In this document: positions 1 through 64,000 of the stretch, piece after piece
How positions within the stretch are numbered: position 1 is the stretch's first letter
How the letters are laid out: each line of letters starts with the position of its first letter
From: Spirochaetia bacterium
GTDB lineage: Bacteria > Spirochaetota > Spirochaetia > SZUA-6 > Bin103
DNA length: 64,000 nucleotides
Direction: 5' to 3'
Assembly (NCBI GenBank): GCA_965208575.1
Contig: CBDBOV010000001.1
Location: 224,001 to 288,000 of the forward strand
Position numbers and translations under genes: made by a program
The notes under the pieces: generated by a model
Databases searched by the model: none
What the model saw: the letters and a program-made list of their open reading frames with translations, nothing else
What the model was told of the DNA's origin: nothing

Positions 1-2
1 GC

Positions 3-41
3 GCCCTGATGGCCCGGGCCATGGCGGACCTGCTGGCCTAA
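3..41 (+). CDS. Probable 3' end of a gene that starts before the window
   Basis: GC3-rich codons ALMARAMADLLA ending in TAA at 39-41; too short to identify. Confidence 0.35.
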   Translation, partial: ALMARAMADLLA

Positions 42-155
42 GGAGCCGGCGCCCTCGGCAAACCGGTTGTGCGACAGCCGGACACGAGCGGCCGCCCCGC
101 CCCGGTGCCGGCGCCGTGCCGGCACGGGGCCACCAGCAGTGTCACGCCCCGGCGA

Positions 156-449
156 TCACGGCGCGGCCTCCTCCGGGGGCGAACTCGGCGCCGTCGCGCC
201 GTTCGTCGGGCGCCACGGATTCATGGCGCCTTCGATACGCGCCACCCGCTCGGCCAGGGCGTGTAGGTCGGCGCGGATGGCCGTTGCCTCGGTGTGCAGG
301 TCGCGGCGCACTTCGGCCACGTCGGCTCGGAGCGTGTCGATCTCGCGGCGCAGGATTGCCCCCTGCGCACGAATCACCGGCACCAGCACCGCCAGCATCG
401 CGGCCACCGTTCCCACCGCGCCGAACAAGACGGTACCTCCGTCCGTCAT
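156..449 (-). CDS. Small membrane-anchored coiled-coil protein
   Basis: Hydrophobic N-terminus (VLFGAVGTVAAMLAVLVPVI) followed by heptad-like LRREIDTLRADVAEVRRDL...LAERVARIEG. ATG at 449 lies 6 nt after TATGCT. Confidence 0.6.
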   Translation of the reverse strand: MTDGGTVLFGAVGTVAAMLAVLVPVIRAQGAILRREIDTLRADVAEVRRDLHTEATAIRADLHALAERVARIEGAMNPWRPTNGATAPSSPPEEAAP

Positions 450-625
450 GGGACAAGCATACTGCACCCCGCCGGCTGGCGCGAGTGTAGGTCCGTTCAG
501 GGCCGGCGCAAATATGGAGCGCCCGTAATTTCAAACTGACGCACGGCCCACCAACCTTCCGAGCGTCTGGTGCGGGTCAGATCCGCCGGTTTTTCCGCGC
601 GGGGCGGGGGCAGTATATTTACTCC

Positions 626-949
626 ATGTCATCCGCAGTTACGATCGAGAAGGGAAATTTCGACGCCGAGGTCATTCAGTCCGACACGCCCGTGCTGGTG
701 GACTTCTGGGCCGAATGGTGCATGCCGTGCAAGATGGTCGCGCCGGTGCTGGAGCAGCTCTCCGAGGACTACGCCGGCCGGCTCAAGATCGCCAAGGTCG
801 ACGTGGACGACAACGGCGAAATCGCGCAGAAGTTCAACATCGTCAGCATCCCGACGCTGCTGTTGTTCAAGGGTGGCAGCGTGGTCGGCCAGCAGGTCGG
901 CGCCGTGCCGCGCGAGACCATCGAGGGCCTGTTCAAGGATTACTTGTAA
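626..949 (+). CDS. trxA: Thioredoxin
   Basis: 107 aa; PVLVDFWAEWCMPCK and SIPTLLLFKGG motifs. Confidence 0.96.
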   Translation: MSSAVTIEKGNFDAEVIQSDTPVLVDFWAEWCMPCKMVAPVLEQLSEDYAGRLKIAKVDVDDNGEIAQKFNIVSIPTLLLFKGGSVVGQQVGAVPRETIEGLFKDYL

Positions 950-996
950 TCCAAGACCACCTGTAATCCTCCAGGTCTCCACCCCGGTAGCCTGAA

Positions 997-2043
997 CTAG
1001 CCCTCGTGCACGGCGTCGCTGTTGGGGGCGCCGAGGGTGGCGCCGCGGGTGGGGACGGTGTGCCAGTCGGCGGCGCTGTCGGTGTCGGCCGACGAGCTGT
1101 TCCGGTTCAGCGACCGGGTGGAGGTGGTGGCGTCCGAGTCGATCGCGTCCTCCGGGGCGACCAGGTCGCCGGCGAACGCCCAGCCGCCCAGGGCCGCGAG
1201 CGTGTCGGCGCGCTGCATGGTGGCCTTGCTGCCGAAGCCGCGGTAGCGGTCGTCCGACTCCGAGGTGCGGTTGCTGTAGATCACGCCGTCGATCAGTTCC
1301 CCGTCCGGCGCCGTGTACACGGTGATGACGCCGTTGTTGCCTGACAGGCCGCCGCCTTCCGCCAACCAGAAATCCCACGCGCCCGCCACCGCCTGCTCGT
1401 GGCCGGAGGCATCCGGCCCGTCCACCTCGTCCTCGCCGAGTCCGTCGGTGGTGGCGTGGATGACGATATAGTCGCCGGCGGCCACTTCCACCGGCGGCAG
1501 CACCACGCGGTCGCGGTAGTCGCCGGCCACCCCGTCGTACAGGGTCACGCCGCCGAGGTTGCCGGCGGCGGTCACGTACAGCTCGATGGCGTCACGCCGC
1601 TTCTTGCTGCCCTTGGGGGTGAACTCGTTGATCACCAGCCCCGGCGGGCGCGGGTTGAATCCCCAGAATCCGGCCACCAGGGTGGTGGTGTTGCCGCGCC
1701 GGTCGCGGGCGGTGGTGTGCAGGCTGTAGCGCCTGCCGGCCGCGAACGGCTGTTCGGTGACCACGACGATGGCGGTGACCTCGCCGTCGCCTTCCACGGT
1801 GCGCACCGTGAGCGGCGGCTCGATGCGCACCGCGTCGGCGGCCATGGTGACCGGCTCGTCGAAGTGCACCGTTACCGTGTTGGGGCCGCTGGCGCCGATG
1901 GTTTCGAATACCGGCGGCAGCAGGTCGACCTCTTCCTCGAGCGCGTGCCCGACCGGCTCGCAGCCGAGGCACAGCAACCACGCGACGGCCACGGTCAACG
2001 CCCGCATGGACGCCGCCGGCCGTTTCGATTCGAATAGCTTCAT
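997..2043 (-). CDS. Lipoprotein with Ig-like and lamin-tail-like domains (resembles spirochaete TP0183-type proteins)
   Basis: Lipobox-like LLCLGC; VTVHFDEPV Ig-like strand; LVINEF...DAIELY and a C-terminal TPG-like ATLGAPNS typical of lamin-tail domains. Confidence 0.65.
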   Translation of the reverse strand: MKLFESKRPAASMRALTVAVAWLLCLGCEPVGHALEEEVDLLPPVFETIGASGPNTVTVHFDEPVTMAADAVRIEPPLTVRTVEGDGEVTAIVVVTEQPFAAGRRYSLHTTARDRRGNTTTLVAGFWGFNPRPPGLVINEFTPKGSKKRRDAIELYVTAAGNLGGVTLYDGVAGDYRDRVVLPPVEVAAGDYIVIHATTDGLGEDEVDGPDASGHEQAVAGAWDFWLAEGGGLSGNNGVITVYTAPDGELIDGVIYSNRTSESDDRYRGFGSKATMQRADTLAALGGWAFAGDLVAPEDAIDSDATTSTRSLNRNSSSADTDSAADWHTVPTRGATLGAPNSDAVHEG

Positions 2044-2100
2044 ACCCCCATAAACGGGGTTTGGTGCAATGCCGCTTCAACCGCCGGCGCCGGCTCGGCC

Positions 2101-2538
2101 TCAGCCGCCGCCGCCGGCGCCCGGCTCCAGTTCGGCGATGACGCGCAGCGCCAGGATGCGCGGCGCGGGCTGATAGGTGGCGGCTTCCGGTGTCTCGTAG
2201 CGCTGCACCAGTTCGCGCAGCAGCCGCACGGCGGTGCGGTCGTCGCCCCTCTTGTGATGCAGGAACGCCATCTCGTACTCGGCCCACAGCAGGAGACTCT
2301 GCTGCCCGGGGGAGGGATCGTCGGCGTAACGCTCACGGAACGCCGCGTACCAAGCCATCGCATTGCGGTAGTCGCCGGCGGTGGTGGCTTCCTGGGCGCG
2401 CTGGAAGTACTCCGCGGGCGTAATCTCGCCGGTCAGGTTGTCGGGGCCGCTCGCGCAGCTCGCCAACAGCCAGGCACCACCGATCAGCAGGGCGACCTGC
2501 GTCCACCCCGGTCGTGCGCCAACGGTTCGCTGTGTCAT
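2101..2538 (-). CDS. Small TPR-like lipoprotein (BamD/Tol-Pal-like helical repeat)
   Basis: Lipobox LLASC; EYFQRAQEA...YRNAMAWY and AEYEMAFLHHK helices. Its ATG overlaps the upstream TGA (ATGA, 2535-2538). Confidence 0.7.
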   Translation of the reverse strand: MTQRTVGARPGWTQVALLIGGAWLLASCASGPDNLTGEITPAEYFQRAQEATTAGDYRNAMAWYAAFRERYADDPSPGQQSLLLWAEYEMAFLHHKRGDDRTAVRLLRELVQRYETPEAATYQPAPRILALRVIAELEPGAGGGG

Positions 2539-5516
2539 GGTGTCTCCTCCCCTCGCGTGTCGAAGTACGGTTGCAGCGGCTCGGTGACCATATAGTACCT
2601 GTTCGACGCATTCCAGAGGGTGAACCCGGAACCGGCCGCGGCCCGGTTGCCGTCGAGCTGGCGCGTCAGGTAGCGGCTGTACTCCTCCTCCTCCATGCGC
2701 AGTTCGCCGCCGATCAGGAACGCCTGCACGTACGGCCTTATGTGCGCCCGCCCGCGCACCATGCGCTGCGCCCGCCGCACGCCGGATTGGTAGATGTCGT
2801 GCGCGCGTTCGAGGTAGCCGCGGTCGGCGAGGAAGTGGTTCGGGAAGTGGGAGGGATAGAACATGGGGCTGATCACGTCGGCGTAGTCGGCGAGCACGCC
2901 GATGTCCTGGCCGATGAAGTTGCCGGCGCGGTACCAGGAGTTGAACCCGAACAGGTCGGTGCTGATCGGCACGTCCAGGCGTTCGCGCGCCGCCGCCAGG
3001 AACGACTCGATGGCGTCGATGCGGCGCATGCCGGGGCGCCGGTGGCGGTACAGGGCGCGCTCGGTGGGGCCGTCGGAGGGAAAGCGGATGTAGTCGAATT
3101 GAATCTCGTCCACGCCGCGGGCGGCCAGTTCCGCCGCCACTTCGATGTTGTACTGCCACACCTCCGGGGCGAACGGGTCGACCCAGTACTCGCGCTGCAC
3201 CAGTTCGCCGGAGTCGTCCCCGGCCGGCACCAGGTGGCGCCACGGTGCGTCCTGCTCGCGATCCCAGATCGCCTGCCGGTGGTTGTCCCAGTCGTACAGC
3301 ACCGGATCCTTGAACACCACCAGGCGGGCGATGACGTAGATGCCGGCGGCGTGCGCGTCCGCGATGAGCCGGTCCAGCTCGATCGGTCCCGGCGCCGCTC
3401 CCATGGCCCGCGCGAGCGGCAGCTCGGAGTCGTAGCCGAGGCGGCCGAAGTCGTCCTTGAAGTCGATGACCACCGAGTCGAGGCCGTGCCGGAGCAGGAG
3501 GTCGAGATACTCCGGCAGCGCCTCGGCCGCCCGGTCGGCCCGCACGTAGATGCCGTTGCGCAGCGCCGCCCGCGCGCGCGGGGCAGCGGCGCCGATGCCG
3601 TCCGGTCCGGCAACCCACCCCGGTTCGCCGGCCGCGAGCATGTGCTCGTGGGCGCTCGTTCCGGCGTTCGTTGCCGTGGCCGCCACCGCTGGCGGGTTGC
3701 CGTGGCCGCGGGCGGTGCCGCGCGCCGCCGCGAGTGCCGCCGCCAGGTGCGCGCCGTGGTAGCCCGCGGTGGGGCTGCCCGGTTCCGCGGGGGCAGGCGC
3801 CGCGGCCGCACCGTCCGCGGGCCGGCGGGCGGTCGCCGGCGCCGGTGCGGCCTGCCGCCCGGCGGACGGCTCCGCGGCCGCAAGCGGTGCGGCGGGCTGC
3901 CGGTCGGCGGCGGGCGGGGAGTGCTGGTCGGCACAGTGCTCGCTGTCCTCGTTTGCGTGCTCGGGCGTGGAGCACTCGGGCGGCGGCACCCGCGGCAGGC
4001 CGGCCGCGATCCCCTCTCCCGCGCCGCGGTCGCCGTGCGCGGCGCGATCTGCGTGCGCGGCAGAGTCTGCGTGCGCAACTGGGTCTGCGTGCGCGGCGGG
4101 ATCTGCGGGTGCGGCGGGGTCAGCCGGCGCGGCGGGGTCTGCGGGAGCGGCGGCGCCGGAATCGGCCGCGGCAACCGCGGTGTGCTGCGCTCCGGCGGCG
4201 GTCGCCGGCGCCCGTTTCGCGCCGTCGGTGCGGGGTTGCGGTTGTTCCGGAGCGCCGGCCGTCGCGGCCGCGCCGCCCGCGGCCTCGGTCTCCGGCGCGG
4301 AGGGTGGGGTTGCGTCGGCTGCCGGCGAGGCGGCGGCGCCGGGTACGGCCGCGGCGACCGCGGTGTGCTGTGCTCCTGTGACGGTCGGCGGCGCCGGGTC
4401 CGCGCCGTCGGTGCGGGGTCGCGGTGGTTCCGGAGCGCCGGCCGTCGCCGCGTCGTCGACCGCGGCCCCGGTCCCCGGCGTGGTGGGTGGGGTTGCCTCG
4501 GCCACCGGCGAGGTGGGCGCGTCGGTGCCGGTTTGCGGGGCCACGTCCGCGGGCGCCTCCACGCCGGCCGGCGGCGGGCCGGACCGGCCGGCCGCGGCCC
4601 CCGAACCGGCGTCCGCCGCCTGCTCCGAGGGCTCAGAGGGCTCCGAGGGCTCCGCCGGCTCCGAGGGTTGCAGCGGTTCCGGCGGTTCCGGCGGTTGCAG
4701 CGGAACTCCGCGGCGCACCGGTTCGGCGCCGGCGATGGGCGACCAGGTGCCGCCGGCGGCCAGCCGCCAGCGCGCATCGACGGTGCCGGCGAGCAGCTCC
4801 CAGCCGTCGCCGGAGTCCGCGAAGCCAAGCTGGATGGTGGCCATCGCCGGCACCGGGAAGCGCAGCAGTCCGGTGCCGGGGGACTCGCGCTGTTCCGCGA
4901 ACCGGTCGGCGACGTAGAATACGCCGCCGTCGAAGCCGGCCAGCACCGCCATGGCGCGTGGCTCCGCCGGATCGTAGGTCAGCGCGGCCACCTCCTCGTA
5001 GAACAGCGAACGGTCGGCCAGGAAGCGGATGGCGGGGGTGAGATGGACCCAGGTGGCGCCGCCGTCGGCGGTTTCGTAGATGCCGTGGAACGAGGTGCCC
5101 ACCAACATGCCGGCGGGATCGTGCGGCGACAGCGCGACGGCGGTGAAGTAGGCGTGCGGGTGGATCCGCTCGGTGGCGACCTGCCGCCACGCCATGCCGC
5201 CGTCGGTGGTCAGGTACACGCCGGTGGCGGTGGTGGCGGCCAGCCGCCGCGGATTGGAGGGGTCGGCGGCCAGGGAGGTGACGGCGGCGTACTCGGGGGG
5301 ATCCGGAAACGGGTATACCACGCGGTGCGGCAGGCCGGTGGCGCGCGGCTGCCAGGTGTGCCCCTGGTCGAACGACACGTGCACCCCGGCGCGCCGGCTG
5401 CGCGCGTAGCGGTACTCGCCGGCCACCAGGATCTGCTCGAACTCCGGCGGCGCGGCGCCGGCCGCGGGCTCCTGCGACTGCGCCGGAACGGCCGCGGCGG
5501 TCGCCAGGCACAGCAC
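2535..5516 (-). CDS. Secreted protein: Asp-box/BNR propeller + long Ala/Pro linker + putative glycoside hydrolase (DUF4015-like TIM barrel)
   Basis: Asp-boxes SFDQGHTW, TTDGGMAW, TADGGATW. C-terminal VVIDFKDDFG, YVIARLVVFKD, GVDEIQFDYIRFP and ISPMFYPSHF motifs. The start codon is uncertain. Confidence 0.75.
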   Translation of the reverse strand: MLCLATAAAVPAQSQEPAAGAAPPEFEQILVAGEYRYARSRRAGVHVSFDQGHTWQPRATGLPHRVVYPFPDPPEYAAVTSLAADPSNPRRLAATTATGVYLTTDGGMAWRQVATERIHPHAYFTAVALSPHDPAGMLVGTSFHGIYETADGGATWVHLTPAIRFLADRSLFYEEVAALTYDPAEPRAMAVLAGFDGGVFYVADRFAEQRESPGTGLLRFPVPAMATIQLGFADSGDGWELLAGTVDARWRLAAGGTWSPIAGAEPVRRGVPLQPPEPPEPLQPSEPAEPSEPSEPSEQAADAGSGAAAGRSGPPPAGVEAPADVAPQTGTDAPTSPVAEATPPTTPGTGAAVDDAATAGAPEPPRPRTDGADPAPPTVTGAQHTAVAAAVPGAAASPAADATPPSAPETEAAGGAAATAGAPEQPQPRTDGAKRAPATAAGAQHTAVAAADSGAAAPADPAAPADPAAPADPAAHADPVAHADSAAHADRAAHGDRGAGEGIAAGLPRVPPPECSTPEHANEDSEHCADQHSPPAADRQPAAPLAAAEPSAGRQAAPAPATARRPADGAAAAPAPAEPGSPTAGYHGAHLAAALAAARGTARGHGNPPAVAATATNAGTSAHEHMLAAGEPGWVAGPDGIGAAAPRARAALRNGIYVRADRAAEALPEYLDLLLRHGLDSVVIDFKDDFGRLGYDSELPLARAMGAAPGPIELDRLIADAHAAGIYVIARLVVFKDPVLYDWDNHRQAIWDREQDAPWRHLVPAGDDSGELVQREYWVDPFAPEVWQYNIEVAAELAARGVDEIQFDYIRFPSDGPTERALYRHRRPGMRRIDAIESFLAAARERLDVPISTDLFGFNSWYRAGNFIGQDIGVLADYADVISPMFYPSHFPNHFLADRGYLERAHDIYQSGVRRAQRMVRGRAHIRPYVQAFLIGGELRMEEEEYSRYLTRQLDGNRAAAGSGFTLWNASNRYYMVTEPLQPYFDTRGEETP
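4040..4700. repeat. In-frame tandem repeats in the hydrolase linker
   Basis: A ~180-bp unit twice (about 4170-4345 and 4350-4525), 18-bp units (ADPAAP/ADSAAH) at about 4040-4160, and 9-bp units (EPS) at about 4620-4700. Confidence 0.8.
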
Positions 5517-5607
5517 GAGCAGCGCCGCCGCGGCCGCGCTGCCGTGCGCGCGCGGCGATGCAGTGCGGGACGCGAGCCCGCTTGCCCCCGCGTGCAGTCG
5601 GGCTGCC

Positions 5608-6834
5608 CTACGAGGCGGCGCCGGGGGCGCGCAGATGAGCGATGATGCGGTCCGCGAAGTCGCTGGTGCCGACTTGGGTGGCGCCTTCCATGAGGCGGGC
5701 GAAGTCGTAGGTCACGCAGCGCTCGCCGATGGTGCGGGTCAGCGCACCGTCGATCAGCCGCGCCGCCTCGGTCCAGCCGAGGTACTCGAACATCATCACC
5801 CCGGACAGGATCACCGACGACGGGTTGATCACGTTCTTGCCGGCGTACTTGGGCGCCGTGCCGTGGGTGGCCTCGAACACCGCGTGGCCGGTCTTGTAGT
5901 TGATGTTGGCGCCGGGGGCGATGCCGATGCCGCCCACCTGCGCCGCGAGCGCGTCGGAGATGTAGTCGCCGTTCAGGTTCATGGTCGCCACCACGTCGAA
6001 CTCCGCCGGCCGGGTCAGCACCTGCTGCAGGAAGATGTCGGCGATGGTGTCCTTGATCAGGATCTTGCCCTCCGGCACCTCGTCGTCGATGTCGTCCCAG
6101 GTCACGGTGCGGTCTCCGTAGTGCTCGGCGGCCACGCCGTAGCCCCACTCCCGGAACGCGCCCTCGGTGAACTTCTGGATGTTGCCCTTGTGCACCAGGG
6201 TGACGCTGCGGCGGTCGTGCTCGATGGCGTAGTCGATGGCCGCGCGCACCAGCCGCTCGGTGCCGGTGCGGCTGATCGGCTTGATGCCGATGCCGGAGTC
6301 GGTGCGCACCGCCCAGCCCAGATCGTCCTTCAGGAAGCGCAGCAGCCGGGCGGCCTCGTCGCTGCCGGCGGGCACCTCGAAGCCGGCGTACACGTCCTCG
6401 GTATTCTCCCGGAACACCACCATGTCGACCAGTTCCGGGCGGCGCACCGGGGAGGGCACGCCGGGGTAGTACTTGACCGGGCGCAGGCACACGTACAGCT
6501 CCAGGCGCTGGCGCAGCGCCACGTTCAGGCTGCGGATGCCGCCGCCCACCGGCGTGGTGAGCGGACCCTTGATGCCGACCAGGTGGTCGCGGAACGCCTG
6601 CTCGGTGGCGTCCGGCAGCCAGCTCCCGGTGCGGTCGAACGCCTTCTGGCCGGCCAGCACCTCGGTCCAGGCCACGGCGCGCTCGCCGCCGTACGCCTGC
6701 TCCACGGCGGCGTCGAAGATGCGCACCGCGGCGGCCCAGATGTCGGGCCCGGTGCCGTCTCCCTCGATGAACGGTATGAGCGGCCGATCCGGCACGCTCA
6801 GCCCGGCATCGGTCATCGTGATCAGTTGTCCCAC
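5608..6834 (-). CDS. icd: NADP-dependent isocitrate dehydrogenase
   Basis: [67 protein letters not shown] and [13 protein letters not shown] motifs; GTG start at 6834. Confidence 0.96.
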
Positions 6835-6899
6835 GGGTACTCCAGTTTCGGTTGGCTGTGCTGCTGCCGGGCCAAAGTGCAGCCGCGCACCCCCCGGCG

Positions 6900-7310
6900 T
6901 CAACCGCGCTCGCGGGTCAGGGAGTGGGAGACCACTTCGAGTTGTGCAGGAAAGCCGGGGCCGGATGCCGGTTGCACGATGCGGCCGCGCACGGTCACCC
7001 GGCGCTGCTGCAGGTCCCAGAGCGGGTCGGCCCGCTCGCCGACCAGTTCGTACTGTTCGTCGGCGGCGGTGACGATGACCAGGGTGACAAGCGGGTCCGA
7101 GCCGGTCGCCACGATCCGCCCGGTGACGGCGATCGTCTCGTCCGCCGCGGGCGCCGCCGGCTTGGCCCCGGCCGGCCCGTTCGGCACGGGTGGCCCGTTC
7201 GGCACGGCTGCCGCTTCCGGCGCGGCGGGCCGGTCCGCGTCCGAGGCGCATGCCGCGCATGCCAGCAGCACCGCGGCGGCCAGCGCCATGGCCGCGCCGG
7301 CGCGCTTCAT
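6900..7310 (-). CDS. Small lipoprotein (partner A of the metalloprotease), beta-rich OB-like fold
   Basis: Signal peptide with Cys; [12 protein letters not shown]...YELVGE...VTVRGRIV...PAQLEV, paralogous to 15894-16232. Confidence 0.75.
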
Positions 7311-7350
7311 CCCGCGGCGCCCGTCATTCCCCGGCGGCCCCTGGTGGCCG

Positions 7351-10180
7351 TCACTCCTTGACTACCACCGTGATACGGTTGTCCGACTCCGCGCTGACGC
7401 GCAGGCGGACGGTTCCGCTGTTGCGCCCGAGCGTGGTGTACATGTTGGAGTGCGGCGGCTGCTGACGGTCGTTGAACACCGGCAAGGGATGCAGGAACGG
7501 CCCCGGCCGGGCCACGCGGCCCGGCGCCTTGACATAGTTGTACAGGTTGATCGACCCCAGCCGGTACTCCACGCCTGCGGTAGAAGAGATCCTCCAGTTC
7601 CCGGTGTTGTACTGGTACGGGACGGGAGCTTCGGTGCTGTCCGAGAGCAGGTTGGCGGCCGCCCAGTTCGTCAGCAGTTCCAGGAACGACTCGTCGTGGC
7701 CCTGGTTGCGTACTGCCGCTTCGACCGCACCGACGCCGGCGTGAGGGCTCTGCACGATGTCGGAGAACAGCGCGGCGCCGCCGTAGTTGCGCGCCAGGTA
7801 GGCGCCGAACGCGTAGACGATCGAGTAGTTGGGAAGCGGGTAACTGCGCGGCCAACTGGTAACCTGGATGTCGTTGTACAGGTTGTAGTTCGGCAGCCGC
7901 CCTCGCCTGTTCTCCGGCTCGCCCGCGGTGGGATCGTCGTGGGCGACCGCGCGCGGGCCGTCGATCATGGCCTTGTCGGCAATCAGATCCTCCGCCACTT
8001 CCGACGCCATCTCGTTGAGCCACGATTCGCTTACCGCATCGCGCAGTGCGGACTTCTGATAGAAGTGGATCATGTGCTGGAACTCGTGAGCCAGCGTGCC
8101 GAGGGACACGGTAGGCGCGGAATCGGTCACCTCCCAGGTCTCGCCCGAGGCGAACGCCAGGATTGGCGAATCCATGAAGAACGCCAGCCGCTCAATCGAG
8201 TACTGGTAGTGGCGATGATCGGGCTGTCGCAGGTGGTTGTGTATCCGGCTGTAGTAACCGATGGTGCGAGCCCCGGTCGGATAGCCGTCATTCGCGATGT
8301 CGAACAGAAAGATGTGGATCTCGCGCGCCGCCTGCGGGGGAATCAGCATCGGATTGTCGTGCGCGCCCCATGGCGCGCCGAACACGGTGGTGACCCAGTC
8401 GACGATGTCGTTACTGTCGCCCGGCCGGAGGAACCGCTCCGTGAACGCGCTCAGCATCTCCGATGTCACGCAGTCGCCCCGGCTGCGACAGGTTCCCTCC
8501 CACTCCTGGTCCGCCACCCAGAACGCCACGCTCGTGGTGCCGTCCGTCACGACGCTCCGAACCGTCGCAGATACGTATTCCTCATCGATGAGGTCGAAGA
8601 AGCGGAGCCGGTCGCCGGTCGCCACCGCCGGCCGGGCCAGTACCGACTGACTGCGCTCCGGGTCGACCGACCCGTCCCATACCGGCGGGCCGTCGTCGAA
8701 GTTGTTGAACCGGTTGATCCATGCCAGCCGCGGGTGCAGTGCTCCCGCATCCGGCCTCGATTCGGGCGCCTCCTGCGCCGCCGCGGCCAATCCTTTGGCT
8801 TGTGCATCGCGGAGATTGAGCCATTCCACCTGGGGATCGACATGGTAGTTGCCGGCGGTGGCGATCACGTACACGTCCGCCTCCGCGCTGCCGAGGTCGA
8901 GCGTGTACAGCGTGTCGTCGAGCGTCTCGCCACCCGGGTTGAGCACGAACACCTGGTCTCCGCTGCCGCGGTAGGTGGAGGACACGGTTTCCGGTCGAGC
9001 CCCGGGCGTTGCGCCGCCAACCGTGAACTGCGTGATGACGCGTCCGGTGCCGCGGCTGCTCGTTCCGCCGGGACCGGTGAAGGTGCCGGTGAACGTGGTG
9101 ACGTGTCCATGGTTGTAGATGCGCACCACGTAGTTGGTCTCGTCAGTGTCGCACTTACTGCCCCAGTGGCTGACGCGCACCTCGTACAGGCCGGGCGGCG
9201 GAGTTCCCTGCGACCATCCGATGTGTTCGTTCCTGATGAATGCCTGGGATCCGCAAGCGGAGTCGAGGTCGAGCGTGCCCCCGCTTGCTACCTCCTCGCT
9301 ATTGTAGTAGACCTCGTCGCCGTTCGGATCCGCCACGTGCAGGTCGAGGTCTGCGTCGGTGTCCCAGGTGAGCGTGACCTCCACGTCTCCGGTGCCCACG
9401 GGTACCGGCACGATGGTATGGCACACCGACGGACCGACCGCACCGCTGCTGTCCACCGCCGACACTGCAAGGCAACCCCGCTCGAGGGCCGGGTCGAGAT
9501 CGAACCGTACCTCTCCAACGAGTCGATGCGTCGTGGCGACGTCCTGCACGTCTACTTCGTAGTAGCCGAAGCTGACTCCGTCAACCGAGATCAGCAGTTT
9601 GTCGGCGCCGGTGCCCGGTTCGAGTGTGGCGTCCAGGAGCACGGCTCCGCCGGACGTGATGACATGGTTGCCCGATACGGCGACAGCGGGTCCGCCACTC
9701 GGCTCCGGCACGTCGGCCGGCCTGAGCGTGCCGCGTCCGTTGTCGCTGGAGACCGCTGACAGGATAGACCCGATGAAGGGGAGTCGGTTGACCGTGATGG
9801 CGAATTGGATCTCGTCGGTCCGCCGGTTGGCGTCCCGGACCTGATAGGTCATCCGGTACGTGGCCGGCGGCGCGGATGCGGTCGGGGTACCGCTCAACGT
9901 GCGCTGCTTTGGATCGAAAGTCAGCCCGGGAACGTCGGGACTGAGGGAATAGATCAGGGTCCCGCTGCCGCCGGCGGCAGCGGGAAGGCGGAGAGTCTGG
10001 ATCGGCCGATCGGCGAAGTAGGTCTGATCGCGCACGTTTCCCGTGAACTTCGGAGGGTTGACCGGGGTCGCCGTCGAGCAACCGACCAGGGCAGCGGCGG
10101 TGAGCGCCGCCAGCAGGGCCGTGGCGAGGTGCCGGGATCGTCGGTGCCGGCGCGCGCGCCGCGCATATGTTTTTTTCCAT
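7351..10180 (-). CDS. M30-like Zn metalloprotease lipoprotein, copy 1 (Ig-like + YfaP-like + HExxH domains); natural ATG is out of frame through an A7 tract
   Basis: LAHEFQHMIHF and WLNEMASEVAED; lipobox ALVGC; VPGLTFD...TLSGTP Ig-like motif; VTLTWDTDADLDLHV YfaP-like motif. The ATG at 10180 has the same acgacATG context as the paralog starts. Confidence 0.8.
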
Positions 10181-10280
10181 GTCGTCGGTCCAATTATAGT
10201 CTCTCCTGCATAGCAAACAAGATGGTGACAGTAACGGAACGTCTGGCCCCGTGGCGGGCCGGTCTGCATCGGCCCCGTGT

Positions 10281-10331
10281 CGGCGCGCTTCATCCCATGG
10301 CGCCGGTCATTCCCCGGCGGCCCTGTGGCCG
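10281..10331. repeat. Degenerate copy of the protease-to-lipoprotein junction (remnant of a partner gene start)
   Basis: cggcgcgcttcatccc...gtcattccccggcggccc matches 7298-7350 and keeps the MKRA start codons. Confidence 0.75.
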
Positions 10332-13214
10332 TCACTCCTTGACCACGACCGTGATGCGGTTCTCGGCCTCCGCGCTGACCAGCATGCGGACCGTGCCGGT
10401 GTTGCGCCCGAGCGTGGCGATCGCGTTGGAGTGCGGCGGCTGGATGCGGTCGCTGAGGCTGGTCAGGGAGTGCAGGTACGGCCCCTCCTGGGACGAGCGG
10501 CTCGCCAGGTCCGGCCCGATGCAGTCCGACACTATCTCCGGCGGGTCGTAGCGGTAGTTGTACAGGTTGATCGAGCCCAGCCGGTACTCCACGCCGCCGG
10601 CGTGCGAGGCGGTCCAGGTGCCCCGGTTGTAGCGGTACGGCGCCGCGGCCGCGGTGTTGTCCGACAGCAGGGTCGCCACCGCCCAGTCGGCGAGCAACTG
10701 TCCGAACGGGACGTCATGGCCCATCGCCCGCAGCGCCGCGTCGACCGCCGGGAAGCCGGCCTTGTCGCTCTGCACGATTGCGCTGAACAGCTCGGCGCCG
10801 CCGTAGGTGCGCGCCAGGTAGGCGCCGAAGGCGTACTTGCCGGCGTAGTCGGCGATCTTGCGGTTCCACACGGTGACCCGTTGGTCGTTGAACAGGTTGT
10901 AGTAGGGCAGGCGGCCGCGGCGGTTGCCCGGCGCGCCCGCCGTCGGGTCGTCGTAGGCGACGCCGCGCGGTCCGCGCACCATCATCTTGTCGGCGACCAG
11001 GTCCTGCGCCACCTCCGAGGCCATCTCGTTGAGCCAGATTTCGCTGACGGTGTTGCGCAGCACCGGCTTCTGGTAGAAGTGGATCATGTGCTGAAACTCG
11101 TGGGCGAGGGCGCTGATCATGCGGCTCGGCTGGGGGTCGGTGATCTCCCAGGTGGGACCATCCGGTATTGCAAACCATGGCGCGTCCATGAAGAAGGCGA
11201 GCCGCTCGGCCGTCAACTGCGGGCCGGGTTCGTCGGGGTCGCGCAGGAAGTTGTGCTTGCCCCAGAAGTACCCGCCGCGCCGGCATTCGCCCCGTTCCGG
11301 TGCGCCGTCGGCGTCGATGTCGTGCAGCAGCACGTGGATCTCGCGCGCGGCCGCCGGCGGAATCAATCTCGCACTCCCGTGCGGCCCCCACGGCTCGCCG
11401 TAGATCGCCGTCACCCAGTCGTGGATGTCGTTGTCGGCGCCGGGGCGGAGAAACCGGTCCGCCATGGCGTCGACCATCTCGGCGGTGACGCACGGCCCGG
11501 CGCCGCGGCAGCCGGCCCCCCAGTCGTCGTCGGCCACCCAGAACGCCGCCGTGCGCGAACCGTCGGTAACCACCCTGCGGGCGGTCGCCGGGATAGGGAC
11601 CAGGTTGCGGTCGTCGTCCTGGTCGTAATAGGTGAACCGGTCGCCTTCCGCCACCGGGTCGGGCCCGGCCTGCGCGTGCGCACGCCGGCTCGCGCGCGCC
11701 GACGGGGCGGGCAGCGGCGGGTTGTTGTTGAACTCGGTGATCCACTCGCGCTCGCCGAGCGACGGGATCGTTGCCGGTCGCGGCGCCGGCTGGTACTCGG
11801 CCGGCAGTTCGTCCAGCAGCCCCTTGGCGACGGCCTCGACCCGGTCGAGTCTCCGGACCTCCGGCTGCACGTCGTAGTACGCGGTGTTGGTGGCGATCAG
11901 GTACACCTCGGCCGTGGCATCGCCGAGGTCGAGCGTGTATACCGTCTTGTCGAGGGTCTCGCCGTCCGCGTTGAGGACGAACACCTGGTCGCCGTGCCCG
12001 CGGTAGGTGGAGCCGAGGCGCCTGGTGCGCGGCGGCGGGCCGTCGCCCACCTCGAACCGGGTGATCTCGCGCTCGTCGCGCGGGCCGACACGCGTCCCGG
12101 GACCGGTGAAGGTGCCGGAGAAGGTGCTGACCTGTCCGTGGTTGTACACGCTGACGACGTAGTTGGTCTGCTCCACCGTGCCGCAGTTCCACCAGTGGTC
12201 GAGGCGCACCTCCCAGAGCCCTTCCGGCGGCGTGCCGCGCGTCCACCCGATGTGCTCGTTGCGGATCCAACTGCGACGGCCGCATTCCGAGTTGAGGCGG
12301 AAAAAGCCGCCGGTGCTCGACTCGGTGTTGCCGTAGTAGACCGCCTCGCCGGTGCCGTCCACCACGGTCAGGTCCAGGTCGGCGGCCGAATCCCACGACA
12401 CGGTTACCATCACGTCCGCGAAGTCGATGGCGGCGTGCAACACCTCGTGGCACGTGACCGGACCGACCGCGCCGCCCGCGTCCACCGCGGCCACGTTCAC
12501 GCAGCCGGTTTCGATCTCGGGGTCGACGTCGAAGCGGACCTGCCCGCGCACCTGGTACGATGCCGCGGTATCCGAAAGGTCGACCTCGTAGTAGCCGAAG
12601 CGCTCGTCGCCCACCGATACGAGCAGCTTGTCGACGCTGGCGCCGGGCTCCGGCGTAACGTCGACGAACGCCGTTCCTCCGGCCATGAGAACCCGGTTGC
12701 CCGAGACGGTGACGGCAGGGCCTCCGCTCGGCTCAGGCAGATCCGCGAACTTCGCCACTCCGGTGTCGTCTCCCACCGAGACCGCGGATATGATCGACCT
12801 GACAATGGTCCGGGGTTCGACGGTGATGGCGAAGCTCAACGTGTCGGACCTGCCGTTCACGTCCCGCACCCGGTAGGTGAGGGGGTACTCGCCCTGCGCG
12901 GTGGGCGTGCCGCTGAGCGTGCGCTCGTCCGCGTCGAAGGCAAGCCCCGGCGGTATATCGGGACCGAGCGAATAGGTCAGCGTGCCGCTTCCGCCTTCGG
13001 CGAACGGCAGCACCACCGGTTTGATTTCGACATCGGCCTGGTAGGTCAGGTCGCGCACCGGGGCGGCGAACTCGGGTACGCGTACGGGCGCCGCCGTGGG
13101 GCAGCCGATCAGGGCCAGGGTGGTGAGGGCGGCCAGGAGGGCCGCGGCGACACGGCGATGACCGCGGGTGAGTGGCTGTATCGTGCCGTAACCGTATACA
13201 GGTTGTTTTATCAT
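10332..13214 (-). CDS. M30-like Zn metalloprotease lipoprotein, copy 2 (intact)
   Basis: ALAHEFQHMIHF and WLNEMASEVAQD; lipobox ALIGC; same domains and C-terminal ENRITVVVKE as copy 1; ATG 13214 lies 6 nt after TACAGT. Confidence 0.85.
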   Translation of the reverse strand: MIKQPVYGYGTIQPLTRGHRRVAAALLAALTTLALIGCPTAAPVRVPEFAAPVRDLTYQADVEIKPVVLPFAEGGSGTLTYSLGPDIPPGLAFDADERTLSGTPTAQGEYPLTYRVRDVNGRSDTLSFAITVEPRTIVRSIISAVSVGDDTGVAKFADLPEPSGGPAVTVSGNRVLMAGGTAFVDVTPEPGASVDKLLVSVGDERFGYYEVDLSDTAASYQVRGQVRFDVDPEIETGCVNVAAVDAGGAVGPVTCHEVLHAAIDFADVMVTVSWDSAADLDLTVVDGTGEAVYYGNTESSTGGFFRLNSECGRRSWIRNEHIGWTRGTPPEGLWEVRLDHWWNCGTVEQTNYVVSVYNHGQVSTFSGTFTGPGTRVGPRDEREITRFEVGDGPPPRTRRLGSTYRGHGDQVFVLNADGETLDKTVYTLDLGDATAEVYLIATNTAYYDVQPEVRRLDRVEAVAKGLLDELPAEYQPAPRPATIPSLGEREWITEFNNNPPLPAPSARASRRAHAQAGPDPVAEGDRFTYYDQDDDRNLVPIPATARRVVTDGSRTAAFWVADDDWGAGCRGAGPCVTAEMVDAMADRFLRPGADNDIHDWVTAIYGEPWGPHGSARLIPPAAAREIHVLLHDIDADGAPERGECRRGGYFWGKHNFLRDPDEPGPQLTAERLAFFMDAPWFAIPDGPTWEITDPQPSRMISALAHEFQHMIHFYQKPVLRNTVSEIWLNEMASEVAQDLVADKMMVRGPRGVAYDDPTAGAPGNRRGRLPYYNLFNDQRVTVWNRKIADYAGKYAFGAYLARTYGGAELFSAIVQSDKAGFPAVDAALRAMGHDVPFGQLLADWAVATLLSDNTAAAAPYRYNRGTWTASHAGGVEYRLGSINLYNYRYDPPEIVSDCIGPDLASRSSQEGPYLHSLTSLSDRIQPPHSNAIATLGRNTGTVRMLVSAEAENRITVVVKE

Positions 13215-13309
13215 GTCGTGACTGTATAAATAACACAGTGATCTCATGTAGGGAACAGACTGAACCCGGACAGCAATCCCGCCCGTGGCGGCGCACCGGC
13301 GCGGGTCGA

Positions 13310-13503
13310 GCCTACGCCCGAGACGCGCTCGTTGCGGACGTTGTCGGACTTGTGCTCGTCGACTCTTGGGAAGCGGACGCCGCCGCTCTCGACCTTTCTG
13401 CTTGCGAAGTAGACTTCGTGGCTGGTCGGGTCGGCCACGTGCAGGTCCAGGTCGGCGTCGGTGTCCCAGGATACCGTGACCTGCACGTCGCTGTACTCGG
13501 TGC
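13310..13503 (-). pseudogene. Fourth protease paralog fragment (YfaP-like segment), part downstream of the insertion
   Basis: YSDVQVTVSWDTDADLDLHVADP...VYF...VESGG...VRNE matches the three paralogs. Confidence 0.8.
13496..13503. repeat. 8-bp target-site duplication, left copy (CTCGGTGC)
   Basis: Identical to 15576-15583; both copies directly abut the terminal inverted repeats. Confidence 0.9.
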
Positions 13504-13526
13504 GGGTGGGAACGCCGAAAGCGGTA
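13504..13526 (+). repeat. Left terminal inverted repeat GGGTGGGAACGCCGAAAGCGGTA
   Basis: The reverse complement of 15553-15575 is GGGTGCGAACGCGGAAAGCGGTA (2 mismatches). Confidence 0.9.
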
Positions 13527-13882
13527 GCCGTGGACCGAAAGTGAGATGCATGAGGCAGTACGGTGACTCAGTGATATGGAAGACGATGAAACCGATGCCC
13601 GAGCATCGCCGACCCACAGGAATTTCGGACCAGACAGCGTGCCGTCCCGGCAGATCGTGAGCACGGAAAAAATCGCGAAAAAACTGCGCGCACCCCTTGA
13701 CGCGATTTTCGGGGCTCATGGTGGCTCGCTACGGCCCGCGGCGGTCCCTCCGACTGCCCCGGAACGACTTGGCCTCCGTTGCCGCGACAGCGCCCCGTGG
13801 CGCGGCCTTCCAGGCGCCGTTTCGGCGCAGTCCAGGGCTCGGAAAAATATGTTATTTCCAATCCCATGTTATACTTATGAGT

Positions 13883-15457
13883 ATGAGTGAGTCGTCTTCG
13901 CCCACCCCCTGGTCCACCGTCGCCGCGCTGCCCGACTACCTCCTGCTGGCGCAGACCCGGCAGCTCGCCCGCCACGAACAGGCGCTGCAGATCCTGGTGC
14001 TCGACCACCTGCGCGAGATCGAGGCGCGCAGTCTCCACCTGACCCGCGGGTATGGCAGTCTGTTCGACTACGTGGTGCACGAACTGGGCTACACCGCGGC
14101 CGCCGCTTGGCGGCGCATCAAGGCGATGCGGCTGTGCACCGGGACCGGCGCTGCGCGTGAGCTGCTGCAGGACGGCTCGCTGAACCTGAGCAACGCGGCG
14201 CAACTGCAGAACCTGTTCGAGCGCAACGACCGCAGCCGGGGCCGCCCGCCGGTAAGTACCGGAGCAGGTGGCGCCGTGGGCGGTGCGCCACCGAGTGACG
14301 GCGCACCGGGCGAGCCGGGACCGGCGGCGCCGGCGCGCGGCGGCGAGCACGATCCGGCGCCACCGGCAGCCGGGCCGGTGCTGGACGCGGCGGCGCGGGA
14401 GAAGCTGGTCCGGCAGGCGGCGGGCAAGAGCACGCGCGAAGTGCAGCAGATGCTGGCCGAGGTGGACCCGGAGTTGGCGCAGCCGAGCGACCGGATGCGT
14501 GCGCTCGGAGGCGGGCGCTGGGAGTTGAAGGCGGCGGTCGACGCGGAGTGCCGGCATGGGCTGGAGAAGCTGCTGATGCTGCTGTCGCACACGGATCCGC
14601 ACCTGACGCTGGGCGGGCTGGTGGCGCGGCTGGTGCGAGACGGCCTGGACCGCTACGACCCGGCTCGGCCACCGCGTGTGCGGCGTACGGGCGGTGGCGG
14701 CTCGGTCGACGGCGCAGGATCCGCGAGCACGCCAGCGCGGCCTGCGGAAGTCGAGCATGGCGAAACGAACTCCACGGCGGTGCGGGATATTGTCCGCTGC
14801 TCCGATTCGGCGCCAAAGGAGTCCGCGCCGGTGGGGGACAGAGAGGGGCACACCACTTCGCCAGCGAAGTGCCGATCCGAAGCCCAACCCGGGCGCAGGC
14901 CGCACGCGGTGGCACGGAACGGCACCGGTCCGGCGGTTTCGGCGGCGAAGCGGGACACGGAGGCCGAGCGCGGCGGTTCGAAGTCTGCGCCGGTGCGGGA
15001 CACGGTCCGGCGCTCGGAGTCGGCGGCGAAGCGGCTTGCGTACGCCGCCGGGCATGGCGCGGTGGGGCCGGCGGTGCGTTCGCCGGCAGTGGAGCGGCAC
15101 CTTGCCGCGTTGCGCAGCCTCGGCGCGGTGCCGGGCTCCCGGTCGCGGTACATCCCGGTAGCGGTGAAGCGGGAGGTGTGGCGCCGCGACCAGGGTTGTT
15201 GCACCTATGTCGACCGCCACAGCGGGCGGCGCTGCGGCTCCCGCTATCGGCTGGAGATCGACCACATCGTGCCGTTCGCGCTCGGCGGCGGCGCGGAGCC
15301 GCGGAATCTGACGCTCCATTGTCGAGCGCACCACAGGTTGCGCCACGCTCAGCGCCATGCTCACGCCGAGAGTGTGCCGAATGAAGCCCGGCGCGCTCCG
15401 GTCTCCGCGGTCGATCCGAACGACCACGGGCGGACCGTCGGATCGCAGGCGGTGTAA
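13883..15457 (+). CDS. HNH endonuclease with a DUF222-like N-terminal region and a low-complexity linker
   Basis: N-terminal LDHLREIEARSLHLTRGYGSLFDYVVHELGY...RRIKAMRL. C-terminal RYIPVAVKREVWRRDQGCC...C...LEIDHIVPFALGG...NLTLHCRAHH. TGtTATACT lies 7 nt before ATG 13883 (alternative ATG 13877). Confidence 0.88.
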   Translation: MSESSSPTPWSTVAALPDYLLLAQTRQLARHEQALQILVLDHLREIEARSLHLTRGYGSLFDYVVHELGYTAAAAWRRIKAMRLCTGTGAARELLQDGSLNLSNAAQLQNLFERNDRSRGRPPVSTGAGGAVGGAPPSDGAPGEPGPAAPARGGEHDPAPPAAGPVLDAAAREKLVRQAAGKSTREVQQMLAEVDPELAQPSDRMRALGGGRWELKAAVDAECRHGLEKLLMLLSHTDPHLTLGGLVARLVRDGLDRYDPARPPRVRRTGGGGSVDGAGSASTPARPAEVEHGETNSTAVRDIVRCSDSAPKESAPVGDREGHTTSPAKCRSEAQPGRRPHAVARNGTGPAVSAAKRDTEAERGGSKSAPVRDTVRRSESAAKRLAYAAGHGAVGPAVRSPAVERHLAALRSLGAVPGSRSRYIPVAVKREVWRRDQGCCTYVDRHSGRRCGSRYRLEIDHIVPFALGGGAEPRNLTLHCRAHHRLRHAQRHAHAESVPNEARRAPVSAVDPNDHGRTVGSQAV

Positions 15458-15552
15458 GGCCGCGCTCCATCGCGCCGCCGATCCAGTTCGCCAGTCCCCG
15501 GATGTTCGCATCCGTGCCATCGAGCGGGTAGACCATGCTGCAATGACCTGCG

Positions 15553-15575
15553 TACCGCTTTCCGCGTTCGCACCC
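15553..15575 (-). repeat. Right terminal inverted repeat
   Basis: TACCGCTTTCCGCGTTCGCACCC, followed immediately by the TSD CTCGGTGC. Confidence 0.9.
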
Positions 15576-15633
15576 CTCGGTGCGGGCGCCGCCGACCACG
15601 TGGCACTCCGGCGGGCCCACCGCACCGCCGGAA
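15576..15633 (-). pseudogene. Fourth protease paralog fragment, part upstream of the insertion (includes right TSD 15576-15583)
   Basis: SGGAVGPPECH matches SSGAVGPSVCH, AGGAVGPVTCH and DSGASGPPACH in the paralogs. Confidence 0.75.
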
Positions 15634-15635
15634 CG

Positions 15636-15810
15636 GCCTGCTCTACGGCGACGTCGAAGACGCGCAACGCGACGGCCCAAATGTCGGGCCCGGCCGATCC
15701 GGCACACTCAGCCGGGCATCGGTCATCGTGATCAGTTGTCCCACGGGTACGCCAGTTTCGGTTGGCTATCTGCTGCGGGCCAAAGTGCAGCCGCGCGGGC
15801 CCCCGCGTCA
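15636..15810 (-). pseudogene. icd: Degenerate duplicate of the icd 5' end and upstream region
   Basis: Near-identical to about 6696-6902 (e.g. ggcatcggtcatcgtgatcagttgtcccacgggtac), with a deletion of about 31 bp. Confidence 0.85.
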
Positions 15811-15893
15811 TCCGTCACCGGTCCGCGTTCCGCCTTGGCGCCGCGGCGACGGCCGGCGCACCGCTACTGTGTGCTCCCGTGACCGGTTCGAGG

Positions 15894-16232
15894 TCAGCCG
15901 GGATTGCCGGCGAGGGTGTAGGAGTCTACCTGCAACTGGGCCGGCAACAGCGGTCTGTGTCCCTGCCGCACCACGCGCCCGCGTACCGTGACGTTGAATG
16001 GTTGCAGACGCTGCAGCTCGTCGGCGAGTTCGCCGACGAGCTCGTAGCGCTCCGATTCGGTGACGAGCACCAGCATCGTGAACGGCTCCGAGCCGGTCAC
16101 CACCACGTCGCCGCTCACCGCGATGACCTCGGCCGATTCCGGCGGTTCCGGCACGGCGGGCTGGTCCCCCGACGAGACGCACGCCAGCAGTAACCCGGCG
16201 GCCAGGGCCGCCGCCGCGCCGGCGCGCGTCAT
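15894..16232 (-). CDS. Small lipoprotein (partner B of the metalloprotease)
   Basis: Lipobox LLLAC; IAVSGDVVVTGSEP...YELVGE...VTVRGRVV...PAQLQV; ATGA overlap with the protease copy 3 stop. Confidence 0.78.
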   Translation of the reverse strand: MTRAGAAAALAAGLLLACVSSGDQPAVPEPPESAEVIAVSGDVVVTGSEPFTMLVLVTESERYELVGELADELQRLQPFNVTVRGRVVRQGHRPLLPAQLQVDSYTLAGNPG

Positions 16233-19153
16233 TCCTTGACGACCACCATGATGCGGTTTTCGCTCCCCGCGCTGACGGTCAGGCGGACCGTCCCGGTGGC
16301 GCGCCCGATGGTGGCGTACATGTTGGAGTGCGGCGGCTGCGAACGCGCGCTGAAGGTGCGCAGTGAGTGCAGGTACGGACCAAACAACGCCATGCGCCGC
16401 ACCTGCTCCGTGGTGAGGCCCTCGACCGACGCGCCTGGTGGCAGCCACGCGTAGTTGAACAGGTCGATCGATCCCAACCGGTATTCGATGCTGCCGACGT
16501 GCGATCTGGTCCAAGTCCCGGTATTGTAGCGGTGTGGGGCGGGGGCCGCGGTGTTGTCCGACAGCAGGGTGGCGACCGCCCAGTTCGCCAGAACGTCCTC
16601 GAACGACACGTCGTACCCGAGACCGCGCAGCGCACCCATGATCGCCTCAATGCCGTATGCATCGCTCTGCACGATCCGGCTGAACAACTCGGCGCCGTAG
16701 GTGCGGGCCAGGTAGGCGCCGAGCGCGTAGTTGATCGAGTAGTTGGCGAGACTCCGTTCCCAGATCGTCACCCGGATGTCGTTGAAGAAGTTGAATCTGG
16801 GCAGGCGGCCGCGGCGGTTGCCCGGTTCGCCCGCGGTGGGATCGTCGTGGGCGACGCCGCGCGGTCCTCCGATGACGAGCTTGTCGGCGATCAGATCCTC
16901 TGCCACTTCGGACGCCATTTCGTTGAGCCACGTCGCGCTGGCGGCGTCGCGCAGGACTATCTTCTGGTAGAAGTGGATCATGTGCTGGAACTCGTGCGCC
17001 AGGGTTCCGATGACGGTGCTCGGCCAGCCGTCGGTCACCTCCCAGGTTTCGCCGGTACGCGCTGCCAGCAGGGCGGAGTCCAGCACGAACAGCAACCGTT
17101 CGTTCGAGAACCGGAACAGCCGGTCGTCATCCTGCCTGATGACGCTGTGCACGCCCCAGAAGAAGCCGATGATGCGGCTTTCGTCCGGTTCCGGGATGCC
17201 GTCGTCCTCGACGTCGAACAGGAGAATGTGAATCTCGCCCGCCGCCTCCGGCGGAATCAGCGCCAGTTCCTCCTCCGGCGGAGGCGGATCGTACGGACCC
17301 CACGGGGCGCCGAACACGTTCGTGACCCAGTCGTAGATGTCGTTGCCGGCGCCGGGCCGGAGAAACCGCTGCGCTGTGGCGTCCACCATCTCCTGCGTCA
17401 CGCACTTCTCGGCGCCGCCGCATTGCGCGTGCCACTCGCTGTCGGCCACCCACAGCGCCGCGGTGACGGTGCCGTCCGTGACCACCTTGCGCGCGGTGGC
17501 TGGAATCTCGACGAGGTTCCTGTCGTCGTCACGGTCGCGGAAGGTGTACCGGTCGCCCTCGGCGACCGGTACCCTCTCTTCCTGCGACTGCGCACGCAGG
17601 TTTGCGCTCTGTCCGGACGATCCGCCCAGGAACGGCGGGTGGTTGTTGAAATCCACGACCCAGTCCCGCTCGGGTGTCGGCTCGCTTACCGAGGGCCTCG
17701 GTTGCGGTTCGTATTCGGCCTCGGTCACGGCCGCGCGCCGGCCCTTGGCCTGGGCATCGAGGATGTCGAGCCGCTCGACGCTTGGATCGGCGCTGTAGGT
17801 CGCACCGTTGGTGGCAATCACGTACACGTCCGCCGAGGCGTCGCCGAGGCTCAGCGTGTACAGCGTATTGCGGAGGAGCTCGCCGTCCGGATTGAGAACG
17901 AACACCTGGTCGCCGCTGCCGCGGTAGCTGGACGAGATGGAGGGAAGAATCGGGGCCCGCTCCGCGCCCGGCACTTCGAATGTCGTGATCACTCGGCCGC
18001 TGCCGCGTCCGCCTTCGTTGCCGGGACCGGTGAACGTGCCGGAGAAGGTGCTGGTGCGGCCGTGGTTGTAGATGCTTACGATGTAGTCGATCTCTTCGAC
18101 TACGCAGCTCTCCCAGTGATTGACGCGCACCTCGTAGGGACCCGGCGGGGGAGTGCCGGCCGACCATCCGATGTGTTCGTTGCGCACAAACGGAAACTTC
18201 CCGCACGACGAGGCGATGTCGAGGACGCCGCCGCTTTCGACCCGCGGGCTGTTGAAGTAGACCTCGTCACCGTCGGGGGCCAGCACGTGCAGGTCCAGGT
18301 CGGCGTCGACATCCCACGACACGGTGATCTGCACATCGCCGCCGCCGGCCGCGACCACGTTCAGCGGGTGACACGCTGGCGGTCCGGACGCCCCGCTGTC
18401 ATCGACGGCGGTCACCTCGAGGCAGATTTCCGAGAGTGCCGGATCGAGATCGAAGGGGAGTTAGCCGGTGAGCCGATGCGGGGAGTGGGTGCTGCCCACG
18501 TCGACCTCGTAGTAGCCGAACGGCTCGCCGCCGATGGAGACCAGCAGCTTGTCCGCGGGGCGATCGGAGTCGACGTCGAGGAAGAACGACCCGCCGTTGA
18601 TGCCCACGACATTGCCGGTCAGGGCGATGGCCGGTCCGCCGCCGGGTGCCGGCACGTTCTCGAATCTCAGCCGGCCCTCCACGCCGCTGGCGGCGACGGC
18701 CGACAAGATGGTCCTGACGACGGTGGATTGTTCCACGGTGATGGTGAAATTGAGCGTCGCGGTGGCGCCCTCGGTATCCGTAGCCCGGTAGGCCATCGCG
18801 TAGTCGCCTACCTCGCTCGGCGTCCCGCTCAGGGTGCGGGCATTGGCGTCGAACGTAAGACCCGGCACGTTCGGGCTCAAGCTGTAGGTGAGGGCGCCGC
18901 GGCCCGCCGTGGCGGGGGGCAGCAGGAGTGTCGCAATCTCTCGGCCTGCCGGATAGGTGACTCCGAACTCGTCCATGGTCTCCAGGAACACCGGTGACGG
19001 TCCCTGTTCCTCCTCCGGCTTCGGTTCCTTCGATGCCGGGGTTGCGGCAGGGCAGCCGATGATGGCGAGCATGGCGAGCGCGGCCAGGAGAGCCGCGGCG
19101 AAGGTCCAGGGTCGACGGTGCCGGCGCGCACTGCGGATTAGTGTTCGTTTCAT
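16229..19153 (-). pseudogene. M30-like metalloprotease lipoprotein, copy 3, with one in-frame TAA at 18461-18463
   Basis: ORFs 18461-19153 and 16229-18415 share a frame. HRLTG*LPFDLDPAL aligns with HRLVGEVRFDLDPAL and VRGQVRFDVDPEI. HEFQH is intact. Confidence 0.85.
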
Positions 19154-19263
19154 GTCGTAATCGTATACTTAACATAACGTCCACAGGCAGGGAACAGCTA
19201 CCCCCGGTATCGGCGCCGTGGTCCGCCGCGCGCCGCTTGCAGGCGGTGTGGTAGGGTGGCGGG

Positions 19264-20340
19264 GTGTTGAAGAACTTCCAGGTTCCCGAGGAGATCGCGG
19301 TGCGCGTGCCGGAGCAGGCGATGCGCTGGACCACCGAGCGGCTGCTGGAGGCGGTCGGCATGCCGGCGGCGGACGCGCGCCAGACGGCCGACGTGCTGAT
19401 GTACGCGGACCTGCGCGGCATCGACACGCACGGGGTCAGCAACATGCTGCGCGCCTACCTGCGCAATCTCGCCGGCGGCCAGTACAACCCGGCGCCGAAG
19501 TGGCGCATGGCGCGCGACAACAAGGCCACCTGCGTGATCGACGGCGACGGCGGGCACGGCATGGTGATCGCGCCGCTCGGCATGCGGCAGGCGATCGAGC
19601 GCGCCGCCGCGTACGGGGTGGGCAGCGTGTCGGTGATGAACTGCCGCCACCTGGGGCCCTGCTCCTACTACGCGCACATGGCGATTGAGCACCGCATGCT
19701 GGGGCAGGCGACCACCGCCGGCGGCGTTGCCATGGTGCCCACGTTCGGCACCAGGCCGCTGCTGGGGCTCAACGCGATGGCGTTCGCGGCGCCCACCGAG
19801 CGCAACCCGCCGTTCATCTACGACGCCGCGCCGAGCGTGGTGGCCGGCAACAAGCTGCAGCTCGCGCGGCGCCTCGGGCAGAGCGTGCTGCCGGGGTGGG
19901 TCGCCGACGAACACGGCAACCCGATCATGGAGGAGGTGCCGGTGCCCGACAAGCTGATGCTGCTGCCGCTGGGGTCGACGCGCGAGGGCGGCTCGCAGAA
20001 AGGGTACGCGCTGAGCGTGATCGGCGAGATCCTGACCTCGGTGCTGTGCGCCTCGGGGGCGGGCCCGCGCCGCCGCGCCGGGTCGGCGCACCACTTCCTG
20101 GCCTACGACATCGCTTCGTTCTGCGACCCGGACGAGTTCATCGCCGACCTGGACCGCTACCTGACCGACCTCCTGGAGTGCCCGGCGGTGCCCGGCGCCG
20201 GCCCGGTGCTGTACTCCGGCTACCCGGAGGCGCACACCGAGGCCGAGCGGCGGCGCGACGGCATTCCCTACCACCCGGAGGTGATCGAGTGGTTCCGGGG
20301 CGCCGCCGCCGAGCACGGCGTCGCCTGGCGGCTGGACTGA
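19264..20340 (+). CDS. Ldh_2 family oxidoreductase (malate/L-lactate/ureidoglycolate dehydrogenase type)
   Basis: ADLRGIDTHGV, IDGDGGHG, NCRHLG, LLPLG...KGYAL motifs. Confidence 0.88.
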   Translation: MLKNFQVPEEIAVRVPEQAMRWTTERLLEAVGMPAADARQTADVLMYADLRGIDTHGVSNMLRAYLRNLAGGQYNPAPKWRMARDNKATCVIDGDGGHGMVIAPLGMRQAIERAAAYGVGSVSVMNCRHLGPCSYYAHMAIEHRMLGQATTAGGVAMVPTFGTRPLLGLNAMAFAAPTERNPPFIYDAAPSVVAGNKLQLARRLGQSVLPGWVADEHGNPIMEEVPVPDKLMLLPLGSTREGGSQKGYALSVIGEILTSVLCASGAGPRRRAGSAHHFLAYDIASFCDPDEFIADLDRYLTDLLECPAVPGAGPVLYSGYPEAHTEAERRRDGIPYHPEVIEWFRGAAAEHGVAWRLD

Positions 20341-20385
20341 CCGCCCGGTCCGTTCGGACCGTCCGGACCGTTCGGCGCGTGCCCT

Positions 20386-20450
20386 ATTGCCTCACGTAAA
20401 AATCTAACCTTACGGTGAGCGTGCCTCACGTAAGAATCTAACCGAAAGGG
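20386..20450 (+). repeat. Left bipartite inverted end
   Basis: attgcctcacgtaaaaatctaacc...gtgcctcacgtaagaatctaaccgaaaggg. Confidence 0.8.
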
Positions 20451-20680
20451 AGGCGGAGAACGAGGGGGGAGCGCGAGGGGGGAGACTCATAAATTGTGGA
20501 TAAGTGGATAGGCTGCTGGGCGACCGGCCGGGTTGATTCAAGCACACCAACGCGACCGGGGGCGTATCTGGTTGGTCGGCGCGGATGAGGAGGCGTCAAC
20601 GGCAGGGAGGTGGTCGGTGCCGTGTCGTGTCGCTGACCGAAGAGGGGGCGGACGGGTCTGGAGGCGACTTCGGTGCTGGT

Positions 20681-20750
20681 GACACGGGGATGTCCAGACA
20701 CCACCTCGTGTCGCGGAGAGGCCTTACAGCGCGGCTGAGGCGACATTTCT
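20681..20750. repeat. ~70-bp direct repeat, copy 1 (copy 2 at 22653-22723)
   Basis: 60 of the first 64 nt are identical; internal hairpin gacacgggg...cctcgtgtc. Confidence 0.85.
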
Positions 20751-21044
20751 TGACGCCGACCGTCTGGCTCACGGATATACGGGCGTCAGAGACGCTCAGA
20801 AGTCATTTGCCGAGCCGGGTGATGCCGCCCACGCCGCGATCGGCGCGCAGGTTGCTGCGGAGCGCACGGAGCGAGGCGCCCCGGACAACTGCACCGAGGT
20901 GCGTTGCCCGGGGCAGGGTCATGACAATTCCCCACCGCCGGGACGGGGTAGGCGACGAGGTTGCGACACCGGAGCCGTCGGGATCGAACGGGGCGGAGGA
21001 GATGCTGTACCCCGCTGACGGACGGAGGGCGTAGCCCGACCGGA

Positions 21045-22610
21045 GTCAGCCGGCGCGGTGCCGTGGAGGCCACCGTGGACGACGCCGAGATGGCGGACCA
21101 GGCAGCCAAGCTGCTCGCTTCCGGGATGAGCGGCTCAGCCTGCGCTCGCGAACTCGGCATCCCGGTGAGCACCTTCAACGAGAACCGCCGCGCCGGCGTC
21201 ATCACAGATCCCACCCGGGAGCCCGCCGCCAGCGCCGAGGTTGCGCCGGCGGCCACCACCACTGATCACCCGGTCAGCACCGCCGCCGCGGTCAGCGACC
21301 CGGCGGTCGCCACTGAGCGCGCCAGCCGCGACGCCCGCGACAAGCACGCGCCCATGGGCCGCGCGGCGCGCGACGTGGAACGCCGCACGCTCGCCAGAGC
21401 CGGCCTGCTGACCGAGGCCACACCAGCGTTCGTCGAGCCCGCCCACGCGGTCGCTGGCGGCGGCGTGCTGGCCGCACTGGCGATGCTGCTGCGCGAGGGC
21501 CTGCTCACCGCCGCCAACCGCCTGTTCCGCCTGCCGGCCGGATTCTACGGCCTGACCACCATCCTCCTGTTCGTCGCCTGCATGACCCTGGCCCGGGTGC
21601 GCAACCCCGAGAGCCTGCGCTACCAGGCACCCGGCGAGTGGGGCGCCATCCTCGGCCTCGACCGCTGTCCGGAGACCAAGACGCTGCGCCGCAAGATCAG
21701 GCTGCTGGCCAGCGCCGAGCACACCGTGCGCGATTGGCAATCGGTACTGGCGCGTACCTGGGCCAGCGAGCACGACGACGACTGGACGACGCTGGCCGTG
21801 GATGGCCACGTGAAGGTGTACACCGGGCGCAACGGGCGGTTGCCGAAACACTTCGTCGCACGCCAGAAGCTGTGTCTGCCGGCGTCGGTGAGCTACTGGA
21901 TCAACGCCCTCGGCGGCGCACCGCTGCTGTGCCTGCACAAGGCGCTGGACCCGAAGCCGGTGAATGCGATCAAGCACGACGTGGTGCCGCAGTTGCAGCA
22001 CCTGGGGGTGGTGACCGAAGCGGCCCCCGACCTGACCGGAGCACCGGCCGGTACCCCGCAGCTGACCCTGGTGTTCGACCGCGAGGGCTGGAGCCCGGAC
22101 CTGTTCAAGCGCCTGGCCCGGCGTGGCATCGCCTGCATCACCTGGCACAAGAACTTCAACGGCGCGGACTGGCTGCCGGAAGACTTCCACACCTTCGAGG
22201 TACCGATCCATGGTCCCGCCGGCACCAGCACGACTGCGGTTGATCTGGCCGAGCAGCCGATCATGCTGCGCAACGGGCTGGTGGTGCGCCAGATCCGGCG
22301 GCGTCTGGCCAACGGTCGTCAGGTGGCGGTGATCACCACGCACCCGCAGATGCCGTTGGCGCAGGTCGCCGGCGCCATGTTCTCGCGCTGGTCGCAGGAG
22401 AACTTCTTCAAGTACCTGCGCGAGCAGTTCAACCTTGACGCGCTGCCGAGCCATGACCTTGCGCCGCCGGAGCCCGACGCACGGGTCGTGAACCGGTGCG
22501 CCGGGCCCTGGAAAAGAGCATCAGGCGGGTACGCAGCCGGCTGGCAGCGGTCCGCAATCGCCTCGCCGAGGCACTGCAGGGACGGCACCGGGACTCCGCC
22601 ACCCGGCTTA
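21045..22610 (+). pseudogene. Truncated and frameshifted putative DDE transposase
   Basis: GGVLAAL, FYGL...L.RVRNPESLRYQAPGEWGAILGLDRCPETKTLRRK, VDGHVKVY, LVFDREG and MFSRWSQENFFKY motifs. Frameshift near 22495 (RVVN|RRALEK); both ends are missing. Confidence 0.75.
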
Positions 22611-22652
22611 CGGTCGCGGATAAAGTTGCACTGAATTGCATGGTTATGCATA

Positions 22653-22723
22653 GACACGGGGGTATCCAGACACCACCTCGTGTCGTGGAGGGGCCTTACA
22701 GCGCGGCTGAGGCGACGTTTTCT
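22653..22723. repeat. ~70-bp direct repeat, copy 2
   Basis: Matches 20681-20750 and lies just downstream of the minus-strand transposase stop. Confidence 0.85.
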
Positions 22724-22776
22724 CATCGCTGACCGCCCATTCTCCGATTATCGACCGTCAGACCCGCCTGAGAGGG

Positions 22777-24051
22777 TCATTTTGCCGTGCGACCGCTGCC
22801 ACCACGCTCCTCGCTCGGTGTTTGCACCGTGCTTGGTGCGGCCTTGGCGGTCTTGCTGACGTTCAGCTGCAGCAGATCCTCGGTCAACCTGGTCAGCTCG
22901 CGCTTGAGGGCGACCGGATTCAACGTCGCGTACTGCTGCTTGAGGCGGTTCTTCACCTTCTCGCTCACCGACTCGGAGGCCAGCATGCGGTGATACGGCG
23001 TCTGCGGGTCGTCATAGATGCGGCGCACCTTGCTGCCGGTGCGGGTTTTCTTCACCAGCTTCACCGAGGGATAGAAGAAGTTCACCAGCAGGCACAGCGG
23101 GCGGTATATCGCGTTGAGGGCAGCCAGTTCCCGGTCGGTGTCGTAACGCAGGTGGCCGACCGCCCGTCGCACCACGTGGCCATTCTTCTGCTCGACGTAG
23201 CAGGTGTCGTTCTTGCGATGCGGGCGACCCCGAGTGAACGTGATGCCGTGCGCTTCGCAATAGCGCAGCAAATGATGATTGATGAACTCGCTGCCGTTGT
23301 CGGTGTCGATCCCCCGCATCACGATCGGCAGGCTCTGCCGGGCAGCGTCGATCGCCTCGTGGGTCCAGCGCTGCGCCTTGTTCTGCACGCCGTACAGGTC
23401 GACCCAGCCGGTGTCAACGTCGGTGATGGTGAGCGTGTGGCAGAAGTCGCCTGACGCGTTGCCGCCTTCATGGCCCACCAAGTCGATCTCGAAGAAGCCC
23501 GGCTCCTGCTCGTCCCAGTCAGCGAAGGTTCGGATCGCGATCTGATCCTTCAGGAGGGTGCCCGGCTTGGTGTGCGTGCGACCCTTCAGGCGCAGCCGTG
23601 CGCGCTCCTGCTGCAGCAGCCGGTCGATGGTCGCGGCGCTGATGGTCTGCAGCTTGCCGCGCACCGCTGCGGTCAGCTCGATCTCGCCGAACGACTCCAG
23701 CGTCGGCAGCATGGTGCGCAGCACGACCACCAGGCGCTTGCCGCACATGCAGTCGAACACGTACCAGATCAGCTTCAGAGCGACCAGCACCTCCTGGTCG
23801 TAGCGCCGCGGTCGCACGCGGCGCTGGGCAGGCCGCGGACGCCCGACCACCAGCTTCACCAGTGTGCCGTCGACTCGCACCATGCGGGTCCGTCCCCACC
23901 AGGTCAACAGATGGATCGCGTACTTGCGCTGGTACCCGGTCGACTCGACGAACTCGTCGAGTATGCGCCCCTTCTCCTTCTTGCCCGCCCGACGATACCG
24001 CTGCGCGTGCTGCTCGGTGAGCTCTCGCCTTGAACTCATCTTCAACCCCAT
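22777..24051 (-). CDS. Integrase-core (rve) DDE transposase, ISNCY-like
   Basis: RYRRAGKKEKGRILDEF, ISAATIDRLL, PGFFEIDLVGH, IDTDNGSEFIN and FTRGRPHRKNDTCYVEQKN motifs. Confidence 0.9.
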   Translation of the reverse strand: MGLKMSSRRELTEQHAQRYRRAGKKEKGRILDEFVESTGYQRKYAIHLLTWWGRTRMVRVDGTLVKLVVGRPRPAQRRVRPRRYDQEVLVALKLIWYVFDCMCGKRLVVVLRTMLPTLESFGEIELTAAVRGKLQTISAATIDRLLQQERARLRLKGRTHTKPGTLLKDQIAIRTFADWDEQEPGFFEIDLVGHEGGNASGDFCHTLTITDVDTGWVDLYGVQNKAQRWTHEAIDAARQSLPIVMRGIDTDNGSEFINHHLLRYCEAHGITFTRGRPHRKNDTCYVEQKNGHVVRRAVGHLRYDTDRELAALNAIYRPLCLLVNFFYPSVKLVKKTRTGSKVRRIYDDPQTPYHRMLASESVSEKVKNRLKQQYATLNPVALKRELTRLTEDLLQLNVSKTAKAAPSTVQTPSEERGGSGRTAK

Positions 24052-24110
24052 CTCCTCCGGAACCTCCTCACGTCCCTCGGAGAGGCTCCAACCGGACCCG
24101 GAAGGTCCAG

Positions 24111-24174
24111 CCCGTTCGGTTAGATTTTTAGATGAGGCATGCTTTCGCTACGGTTAGATTTTCGATGAGTCAAT
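24111..24174 (-). repeat. Right bipartite inverted end
   Basis: Reverse complement reads attgactcatcgaaaatctaacc...atgcctcatctaaaaatctaaccgaacggg. Confidence 0.8.
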
Positions 24175-24218
24175 GCGCGTGCTGGCCAGCACCGGCGCGC
24201 GGCAGTATTATTGTGCGC

Positions 24219-24788
24219 ATGCAACGAAGTCGTCTCTGCGCGGTTCTTATTGTGCTGCTGGCGTTCGTCGTCAGCCCCCTGTTCGCCCAGTTCGAGGATC
24301 GCGATACGCTGATCGGGCTCGACGTGGGCGGGCCGGTGTTCGGAGTCTACTCGGGGTCGTTCGAGCAGGTGCTGCTGGACGACGTGAGCATCTACGTTCG
24401 CGTAGGCTACGAGAATCCCGAGTACAGCCTGCTGTACCGGGAGTCGATCAATGAAGCGTGGGATCTCTGGTCGATCGACGGCCAGATCGGCGCCAACTAC
24501 TATCCGCAGAATCTCGCGCCGGAGGGCGTGTACGCCGGCGTCGGGCTGCGGCCGGCCTTCGTGCGGGTAAGCGACGGCGACACCGAGGAGGAAACCTTCA
24601 CGCTCGGGTTCACCACCCAGTTGGGGTACCGGTTCGTGGTCGGCTCGGTCGTGTTCGGGCCCTACGGCAGGATGGCGTACGCCTGGGCATTCGACGCCCT
24701 GCCCGACTTCGGCGGCGAGGAGATCCTGAGCGGGTTCGGCTCCGGGTTCCTGCTCAGCGCGGGCATCGACGTCAGCATCGCGTTCTGA
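24219..24788 (+). CDS. Small outer-membrane beta-barrel protein
   Basis: Signal peptide ending PLFA; amphipathic strands (GANYY, QLGYRF); C-terminal Phe (IDVSIAF). Confidence 0.7.
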   Translation: MQRSRLCAVLIVLLAFVVSPLFAQFEDRDTLIGLDVGGPVFGVYSGSFEQVLLDDVSIYVRVGYENPEYSLLYRESINEAWDLWSIDGQIGANYYPQNLAPEGVYAGVGLRPAFVRVSDGDTEEETFTLGFTTQLGYRFVVGSVVFGPYGRMAYAWAFDALPDFGGEEILSGFGSGFLLSAGIDVSIAF

Positions 24789-24812
24789 GCGCGCCGGAGG
24801 CTGCCCGGCATC

Positions 24813-25874
24813 TTGGCTGTTCCACTTCGGCCACCCGCCGCTGCCGTCGGGGCCTTGCTGCTGGCCGCGGCCGGTACGGTGTTGACGGGGTGCCGCGGCG
24901 ATTACCGGGAATACCGGGTCGGCGATCGCTCCGTCGACCGCCAGGTGCGTGGGTTGCTGACGCTGCTGGAGCAGGAACGAGGGGGAGCCGACCGGCGGTT
25001 CGTGATTGTCCAGGAGATATCGAAGACACTGCGCGCGGCCGGTGCGCCGCGCCGCCAGTTGCTGTTTCTGGCCACCTACGTGGAGACCCACCCGGCGGAC
25101 CCCTACAATGCGTACTACCTGATGGCGGTAGCCGAGGGGTATCGCGAACTGGGGCAGGATCCGCTGGCAGCGCACTACTACGAGCGCATTCTGCGAAACT
25201 ACACCGACGCCGCGGTGCGCGGGCGGTCGATCCACCTGACCGCGCTGGGCGAGCTGATCGCGCTGGAGGAGGACCCGCGGCGCCTGGTGGGGTTCTACCA
25301 GGAACTGATCGGCCGGTTCGGCGATACCATCGACGTGGGGCGCAGCCACTTCTTCCTGGGCCGCGCCTACGAGGCGGTCGGCGAGTGGGAGCAGGCGGTG
25401 GCCGCCTACCAGGTGTACCTGCAGCATCCCGACACGGAGATACCCGGCTTTCCGCACGGGCGCCGCGAGGTGCTCGGCAAGGTCAACCTGCACTTTTCGG
25501 ACAAGAGCTGGATCATGGACGACCTGGACGCCCTGGTGAGCGCCATCAAGCGGGCGGTGACGCTGCGCGATCGGCGCGCGGTGCAGCGCCTGCGCTCCCA
25601 GGCCGGCTTCTTCGCCAAGTCGTGGGAGCAGCAGGTGGCCGACGAGATGGTGGGCCCGGTGTTCGACCTGTCCGCGTTCTCGCTGTCGAAGGTGCGCTTC
25701 GACGACGCGTTCGACGCCGACTCGACCGCCAGCGAGGCGTTCATCCGCACCACCGGTTGGTCGTACCGGGTCAAGACCTGGTACCTGTACTTCCGGCGGA
25801 TCGATTTCAAGGCCGATCCGGAGATCGATGGCGGCTGGGAGTGGGCCGGCATCTTCCTGGGCGAAAAACGATGA
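24813..25874 (+). CDS. Tetratricopeptide-repeat lipoprotein
   Basis: Lipobox VLTGC; TPR-like FFLGRAYEAVGEWEQAVAAYQVYL; C-terminal WYLYFRRIDF...WEWAGIFLGE. Confidence 0.78.
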   Translation: MAVPLRPPAAAVGALLLAAAGTVLTGCRGDYREYRVGDRSVDRQVRGLLTLLEQERGGADRRFVIVQEISKTLRAAGAPRRQLLFLATYVETHPADPYNAYYLMAVAEGYRELGQDPLAAHYYERILRNYTDAAVRGRSIHLTALGELIALEEDPRRLVGFYQELIGRFGDTIDVGRSHFFLGRAYEAVGEWEQAVAAYQVYLQHPDTEIPGFPHGRREVLGKVNLHFSDKSWIMDDLDALVSAIKRAVTLRDRRAVQRLRSQAGFFAKSWEQQVADEMVGPVFDLSAFSLSKVRFDDAFDADSTASEAFIRTTGWSYRVKTWYLYFRRIDFKADPEIDGGWEWAGIFLGEKR

Positions 25875-27178
25875 GCATCGTGCGACGGGAACGTCCGCGG
25901 CGGGCGCGGCGGGCCGCGGCGGTGGTGCTGGCGGCACTGGCGGTGGCCGCGCTCGGCGCCGCGCCGCCGGCGGGCGCCCAGACGTTGCGCCAGGCCGTGC
26001 CGGCCACCCTGGAGATTCCCGACCACCCGCGCGTGCACTACTACGCGCGCACCTACTCGTCCGCCGCCTCCCGGCAGTGGCTGCTCGGGGTGGTGGATCG
26101 CGCAAGCTTCTTCGCCCACCATATTCTGGGCCAGCTCGACGAGCACGGCATGCCGCCCGAGTTGCTATTTCTGCCCGGCATCGAGTCGGGGTTTTTCAGC
26201 GGCGCCACCTCGCCGGCGGGCGCGGTCGGGCTGTGGCAGCTCATGGGCAGCACGGCGCGCCACTACGGCCTGATTACCGACGAACTGGTCGACGAGCGGC
26301 GCGATTTCTGGAAAGCCACCGACGTCGCGTTGCGCGTGCTGAAGTGGAACTACGCGCAGCTCGGCAACTGGGAACTGGCGCTGGCCGCCTACAACGCCGG
26401 CCTGGGGCGGGTGTCCAGCACGGTGAAGTATGGCGGCACCAGCAACTACTGGGAGCTGCAGCGGCGCGGTCTGCTGCCGCGCGAGACGAGCGAGTTCGTG
26501 CCGCGCTACTTCGGGCTGCTGCTGGCGCTGCGCAACCTGCCGGCGGACCAGTGGCCGCGGCTGGACGCGCTGCATCGGTGGCGCCGGGTGCCGGTGCCGC
26601 TCGGCGGTATCGAACTGCGTCAACTGGGCCAGGTCGCCGGCGTGCCGCGCGGCGTGCTGGAGCGCGCCAACGCCGAGTTGCGCTACGGCCTGACGCCGGT
26701 GCGCAGCGGCGCCAACGCACACCAGATAAAGGTGCCGGCGCACTTCTACGAGCGGCTCACGGACGTGATCGCCTCCGGCGCCGACCTGATCCGGTTCCAT
26801 CGCCACACGGTGCGCACCGGCGATACGATCTCCGAGCTGGCCGAGGCGTACCAGGTGACCCAGGCGCTGATTCGCGAGTACAACCGGGGCGTGAACCCGC
26901 GGCGGCTGCAGATCGGCGCGTCGCTGCACATCCCGCTGCTCGAGGGTGTGGACCCGGCCGACCTGACCGTGCCCGCGCCGCGCGACCTGCGCACGTTCAC
27001 GGCGCAATACCAGGTGGCGAGCGGCGACTCGTTGTGGAAGATCGCGCAACAGCACGACACCACCATCGAGTCGCTGGTATGGCACAACGACCTGGCGGCC
27101 GGCAGCACGCTGCACCCCGGACAGGTGCTGCGCGTGCCGTATCGGTGGGCTCCAGCGGACGATTCGGGATTCGTGTGA
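25871..27178 (+). CDS. mltD: Lytic transglycosylase with two LysM domains
   Basis: IESGF...AVGLWQLM, ALAAYNAG and LPRETSEFVPR motifs; LysM HTVRTGDTISELA and YQVASGDSLWKIA. Confidence 0.9.
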   Translation: MSIVRRERPRRARRAAAVVLAALAVAALGAAPPAGAQTLRQAVPATLEIPDHPRVHYYARTYSSAASRQWLLGVVDRASFFAHHILGQLDEHGMPPELLFLPGIESGFFSGATSPAGAVGLWQLMGSTARHYGLITDELVDERRDFWKATDVALRVLKWNYAQLGNWELALAAYNAGLGRVSSTVKYGGTSNYWELQRRGLLPRETSEFVPRYFGLLLALRNLPADQWPRLDALHRWRRVPVPLGGIELRQLGQVAGVPRGVLERANAELRYGLTPVRSGANAHQIKVPAHFYERLTDVIASGADLIRFHRHTVRTGDTISELAEAYQVTQALIREYNRGVNPRRLQIGASLHIPLLEGVDPADLTVPAPRDLRTFTAQYQVASGDSLWKIAQQHDTTIESLVWHNDLAAGSTLHPGQVLRVPYRWAPADDSGFV

Positions 27179-29352
27179 CCCTGCGCCGCGCGTTGGGAAC
27201 TTTCGCCGGCGGCGTGGCGATTGCGCTGGCGCTGGTTTCGTGCGGCGCACGCCCGCTCGGCACCGGGGTGATACTGTGGAGCGACGGCGGTCCGCTGGCC
27301 ACCGGCGCCACGGTCGAGGTGGTGGAGGAGTCGACCATCGAGGACCGCTACCTGGTGCGCGCCGCCGCGGCCGACCGGGGCGCGGAGCCGCTGCCGGTAG
27401 CGCCGCGCTGGCGCGTGCGGATGTTTGCCGAGCCGGAGCAGGCGGCGGAGTTTGCCGCCCGGTTTGCCGAGTTCGTGGACGTGTACGCGTACGCGGTGCG
27501 CCGCGGCCTGCCGGTGCGGGCCGAGGCGTCTGCCACCGCCGGCATCGTCTACAAGCTGCGCGAACAGGAAGTGATCAAGGTGATCGCGCGCGGCGCGGAG
27601 CCGGAGCAGGTGGGCTCGTTCGAGAACTACTGGTACCGCGTGCTGACCGAGGACGGCACCGAGGGGTACACGTTCGGGGAGTTCCTGCCGGTGTTCGAGT
27701 CGTTCGGTGATCCGCACGCCGAGGCGGCGCGGCTGCAGGCCGACGACCCGGACCTGGAGCGGGTGCTGCGCACGGCGTGGCGGCCCGAGGAGTTCCTGTC
27801 GATGGTGAACCGCCGCCGCTTCGACCTGCTGCGCCTGCGCCCGGAGTACGGGCTGTTCCCGGATCCGGAGGCGGGGGTGTTCCGGCTGGTTACGGCGCAG
27901 CGGGAGCGCGAGTTCCCGTACCGGGCGGTGGAGCGGGTGGGCGACGGGCGCTACGTGCTGGCCACGGCAGGCGGCGACGGCAGCCCGGCGCGCTTTACGC
28001 TGCGCGGCAACGGGGCGCTGGCGTTCTCGTACGTGGACGAGGGCCGGCTGATGACCGAGGTGTTCGTGGACCTGCAGCAGGAGGTGGAGGAGCTGATCGC
28101 CGGCGAGCGCGCGCGGCGCGAGCGGCTGTTCGCGGCCCTGCTGGAGCGCGGTCCGCTGCTGCGCAGCGGCGGCTACGGCACCATCGAGCTGACCGCGGAG
28201 GGCCGTTTCCGCTGGCAGGGGTACGAGGCGCTGGTGCCGCGCTGGGTGCCGGACCGGCTGCCCGGCACCGGGGTGGTGGATTTCCGCTACGCCCTCGGCG
28301 CGCCGCTGCGCGGCGGCTACGACACGGTGGTGACGCTGCTGTTCGACGGCCGCGCGCGCACCGCCGGCGCCGCTGCACCGGGCGGCGGGCCGCCGGGCTC
28401 CGTCGTCGCGGGCGCCGCATCGGCTGGTCCCGCGGCGGGCGCCGCCGCCGGCACGCGGGACGCGACCGGCACCGGCAGCGTTGACCCGGTCTCGGGTGCC
28501 GGCGGCGCGGGCCTGGCGGGTGCGGGGGCGGATGCGGGCGGTGTCCGCGCGGCGCAGCCCGGTAGCGGCGTTGCGGGTGCGGGCGCCGGCGCCGGGCAGA
28601 CCAGCGGAGCGGCGGGCTTGGCCGCCGGCGCAGGAGAGGCGGACGCTGGCGCCGCGGCGGGCGCGGGCAACGGAGCGGCGCGTACCGGGCCGGCGGACAA
28701 CGGCACCGGCGCGGCACAGACGAGCCGGACAGGCACCGGGGCGGCGTCCGCGCCGGCAGGCGAGACCGGTGCGGCGGGCGCCGGCGGGGAGGATGCGGGC
28801 GCGGGCGCGGGAGAGGCGGGCGCCGGGGGCGCGGGCAATGGCGCCGCGCGTGCAGGGCCGGCAGACAGCGGCGCGGGCGCGGGAGACTCGGACGCCGGCG
28901 CCGGGCGCGCCGACAGTGGCGTCGTGCGTGCAGGGCCGGCGGACAGCGGCGCCGACACGGCGGAGACGGGCCGGGCCGGTACCGGGGCGGCGGTCGGGCC
29001 GGGAGGAGGCGAGACGGTTGCGGCGGGCGCGGCACCGGCGGACAGCGGCGCGGGGGATGCGGGCGCGGATGGCGCCGGCAGGGATGCCGCCGGCACGACG
29101 GCGGCCGCAGCCCTGGCCGGTGCTGCCGACGAAGCTGGCGGCGAGGCGGGCAGCGAGCCGGCGGAGCCGGACGAGCCGGAGTACATGCGGGCGACGCCGT
29201 GGGCGGCGGAGTTGACCCTGCTGGTCAGCTATGACGGCGGCGGCGTCCGGCTGACGCCCGCGGAGCCGGCCGCGGCGGCGCGGGAAGTGCGGCAGGTCGA
29301 CCGCTCCGCCGTCGTGATGTACTTCGCCTCGTCGAGCGCGGACGGCCGCTGA
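27175..29352 (+). CDS. SH3-domain lipoprotein with a long Ala/Gly-rich insertion
   Basis: Lipobox LVSC; LPVRAE...VYKLREQEVIKV...WYRVLTEDGTEGYTFG SH3b-like motif; low-complexity block at about 28357-29180. Confidence 0.78.
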   Translation: MTLRRALGTFAGGVAIALALVSCGARPLGTGVILWSDGGPLATGATVEVVEESTIEDRYLVRAAAADRGAEPLPVAPRWRVRMFAEPEQAAEFAARFAEFVDVYAYAVRRGLPVRAEASATAGIVYKLREQEVIKVIARGAEPEQVGSFENYWYRVLTEDGTEGYTFGEFLPVFESFGDPHAEAARLQADDPDLERVLRTAWRPEEFLSMVNRRRFDLLRLRPEYGLFPDPEAGVFRLVTAQREREFPYRAVERVGDGRYVLATAGGDGSPARFTLRGNGALAFSYVDEGRLMTEVFVDLQQEVEELIAGERARRERLFAALLERGPLLRSGGYGTIELTAEGRFRWQGYEALVPRWVPDRLPGTGVVDFRYALGAPLRGGYDTVVTLLFDGRARTAGAAAPGGGPPGSVVAGAASAGPAAGAAAGTRDATGTGSVDPVSGAGGAGLAGAGADAGGVRAAQPGSGVAGAGAGAGQTSGAAGLAAGAGEADAGAAAGAGNGAARTGPADNGTGAAQTSRTGTGAASAPAGETGAAGAGGEDAGAGAGEAGAGGAGNGAARAGPADSGAGAGDSDAGAGRADSGVVRAGPADSGADTAETGRAGTGAAVGPGGGETVAAGAAPADSGAGDAGADGAGRDAAGTTAAAALAGAADEAGGEAGSEPAEPDEPEYMRATPWAAELTLLVSYDGGGVRLTPAEPAAAAREVRQVDRSAVVMYFASSSADGR

Positions 29353-31523
29353 TGGTCACGCTCACCGAGATAGCCGTGGCGTACGGCGAGCAGGTGGTGC
29401 TCGACGACATCAGCCTCACCATCGACCGGGGCGCCCGCATTGCGCTGTGCGGCGCCAATGGCAGCGGCAAGTCGACGCTGATGCGGGTGATTGCCGGCCA
29501 GGCCAGCGCCGACAGCGGGCGGGTCATTGCCAGGCGCGGCGTCAGCATCGCCTACCTGGCGCAGTCGGGGGTGGAGCACGGCGGCCGCACGCTGCGCGAG
29601 GAACTGACGCTGGCGTTCACCCGCGAGCTGGCCGCCGAGCAGGAGCTGCGCCGCATCGAGGAACAGATGGCGGAAACCGGCGTGGGCGGCCGCGATAGCG
29701 CCGACGCCGGCGAGCTGGACCGGCTGCTCGCGCGCTACGGCGAACTCGGCGAACAGGTCGGCCCGGACGGCGCCGCCGACCGCGCCGCGCGCCTGGACCG
29801 CGTCAGCCGCGGCCTCGGCTTCGGCTCCCGCGACATGGACCAGGACACCGCCACCTTCTCCTCCGGCTGGCAGATGCGCATCGCGCTCGCCAGGCTGCTG
29901 CTGGAGGGCTCCGACCTGCTGTTGCTCGACGAGCCGTCCAACTACCTCGATCTCGAGGCGCGGCAGTGGCTGGAGCAGTACCTGCGCTCCTACCGCGGTG
30001 GCTACCTGCTGGTGGCGCACGACCGCATGCTGATGGATCGCACCTGCGACCAGGTGGCGGAGATCTACCGCGGCAAGCTGCGCATCTTCGCCGGCTCGTT
30101 CTCGCACTACCTGGTACGGCGCGAGGCGGAGCTGGAGCAGATGGCGGACGCCTACGAACGCCAGCAGGAGGAGATCGCACGCATGGAGGCGTTCGTACGC
30201 AAGTTCCGCGCCAACTCCTCCAAGGCGCGGCTGGTGCAGAGCCGCATCAAGCTGCTCGACCGGCTGGTGCGCCTGCAGCCGCCGCCGGTGCAGTCGCACA
30301 TCGCGTTCAGCTTCCCGCCGGCGCCGAAGGGGGGCCGGCGCGCGCTCAGCGCCTCCGCCCTGCGCCTCTCCTACGGCGAGCACGAGGTGATTCGCGACCT
30401 GGACCTGGAGCTGGACCGAGGCGACCGGCTCGCGCTGGTGGGCGAAAACGGGGTCGGCAAGTCCACCCTGATGCGCGCCCTGGCCGGCGCCGCGCCGGTC
30501 ACCGGCGGACAGGTAACGCTCGGCACCGGGGTGAGCACCGGCTACTATGCGCAGGATCGCGCCGAGCAGCTTACCGGCTCCGGCAGTGTGCTGGAGTACA
30601 TGGAGGCGGTGGCGCCCACCGACATGGTGCCGCGCGTGCGCAACCTGCTCGGCGCATTCCTGTTCAGCGGCGACGAGGTGTTCAAGCCGCTGTCGGTGCT
30701 CAGCGGCGGCGAGCGCAGCCGGGTGGCGCTGGTGCGCCTGCTGCTGGAGCCGGCCAACCTGCTGCTGCTCGACGAGCCGACCAGCCACCTGGACCTGAGC
30801 GCCATCAGCGTGCTGACACAGGCTCTGCGCAGCTTCGCCGGCACCCTGCTGTTCGCCTCCCACGACGAGTACTTCATCGAACAGCTCGCCACCAAGGTGC
30901 TGGAGGTGACGCGCGACCGCGTGCGCCTGTACCACGGCGGCTGGGACTACTACGCCTGGAAGCGCTCCGGCGAAGACGCCCCGGCGGCAGCCGGCGGCCC
31001 GCCGGACTCCGCGGCGCCCGGCGGACGCACCCAGGGGCCGGCGTCGACTGCGGCGCCGGGGAGCCGCTCAACGCCGTCAGCACCGGCCGCGGGTTCCGCA
31101 TCGGCCGCCGCACTGGCGTCGTCCGCCGCGATCGCCGAGCTGGCGGCGACCGGGGCCGGCGCCCGCGGCCGCGGCACCCCCCGACCGCGCGGCAAGGCGG
31201 CCCGCCGCACCCGCACGGGCCGTGCGCCGGCGGCGAAGCCGGCGCCGGCGGCAGACGAGAGCCGCCGCGGCAAGCGCGGCAAGGCCGGCAAGCCCCGCCA
31301 CCGCCGGCAGGACGCCGGCGCCGCCGTGCAGCGGCGCCAGCGGGAACTGCTGGACGAACTGGACCGCCTGCAGCGCGACGAACAGCGCCTGCAGGCCGAG
31401 CTCAGCGACCCCGCGGTCTACACCGACGGCGCCCGCGTGCGCGCATTGAAGCGCAAGCTCACCGCCAACAGCCGTGCCCAACAGCAAACCACCACCGCAT
31501 GGGAAGAGACGGAACAAGCGTAG
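29352..31523 (+). CDS. ABC-F family ATPase (YheS/Uup-like)
   Basis: Two ABC domains (GANGSGKST...FSSGWQMR...LLLDEP; GENGVGKST...LSGGE...LLLDEPT), no transmembrane segments, C-terminal coiled coil. Confidence 0.92.
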   Translation: MVTLTEIAVAYGEQVVLDDISLTIDRGARIALCGANGSGKSTLMRVIAGQASADSGRVIARRGVSIAYLAQSGVEHGGRTLREELTLAFTRELAAEQELRRIEEQMAETGVGGRDSADAGELDRLLARYGELGEQVGPDGAADRAARLDRVSRGLGFGSRDMDQDTATFSSGWQMRIALARLLLEGSDLLLLDEPSNYLDLEARQWLEQYLRSYRGGYLLVAHDRMLMDRTCDQVAEIYRGKLRIFAGSFSHYLVRREAELEQMADAYERQQEEIARMEAFVRKFRANSSKARLVQSRIKLLDRLVRLQPPPVQSHIAFSFPPAPKGGRRALSASALRLSYGEHEVIRDLDLELDRGDRLALVGENGVGKSTLMRALAGAAPVTGGQVTLGTGVSTGYYAQDRAEQLTGSGSVLEYMEAVAPTDMVPRVRNLLGAFLFSGDEVFKPLSVLSGGERSRVALVRLLLEPANLLLLDEPTSHLDLSAISVLTQALRSFAGTLLFASHDEYFIEQLATKVLEVTRDRVRLYHGGWDYYAWKRSGEDAPAAAGGPPDSAAPGGRTQGPASTAAPGSRSTPSAPAAGSASAAALASSAAIAELAATGAGARGRGTPRPRGKAARRTRTGRAPAAKPAPAADESRRGKRGKAGKPRHRRQDAGAAVQRRQRELLDELDRLQRDEQRLQAELSDPAVYTDGARVRALKRKLTANSRAQQQTTTAWEETEQA

Positions 31524-31716
31524 GCAACGGGATTCGAACCCGGCGTGGACGAATTCCAGGCCGTAGCATGCCGAGGCAAAGTGACGCGGCGGCACGGCGT
31601 GGCCGTACGTGGCGTAGGTACGCTACGTTGACCAAAGTCGTGCACACTCGTTAGAGTGGCAGTGAAATGCGATGTTCCGCTCGTAGCACCAAACAGCGGG
31701 CCGCTGGAGATGGACC

Positions 31717-32037
31717 ATGGATACATTGCGTCTCCACGATGAAGCGCTTCAGAGAGTCCGCGATATTGTCCGAGAGACTCTCGATGGACACTTCCACGGC
31801 AGACTCACTTTCCCGGTAGTTGACGCGACACGTGACCGGCACGACGACGAGGATCGGTATGTCTACATTACGATCGTGATGGATGGCAGCGTGGAGCAAT
31901 TCGGCGATGATGAAGAATGGGCGATCGGGTGGCTGCCAAATCTGCGAGACAAGCTCGTTGACTCCGGCGTTGACGCGTTTCCGTTGCCGTCGCTTATCGA
32001 AAAATCGGAGTGGGAAGAGATGAATGCCGGCAATTGA
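31717..32037 (+). CDS. Small acidic protein, putative antitoxin (possibly nucleotidyltransferase-like fold)
   Basis: 106 aa, lower GC, overlaps the downstream HEPN-like gene. Confidence 0.55.
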   Translation: MDTLRLHDEALQRVRDIVRETLDGHFHGRLTFPVVDATRDRHDDEDRYVYITIVMDGSVEQFGDDEEWAIGWLPNLRDKLVDSGVDAFPLPSLIEKSEWEEMNAGN

Positions 32038-32536
32038 ACCTAATGATCTTTTACGAACATCCGAGAAACTGATAACGCAATACGGGCGCGGAAGGCCATT
32101 GGGGACCCATATCAGACGGTCGGTGAGCACCATCTACTATGCCCTGTTCCACAGCATTGCGGCATCCAACGCGAACATGCTCGCGGGTAACCCGCGAACT
32201 AACCGGTACAGCAATGAAGCTTGGACGCAGGTTTACCGTGCGCTGAGTCATGGGATAGCACGAAATCGATGTGAGTCAAAAAAGGAAATGCTCCGGTTCC
32301 CGATGGAGATACGATTTATTGCGTCTTACTTCTGTTTCTTTCAAGGGCTACGAGAACTCGCCGACTACAACCCCGATTTGATTCACCCGGCATTCTCCTT
32401 TACCGTATCGAATGTAAAGTTCTGGATTCGTGTCGTAACAGCGGCCATCAGGAATTTTGGCCAATTGGAACGCAACAGCCCGAACGCGCTAAACGAATTC
32501 GCAGTCTATTTGCTGTTCAACAAGCGACGAGACTAG
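32024..32536 (+). CDS. HEPN-like domain protein, putative toxin
   Basis: RRSVSTIYYALFH and LRELADY match the HEPN S.aYYa.fH and R..ADY pattern; clearly lower GC than the flanks. Confidence 0.7.
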   Translation: MPAIEPNDLLRTSEKLITQYGRGRPLGTHIRRSVSTIYYALFHSIAASNANMLAGNPRTNRYSNEAWTQVYRALSHGIARNRCESKKEMLRFPMEIRFIASYFCFFQGLRELADYNPDLIHPAFSFTVSNVKFWIRVVTAAIRNFGQLERNSPNALNEFAVYLLFNKRRD

Positions 32537-32599
32537 AATCTTCTTCAGTGCGTATCAGGTTTCGTTTCCGCCCGCAATATCGGATATAATCGGACAGCA

Positions 32600-33952
32600 A
32601 TGGGACCATTCAAGGCGTATGACATTCGGGGGGTGTATGGGGACGAGGTGGACGACACCCTGGCGTATCGGGTGGGGCGCGCGTTTGGCCGGTTTACCGG
32701 CGGCGTCGACGTGCTCGGCGGTTATGATGCGCGCACCCACTCGGGCGAGCTGCTGCGCGCCTTCGCGGCCGGTGCGGCGAGCGCGGGCGGCACGCTGTAC
32801 GACGCCGGGTGCGTGAGCACGCCGGCGCTGCACTGGCTGCAGATGCAGCGCGGGTACGGCGCCGGGGTGATGGCCACGGCGTCGCACAACCCGCCGCGCT
32901 ACCACGGCTTCAAGCTGTTCGACGGCCGCGGCGGCTCGATCGGCTACGCCAGGGGGCTGGCGGAAATCGAGGCCGCGGTGGCCGCCGACGACACCCCGCT
33001 GCCTGCCTCGCTGCCTGCCCCGGCGGCGCTGCCGGCGGCCGCGCTCGACGACTACGTGCGCTTCGCCACCGCCCACGTGCGCCCCGAGGTGCGCGGCATG
33101 AAGGTGGTGATCGACGCCTCGCACGGCTCGGCGGGCGCGCTGGTGCAGGCCGCCGCGGACGCCCTGGGCCTGGACGCCGCCGTGCTGAACGCGGCTCCGG
33201 ACGGTACCTTCCCGGCCCATCCGCCCAACCCGCTGGAGGAGGAGAGCCAGCGCGAGGTGGCGGCGGCGGTGCCCGCGGCCGGCGCCGCGGTCGGCGCTCT
33301 GCTCGACGGCGACGGCGACCGCATCCTGTTCTTCGACGAGACCGGCCGCCCGCTGGAGAGCTCCTTCGCGGGCGCGCTGATCGCCGGCGCCCTGCTGCAG
33401 CGCGCCCCCGGCGCCGCCGTCGTCTACGACCTGGTGTCCTCGCGCGTGTTCCCGGAGGCGATCGCCGCGGCCGGCGGGGTGCCGGTCAAGGCGCGCGTCG
33501 GGTACAGCTTCCTGTATGACGAGATGGTGCGCTCGGGCGCCGTGTACGGCAACGAGACCTCCGGGCACCTGTACTTCCGGGTGCGCGACTCGTTCTACAC
33601 CGAGTCGGCGATCTACGGCCTGGGCGTGCTGCTCAACCTGCTCGTGGAGCGCGCGCGCCCGCTGTCCGAGCTGGCGGCGCCGCTGCGCTCCCGCTACGTG
33701 CAGCAGGAGGAGATCAACATCCGCCTCGACCGGCTGCAGCCGGCCGAGGCGCTGCAGCGCGTGCGCGCGGCGTTTCGCGACGGCGAGCAGGAGGAGCTGG
33801 ACGGGGTCAGCGTGAGCTACGACCGGTTCTGGTTCAACGTGCGCCCGAGCAATACCGAGCCGCTGTTGCGGCTGCGCCTGGAGGCGGTGGACGAAACGGC
33901 GGTCGCGCAGGCCACCGCCCGCATCCTGGAGGTTCTGGAGGCCGGTTCGTGA
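32600..33952 (+). CDS. Phosphomannomutase/phosphoglucomutase
   Basis: FKAYDIRG, TASHNP, DGDGDR and GNETSGH motifs; FNVRPSNTEPLLRL. Confidence 0.93.
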   Translation: MGPFKAYDIRGVYGDEVDDTLAYRVGRAFGRFTGGVDVLGGYDARTHSGELLRAFAAGAASAGGTLYDAGCVSTPALHWLQMQRGYGAGVMATASHNPPRYHGFKLFDGRGGSIGYARGLAEIEAAVAADDTPLPASLPAPAALPAAALDDYVRFATAHVRPEVRGMKVVIDASHGSAGALVQAAADALGLDAAVLNAAPDGTFPAHPPNPLEEESQREVAAAVPAAGAAVGALLDGDGDRILFFDETGRPLESSFAGALIAGALLQRAPGAAVVYDLVSSRVFPEAIAAAGGVPVKARVGYSFLYDEMVRSGAVYGNETSGHLYFRVRDSFYTESAIYGLGVLLNLLVERARPLSELAAPLRSRYVQQEEINIRLDRLQPAEALQRVRAAFRDGEQEELDGVSVSYDRFWFNVRPSNTEPLLRLRLEAVDETAVAQATARILEVLEAGS

Positions 33953-34500
33953 AGCTGCGCTACAACTCGCCCGCGGTGCTCTCCTACGCGCTGCTCGCGG
34001 TGGCGGTGCTGGTGGCCGACTTCTTCTTCCGCGGCCAGGTTTCGCGCACCTTCTTTGCGGCGCCGCCGGTGTTCGACTTCGCCTCCCCGCTGGACTACTT
34101 CCGGCTGGTGTCGCACGTGGCGGGGCACGCCGGCTGGGAGCACCTGGTGGCGAACTTCGCGCTGATCCTGCTGATCGGGCCGATCCTGGAGGAGAAGTAC
34201 GGCACCGGGCCGCTGCTGGCGATGATGCTGGTGACCGCGGTGGTGACCGGCGTGATCAACGTGCTGTTCCTGGACACCGGCCTGCTGGGCGCGAGCGGCA
34301 TCGTGTTCATGATGATCCTCTTGTCGTCGTTCACCAACATCGCCAGCGGCGAGATTCCGCTCACCTTCGTGCTGGTGGTGGTGGTGTACCTGGCGCGCGA
34401 GGTGGTCGGTGCGTTGAACGAGGACAGCGTGGCCCAGTTCGCCCACATCGCCGGCGGCGTGTGCGGCAGCCTGTTCGGGTTCGCGGTGAAGCGCAAGTAG
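33949..34500 (+). CDS. Rhomboid family intramembrane serine protease
   Basis: H...HLVAN, GASG and AHIAGG motifs; multiple transmembrane segments. Confidence 0.9.
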   Translation: MKLRYNSPAVLSYALLAVAVLVADFFFRGQVSRTFFAAPPVFDFASPLDYFRLVSHVAGHAGWEHLVANFALILLIGPILEEKYGTGPLLAMMLVTAVVTGVINVLFLDTGLLGASGIVFMMILLSSFTNIASGEIPLTFVLVVVVYLAREVVGALNEDSVAQFAHIAGGVCGSLFGFAVKRK

Positions 34501-34575
34501 CAGCGCGCGGCTGCGGCGGGCCGGCGGGCGCGAACGGGCGCCGCGCGGTCCGGTTTTCTGCTATCTTTGCACTCC

Positions 34576-35669
<1,094 letters not shown>

Positions 35670-35673
<4 letters not shown>

Positions 35674-36548
35674 CGCTGCAGGCGGCGGCCCCCACGGTGC
35701 GCGGGGCGGTGCTCGCCGGCCGCGACCGGCTGCGCGACGCCGGTGCGGACACTCCCTACCTGGACGCGGTGGTGCTGCTCGCGCATGCGCTCGGGGTGTC
35801 CAAGGAGCGGCTGTTCGCGGCCTATCCCGATCCGTTGCCGGCGGCTGCGCGCGACCGCTTCCGGCGGCTCGTGGCACGGCGCGGAGCCGGTGAGCCGGTG
35901 GCCTATCTGCGCGGCCGCAAGGAATTCTATGGACGCCCGTTCCTGGTCGACCGCTCGGTACTGATCCCGCGCCCGGAGACGGAGCTGCTGGTGGTGGCGG
36001 TGCTGTGCGCCGGCGATCGGCTGGCCGCGGCGCGCGGCGGCGCGGTGGCGCTGCACGACGTGGGCACCGGCTCCGGCGCCATTGCCGTAACGGTGAGCCT
36101 GGAACGGCCCGGCTGGCGGGTCGGCGCCTCCGACGTGTCGCCGGCCGCGGTGGCGGTGGCGGAGCGCAACCGCCACCGCCTGGGCGCCGCCGGCGTGCGC
36201 CTGGAGGTGTGCGACCTGCTGCCCGCGGCGCCGGCGCGCTGGGACCTGGTGGCGGCCAACCTGCCGTACCTGTCGAGCGGCGAGGTGGCCGCGCTGCGCC
36301 GCCGCTGCTGGCCGGAGCCGGAGCTGGCCCTGGACGGCGCCGCCGACGGGCTGGCCCCGAGCCGCCGGCTCATCGACCGCGCGCGGGGCCGCCTGCGGCC
36401 GGGCGGCGCGCTGCTCCTGGAGACCGCCGCCGACCGCGCGGACGAGTTGGCCGGCTACCTGGAGGAGCGCGCCTTCGCACCGGTAACGGTGGAGCGCGAC
36501 CTGGCCGGCCGACCGCGCGTGGTTACCGCGTACCGGGGACCGCGGTGA
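35670..36548 (+). CDS. prmC: Release factor glutamine methyltransferase
   Basis: [31 protein letters not shown] and ANLPY motifs; directly after prfA. Confidence 0.94.
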
Positions 36549-39115
36549 GCCGGACGACGGCGCGCCCAGGTGCGCCCGCATGCGGCGGACGTGCCGGCCC
36601 AGGGCCGAAGCTCGCCGCCCGTTCCGTGGCAACCGGTGACCGGCTGCCGACGCGCCGAGCGCGCGGCCGCGCTGCCGCTGTCGCCGCGCCGGCGGGCAGT
36701 ACTACCGTCACCGGCGTGAGCCCCGGCGCGGCTCCCGTGTCCGGCGCCGCTCCGGCACCGGGTTGCGCCGCGCCCCCAGGCGCGACAACGCGCGCGGCGG
36801 CGGCGTCGGGCGCGGCTGGGCCATCGGCCAAAGCGCGCGGCGCAGCCTTGGCTTCGAGCGACGCCGCTCACGCATCCGGCACCGCGGGAACACTCGGCAC
36901 CGCAGGAGCCGCCGGCACCGCAGGAGCCGCCGGCACCGCGGGAGCCGCCGGCACCGCGGGGGCCACCGCCACGGCTCCTGCCGCCAGAGGCCTGGACCTC
37001 GGTGCCGGGGACGCGGCTGCCGTTGCGCCGCCGAAGGCGCCGGTCGCGGTGCGCGACAGCGGCCCGCATGCCGGCTACCCGCGGGTAACCGCGGCCTCGC
37101 GCCGGCTGGTGAACCGGTTCTGCGAACGGCTCGACGCCGCCGGCGACGAATACGACGACGAGGCGCGGCGCAAGATTGTCGCGGCCGCCCGCTGGGCCAA
37201 CGCGCGCCACTCCGGCCAGTTCCGGGCGTCGGGCGATCCGTTCATCATCCATCCCCTGGAAGTGGCGGCGATTCTGATCGAAACCTGCCTCGACACCACG
37301 ACCGTGGTGGCGGCATTGCTGCACGACGTGGTGGAAGACACCGACTCCACGCCGGAGGAACTCGGCGACACCTTCGGCAGGGAGGTGGCCAACCTGGTGG
37401 AGGGGGTCACCAAGATCTCCATCATCAAGGGGCAGAGCCACTGGGCGCGCGCGGCGGAGTCGATCCGCAAGATGCTGTTCGCGATGGTGCGCGACGTGCG
37501 GGTGATCCTGATCAAGCTCGCCGACAAGCTGCACAACATGCGCACCCTGGAGGCGCTCAACGAGGAGAACCGCGTGCGCATCGCGCGCGAGTGCATGGAC
37601 ATCTACTGCCCGCTGGCGGGGCGGCTGGGCCTGTACCGGATCCGCACCGAGCTGGAGGACCTGGCGATGAAGTACCTCCACCCGCGCGTGTACGAACATC
37701 TGAAGGAATTCGTGGCCGCGACCCGGGCGGAGCGCGACGCCCTGCTGGAGCAGATCACCGAGCAGATCACGGAGGCGGCGCAGGGGCGCAACCTGCACCT
37801 GCGCGTGGAGAGCCGCGCCAAGCACTTCTACTCCATCTACCAGAAGATGAAGGAGCGCGGGCACGCCGCCGACGAGATCTACGACCTGCTCGGAGTGCGC
37901 ATCGTGTGCTCCTCCACCCACGAATGCTACGAGATTCTGGGCCTGGTGCATCAACTGTGGAAGCCGATCGAGGGGCGCTTCAAGGACTACATCGCGATGC
38001 CCAAGTCGAACCGGTACCAGAGCCTGCACACCACGGTGATGGGGCCGGGCGGGGCGACCATCGAGATTCAGATCCGCAGCAGCGAGATGCACGAGACCGC
38101 CGAGAACGGCATCGCGGCCCACTGGCTGTACAAGTCGCGGCGCAACGGCGATACCTCCACCGTGACGCGCGAGTTGTCGATCATCAACAAGCTGCGCGAC
38201 TGGCAGGGGGCGCAGGCCGCCTCCACCGACTTTCTGAGCGAGATCAAGCTCGAGCTGCTGCGTGACTCGATCTACGTGTTCACGCCCAAGGGCGACATCA
38301 TCGAGTTGCCGCGCGGATCCACGCCGATCGACTTCGCCTATCATATCCATACGGAAATCGGCAACCGCTGCCTGGCGGCGAAGGCGAACGGCTCCATCGT
38401 GGCGCTGTCCGCGGAACTGAAGAACACCCAGGTCATTCAGATCATTACCAACGCGCGCGCGCGACCGCACGTCGGCTGGCTGCGGTCGGTGAAGACCTCG
38501 CGTGCGCGGCAGAAGATTCGCCACTGGCTGACGCAGGAAAACCCCGACCTGATCATCCAGCGCAACATCGTGGCGCAACCGGCGCGGCCGCCGGCGCCGC
38601 CTCGCCCGCGCCCGGCGGAGCGCAAGCCGGAAGCGGCGCCGGCGCCGCGGCCCGACGTCGACGACGCGGCGTGGCGGGTGGGGCTGGCGCAAGGCAACGA
38701 CGCCGGCCTGCTGATCCAGTTGGCGCGCTGTTGCCGGCCCAAGCCGTCCGACGAGATTGTCGGCTACGTGTCGCGTGGGCGCGGCATCATCGTGCACCGG
38801 GCGCGCTGCGCCAACGCAAGCAACATCCGCGACTTCCACGAGCGCGCGGTGGAGGTGGCGTGGGAGACGCCGGACCCGCGGCAGAGCTACAGCTTCTCGG
38901 TAACCGCGGAGCCGGATGCGCGCCTCTACTCGGAGATCGAACGGATCATCCACAAGGACGGCGGCAAGCTGCTGTCGGGCAAGCTGGAGGAGAACGCGGA
39001 GGCGAACCTGACTGGGCGCTTCACGATCGAGGTCAACAGCCGGCGCGACTACGGGCGCGTGGTCAAGCACCTGAAGAGCCTGGACGCGGTCAAGTCGCTG
39101 CACCGCCTGAGTTGA
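36545..39115 (+). CDS. relA: Bifunctional (p)ppGpp synthetase/hydrolase with a low-complexity N-terminal extension
   Basis: HSGQFRASGDPFIIHP, LLHDVVED, IKLADKLHNMRTL, FKDYIAMPK.N.YQSLHT and TGS (VFTPKG) motifs. The start is uncertain; GTG 36545 overlaps the prmC stop. Confidence 0.92.
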   Translation: MSRTTARPGAPACGGRAGPGPKLAARSVATGDRLPTRRARGRAAAVAAPAGSTTVTGVSPGAAPVSGAAPAPGCAAPPGATTRAAAASGAAGPSAKARGAALASSDAAHASGTAGTLGTAGAAGTAGAAGTAGAAGTAGATATAPAARGLDLGAGDAAAVAPPKAPVAVRDSGPHAGYPRVTAASRRLVNRFCERLDAAGDEYDDEARRKIVAAARWANARHSGQFRASGDPFIIHPLEVAAILIETCLDTTTVVAALLHDVVEDTDSTPEELGDTFGREVANLVEGVTKISIIKGQSHWARAAESIRKMLFAMVRDVRVILIKLADKLHNMRTLEALNEENRVRIARECMDIYCPLAGRLGLYRIRTELEDLAMKYLHPRVYEHLKEFVAATRAERDALLEQITEQITEAAQGRNLHLRVESRAKHFYSIYQKMKERGHAADEIYDLLGVRIVCSSTHECYEILGLVHQLWKPIEGRFKDYIAMPKSNRYQSLHTTVMGPGGATIEIQIRSSEMHETAENGIAAHWLYKSRRNGDTSTVTRELSIINKLRDWQGAQAASTDFLSEIKLELLRDSIYVFTPKGDIIELPRGSTPIDFAYHIHTEIGNRCLAAKANGSIVALSAELKNTQVIQIITNARARPHVGWLRSVKTSRARQKIRHWLTQENPDLIIQRNIVAQPARPPAPPRPRPAERKPEAAPAPRPDVDDAAWRVGLAQGNDAGLLIQLARCCRPKPSDEIVGYVSRGRGIIVHRARCANASNIRDFHERAVEVAWETPDPRQSYSFSVTAEPDARLYSEIERIIHKDGGKLLSGKLEENAEANLTGRFTIEVNSRRDYGRVVKHLKSLDAVKSLHRLS
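36878..36967. repeat. 18-bp tandem repeat, 5 copies (GTAGAA)
   Basis: ggcaccgc(a/g)ggagccgcc units within the relA N-terminal extension. Confidence 0.85.
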
Positions 39116-40133
39116 CGCGGGCCGCGGCCGCGCAGCGGCGGGGGGCAGGCGTGCGGCGCAGCCAGCCGTGGTCCAGGTACCACCGCGCGGTGAGGGCGAT
39201 GGCGTCGCGGGTGGCGAGCCGCGGGCGGTAGCCGAGCTGCGCGGCGATGCGGGAGGTGGCCAGGAGCCAGGCCGGTTGCGCGATTTCGCGCAGCTTGTCG
39301 CGGCTCAGCAGCAGGTCGCGGCGCAACAGGCGGCCGGCGGCGGCCAGGGGCAGGCCGGCGACGGTGAGCGCCGCCCGCGGCACCGGTACGCGCACGGCGC
39401 GGCGTCCGTATGCCTCCGCGATCCAGCGCGCGACGGTATTCATGGTGAGCACGCCGTGGTCGGCGACGTGGTAGACGCGCTGGCCGGAGGGCTGCGGGCG
39501 GTCGAGGGCGAGCAGGAGCGCATCCACCAGGTTGCCGACGTACACCATGCTCAGCCGGCTGGCGGGCACCAGTTCCGGGCGCAGGCCGCCGTGCACGAGC
39601 CGGAAGTAGGCGAAGATGTCGCGGTCGCCGGGGCCGTATACCGACGGCGGGCGCACCACCGTCACCGGCAGCCGTGGATGGCGCAGGCGCACGCGCTCGG
39701 CGGCCAGCTTGCTGCGCCCGTACGCGGTAACCGGCGCCGGCGGATCGTCCTCGCGGCGCGGGCGGCGCGGGGAGGACGGCCCTGCCGCCGCCTGGCTGCT
39801 GACGATGATGAGCTGTTGCAGGGCCGGTGCGGCGCGCGCGGCAGCAGCACACAGCGCCGCGGTGCCGCCGCGGTTCACCTCGTGCAGGGCGCGCGGCGTC
39901 CAGGAGCGGGTCAGCCCGGCCAGGTGCACCACGGCATCGGCGCCGCGCAACAGGCGTTCGAGCGCGGCGCGGTCGGCCAGGTGCGGCGCCACGATCGGCT
40001 GTGCGGCGGCGGGCAGCGCGGCGCGGTCGCTGGTGGGGCGCAGCAGGCAGCGCACCGCGTCGCCGCGCGCGGCCAGCGCCGCTGCCAGGTGGGAGCCGAT
40101 GAACCCGGTGCCGCCGGTAACCGCTACCCGCAT
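39090..40133 (-). CDS. NAD-dependent epimerase/dehydratase (extended SDR)
   Basis: VTGGTGFIG, YGRSK and RPPSVYGPGD motifs. Confidence 0.9.
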   Translation of the reverse strand: MRVAVTGGTGFIGSHLAAALAARGDAVRCLLRPTSDRAALPAAAQPIVAPHLADRAALERLLRGADAVVHLAGLTRSWTPRALHEVNRGGTAALCAAAARAAPALQQLIIVSSQAAAGPSSPRRPRREDDPPAPVTAYGRSKLAAERVRLRHPRLPVTVVRPPSVYGPGDRDIFAYFRLVHGGLRPELVPASRLSMVYVGNLVDALLLALDRPQPSGQRVYHVADHGVLTMNTVARWIAEAYGRRAVRVPVPRAALTVAGLPLAAAGRLLRRDLLLSRDKLREIAQPAWLLATSRIAAQLGYRPRLATRDAIALTARWYLDHGWLRRTPAPRRCAAAARVNSGGAAT

Positions 40134-40492
40134 CGCGGTCCGCCCGGCGGCAACCCTCGGCGGCGCAGGCCGGGCCGCCGCGGTGCGCAAGGCAGGCGGT
40201 ACCGCCGCGCGACCGGACCGGTCCGCACCCGGTGGCATGCCGGCACCGACGAGGCGTGCGAAGGCAAGCGCAAACCTGCGGTCCCGAAACCGAACGGACA
40301 GGCCCGCAACGGGTGGCCAGGCGCTCCGGCGCGCCACCACCCCGGCGGCCGCTTGACGGCGTGCAGCCGTGCGCCGGGCGCCCGCACGGCGCCATGTCCG
40401 GACCGGTCGGCGCTCACGCCGCCGTCAATCGCCGATCGTGATCAACGGTACGCGGGCGGGGGTGGCGAGAGTGTGCGGTCCGCGCCCTTCGT

Positions 40493-40918
40493 TCAACGGT
40501 TGGCGGGCCCGGCGGCCGCGGGCCCGGCGTGCGTGGGGACTGCGTGCTCGTACCACTCGGGGCCTTCCTCGCCCGGTTCGGGCAGCACGTGGCCGCCCTC
40601 CATCGACCAGGATGCGGGGCCCTCGGTGATGCGGCCGCCCAACTGGTGGTCGGGCACGCCGGTGACATCCTGGAAGGCGCGCATCAACTCGCCGAGCAGG
40701 CGCTCCTTCAGTTCGGGCGGGCGGCCGGCCCTGTTGCCGCCGTCGATGTAGTAGGGTTCGGCGAATTCGCCGGTGTCGTCCGCGGCGAACGTCACGTGCA
40801 CGAAGCTGCGCGGTGCGCCGGTCATGCCGCAGTGGACGTCGGTAATCGCCTTGGCGACCCGCTGTCGCTGGTCGAACGGGATCGCGTCCTTCGGGACGAC
40901 GCAACGGTAATATGGCAC
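40493..40918 (-). CDS. Tautomerase superfamily protein (cis-CaaD-like, Pro-1)
   Basis: GTG-CCA start after a GAGGAG RBS; AITDVHC..TGAPRSFVHVTF, RAGR and MEGGHVLPEPGEE motifs. Confidence 0.8.
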   Translation of the reverse strand: MPYYRCVVPKDAIPFDQRQRVAKAITDVHCGMTGAPRSFVHVTFAADDTGEFAEPYYIDGGNRAGRPPELKERLLGELMRAFQDVTGVPDHQLGGRITEGPASWSMEGGHVLPEPGEEGPEWYEHAVPTHAGPAAAGPANR

Positions 40919-40944
40919 TTTGAACTCTCCTCTTCGGTCGCCTG

Positions 40945-41277
40945 TCAATCCGGGGGCGGGCGGTCGCGCGCCGACACGATCAGTTCGTCCACGGTGCAGC
41001 CGGTTACCTCGCACCACATGTCGCAGATCCGCCGCATCAGGTCGACGCGCACTTCCTGTTCACAACCCGGCGGTATTGATCCGCGCACCAGCGACGTGGT
41101 GGAGATCTCGCCGCCGCGAAAGCCGTAGCCGTGCGGAATTACCTCGAACTCCACCGCCACGCGGTCCGGCGAGCCGCCGAGCACGTCGGTGGCGATCTCC
41201 GCCAACCGCGACCGCAACGCCGGCCACAGACCCTGCTCCACCGCCCGCTCCTGTACAATGCACCTGAAACTGATCAC
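40945..41277 (-). CDS. Tautomerase-like protein lacking Pro-1
   Basis: Duplicated beta-alpha-beta pattern (LMRRICDMWCEVTGC..DELIVS); immediately upstream of the tautomerase gene. Confidence 0.6.
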   Translation of the reverse strand: MISFRCIVQERAVEQGLWPALRSRLAEIATDVLGGSPDRVAVEFEVIPHGYGFRGGEISTTSLVRGSIPPGCEQEVRVDLMRRICDMWCEVTGCTVDELIVSARDRPPPD

Positions 41278-41361
41278 CCTGATTCGTCCGTTCCGCCAAA
41301 ACCTACCACGGCACTCGCGTGCCGTGCACCTCTCCTGGCGCCACTCGCGTCATTCAGGATC

Positions 41362-41571
41362 TCATCGGCGCATCTGCTCCCGCTCCAATCGCGCTCCCCG
41401 CAACTCGGCCTGCCAATCGCGCAACTCGGACTGCAAGTCGCGCAACTCGCACTGCAAGTGGCCCAACTCGTGGCGGAACTCCAGGCGAAGCCCCTGGCAC
41501 AGCGCAACGAACATGACGGAGAGGACTATCGTCATGGCGATGATTGCCACGAGTTCTACGCTGATGCTCAC
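41362..41571 (-). CDS. Small membrane-anchored coiled-coil protein, possibly degenerate
   Basis: Transmembrane-like ELVAIIAMTIVLSVMFVAL followed by 21-bp heptad repeats (LQCELRD/LQSELRD/WQAELRG). Confidence 0.5.
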   Translation of the reverse strand: MSISVELVAIIAMTIVLSVMFVALCQGLRLEFRHELGHLQCELRDLQSELRDWQAELRGARLEREQMRR

Positions 41572-41802
41572 CAACCGGTGCCTCCTGTCGACTTGCCGCT
41601 CGTACCGAAACAAGCGCCGAGACGCGGTGGATGGTGCTGCGCCGACGCTCCACTGACTTCAATCTCAAGGCGGCACGCCGGCTGTGCGCTCACGGACTCG
41701 TCTGTCCATGTGCCGCCACAGTCGCGATCTTACCGTGCGTCGGGCCGGCTGTCACTCGGCTGCACCGCCGTATCGCCGTAGCCACGTCAGGCCGGGTGCG
41801 GG

Positions 41803-46190
<4,388 letters not shown>

Positions 46191-46194
<4 letters not shown>

Positions 46195-46640
46195 GCGCTC
46201 GGCTCCGAACCCGCCGCCGCCACCGGGTTCCACACGCGCGAGAATCCGAACTCTGCGAAGTGCCGCGTGTTCGCGGTAGCCAACTCGGTGACCCCGTGAT
46301 GGCGCAGGGTCAGCGCCAATCGGGTATCGATGATCTTGCGCCGTGCGAACCCGGCGCTGCCCGCGCGCCGCCATACGTCGCCCATCACCGGGGCGCACTC
46401 GACCAGGCGCCAACGCGCGTTGTTGCGGTAGCGAGTGCACACGGCGGCCGCCTCCGTGGCGCCGAGCGGACGGGAGACGATCGCCGCACTGCGCAAGACC
46501 AGGTACAGCTCGATCAGCACCAGCTCGCAGATGACGATTTCGCGATCCCGGCATTGGCTGACGAACGCTCGGGCGGCGTCGTGTTGCAGGGCGCGGGTGT
46601 TCTGCGCGTACACCAGCAGGTTGGTGTCGATGGACAGCAC
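46191..46640 (-). CDS. vapC: VapC-type PIN domain toxin
   Basis: IDTNLLVYA, ELY, IIDTRLA and LATANTRHF motifs. Confidence 0.88.
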
Positions 46641-46644
46641 GCGG

Positions 46645-46887
46645 TCAACCGTCCCCGGCGGGGTCGTTCACGATCAGCCGCCAATCCTCCTCCGGCGCCC
46701 TGAATGGGCCGAGGTCGCTTGGCTCCGGCGGACACCACGGCTCCTCGTTCGCAACCGGCGGGTACACCTGCGTGATGTACTCGACGCCGCGGCGTACCAC
46801 CTCCGCCAGCGACATCTCCCGCTCGCGTGCTACCCGCTTCACTTCCTCGTACAGCGCATCGGGAAGCTGGACCTGCGTCCGCACCAT
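46645..46887 (-). CDS. vapB: Ribbon-helix-helix antitoxin
   Basis: [35 protein letters not shown], directly upstream of the PIN gene. Confidence 0.85.
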
Positions 46888-46906
46888 GCCATCATTTTAG
46901 CATGAT
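46888..46906 (-). promoter_or_regulatory. Extended -10 and putative operator for vapB
   Basis: TGcTAAAAT lies 6 nt before the ATG, inside the palindrome atcat-N6-atgat. Confidence 0.5.
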
Positions 46907-46954
46907 TACATTTATACATCGACATACCCGCGTTGCATCCGTTGGTGCGCGCGC

Positions 46955-46982
46955 TTGACACGGGGCGGGAGTGCAATATGGT
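46955..46982 (+). promoter_or_regulatory. Putative sigma70 promoter of the sugar ABC operon
   Basis: TTGACA-16 nt-TATGGT upstream of a GAGGAGG RBS. Confidence 0.45.
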
Positions 46983-47015
46983 GGGGTACCACAAGCACAT
47001 TCAGAGGAGGCAGAC

Positions 47016-48347
47016 ATGTCCCGAAATGCTCGAACCGGTATCGCTCTCGCGGCGGTGTTGATCCTGGCCGCGCCGGTGTTGTGGGCCGGCGGCCGCGGGG
47101 AGGGCAGCGTGCCCGAGGGGCCGGCGGAGATCGTCGCCTGGCTGCGCGGCGGTCCCGGCGGCGTGGAGTGGTTCGAACGCAACGCCCAGGAGTACATGGA
47201 GGCGCATCCGCAGGTGACGCTGCGCATGGAGCACCAGGGCGGCAGCCACTCCGACTACGGCGCCAAGCTGCGGCTGTCGCACCGCGCGGGAACCGGACCC
47301 GACATCATCCACGAGCCGCACGACGTCAACCTGACGTCGCTCATGTCCGCCGGGTTCACCGCGCCCGCGCCGGACTACATCGTGGCGATCATCGAAGAGG
47401 AGACGATTGCCCAGAACGCGCTGATGTTCCAGCACCTCGACGGCGATCCGGAGAAGCCGATCCACGCGGCCCTGATCACCTGGCAGTGCCAGCAGTATCT
47501 CTATAACCGCGACTACCTGGCGGAGGCCGGGCTCCCCGAGCGCGGCGCCGTGGACCGGGACGAGTTCCGCGACTGGGCCAGGAAGCTCACCGTACGCGAC
47601 GCCAACGGCAACATGGTGCGCGCCGGCTACACGTTCAAGATGCCCAACCCGCACTGGCACATGTCGCCGTGGGTGTTCGGCGCCGGCGGCACCTACCTGA
47701 ACGCGGATCAGACCGCCGCCGCGGTGACCACGCCGGAGGGCCGCGCCGCCTGGGAGCGCGCCATGAAGTACATCTACGACATCACCTGGGAGGACGGTTC
47801 GGGCGACTTCGGCGCGGGCAATCCGCGCGAGCTGTTCTGGAACGGCGACGTGGCCATCCACGCCGAGGGCATCTACGAGATCGCCCACCTGCACCGCAAC
47901 GCGCCGGAGCTCGACTACATCCTGGACAACATCCCCAAGGACACCTACTCCAGCCCGGTGTGCGCGGTCGGCGGCATCTCGGTGTCCAGCAAGTCCGAGA
48001 ACCCGGAGGTGGCGTGGGACTTTCTGCGCTTCTCGCTGCAGCCGGAGCGCCACAAGACGCTGTTCGATCCCAAGAGCGAGAGCCAGCTTTCGCCCTACAA
48101 GACCACGGCGGAACTGGTGGCGCACGATCATCCGGCGTGGGAAACGTTCCTGCAGCAGCCCAACCGCCGCCTGCGCATGCAGGGCCTGGGCGCCAACGAG
48201 GCGTGGCAGGAGGTGGGGCGCGCGGTGGAGGCGTACCTGTCGCAGGCGAAGAGCCTGGACCAGAGCCTGGACGACCTGGCCGCCGCGTTCGAGAAGATCA
48301 TGGAGGATCGTCCGATCCGGGAGCTGCCGATCACCTACGAGGAGTAA
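47016..48347 (+). CDS. Carbohydrate ABC transporter substrate-binding protein
   Basis: Signal peptide ending VLWAGG; GTGPDII, YLYNRDYLAEAGL and KSENPEVAWDFLRF; upstream of two permeases. Confidence 0.88.
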   Translation: MSRNARTGIALAAVLILAAPVLWAGGRGEGSVPEGPAEIVAWLRGGPGGVEWFERNAQEYMEAHPQVTLRMEHQGGSHSDYGAKLRLSHRAGTGPDIIHEPHDVNLTSLMSAGFTAPAPDYIVAIIEEETIAQNALMFQHLDGDPEKPIHAALITWQCQQYLYNRDYLAEAGLPERGAVDRDEFRDWARKLTVRDANGNMVRAGYTFKMPNPHWHMSPWVFGAGGTYLNADQTAAAVTTPEGRAAWERAMKYIYDITWEDGSGDFGAGNPRELFWNGDVAIHAEGIYEIAHLHRNAPELDYILDNIPKDTYSSPVCAVGGISVSSKSENPEVAWDFLRFSLQPERHKTLFDPKSESQLSPYKTTAELVAHDHPAWETFLQQPNRRLRMQGLGANEAWQEVGRAVEAYLSQAKSLDQSLDDLAAAFEKIMEDRPIRELPITYEE

Positions 48348-48583
48348 CAGGCAGTACGGCGGCTCTGTGGCACCGAGGCCCATGAACGCCCGCATCCGCT
48401 CACCGTTCGAGTGGGCCTGCGTTCTCGGATCAGGCACGGTGACTCCGTGACCCCGACCCGGCCGCGCGGCCCGATGGCCGCGCGGCGCCAATCGGAATGC
48501 GCCGCCGGCCTCCGGAGCCGGTGCCGTGCGGCGCCGATGAGCGGGCGGCGCGGGCCTTCGGGCGCGCGCTGCTGCGAGCGACG

Positions 48584-49507
48584 ATGAGCACTGCCGTCAG
48601 ACACGACCGCAGCCGCCGCCTGAACCGGGAGCTGATCACTACCTGGGTGATCGTGGCGGTGCTGATGGCGTACTTCGCGTTGCGCCACTTCTATCCCACC
48701 CTGTTCGCGTTCTTCGTCAGCTTCAACAAGTACGACCTGCTGACCGGCGCGTTCTCGTTCGTCGGCATCGACAACTACATCGACACGTTCACCGACCAGC
48801 GCTCGCTGAGGTCGATCGCCAACACCTCGATCTACGTGGTGGGCAACGTGGTCGGCGACACCCTGCTGGGGCTGATCTTCGCCCTGCTCCTGGACCGCCT
48901 GGGCAGGGGCTCGGTGGTGCTGCGCACGATCTACTTCATGCCGGTGGTGGTGTCGGTGGTGGCGCTGTCGCAACTGTGGATCTGGATCTACCACCGCGAC
49001 CTGGGCCTGCTGAACTGGGCGCTGTCGATGGTCGGGATCGGCAAGATCGGCTGGCTGGTGGACACCCGCTACGCGCTGTCCTCGATCATCATCATGAACG
49101 TGTGGCGCGAGATGGGGTTTGCGCTGGTGATCTTCATGGCCGGCCTGAAGACGATACCCGAGCACTTCTACGACGCCGCCCGGGTGGACGGGGCAAGCGC
49201 CTGGCAGGTGGCGCGCCGGGTGACGATTCCGCTGCTGACGCCGATCACGCTGCTGGTGGTGGTGGTCAACACCATCGGCGCGTTCAAGGTGTTCACCCAG
49301 GTGTTCGTGATGGGCCAGCAGGGCGGCACCTACTTCGGCGGGCCGATGAACAGCACGCTGACCATCGTGCTGAAGATCTACGAGACCTCGTTCACGGACT
49401 TCCGGATCGGGGTCGGCCAGTCGCTCGCGTTCGTGCTGACCGCCATCGTGGTGGTGATCACCACCATTCAGCGCAAGGCGTTCAAGCGCTTCGACTATGA
49501 CTACTGA
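48584..49507 (+). CDS. Carbohydrate ABC transporter permease (MalF-like)
   Basis: FVGIDNY; EAA motif FYDAARVDGAS; multiple transmembrane segments. Confidence 0.92.
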   Translation: MSTAVRHDRSRRLNRELITTWVIVAVLMAYFALRHFYPTLFAFFVSFNKYDLLTGAFSFVGIDNYIDTFTDQRSLRSIANTSIYVVGNVVGDTLLGLIFALLLDRLGRGSVVLRTIYFMPVVVSVVALSQLWIWIYHRDLGLLNWALSMVGIGKIGWLVDTRYALSSIIIMNVWREMGFALVIFMAGLKTIPEHFYDAARVDGASAWQVARRVTIPLLTPITLLVVVVNTIGAFKVFTQVFVMGQQGGTYFGGPMNSTLTIVLKIYETSFTDFRIGVGQSLAFVLTAIVVVITTIQRKAFKRFDYDY

Positions 49508-49510
49508 GCG

Positions 49511-50386
49511 ATGAGCACCGAGATCCCCCGCTTCGACGATGTCTCCCGGGCCGCGGTCGTGGGACGCGCCGCGATCTCGCCGGTGCGGATGATCGTGTAC
49601 CTGGTGCTGGGCGTGGTGGCGGTGATCTACATCACGCCGTTCTACTGGATGATCGCCTCGGCCATCAAACCGCAGAGCGAGATGTTCAAGTTCCCGCCCA
49701 CGCTGATCCCGCAAACGGTCACGCTGGACAACTTCCTGCGCGTGTTCGAGGTGATTCCGCTGGGGCGGGCGTACTGGAATACGTTCTACACCACGCTCTA
49801 CATCGTGGTGTGTCAGCTCCTGTTCTGCTCGGTGGCCGGCTACATCTTCGAGAAAGGGCGGTTCCGGTTCCGGGAGCTGTGCTTCACGCTGATCCTGGTC
49901 ACCATGATCATCCCGTTCCAGTCGGAGATGGTGCCGCTGTTCCTGCTGATGAGCGACCTGGGGCTGGTGGACACCCACGCCGCCATCGTGCTGCCGTCGA
50001 TCATCACGCCGTTCGCGGTGTTCTTCTTCCGGCAGAACGTGAAGAGCATTCCCGACGACCTGCTGGACGCGGCCCGCATCGACGGCAGCGGCGTGCTCGG
50101 GCGCTACTGGCACGTGGTGGTGCCGAACATCAAGCCGGCCATCGGCACCATTACCATCTTCGCCTTCCTGGGGGCCTGGAACAACTTCCTGTGGCCGCTG
50201 ATCATCCTCAACTCGCGCAAGAAGATGCTGATCGAGCAGGTGCTGTCGGTGCTGACCGCGGAGTTCGCCCAGGAGCCGGCGGCGCGCATGGCGGCGGCGA
50301 CCATGGCGGTGGTGCCGATCCTGCTGGTGTTCTTCTTCTCGCAGCGCTACTTCGTGCGCGGCATCGCCCTCACCGGCCTGAAGTAG
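49511..50386 (+). CDS. Carbohydrate ABC transporter permease (MalG-like)
   Basis: IPDDLLDAARIDG, WNNFLWPLI and QRYFVRGI motifs. Confidence 0.93.
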   Translation: MSTEIPRFDDVSRAAVVGRAAISPVRMIVYLVLGVVAVIYITPFYWMIASAIKPQSEMFKFPPTLIPQTVTLDNFLRVFEVIPLGRAYWNTFYTTLYIVVCQLLFCSVAGYIFEKGRFRFRELCFTLILVTMIIPFQSEMVPLFLLMSDLGLVDTHAAIVLPSIITPFAVFFFRQNVKSIPDDLLDAARIDGSGVLGRYWHVVVPNIKPAIGTITIFAFLGAWNNFLWPLIILNSRKKMLIEQVLSVLTAEFAQEPAARMAAATMAVVPILLVFFFSQRYFVRGIALTGLK

Positions 50387-50484
50387 CGCCGCGCCCGCGC
50401 GGCGCGCCGGCGGACCGCATCGCCCGAACCGGCGGCGTACCACGTGCGACGCGGGACGGCGGCGGGTGGTAGGATCGGCGGCGA

Positions 50485-51460
50485 ATGGTACGGGTGGCGA
50501 TGATCGGGGCGGGCAGGATGGCGAACAGCGTGCATTATCCGTCGCTGGCTTCGTTCGACGACGTGGAGTTCGCTTCGGTGTGCGACCTGGACGAGGAACG
50601 GCTGGCCGCCACCGCGGACCGGTACGGCATCGAGCGGCGCTATACCGACTACCGCCGCATGGTGGAAGAGGTAGCACCCGACGGCGTATACGCGATCGGG
50701 CAGCCGAACATCATGTTCGACGTCTGGATCTGGTGCCTGCAGCAGGGCCTGAACCTGTACATCGAGAAGCCGATGGGCTTGAGCCGCCACCAGGCGATCG
50801 TGCTCGCGGACCTGGCCGAGAAGCGGGGCGTGATCACCCAGGTCAACCACCAGCGGCGCAGCGCACCGCTCCTGGTGCGGATGCGCGACGAGTGCCTGCG
50901 GCGCGGCCCGATTACCCACGCGGTGTGCGAGTTCTTCAAGTGCGAGCCGGTGCCGCGCTACCACACGCGCGACCACATGATGGACGACTGCACCCACTCG
51001 ATCGACACGGTGCGCTGGATGTGCGGCGGCGAGGTGACCGGCGTGGACAGCCGTTGCCGGCGCATCGGCACGCCGGACATCAACTGGATCGGCGCCATGC
51101 TGCACTTCGACAACGGCGCCACCGGATTCGTGATCAACAGTTGGACCAGCGGGCGGCGCGTGTTCCGGGTACAGATGCATGCCCCTTCCGTGTATGTCGA
51201 CGCCGAGGTGGAGGGTACGGCGAGGCTGTACGCCGACGGCGACCGCGAGGGAGCGGCCTACGACACGCGGGCGGTCGCCGGCAGCGACGAACGGTTCGTG
51301 TATGGTGGCCACCGCGCCAAGAACCGCGAGTTCATCGACTCGATCAAGAGACTCGATCAAGAGCGGCCGCGACGTGACCACCTCGCCCTTTCGCGACTGC
51401 ATCAAGACCATGGACGTAGCCGAACGCATCCTGGCCCGCGCCACCCTGGCCGGCGAGTGA
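50485..51460 (+). pseudogene. Gfo/Idh/MocA oxidoreductase frameshifted near the 3' end by a 13-bp duplication
   Basis: IGAGRMA and IEKPM motifs; ACTCGATCAAGAG occurs twice at 51338-51363. The plausible native tail (SGRDVTTSPFRDCIKTMDVAERIL, stop 51460) is in another frame; as written the ORF runs to 51495. Confidence 0.75.
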
Positions 51461-51475
51461 TTTCGGGCGGCTCCA

Positions 51476-51699
51476 ATCAAGTACCCGTAAAGTAAAATAA
51501 ATACTTATCTGGTAAATGGCTACGTCGCATCCGAGGGGTCTGGTCAACTTCTCAGTCAAGTAAACCTGGGGCTATCACGACCGGTGTCGCGCGAGACCAC
51601 GGAGGAGTCTCGATCAAGTACCCGTCAAGTAAACTAATTCGTTATATAATAACGATATATACAAGTTAATGAGGGTCTGGTCACGGCACCGATCAAGTA
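51476..51699. repeat. Two degenerate ~88-bp AT-rich direct repeats (period 137) rich in TCAAGTA
   Basis: atcaagtacccgt(a/c)aagtaaa...ggggtctggtca/agggtctggtca...tcaagta at 51476-51563 and 51613-51699. Confidence 0.75.
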
Positions 51700-51708
51700 G
51701 AATCGGCA

Positions 51709-52790
51709 CTATAAGGCTTTCGACTGCTCCGACGATGCCCAGAACGGTATGTACTCGCGGTTCTTGAGCGACGCCTCGGGAAGCCGGATGGAGACGAGGC
51801 CAGACTCGACCGCCTCACGGATCAGGCGTGATGCCATCGCCCGGTTCTTCTCATCGATTCCGAACCGCTTGCGAATCGACGTGTTGGTCATGCTCCCTCT
51901 CTGTACGTACTTCAGGCAGGCATGCAGGTAGCAGGCGCGTTCGCGTTCACTCTTGTCCATATCGGCCAGGGCCTTGTGGGCGAACAAGACCACCCGTGTG
52001 AAGTTCGGAGGAGTCTCGAAGAGTGGTGCCGGAAGCTGGTGGCGTTCTATCTCGAATACCACCTTGTCGATGCCGCTGCCACGCTCCTCGCAGATCCGGA
52101 AGCGACGCATGAGCGAGGCAAGGACCTCGTTGCGAGACCGCGGCGGGCTGTCGAGGAAGCGTTGCGTATCCAACAGCGGCTCACCAGGGTTTGTGATCTC
52201 GATGCGGCCTGGGAAGACCTCGACCATCGGCCCGGTGCCGGTCGCCAGGAAATCCTGGTGGATCAAGGCATTGGCCACCAGTTCCCTCACCGCGATCTCC
52301 GGGAACGCCGGCACGGTCTGCCGGAGTGCTTGGCCGATAATCTCGCTTTCCGGCAGCCTGGCGTTGATGTAGCCGACCAGATTCTTGAAGCCTGCTGCGT
52401 AGCCTCTGAAGCCTTCCCGTTCCTTCAGCGTCTCAGTACGGCCCGAGCCACGGTACTCGATCACTCGAACGGCCTTACGTTCCAACGACCGAAAGTCGCC
52501 GAGATTACGGGCCAGCAGCATGGCGCCCAGATTGGTGATGTCGAAGCCGCCGGCCGCGCTGGGAGCGATCAACCGATCCTGCTGGAGCACATCAAGGATA
52601 GCGGCGTGGCCGTCCGGCAGCGGCGTATCGAGCAGCTCGAAGTACGCGGGGTAGTCGAGCTTGGTTAGGACGTTCTCACCGCTCAGCCGCTCGGCCGCGA
52701 TGCCGTCTTCGAAGCCCACGCGATCGAACACCCGCCACAGAGCCCGTTCCTTCTCCGGGAATTCCTTGAGCTCCCTCTTGGCACCACAAC
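51709..52790 (-). pseudogene. 5'-truncated ATP-binding/regulator protein (HATPase_c_4-like + winged HTH; N-terminal AlbA/Schlafen-like domain missing)
   Basis: FPEIAVRELVANALIHQDF, RIEITNPG, RNEVLASLMRRFRICEERGSGIDKV and MTNTSIRKRFGI motifs; no start or N-terminal domain before the sulfatase stop; lower GC. Confidence 0.75.
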
Positions 52791-52826
52791 GCGAACCCCG
52801 CTGGCGCATGGACAGGGCCGCGTGGG

Positions 52827-54239
52827 TCAGTCGTAGACGGCGCGGACCCAGGGGTCGCCGGTGGGTACGGGGAGCAGGGTGCGGGGGTTGTCGACGCGGC
52901 CGGCGGGGCGGCAGCCGGAGCCGGTGATGGCGGTGCGGGCGTCGCCGAGGTCGTCGCGGGCGGCGTCGGCGCGGTCCTGCAGTTCGCGCACCACCGCGGG
53001 GTGGCGGGTGAACAGGTTGGTGGTCTCGCCGGCGTCGGCGTCCAGGTCGTACAGCTCGTCCTTGTCCAGGTGCAGCTTCCAGCGCCCGGCGCGGATGGCG
53101 TCGAGGCTGCGGGTGCCGGCGCCGTAGTACAGGAACTGCTCGTGCGGGGTGGCGGCGCCGGGCTCGCCGGTGAGCAGCGGGCCGATGTCGGCGCCGTCGA
53201 CGATGCGGTCGCGCGGCTCGCCGGTGCCGGCCATGCGGGCCAGGGTGGGCAGCAGGTCGAGCGTGCAGCACAGTTCGTCGCAGGTGGCGCCGGACGGCAC
53301 CAGGCCCGGCCCCCAGGCGATGAACGGTTCGCGCATGCCGCCCTCCCAGGTGCTGCCCTTGCCGCCGCGCAGCGGCCGGTTGCTGCCGACGCCGCCGCGG
53401 CTCAGGCGCATGGCGTCCACGCCGCCGGGGGTGCGCGGCACGCCGGCGCCGTTGTCGGAGGTGAACAGCACGATGGTGTTGTCGTCGAGCCCGAGGTCGC
53501 GCAGCGTGTCGAGAATGGCCCCGGTGGTGAAGTCGAGGTGGGACACGGCGGCGCCGTACGGGCCGTTGCGGGACGCGGCGTGGTAGTTCATCGGGGTGTA
53601 GATCGGCACGTGCACGTACATGTGCGCGAGGTACAGGAAGAACGGCCGGTCGCGGTTGTCGTGGATGAAGCGCAGCGCGTCGACCAGGTAGCGGTCGGTG
53701 AGGGACACCTGGTTGGGGTCGGTTTCCACCACCTTGTCCCGGCGCATCAGCATGAGGGGCGGAAACGGCTTCTGGCCCGGGATGCGCAGGTCGGGCAGCA
53801 TGTCGTTGCTGTAGGGGAGGCCGAAGTAGTCGTCGAAGCCGTGCCGGTCGGGCAGGAACTCGGGCTGGTCGCCGAGGTGCCACTTGCCCACGATCTTGGT
53901 GGCGTAGCCCTGCCCGCGCAGCAGGGCGGCGATGGTCACCTCGTCGGGGGACAGCCCGATCGGGTCGCCGGGCAGCAGGACCACGAAGGTCTCCCCGCTG
54001 TCGAGCCCGACGCGCTTCGGGTAGCAGCCGGTGAGCAATCCGGCCCGCGACGGCGAGCACACCGGCGAGGGCACGTAGAAGCTGGTGAAGCGGGTGCCCT
54101 CCGCCGCCATGCGGTCCAGGCGCGGCGTGTCATGGTCGCGCGACCCGTAGCAGCCCAGGTCGCCGTAGCCGAGGTCGTCGCAGAAGATGACCACGAAGTT
54201 GGGGGTGCGCGGTTGATCGGAACCGGATTGCTGCGCCAT
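52827..54239 (-). CDS. Arylsulfatase-family sulfatase
   Basis: PNFVVIFCDDLGYGD, CSPSRAGLLTG (CxPxR), GKWHLG, FTSDNG and ELYDLDAD.GE..NL motifs. Confidence 0.94.
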   Translation of the reverse strand: MAQQSGSDQPRTPNFVVIFCDDLGYGDLGCYGSRDHDTPRLDRMAAEGTRFTSFYVPSPVCSPSRAGLLTGCYPKRVGLDSGETFVVLLPGDPIGLSPDEVTIAALLRGQGYATKIVGKWHLGDQPEFLPDRHGFDDYFGLPYSNDMLPDLRIPGQKPFPPLMLMRRDKVVETDPNQVSLTDRYLVDALRFIHDNRDRPFFLYLAHMYVHVPIYTPMNYHAASRNGPYGAAVSHLDFTTGAILDTLRDLGLDDNTIVLFTSDNGAGVPRTPGGVDAMRLSRGGVGSNRPLRGGKGSTWEGGMREPFIAWGPGLVPSGATCDELCCTLDLLPTLARMAGTGEPRDRIVDGADIGPLLTGEPGAATPHEQFLYYGAGTRSLDAIRAGRWKLHLDKDELYDLDADAGETTNLFTRHPAVVRELQDRADAARDDLGDARTAITGSGCRPAGRVDNPRTLLPVPTGDPWVRAVYD

Positions 54240-54347
54240 GCGGCCTCCTGTCGCGGCCGATGGGGAACACCGGCTGCACCGAAGTGCGTCGCCGGCTTGA
54301 CCACTGGCTGCCATGCGCCGAGCCTACCACATGGAGTCCGTGGCACG

Positions 54348-54379
54348 GAGCGGGCGAGCGGGCGAGCGGGCGAGCGGGC
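54348..54379. repeat. 8-bp tandem repeat, 4 copies (GAGCGGGC)
   Basis: Four exact copies in the divergent sulfatase/sodC intergenic region. Confidence 0.85.
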
Positions 54380-54490
54380 CGGCGCTGCGCGCGGCGCGGC
54401 GGCGGGCGCGGTCAGCCACGACCGCCGTGGCCGCCGCGCTGTTGACTGTTTCGGACAGCTTGTCTCTAATTGATCCAGGAGGACTATCGG

Positions 54491-55018
54491 ATGGTACTCA
54501 GCAAGAGGATTCTGGCGGCGGCAGCAGTGGCGGTTGCCGCGGTAGCGGCGCCGGTCGCGGCGGTGGCCGACATGGCGGCCGCGGAGATGATCGATACCGA
54601 CGGCGCCGTAATCGGCACGGCCACGTTCGAGCAGACGCCGCACGGCGTACTGATGAACGTCGAGATAGCGGGACTGCCGCCGGGTGCGCATGGCATCCAC
54701 CTGCATGCCGTCGGCGCCTGCACGCCGGACTTCACGGCGGCAACCGGACACATCAACCCGAACGGAATGGAGCATGGCCTGCGCAATCCGGCGGGCCCGG
54801 ACAACGGCGACCTGCCCAACCTGTTCGTGCACGCCGACGGCTCCGCGCGGGCGGAGTTCTTCACCGTCCTGGTGTCGGTGTCCGGAGGCGAGATGCCGGC
54901 CCTGCTGGACGAGGACGGCTCGGCGGTGATCATCCACGAGAACCCCGACGATCACCTCACCCAGCCGATCGGCGGCGCCGGCGGGCGCATCTCCTGCGGC
55001 GTAATAGAGGCAATGTGA
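54491..55018 (+). CDS. sodC: Periplasmic Cu/Zn superoxide dismutase
   Basis: Signal peptide; HGIHLH, GHINP, GDLPNL, AVIIHENPDD and GGAGGRISCG motifs. Confidence 0.92.
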   Translation: MVLSKRILAAAAVAVAAVAAPVAAVADMAAAEMIDTDGAVIGTATFEQTPHGVLMNVEIAGLPPGAHGIHLHAVGACTPDFTAATGHINPNGMEHGLRNPAGPDNGDLPNLFVHADGSARAEFFTVLVSVSGGEMPALLDEDGSAVIIHENPDDHLTQPIGGAGGRISCGVIEAM

Positions 55019-55394
55019 CGCCAGACCGGGCGTCCGGGACCTGACGTGGCGCGGGCGGCAGGATGGTGCCGGCCGCGCTTCCACCGCACCCCCGACACCG
55101 GCAACCGGCTCGGCCTCGATCGGGAACTTCGTACCGCGCGCGGGAGCGTACCACGGCCCGCGCCACCGTCGCACCTGCGCCTGCCGGTGATCCCGCACGC
55201 GCCGCACTGAGCGGGCGCTCCGGCACCGAGCGCTCGCCGCTTACCGGGCGGCCACGGTGGCGGCGGCGCCGGCGGGGCTCACCGCGCCTCGCCCCGGCTC
55301 GCCCCAACCTTGCATTGCCGGGGCGACCGGGTATCATGAGAGGCGGTCCTCACCTGCTTCGGCGGGGCGGACCGCAGAATTCACGGAGGATCCC

Positions 55395-57461
55395 ATGAGA
55401 GTTGTACGTTCATTCATGCTCGTCGCGTCCCTGGTGACGCTCGCCGTGGCGCCGGCGTTCGCCGCCGCGGCGTCCGAGGAGTCGGCGGCAGACACGGCGG
55501 CCGCGTCGGTTGCCATGACCGGCACCGACATCGTCAAGGTGGCGGGGCGGTACACGGTGAAGGAGAGCTGGCTGCTGGCGCCCACCGCGTCGCAGGTCGG
55601 CATCAGCACGTTCAGCGAGGCGCCGATGCTGGCCGCCATGGTGCAGAGCGGGGAGTTGCCGCCGGTAGCCGAGCGGCTGCCGGACGATCCGCTGGTGCTG
55701 GAGCCGTACGAGCAGACCGGCAGCTACGGCGGCGAGCTGCGCGCGGCGCGCACCGGGCCGTCCGACTGGGGCGACATGCACCGCGGACGCAAGGCGTTCC
55801 TGTTCCGGGCCGACCCCACGCTCAACGAAGCGATCCCGTACGCCGCCAAGGCGTGGGAGATGTCCGACGACCAGACCGTGCTCACCATCCACCTGCGCGA
55901 GGGGATGAAGTGGTCGGACGGCGAGCCGTTCACCACCGCGGACTTCATGTGGCTGTATGAGAACGTGTTCCTGGACTACGACATTCCGTTCAGCGCCCGC
56001 AACAGGTTCACGATGGGGGGCGAACTCGCCGACTGGCAGGCGGACGGCGACTACACGCTGGTGATCACGTTCCCGGCGCCGCTCACGCTCAACAGCCGGA
56101 CCCTGCTGCTGAACTGGTCCCAAGTGCAATCGGGCCGGCTGTTCACCCCGGCGCACCACATGCGGCAGTTCCATCCCACGTTCAACGCCGACGCGGAGAA
56201 GCTCGCCGAGGAGGACGGCCACGACACCTGGGTCGCCGGCCTGATGGCACGCATGTCCGGCGCGCCCTCGCTGAAGCACCCGCGCCCGGAGCTGGCGCCG
56301 TGGGTCCAGGAGCGGCGTGACTCGACCGCCATCTTCTTTACCCGCAACCCGTACTTCTTCGCGGTCGACGGCGCCGGCAACCAGCTTCCCTACATCGACC
56401 GCGTCAAGGCGTCGTTCTTCGCCGACAAGCAGGTCGCGATCCTCGCCATGATGCAGGGCAAGGTGGACCTCGGCGGGCGCCTGACCGATCCGGGCAGCTT
56501 CCCGCTGTACAAGGAGAACGAAGAGATCGGCAACTACCGCGTGCTGGAGTGGCAGGACACCAAGGACTCGCGCGTCACGTTCGGGTTCAACCTGAACCAC
56601 CCGGACCCGGTGAAGGGCCCGATCTTCCTGGACAAGCGGTTCCGGCAGGCGATGTCGCTGGCGATGAACCGCGAGGAGATCAACGAGTTCGTGTTCCTGG
56701 GGCTGGCGACGCCGCAGCAGTACACCGTGGACGCCGGGGCGGCGTTCTACAATCCGGATTGGGCGCGCGCCTACGCCGACTACGACCCGCAAGGGGCGAT
56801 GGCGCTGCTCGATGAGATGGGCATGACCGACCGCGACGGCGACGGCTGGCGCGAGGCCCCCGGCGGCGAGGAGTTCATCCTGGAGATGCGCCCGCACACC
56901 AGCTCCGTGATCGGCACCATGGGCGACAACGTCAGCGAGCTGGCGCAGGCGTACTGGAACGAGATCGGCATCAGGACCAACTACAAGCAGGTGTCGGAGG
57001 AACTGTGGTTGGAGCAGGTGCTGGCCAACGAGCTGGACCTGTCGATCTGGATTTCGCAGTCGTCCCTGCCGGGACGCATCGGGCTGCCGCACATCGGCGA
57101 AGGCATCGTGGCGTACGCGCCCGAGTGGTACCAGTGGCTCCGACATCAACTGTGGATCGAGGGCGGACGGAAGGGCGAAGAGCCGGCCGCGGGAGTGGAG
57201 CCGACCGGCGAGTGGGGACGCTACATCGACCTGTGGCGGCAGTGGGTCGCCGCGCCCAACGCCGAGGAGTTCAACCGGGTCGGCACCGAGCTGTGGGACT
57301 TCCAGGCCGAGAATCTCGGCAACCTCGGCACGGTGGCGAAGGTGGTGCGTCCGATCATCATCAACAACCGGGTCCGCAACGTGCCGGAGGTGCTGCCGTT
57401 CTCGTTCGCCAGCTTCCTGTGGGTGCAGGCCGCGCCGGCCCAGTGGTACATCGAGGAATAG
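55395..57461 (+). CDS. Peptide/nickel-type (family 5) ABC substrate-binding protein, orphan in this window
   Basis: EAPMLAAMV..GELPPVAERLP, LREGMKWSDGEPFTTAD, RNPYFF.VD..GNQLPYID and FRQAMSLAMNR motifs. Confidence 0.9.
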   Translation: MRVVRSFMLVASLVTLAVAPAFAAAASEESAADTAAASVAMTGTDIVKVAGRYTVKESWLLAPTASQVGISTFSEAPMLAAMVQSGELPPVAERLPDDPLVLEPYEQTGSYGGELRAARTGPSDWGDMHRGRKAFLFRADPTLNEAIPYAAKAWEMSDDQTVLTIHLREGMKWSDGEPFTTADFMWLYENVFLDYDIPFSARNRFTMGGELADWQADGDYTLVITFPAPLTLNSRTLLLNWSQVQSGRLFTPAHHMRQFHPTFNADAEKLAEEDGHDTWVAGLMARMSGAPSLKHPRPELAPWVQERRDSTAIFFTRNPYFFAVDGAGNQLPYIDRVKASFFADKQVAILAMMQGKVDLGGRLTDPGSFPLYKENEEIGNYRVLEWQDTKDSRVTFGFNLNHPDPVKGPIFLDKRFRQAMSLAMNREEINEFVFLGLATPQQYTVDAGAAFYNPDWARAYADYDPQGAMALLDEMGMTDRDGDGWREAPGGEEFILEMRPHTSSVIGTMGDNVSELAQAYWNEIGIRTNYKQVSEELWLEQVLANELDLSIWISQSSLPGRIGLPHIGEGIVAYAPEWYQWLRHQLWIEGGRKGEEPAAGVEPTGEWGRYIDLWRQWVAAPNAEEFNRVGTELWDFQAENLGNLGTVAKVVRPIIINNRVRNVPEVLPFSFASFLWVQAAPAQWYIEE

Positions 57462-57486
57462 CACTCCGGCACCCTTCCGCCTCGCG

Positions 57487-57526
57487 ACGCCGCACCTTCC
57501 ACCCGAGGGTGCGGCGTTCTTCTTCT
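57487..57526 (+). terminator. Probable intrinsic terminator
   Basis: Stem acgccgcaccttc / gagggtgcggcgt followed by tcttcttct. Confidence 0.65.
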
Positions 57527-57558
57527 GGATGCCGTCCGTGACCTTGATCACCCCCATC

Positions 57559-57601
57559 GTGAGTCATATACTGAATCTATATGAATCACGAAGTGACTCA
57601 C
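57559..57601. promoter_or_regulatory. Putative operator of the second vapBC
   Basis: Inverted repeat gtgagtcatata/tatatgaatcac, plus a third half-site gtgactcac. Confidence 0.55.
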
Positions 57602-57615
57602 TCGGAGAGCACGTC

Positions 57616-57879
57616 ATGCAACAGTTGACCGTGCGAGGATTCGAGCCCGAGTTGGCGGACCGCATTCGCAGGCTCGCGCAGCAAGAACGAATCTCATTGA
57701 ATCAGGCGGTGCTGCGCCTCCTGCGGCGCGGAGCCGGTCTCGACCCGGATCAGGCGGCGGACGACACGGTGGGGACCTCCCTGGATCAATTCATCGGGAG
57801 TTGGACGGGCCGGCAGGCGGATGAGATGGACCGGGCGCTGGCGGACTTCGAAGGCATCGACGAGTCGATGTGGTCATGA
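57616..57879 (+). CDS. vapB: Ribbon-helix-helix (FitA-like) antitoxin
   Basis: MQQLTVRGFEPELADRIRRLAQQERISLNQAV; ATGA overlap with the PIN gene. Confidence 0.85.
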   Translation: MQQLTVRGFEPELADRIRRLAQQERISLNQAVLRLLRRGAGLDPDQAADDTVGTSLDQFIGSWTGRQADEMDRALADFEGIDESMWS

Positions 57880-58274
57880 GGGTTTCGCTCGACTCCAACG
57901 TCTACTCGCTGCTGTTCCGTGGGCATCCGCTGGTTGCCGAGATCGTTCGGCGTTCTCAGGAAGTGGTGCTGTCCGCCGTCGTGATCGGGGAACTGCTCTA
58001 CGGGTATCGGTACGGTTCGCGCATGGCCCGGAATTTGCGCGAACTCGATGACTTCCTGGTCAATCCACACGTGACCCTGGTGACGGTAAGCCGGACGACG
58101 GCGGACCGGTACTCGCGCATCGCGACGGCTCTGCGAGCGAAGGGCCGCCCCATACCGACCAATGACATCTGGATCGCGGCGCACGCGATGGAGACGGGAA
58201 CCGAGCTGATTTCCTCGGATGGACACTTCAAGGACGTCGATGGGCTGGCTTGGGTTTACGTCCCGGTGGAGTAA
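57876..58274 (+). CDS. vapC: VapC-type PIN domain toxin
   Basis: LDSNVYS, VVIGEL, GRPIPTNDIWIAAHA and SSDGHF motifs. Confidence 0.92.
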   Translation: MRVSLDSNVYSLLFRGHPLVAEIVRRSQEVVLSAVVIGELLYGYRYGSRMARNLRELDDFLVNPHVTLVTVSRTTADRYSRIATALRAKGRPIPTNDIWIAAHAMETGTELISSDGHFKDVDGLAWVYVPVE

Positions 58275-58307
58275 CAAGGGCAGGCGCGACACCGCCGGCG
58301 TGGTGCG

Positions 58308-59600
58308 TCAGTGGCTTTCGGCAAGTGGGACGACTGCCGAGCGCGGGTCAAAGCTGACGGTAACCGGGGCGCCGGCGTCCGGGAGGGTACGGCCGGCAGG
58401 TATCAGCGCCTGCAGTGAAATGCCGCCCACCGCCACCGTCGCGAGGGCGGCGATGCCGCGGAAGGACGTGTCCTGCAGTGTGCCGCGCAGGGTGTGCCGT
58501 GTGCCGGCCGCGTTGGCCACGCCGGCCGCGGCGGGGTGGCCGGACGGTTGTCGGCCGAGGTCGGTGGTGGACAGACTGATCCGCTCCGGGCGGATCAGGA
58601 TGGCGCCGCGTGTGCCGGGCCCGGCGGCCCCTTCGTAGGGCAGCAGGCCGACCTCCGTCTCGATCAGCCTACGGTTCGAGCCGCGGTCGATGGTGCCGGC
58701 AGAGGCAGGGGCAGAGCCGGTGCTGTCCGCGGCTTCGGTGTCGGCTTGCGGGCCGGCGCGGACCGAGCCGGCGGCAAGTACCTTGCCGCGCAGGATGTTG
58801 GCGCGGCCGAGGAAGCGGGCCACGAATACGCTCGCCGGGCGCTCGTACAGGGCGCGCGGGGTGCCGACCTGCACGACGCGGCCGGCGCGCATCACCGCCA
58901 CCCGGTCGGACACGGCGAGCGCTTCTTCCAGGTCGTGGGTCACGAACAGGGCGGTCTGGCGCAGCCGGCGCAGAATGCGCGGCAGGTCGACCAGGAGCTG
59001 CTCGCGCAACGGGCGGTCGAGCCCGGACAGCGGCTCGTCCAGCATCAGCAGGCGCGGGTGCGGCGCCAGCGCGCGCGCCAGCGCCACCCGCTGCGCCTCA
59101 CCGCCGGACAGGGCGTCCACGGGCCGCCGGCGGAAGCCGCTCAGCCCCACCAGCTCCAGCAGCTCCGCCACCCGCCGGCCGCGCACGGCGGCGCCGCCGT
59201 GCCGCGTGCGCGGCTGCATGCGCAGTCCAAAGGCGACGTTGCGCGCCACGTCCAGGTGGGGAAACAGCGCCTGGTCCTGAAACACCAGGCCGAAGCCGCG
59301 CCGGTGCGCGGGCACGGCGGCCAGCGACCGGCCCTGCCAGCGCACCTCGCCGGCGTGCGGCTGCAAGCCGGCGATCACCCGCAGCAGGGTGGTCTTGCCG
59401 CACCCGCTTGGCCCCAGCAGGGCGACGATCTCGCCGGCGCGGGCGGTCAGCGACACGTCGTCCAGCACCGCGGTTCCGCCAAGTTGCACGCTCACGTGAC
59501 GTACCTCCAGCGCGTCTCCCGCGCCAGCTTCCGGCGAGCCGGGATGGTCGCCATTCCGGCCCCGTGCGGCATCCTGATCCCGGTCGATCATGGCGGCCAT
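58308..59600 (-). CDS. thiQ: Thiamine ABC transporter ATP-binding protein
   Basis: [35 protein letters not shown] and LDEP motifs; last gene of the TPP-regulated operon. Confidence 0.85.
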
Positions 59601-61321
59601 CAGAAGTCGCGGGCGGCGGCGACGCGCAGCCGTTCGATGGCGGCGATGCTGACCGCGGTGGTGAGCATCAGGATGGTGGCCAGCGCCATGCCCTGGCCGT
59701 AGTTGGCGGCGCCGGGGCGCGACAGCGAGCGGAAGATGGCGGTGGTGATGGTGGGCAGCTCGGGGCGCGCGATCAGCGCGCTGGCGCCGAATTCGCCGAG
59801 CGAGATGGCGGCCGCGAACAGCGCCGCGCTGGCCACGGCACGGCCGAGCACCGGCAGTTCGACGTGGACGAAGCGCTGCGCCGGCGAGGCGCCGAGCACC
59901 GCGGCGGCCTCGCGCAGGCGAGCCGGCACCGCCTGCAGCCCGCCCACCAGTGCCCGGAATACCAGCGGCAGCGCCACCAGCGTGTGCGCCACCGGCAGCA
60001 GCACCGGCGAGGCGCGCAGGTCGAAACCCGGCAGACCGAGGGCGAGGATGAAGCCGAAGCCGATGGTGACCGGCGAAGTGCCCAGCGGCAGCATCACGAC
60101 CACGTCGATCAGCCGCTGCAGCCACGCACGCCGCACGCCGATCGCCGCCCAGGCGGCGGGCAGCCCCACCGCCAGGCTGAGCAGCGCGGTGAGCACGGCG
60201 AACAGCAGCGAGTTGCGGATTGCCAGCAGTGGCGGGACGGTGAGGGCGGCGCCGCGCGGACGGCTGCCGAGACGGCTGAACAGGGCCAGAGTGAGGCGCC
60301 CGTCCTCCACCGAGAACAGCGCGCGCAGCGCCAGCGCCGCCAGCGGTACCACCAGCCACACCAGCAGCGCGCCGACCGTCAGCGCCACCAGCAGCCGTTC
60401 GCGGCCGGATGCCGGCCAGCGCTCATGGGTGGCGGCGCGGCCGAGGCGGGCGCTGGCGCCGTAGCGGGCGGCGGCGCTGCTGTAGGCGCTGGTGACCAGC
60501 GCGGTGAGCAGGAGCTGCAGCAGCGACAGCACCGCCGCCGCGCGCAGGTCGAACAGGGTGACGGTCTGCAGGTAGATCTCCACCTCCAGGGTGGCGAAGC
60601 GCCCGGCTCCGAGCAGCAGCACCACCCCGAACGAGGTGAAGTCGAACAGGAACACCAGCAGCGCGGCGGCGACGATGGGCCGGGTGAGCAGCGGCAGGGT
60701 GACCGTGCGCCAGCGGCGCAGCGGGCCGGCGCCCAGCACCGCCGCGGTCTCGCTGACACGTGGATGCATCTGCGCCCAGGCATCACCCACCAGCCGCACC
60801 ACCAGCGCCGTGTTGAAGAACACGTGCGCGGCGATGATCGCGCCCGCGGTGCCGGTGAAGCGCAGCGGGGGCAGCGCCAACGCCGGGAGCGCCTGGTTCA
60901 CGAAGCCGTGCGGGCCGAGCAGCGCCTGCCAGGCGGCCGCCACCACCAGCGTGGGCAGCACGAACGGCACCAGGGTGATGGTGCGCAGCAGGCGCTTGCC
61001 GGGGAACCGGTAGCGGGCGAACACGTAGGCGGCCGGCAGGCCCACCGCCAGCGTGCACACGGTGGAGACCGCCGCCTGCCAGGTGCTGAACCACAGCGCG
61101 CGCAGCGTGGTGGCGGCGGTCAGGATCTGCCGGATGCCGATGCCGTCCTCGGCCGGGCTGCTCAGCCCGCGCGCGATGATGGCGGTCAGCGGGTAGAGGT
61201 AGAACAGCCCCAGGAACGCCAGCGGCAGGATCCACAGCCAGGGGCGCGCACCGGGCCGGCCGATCCCGGCCTGCCCGATCGGCGCCGGCTGGACCCTCCG
61301 GTCCGCCACCGCTGCCGCCAC
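59600..61321 (-). CDS. thiP: Thiamine/iron-type ABC transporter permease
   Basis: Duplicated permease with two EAA motifs (ETAAVLGA, EAAAVLGAS), FTSFG and SLGEFGA. Confidence 0.87.
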   Translation of the reverse strand: MAAAVADRRVQPAPIGQAGIGRPGARPWLWILPLAFLGLFYLYPLTAIIARGLSSPAEDGIGIRQILTAATTLRALWFSTWQAAVSTVCTLAVGLPAAYVFARYRFPGKRLLRTITLVPFVLPTLVVAAAWQALLGPHGFVNQALPALALPPLRFTGTAGAIIAAHVFFNTALVVRLVGDAWAQMHPRVSETAAVLGAGPLRRWRTVTLPLLTRPIVAAALLVFLFDFTSFGVVLLLGAGRFATLEVEIYLQTVTLFDLRAAAVLSLLQLLLTALVTSAYSSAAARYGASARLGRAATHERWPASGRERLLVALTVGALLVWLVVPLAALALRALFSVEDGRLTLALFSRLGSRPRGAALTVPPLLAIRNSLLFAVLTALLSLAVGLPAAWAAIGVRRAWLQRLIDVVVMLPLGTSPVTIGFGFILALGLPGFDLRASPVLLPVAHTLVALPLVFRALVGGLQAVPARLREAAAVLGASPAQRFVHVELPVLGRAVASAALFAAAISLGEFGASALIARPELPTITTAIFRSLSRPGAANYGQGMALATILMLTTAVSIAAIERLRVAAARDF

Positions 61322-61351
61322 GCCCGCCGCTGGCGCCTTCAGGGCTTCAAG

Positions 61352-62404
61352 CTACTGCGCCATCGCTTCGCGCCACTGGCGGATCCAGCGCTCGCGGTGC
61401 TCGGCGATGGCGGCCGGCTCGACGTGCGCCGGGTGCGCGGGAATGGACAGGAAGCGTTCGAACTCGGGCGCCAGCGGAGTGTCCGCGATGACCGGGAACA
61501 CGAACATGTTGAACGGCAGCGACGCCTGGAAGCTGGGCTCCAGCATGAAGTCGATCCAGCGCTCGGCGAGCTCGCGGCGCGGCGTGCCGGCCAGGATGCC
61601 GGCGAACTCGATCTGCCGGAAGCAGCTCTGGTCGCCGACCATCACCCCGGTGCTGGGCGCGTCTATCGGGGTCTCCGCGTAGATCACCTCGAACGGCGGG
61701 CTGGAGCCGTACGATACCACCAGCGGACGGTCGCCGGCGCTGGTACCGCCGCTGAACTCGGCGAAGTAGGCGGTCTCCCAGTCGGGGGCCACGCGCACGC
61801 CGTTGTTCTGCAGCTCGCGCCAGAAGTCCAGGTAGCCGGGATCGCCGAAGCGGCCGATGGTGGCCAGCAGGAAGGCGAGGCCGGGCGACGAGGCGGCCGG
61901 GTTCTGCACCACCAGCAGGTCGACGTAGGCCGGATCGGCCAGGTCTTCCAGCGTGTGCGGCGGCTCCAGTCCGGCCTCCTCGAACCAGGTGATGTCGTAG
62001 TTCACGCACACGTCGCCGAAGTCGATCGGCGTGGCGTGGCCGGTGGCGTCGAGGCGCAGCTCGGCGGCGATGCCGGCCAGGGCGGCGGGCTCATAGGGCT
62101 CGAATACGCCTTCCTCGAGCGCCCGGCTCAGGAACGCGTTGTCAACGCCGTACAGCACGTCGGCGAGCGGGTTGCCCTTGGCCAGGATGGCACGGTTGAG
62201 CGCGGAGCCGGCGTCGCCGGCCAGCAGGATGCTGACCTTGGCGCCGTAGCGCTCCTCGAACTCGGCCAGCACCTCCTCGGGAACGACGGTCGAGTCGTGG
62301 CCCATCACGGTGAGCACGTCGGGCTCTTCCCGGGCCGGTTCCGCACCGACGTGGGCGGCACAAAGCAGTGCCAGCACAGCAGACACCGCGAACAGATAAC
62401 GCAT
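61352..62404 (-). CDS. thiB: Thiamine ABC transporter substrate-binding protein
   Basis: HDS, GDAG, ADVLYGVDN, SSPGLAFLL, VVSYGSSP and CFRQIEFAG motifs; downstream of a TPP riboswitch. Confidence 0.92.
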   Translation of the reverse strand: MRYLFAVSAVLALLCAAHVGAEPAREEPDVLTVMGHDSTVVPEEVLAEFEERYGAKVSILLAGDAGSALNRAILAKGNPLADVLYGVDNAFLSRALEEGVFEPYEPAALAGIAAELRLDATGHATPIDFGDVCVNYDITWFEEAGLEPPHTLEDLADPAYVDLLVVQNPAASSPGLAFLLATIGRFGDPGYLDFWRELQNNGVRVAPDWETAYFAEFSGGTSAGDRPLVVSYGSSPPFEVIYAETPIDAPSTGVMVGDQSCFRQIEFAGILAGTPRRELAERWIDFMLEPSFQASLPFNMFVFPVIADTPLAPEFERFLSIPAHPAHVEPAAIAEHRERWIRQWREAMAQ

Positions 62405-62461
62405 GAATTCCTCCCGCCGGGGAGTGGAAAATAACTGACAATCAGGCTGCAGGTGGGTGAT

Positions 62462-62580
62462 GAACTCCCTCCGCCGGCATTACCCGGATCAGGTGAGCGA
62501 GTCGAAAGCTTTGAGAATCGGCGACCGGCGCGTCATCCCACGGCTCTCCTCTCAGCTTGGCAACACCAAGCTCCCCGGTC
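62462..62580 (-). ncRNA. TPP riboswitch
   Basis: Minus strand reads GGGGAGC...GCTGAGAGG...ACCTGATCCGGGTAATGCCGGCGGAGGGA, upstream of thiB. Confidence 0.93.
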
Positions 62581-62655
62581 TATGCAACCATCCTAAACTG
62601 CCGGCCGCGGTGCGTCAACCCGCACGGCGGGCTGGCGCGGGCCGGCGCGGGCCGG

Positions 62656-63159
62656 CTAATCGCGACCATTCCGGCGCTCGATGGAGAGGGTATAGCCGCC
62701 GACGGCACCATTCGGGTCGGCGACGGCGAAGCGGTACACGCGATCGGCCTCGGCCCGGAAGAAGAGTTCCGGGTTGACGCCGAACAGGCCGCCGCCGCTG
62801 TCGTCGTCCACGGTGGCGGCGGGAGAGTAGCGATAGTCGATGCTGAGGAGCGGGTCGGTCAGCACCGAGTCCACGAACACGCGCACGGTCTCGCCGGCTT
62901 GGAGGAAGAGGAGGAAGCAGTCGAGGTCGTAGGGATAGTCGATGGCGCCGACCCGGCTGACCGGCAGTTCGAGGGCGGCGCCGTCATCGGGATCGTTCAG
63001 GGGCGCGAGAGGAGCATCTCCCTCGACTCGCACCAGGACGTTCCTGTCGTCGTACTGCTCGACCAGGAGCAGAAAGGGCGGGATGCCGTCGAGGCCGGCG
63101 GAAATCATCTCGGTGCCGCCGGTACCGTATTCGTCAACTTCGGAGATGATCGAGCCAAT
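62656..63159 (-). pseudogene. C-terminal remnant of a secreted protein (PPC-like domain) cut by an IS
   Basis: DPLLSI...DDDSGGGLFG.NPEL...GGYTLSI; the reading frame runs into the IS non-coding end with no credible start. Confidence 0.55.
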
Positions 63160-64000
63160 TGCGCTGTAGCGGTTTTTTGGGCCGTTGAGCAGCCGGTCAC
63201 ACCAGAGAGCACGCGCCCGGGACGTTGACGGCGTCGCTGACGCTCGCCCGGCGCCGAATGACGGCTCTATCGAGTGTGCTGAGTGGGGTCCGCGAGGTGG
63301 GATCAAGCCTCATCCGTGGCTCAATGCACAGATCGGGACAGACCGGTCTCGCTGAGGAGCCGGTGGGATTGGGTTTCTTGGTGACCGGCGAGTGGCCGTC
63401 GGTCAGGCGGGTTTGACCAGACTCCGCAGGTTCTCTGGTTGGCCGGCGCGGATGCGCCCCACGGCCATCGCCAGCATGATCGTCAGCGCCATGGTGACGC
63501 GCAGCTGCATCTTCGCCAGCCCGCGGATGCCCGGTCGCTCGAACCCGAAGCCGCCGGCCAACCGGCTGTTGACCCGCTCCACGGCACCGCGCTGGTCGTA
63601 GAAGTCCTGCCACCGGTAGCTGGACCGCGCCACCGGCGTGAACACGCGCCGATCCTCGGCCAGCGGGATGCGCACCGCGTCGCTCACCGGGCACCGATCC
63701 ATGCCCTTGCAGGTGACCCCCGAGTAGCGCGCCGGACAGCGATACTTGAGCGACTCGCGAGCCTGCTCGAAGCCGCCGTAGGCCATGCGGTGCAGTTCAC
63801 CGGTCCGCGGGCACATGCAGGATACCTGGCCGTCGTGGGTATAGATCACGTTCTCCTGACCGCTCACCCGCTTGGTGAGGACGCCATCCTGCTCCGCCTC
63901 TCCGTCCTTCCAGCAGTTTCGAATGTCGATGACCGGCTTGATCTGATGCTGTTGCCACAGCCGATTGATCAGCTTTTGGTCGTCGTAGCCCTTGTCGGCG
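63160..64000 (-). mobile_element. Insertion sequence extending past the window edge
   Basis: Transposase plus about 240 bp of downstream non-coding DNA; the boundary near gcgctgtagcggtttt is approximate. Confidence 0.65.
63403..64000 (-). CDS. DDE transposase, C-terminal part (IS5/IS1182-like)
   Basis: ADKGYD at the window edge, then LKYRCP, YDQRGAVERVNSRL and IRGLAKM. Confidence 0.85.
   Translation of the reverse strand, partial: ADKGYDDQKLINRLWQQHQIKPVIDIRNCWKDGEAEQDGVLTKRVSGQENVIYTHDGQVSCMCPRTGELHRMAYGGFEQARESLKYRCPARYSGVTCKGMDRCPVSDAVRIPLAEDRRVFTPVARSSYRWQDFYDQRGAVERVNSRLAGGFGFERPGIRGLAKMQLRVTMALTIMLAMAVGRIRAGQPENLRSLVKPA

What the first reader, a model, noticed from the sequence alone, without database searches (positions are those of the whole stretch)
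13496..15583. Transposon-like element with TIRs and an 8-bp TSD that encodes an HNH nuclease but no transposase
Seen: 23-bp TIRs (13504-13526 and 15553-15575, 21/23 identical) are flanked directly by an exact CTCGGTGC duplication. Deleting the element and one TSD joins two protease-paralog fragments in frame (GAVGPPECHVVGGARTE|YSDVQVTVSWDTDADLDL), so this is a real insertion event. The only convincing gene inside is a DUF222-like/HNH protein with no DDE, HUH or recombinase motif. Known: TIR plus 8-9 bp TSD is the signature of DDE transposases (e.g. IS256/Mutator-like, IS4), while free-standing HNH genes normally spread without TIRs. Inference: either a non-autonomous cassette moved in trans with a nuclease as cargo (analogous to TnpB/IscB passengers), or an element class in which the HNH protein takes part in mobility or homing.
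Basis: partly seen in the sequence, partly recalled or inferred. Interest (0 to 1): 0.88.

Follow-up and report, generated by a model that had tools for sequence, protein, structure and literature searches.

The report
HNH-nuclease cassette riding borrowed transposon ends
This is a real, recently inserted, multi-copy mobile element that has no transposase of its own: it carries an HNH nuclease gene between ends copied from a resident Mutator-like (ISKra4-family) insertion sequence and is most likely moved by that element's transposase.

Summary
TIRs lie at 13504-13526 and 15553-15575 (21/23), flanked by an exact CTCGGTGC duplication. Removing the element restores an ORF that aligns through the junction with both neighbouring Peptidase_M30 paralogues.

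It is not a one-off. The genome holds about 21 related loci plus a second clade (about 45% aa identity). Six copies have both ends, and four of those have different exact 8-bp TSDs.

The key new fact is a 1438-bp insertion sequence ('IS-B', 10 near-identical copies). It has 8-9-bp TSDs and a 434-aa ISKra4-family (Mutator-like DDE) transposase, and it starts with the same 25 nt (24/25). Two internally deleted IS-B copies with their own TSDs show that it works in trans.

In relative G010 the HNH elements carry different TIRs, and these match G010's own ISKra4 IS (23/25).

Two things remain open:
- The HNH ORF is under purifying selection (median dN/dS 0.37).
- The promoter+ORF module also occurs, multi-copy and without detectable TIRs, in a genome where no ISKra4 transposase was found (G011).

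The nuclease may therefore help its own spread. 'DUF222-like' is not supported.

Verdict: a new variant of a known kind, moderately interesting.

The parts
13496..13503 (.). Left copy of the 8-bp target-site duplication, CTCGGTGC
   Evidence: It is identical to 15576-15583.
13504..13528 (+). Left terminal inverted repeat. 23 nt pair with the right end. 25 nt match the IS-B left end at 24/25.
   Evidence: (I1). Own-genome matches start here. Contig loose ends start here.
13559..13643 (+). Nested copy of an ~85-nt dispersed hairpin-rich repeat. It is an independent small insertion, not part of the core cassette.
   Evidence: 52 BLAST hits genome-wide with unrelated flanks. Contigs of runs X19 and X20 skip exactly 85 nt, 13558->13644. 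It lies in the opposite orientation in diverged copies.
13870..13875 (+). TATACT, a -10-like hexamer directly upstream of the start codons. It is conserved at the start of the cassette in other genomes.
   Evidence: Read. The conserved CTTGACTCAA...TATACTTATG...ATG start is seen in 8 of 8 G011 copies. That it functions as a promoter is an inference.
13877..15457 (+). HNH nuclease gene. Starts are in-frame ATGs at 13877 or 13883, and the stop codon is included. Domain layout, numbered from residue 1 = codon 13880: N-terminal helical domain aa ~19-120, second helical domain aa ~166-258, variable low-complexity TSAAK-type repeats, HNH domain aa ~423-494.
   Evidence: ORF. Pfam HNH. 15-member alignment with invariant C441, C452, D461, H462, N476 and near-invariant C481, H484, H485. 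AF2 model. PHROG HNH families.
14745..15031 (+). Imperfect direct repeats inside the ORF (variable linker). They account for the length differences between copies (2033-2412 bp).
   Evidence: D1, D2; copy lengths; alignment gaps.
15146..15361 (+). HNH catalytic and zinc-finger domain coding region
   Evidence: ZRANB3 HNH at E 1.2e-4; McrA, GVE2, IscB and Cap5 HNH folds.
15553..15575 (-). Right terminal inverted repeat. It matches the IS-B left end at 22/23.
   Evidence: Own-genome matches end at query 2080/2081.
15576..15583 (.). Right copy of the 8-bp target-site duplication, CTCGGTGC
13244..13503 (-). C-terminal part of the interrupted 127-codon relic, which is homologous to the N-terminal region of the neighbouring Peptidase_M30 paralogues
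15584..15707 (-). N-terminal part of the same interrupted relic ORF

Best explanation
The 2072-bp element (13504-15575) is a non-autonomous derivative of an ISKra4-family (prokaryotic Mutator-like, DDE) insertion sequence. In structure it is a mobile insertion cassette.

It keeps only the ~25-nt transposase-binding termini of the resident IS ('IS-B', 1438 bp). In place of the transposase gene it carries a self-promoted gene for a nuclease with two helical N-terminal domains and a C-terminal HNH domain.

The IS-B transposase, made from other loci, binds the shared termini and inserts the cassette with an 8-bp staggered cut, giving the CTCGGTGC duplication. This copy landed in a relic of a Peptidase_M30 paralogue.

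Shown: the anatomy, the multi-copy status, the independent TSDs, the shared termini and TSD length with a transposase-bearing IS, trans-mobilisation of defective IS-B copies, and co-variation of termini with the resident IS in another genome.

Inferred: that the IS-B transposase is the enzyme that moves it, and that the HNH protein is an active nuclease whose function benefits the cassette lineage. It is kept under purifying selection, but its substrate is unknown.
For: 1. The family is real. One search gives 90 matches in the genome, and groups them into 27 loci: 21 at 73% nt identity or more (clade A) and 6 weak ones (clade B).
2. Six clade A copies have both ends. Four of the six have exact 8-bp TSDs, and all four differ: CTCGGTGC, TTATGTGG, CAACATTA, TCCGACGC. 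One is 7/8 and one is imperfect.
3. Clade B (about 45% aa identity, 3-3.6 kb) also has related TIRs. Of 12 loci inspected, exact 8-bp TSDs were readable at 3: ACGCCGGA, GGATGAAG, ATGGTGCT.
4. IS-B has 10 full copies (9 at 100% and 1 at 99.93% nt identity to the query copy). Its TIRs are GGGTGCGAACGCCGAAAGCGGTAGC / GGGTGCCAATGCCAAAAGCGGTAAC and its TSDs are 8-9 bp. Its 434-aa protein matches transpos_ISKra4 NF033572 at E 1.6e-58.
5. The window element's left end matches the IS-B left end at 24/25, and its right end matches at 22/23. Beyond about 25 nt there is no similarity.
6. The other ISKra4-like IS of this genome (IS-C) has different TIRs and mostly 9-bp TSDs. IS-B is therefore the specific partner.
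7. Two 570-bp IS-B deletion derivatives share the same deletion junction, lie at two loci, and have their own TSDs. A 75-bp mini element also has these TIRs. This shows trans-mobilisation.
8. In G010, at least 40 HNH elements (88-94% identity) carry GGGCGCACTTCCAATTTGTTGGTAC-type TIRs with 8-bp TSDs (CACCGTGT, ACCGCGGG). G010's own ISKra4 IS (L045, 1405-2927) has the same termini at 23/25, and the similarity runs to about 38 nt with one indel.
9. The G009 copy has a perfect IS-B-type left TIR and an exact TCTCTCAC TSD.
10. In the single query copy tried per genome, the closest copies were found where an ISKra4 transposase is present: G000 97-99%, G003 up to 95%, G010 88-94%. Where none was found they were more distant: G011 82-90%, G017 at most 82%.
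Against: - The IS-B protein scores 198.8 bits, just under the curated NF033572 cut-off of 205. Its Pfam hit is only UPF0236 at E 6.5e-6.
- No experiment and no raw reads show movement. Only contigs were available and no clean empty-site allele was seen. One X19 contig joins 13489 to 15600 with 30 letters of the expected length but a different sequence.
- Some genomes have many HNH copies but no intact ISKra4 transposase found: G011 (30 HNH matches, 0 transposase matches, one contig, 96% complete), G012 (23 matches, one fragment), G017 (57 matches, best E 5e-7).
- In G011 the ~1.45-kb promoter+ORF unit has sharp common boundaries in about 18 copies. I detected no TIR/TSD in the 8 copies examined.
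- The interior is not decaying as a dispensable passenger would. dN/dS has a median of 0.37 (range 0.21-0.53) in the 63 of 66 pairs with dS > 0.05, among 12 intact clade A copies. A 13th copy with a stop codon was dropped.
- G003 copies lie in larger shared repeats that I could not resolve.
- Related genomes are not independent samples.
Confidence: 0.8

Rival explanations
1. The HNH cassette (promoter + ORF) is itself the selfish mobile unit. Its nuclease cuts specific DNA and the gene is copied in by repair, in a homing-like way. It has repeatedly colonised ISKra4-derived scaffolds. Transposition of the TIR-bounded composite is a secondary, added route of spread.
For: - Homology between the different scaffold families is confined to the cassette. 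The window element versus the G010 element and versus G011 aligns only from about 35 nt after the ATG into the ORF.
- The G010 element interior (303-1683 of 1803) equals the TIR-less G011 unit at 83% identity, starting exactly at the promoter.
- G011 has about 18 copies with the same sharp left boundary, no detected TIR/TSD, and no ISKra4 transposase found.
- The ORF is under purifying selection in paralogous copies.
- The N-terminal domain weakly resembles ParB/KorB-type DNA-binding domains, which would fit a sequence-specific nuclease (Z 5-6.7 only).
Against: - No empty scaffold lacking precisely the cassette was found in G000. The one short derivative (C2:180875-181943) is an internal deletion that keeps the first 74 codons.
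- G011 copies are old (82-90% identity) and their short flanking arms are mosaic, so diverged or different ends cannot be excluded.
- Every young copy in G000 has a TSD, which marks transposition and not homing.
- No cleavage site is known.
Confidence: 0.15
2. The HNH protein is the element's own transposase or an obligatory co-factor of transposition, forming a new class of HNH-driven TIR transposon.
For: - It is the only ORF with a family hit inside the element.
- It is conserved and intact in many copies.
Against: - The termini and TSD length are those of a DDE-transposase IS that has a single ORF and 10 near-identical copies without any HNH gene.
- Termini co-vary with the resident ISKra4 IS in G010.
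- G014 has 17 ISKra4 matches and 1 HNH match, so the transposase does not need the HNH protein.
- Defective IS-B copies and a 75-bp mini element moved without an HNH gene in cis.
- No fold other than HNH nuclease and helical DNA-binding-like domains was seen.
Confidence: 0.03
3. The HNH gene is ordinary host-beneficial cargo, for example a defence nuclease, and the host keeps it for that reason.
For: - Purifying selection on the ORF.
- HNH nucleases are common defence effectors. Structural neighbours include McrA, Cap5 and Cascade-HNH.
Against: - No PADLOC defence family matches at E <= 0.01.
- There are tens of copies per genome in 20 of 23 genomes of the family. Host-level selection would need only one or a few.
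- Copies insert into and disrupt other sequences.
Confidence: 0.02

Closest known systems
Mobile insertion cassettes (MIC231 with IS231, Bacillus cereus group). MIC is named as a class, with Chen et al. 1999 cited, in PMC6199540 (passages read). The MIC231 details are recalled.
   Same: TIRs of a cognate IS enclose a passenger gene and no transposase. The cassette is moved in trans. It has the same TSD as the cognate IS. Similarity to the IS is limited to the termini.
   Different: - The cognate here is an ISKra4-family (Mutator-like) IS, not an IS4-family one.
- The cargo is always the same nuclease family.
- The family is amplified to tens of copies per genome.
- It appears in at least two different TIR scaffolds.
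- The ORF is under purifying selection.
ISKra4 group of prokaryotic Mutator-like (p-MULT 4) elements, Guerillot et al. 2014 (PMC3942029, passages read)
   Same: The partner IS-B and IS-C match the ISKra4 transposase model, have GGG-starting TIRs and give 8-9 bp TSDs. The paper notes that four ISKra4 elements carry extra genes of unknown function.
   Different: - Those elements keep their transposase. The window element has none.
- Which extra genes they carry is in a supplementary table that I could not open, so an HNH passenger there cannot be excluded.
ISC / IscB (and TnpB) non-autonomous nuclease-carrying transposons, Kapitonov et al. 2016 (PMC4810608, abstract seen in the listing)
   Same: A transposase-less mobile element whose only gene is a nuclease with an HNH domain. 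It depends on a transposase encoded elsewhere. The nuclease is conserved although it is not the transposase.
   Different: - IscB has a split RuvC domain and a guide RNA, and belongs to IS200/IS605-type elements without TIR/TSD (recalled).
- Here there is no RuvC. guided_IscB NF040563 matches only the HNH part, at 25.8 bits against a cut-off of 175.
- No Rfam RNA was found in 13000-16000.
- The mobilising enzyme is a DDE transposase.
REP13E12 / DUF222-HNH repeat family of mycobacteria. It is listed as a repetitive-element category in PMC10589994 (passages read).
   Same: A multi-copy, lineage-specific repeat family whose ORF ends in the same HNH subtype (36% identity over 67 aligned columns to this genome's DUF222-HNH proteins).
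   Different: - No DUF222 domain was detected here (0 of 15 members; hhalign aligns only the HNH region).
- This genome's true DUF222-HNH genes form a separate 2.23-kb element family with different TIRs.

Membership tests
Mobile insertion cassette (non-autonomous IS derivative with passenger gene) | Terminal inverted repeats like those of a cognate autonomous IS in the same genome | tested here: met
   24/25 and 22/23 identity to the IS-B left end.
Mobile insertion cassette (non-autonomous IS derivative with passenger gene) | No transposase gene inside; one or more passenger genes instead | tested here: met
   The only ORF with a family hit is the HNH protein. NF033572 does not match it. tblastn with the IS-B transposase gives no hit inside any HNH element.
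Mobile insertion cassette (non-autonomous IS derivative with passenger gene) | Same target-site duplication length as the cognate IS, at independent insertion sites | tested here: met
   Exact 8-bp TSDs in 4 of 6 two-ended clade A copies. IS-B TSDs are 8-9 bp.
Mobile insertion cassette (non-autonomous IS derivative with passenger gene) | Mobilisation by the cognate transposase supplied in trans | not testable with these tools
   Only indirect evidence: defective IS-B copies transposed, and termini co-vary with the resident IS in G010.
ISKra4-family insertion sequence (autonomous) | Encodes an ISKra4-type DDE transposase | tested here: not met
   The window element has none. The partner IS-B does (E 1.6e-58, 198.8 bits against a cut-off of 205). 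IS-C scores 230 bits, over the cut-off.
MITE | Small (a few hundred bp) and non-coding | tested here: not met
   It is 2072 bp with an intact 525-codon ORF. A true 75-bp mini element with the same TIRs exists at C5:265363-265437.
DUF222 / REP13E12 HNH proteins | DUF222 (PF02720) domain N-terminal to the HNH domain | tested here: not met
   0 of 15 members hit PF02720 at E <= 0.01. The six-frame PF02720 search of the genome finds 5 other genes and none of the HNH-element copies. hhalign aligns only the HNH region. The profiles are shallow, so very remote homology is not excluded.
IscB / OMEGA nucleases | RuvC domain split by HNH, plus an associated guide RNA | tested here: not met
   NF040563 scores 25.8 bits against a cut-off of 175, over the HNH part only. 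No Rfam family at E <= 1 in 13000-16000.
HNH nuclease superfamily | HNH beta-beta-alpha-metal motif with the catalytic His/Asn/His and zinc-binding Cys | tested here: met
   PF01844 in 15 of 15 members. Invariant D461, H462, N476, C441, C452 and near-invariant C481, H484, H485. PDB HNH matches.
ParB/KorB-type HTH DNA-binding domain (N-terminal domain) | Shared fold over most of the domain at a convincing score | tested here: inconclusive
   KorB 8qa8 Z 6.7 (rmsd 3.1, 99 aligned), ParB 6s6h Z 6.4, KorB 1r71 Z 6.0, Spo0J 1vz0 Z 5.3, SopB 3mkw Z 5.0, VirB 3vwb Z 4.9. All are below the tool's caution line of Z 8 to 13 for helical models.

The most novel reading that the evidence does not exclude
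A large family of protein-only nucleases (two helical, possibly ParB-like DNA-binding domains plus HNH) has at least 1023 relatives in the protein collection. These nucleases live as obligate hitchhikers on Mutator-like (ISKra4-family) DDE insertion sequences. The promoter+ORF cassette moves between TIR scaffolds so that it matches whichever ISKra4 transposase is resident. It is kept under purifying selection because the nuclease actively promotes the cassette's retention or spread. This would be a DDE-transposon, guide-RNA-free counterpart of the TnpB/IscB strategy. A second nuclease family (DUF222-HNH) in the same genome appears to do the same with other TIRs.
Probability: 0.3. Interest if true: 0.8.

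Novelty: new variant of a known kind. Interest (0 to 1): 0.6.

Why it matters
Non-autonomous IS derivatives with cargo are known, and so are transposase-less elements that carry nucleases (IscB/TnpB). This case combines both in a new setting.

- One nuclease family is amplified to tens of copies per genome across a bacterial family whose closest named relatives are sponge-associated 'Spirochaetaceae bacterium' MAGs.
- It sits in the termini of Mutator-like DDE insertion sequences.
- Its termini track the resident transposase in different genomes.
- Its ORF is under purifying selection.

If the nuclease helps the cassette persist or spread, that would extend the idea that transposon-borne nucleases are selfish retention or homing devices. 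The idea would then cover DDE transposons as well as HUH and serine transposons, and protein-guided nucleases as well as RNA-guided ones.

It would also give a concrete, testable pair: the IS-B transposase plus the cassette.

It is also a practical annotation warning, because these elements would be missed by transposase-based IS finders.

Tried and rejected
**One-off nesting of an HNH gene in a decayed IS.** Rejected because of the many copies and two clades.

**HNH as the transposase.** Rejected; see the rival explanations.

**A structured RNA in the 376-nt leader.** No Rfam family at E <= 1 in 13000-16000. The conspicuous 85-nt segment is a separate dispersed repeat.

**IS-C as the partner.** Rejected because its TIRs differ and its TSDs are mostly 9 bp.

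**TIR/TSD in G011.** Tried three ways: a pattern search with up to 7 mismatches, the repeat finder, and an exhaustive 16-mer inverted-repeat scan of 800 nt on each side of 8 copies. Nothing convincing was found. The ends are short and mosaic.

**Empty sites for the G011 left arm.** A 90-nt arm query gave 8 hits, most of them at known cassette flanks. One arm without a cassette (L094) looked like the 3' end of a coding sequence. My recalled resemblance to an HsdS C-terminal motif got no support: Pfam found nothing in the L056 upstream ORF at E <= 1. I dropped this.

**G003.** Its copies sit in larger shared repeats with an IS-C-like terminus just downstream. This is unresolved.

**Fold searches.**
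- Foldseek against the PDB gave no match at E <= 0.001, only HNH domains at weak E.
- VIA-align gave HNH folds and ParB/KorB-like matches at Z below 8.
- The whole model is poor (mean pLDDT 56.3). I did not fold the domains separately.

**Family libraries.** PADLOC gave no family. PHROGs gave only generic HNH families.

**Reads.**
- Only Logan contigs were available, so starts, ends and rare alleles cannot be judged.
- Parts of the stretch without cover in run X1 mean nothing.
- Sponge and marine metagenome labels are given only for the four runs laid.

**Literature.** Searches listed no paper describing HNH-carrying ISKra4-type cassettes. I read only listings, abstracts and the passages cited.

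**Not used:** Complex prediction, the search of protein representatives, the listing of cluster members.


Full report
**Observation.** The sequence is as described. CTCGGTGC stands at 13496-13503 and at 15576-15583. The inverted repeat 13504-13526 / 15553-15575 (21/23) is the top-ranked of 271 inverted pairs in the region. Because the TIR begins with GGG, the direct repeat can be read as 11 nt. Comparison with other copies fixes the boundary at 13504 and 15575: own-genome matches begin at query position 9 and end at 2080/2081, and contig loose ends in run X19 begin at 13504. Removing 13504-15583 gives a 127-codon frame. It aligns without a gap through the junction (after residue 44) to both neighbouring genes, at E 1e-20 and 2e-17. 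Both neighbours are Peptidase_M30 proteins. The target was therefore a short relic of a third paralogue, and the insertion is real.

**A family, not a single event.** The window lies in a 6.5-Mb, 6-contig genome of 67% G+C. The element matches 27 loci: 21 at 73% nt identity or more (clade A) and 6 weakly. tblastn shows a second clade of about 12 loci at about 45% aa identity (clade B).
- Six clade A copies have both ends. Four have exact and different 8-bp TSDs (CTCGGTGC, TTATGTGG, CAACATTA, TCCGACGC), one is 7/8 and one is imperfect.
- Clade B elements are 3-3.6 kb with internal 72-nt tandem repeats. They end in related TIRs. Of 12 loci inspected, 3 show exact 8-bp TSDs: ACGCCGGA, GGATGAAG, ATGGTGCT. 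The others were truncated or unclear.

**The partner.** The terminal 25 nt also begin a different repeat. This is a 1438-bp element, 'IS-B', with 10 full copies, 9 at 100% and 1 at 99.93% nt identity to the query copy.
- It has imperfect TIRs and 8-9-bp TSDs.
- It has one 434-aa ORF that matches the ISKra4-family transposase model at E 1.6e-58 (198.8 bits, just under the curated 205) and ISLre2 at E 2.4e-22. The Pfam hit is UPF0236.
- ISKra4 is one of three lineages of the p-MULT 4 Mutator-like DDE transposases (PMC3942029, passages read).
- The window element's left end matches the IS-B left end at 24/25, and its right end matches at 22/23. Similarity stops after about 25 nt.
- A second ISKra4-like IS ('IS-C', 1534 bp, 10 copies, 29% aa identity) has other TIRs and mostly 9-bp TSDs. 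IS-B is therefore the specific candidate.
- IS-B works in trans. Two 570-bp copies with the same internal deletion sit at two loci with their own TSDs. A 75-bp mini element has the same TIRs and a 7/8 TSD.

**Other genomes.**
- The HNH protein was found in 20 of 23 other genomes of the same family, mostly with tens of matches each, and in 0 of 17 genomes of other families of the order.
- The ISKra4 model was found in 18 of those 23.
- The IS-B-type terminus (up to 3 mismatches) occurs in 14 of 24 genomes, G000 included. The reversed control pattern gave 0 everywhere.
- G009 has an HNH element with a perfect IS-B-type left TIR, a degenerate right TIR and an exact TCTCTCAC TSD.
- G010 has none of these termini. 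Even so, its 40 or more HNH elements (88-94% identity) are bounded by another TIR (GGGCGCACTTCCAATTTGTTGGTAC type) with 8-bp TSDs. G010's own ISKra4 IS has the same TIR at 23/25, and the similarity reaches about 38 nt with one indel.
- Termini of the nuclease elements thus follow the resident transposase-bearing IS in two genomes with two different TIR types. This is the strongest argument for mobilisation in trans.

**Results that do not fit a plain passenger.**
1. Three genomes have many HNH copies but no intact ISKra4 transposase found: G011 (one contig, 96% complete, 30 HNH matches, no transposase match), G012 (23 matches, only a fragment) and G017 (57 matches, best E 5e-7).
2. In G011 a ~1.45-kb unit has the same sharp left boundary at a promoter-like CTTGACTCAA...TATACTTATG...ATG in 8 of 8 copies examined. 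About 18 copies are 82-90% alike. I found no TIR or TSD. Short flanking arms are shared in mosaic subgroups.
3. Homology between the scaffold families is confined to the cassette. The G010 interior equals the G011 unit at 83% identity, from the promoter onwards.
4. The ORF is under purifying selection among paralogous copies of one genome. Nei-Gojobori dN/dS over the first 290 codons of 12 intact clade A copies has a median of 0.37 (range 0.21-0.53) in the 63 of 66 pairs with dS > 0.05. A 13th copy with a stop codon was left out.

With one query copy per genome, the closest copies were seen where a transposase is present: G000 97-99%, G003 up to 95%, G010 88-94%. Where none was found they were more distant: G011 82-90%, G017 at most 82%. 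That fits dependence on the transposase. It rests on few and related genomes.

**The protein.** Fifteen members from 11 genomes align with a conserved N-terminal domain, a second conserved domain, a variable TSAAK-type repeat linker and an HNH domain with invariant Cys, Asp-His and Asn.
- Pfam finds HNH in 15 of 15 and DUF222 in 0 of 15.
- The AF2 model is poor overall (pLDDT 56.3). It is confident for residues 19-120 (helical, block means 74-92) and 423-494.
- Foldseek recognises only HNH domains, and weakly.
- VIA-align adds repeated ParB/KorB/SopB/VirB-type matches to residues 32-200 at Z 4.9-6.7. This is below the tool's caution line, so it is a lead only.
- There is no PADLOC family. PHROGs give generic HNH families.
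- The collection holds 1023 relatives at E <= 1e-5 among 8000 candidates scored. The few named ones are 'HNH endonuclease' or 'hypothetical protein' of Spirochaetaceae bacterium MAGs.

**DUF222.** The genome does encode five true DUF222-HNH proteins. They share only the HNH motif with the window's family. They lie in their own ~2.23-kb units, four copies at 96-98% identity, with different TIRs (CCAGGACTATCCCACGCT type) and, where readable, 8-bp TSDs. The same TIR bounds a 1402-bp element whose 355-aa protein has no Pfam or NCBIfam hit. So a second nuclease family in this genome also rides in transposase-less TIR elements. I did not follow this further.

**Reads.** Only assembled contigs of sponge and marine metagenome runs were available. 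Laid on 12600-16500, they give the following:
- The element is far deeper than its flanks: about 15 against up to about 1000 in X19. This is summed contig depth, not a copy number.
- Contigs in two runs skip exactly the 85-nt unit.
- One X19 contig joins 13489 to 15600 with 30 letters, the length expected for an empty site, but with a different sequence. It is probably an uninterrupted paralogue or strain. It is not proof of an empty allele.

**Conclusion.** The element is a non-autonomous, ISKra4-type cassette carrying an HNH nuclease, most likely moved by the IS-B transposase (confidence 0.8). This is a new variant of known kinds: mobile insertion cassettes (PMC6199540, passages) and nuclease-carrying non-autonomous transposons such as ISC/IscB (PMC4810608, abstract).

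Two questions are open and more interesting. Does the nuclease contribute to the cassette's spread or retention? Does the cassette move between scaffolds on its own?

Noticed in passing
window 13559-13643 (and 52 BLAST hits across G000, e.g. C2:72318-72402, C4:674735-674819): An ~85-nt dispersed repeat with three hairpins and a T-run (consensus begins GAGTCTGTACGGTCACTCCGTGAC). Its flanks are unrelated from copy to copy. It lies in either orientation inside different HNH-element copies. Contigs of two runs lack exactly these 85 nt. It has no Rfam hit. It could be a small MITE or a REP-like or terminator-like unit.
   Followed up: partly
G000:C2:556766-558996, C4:674624-676854, C5:1088123-1090356(-), C3:737800-739816(-), and a diverged copy near C5:217600: A second transposase-less TIR element family (~2.23 kb, 96-98% identical) encodes true DUF222+HNH proteins. 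It has different TIRs (CCAGGACTATCCCACGCT / CAGGGCGATCCCATGCT) and 8-bp TSDs (e.g. AGGGGTAG). Three of the copies have the 85-nt repeat about 470 nt upstream of the gene.
   Followed up: partly
L090 501-1902 (= G000:C1:460891-462292); similar termini at C5:66425, C6:579118, C6:599924: A 1402-bp element is bounded by the DUF222-element TIRs. It encodes a 355-aa protein (L090 721-1788) with no Pfam or NCBIfam hit. It may be the autonomous partner of the DUF222-HNH elements, with an unrecognised transposase.
   Followed up: partly
G000:C4:511218-514101: Two identical IS-B copies lie in tandem, separated by 8 bp (GAACTCAC). The same 8 bp flank both outer sides. The pair lies directly next to the end of an IS-C copy (C4:509676-511209). 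This looks like a tandem-dimer or repeated-insertion product of an active IS.
   Followed up: no
G000, e.g. C4:144056-145589 (10 copies): IS-C is a second ISKra4-family IS (1534 bp, 478-aa frame, NF033572 230 bits). Its TIR is GGGTGCATTCTTTCTCTGTGGTAGCGG and its TSDs are mostly 9 bp. An IS-C-like terminus lies just downstream of several G003 HNH copies (L073, L075, L076).
   Followed up: partly
window 10332-13229 and 16229-18415 (minus strand), with the relic at 13244-13503 + 15584-15707: Two full-length Peptidase_M30 paralogues flank a short relic of a third. This is a local tandem gene family into which the element inserted.
   Followed up: partly
window 13870-13885; G011 loci L031, L052-L059 at the cassette start: The -10-like TATACT lies only 1-7 nt before the start codons. 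In G011 the sequence is TATACTTATGGCATG. This suggests a leaderless mRNA for the HNH gene.
   Followed up: no
G011 loci L052, L055, L056, L059 (about 60 nt left of the cassette) and L094 1501-1544: Four of 8 G011 cassettes share a ~60-nt left arm that reads like the 3' end of a coding sequence, with a stop codon abutting the cassette's -35 box. One such arm occurs without a cassette. This hints at a preferred insertion site. Pfam gave no family for the one upstream ORF tested.
   Followed up: partly
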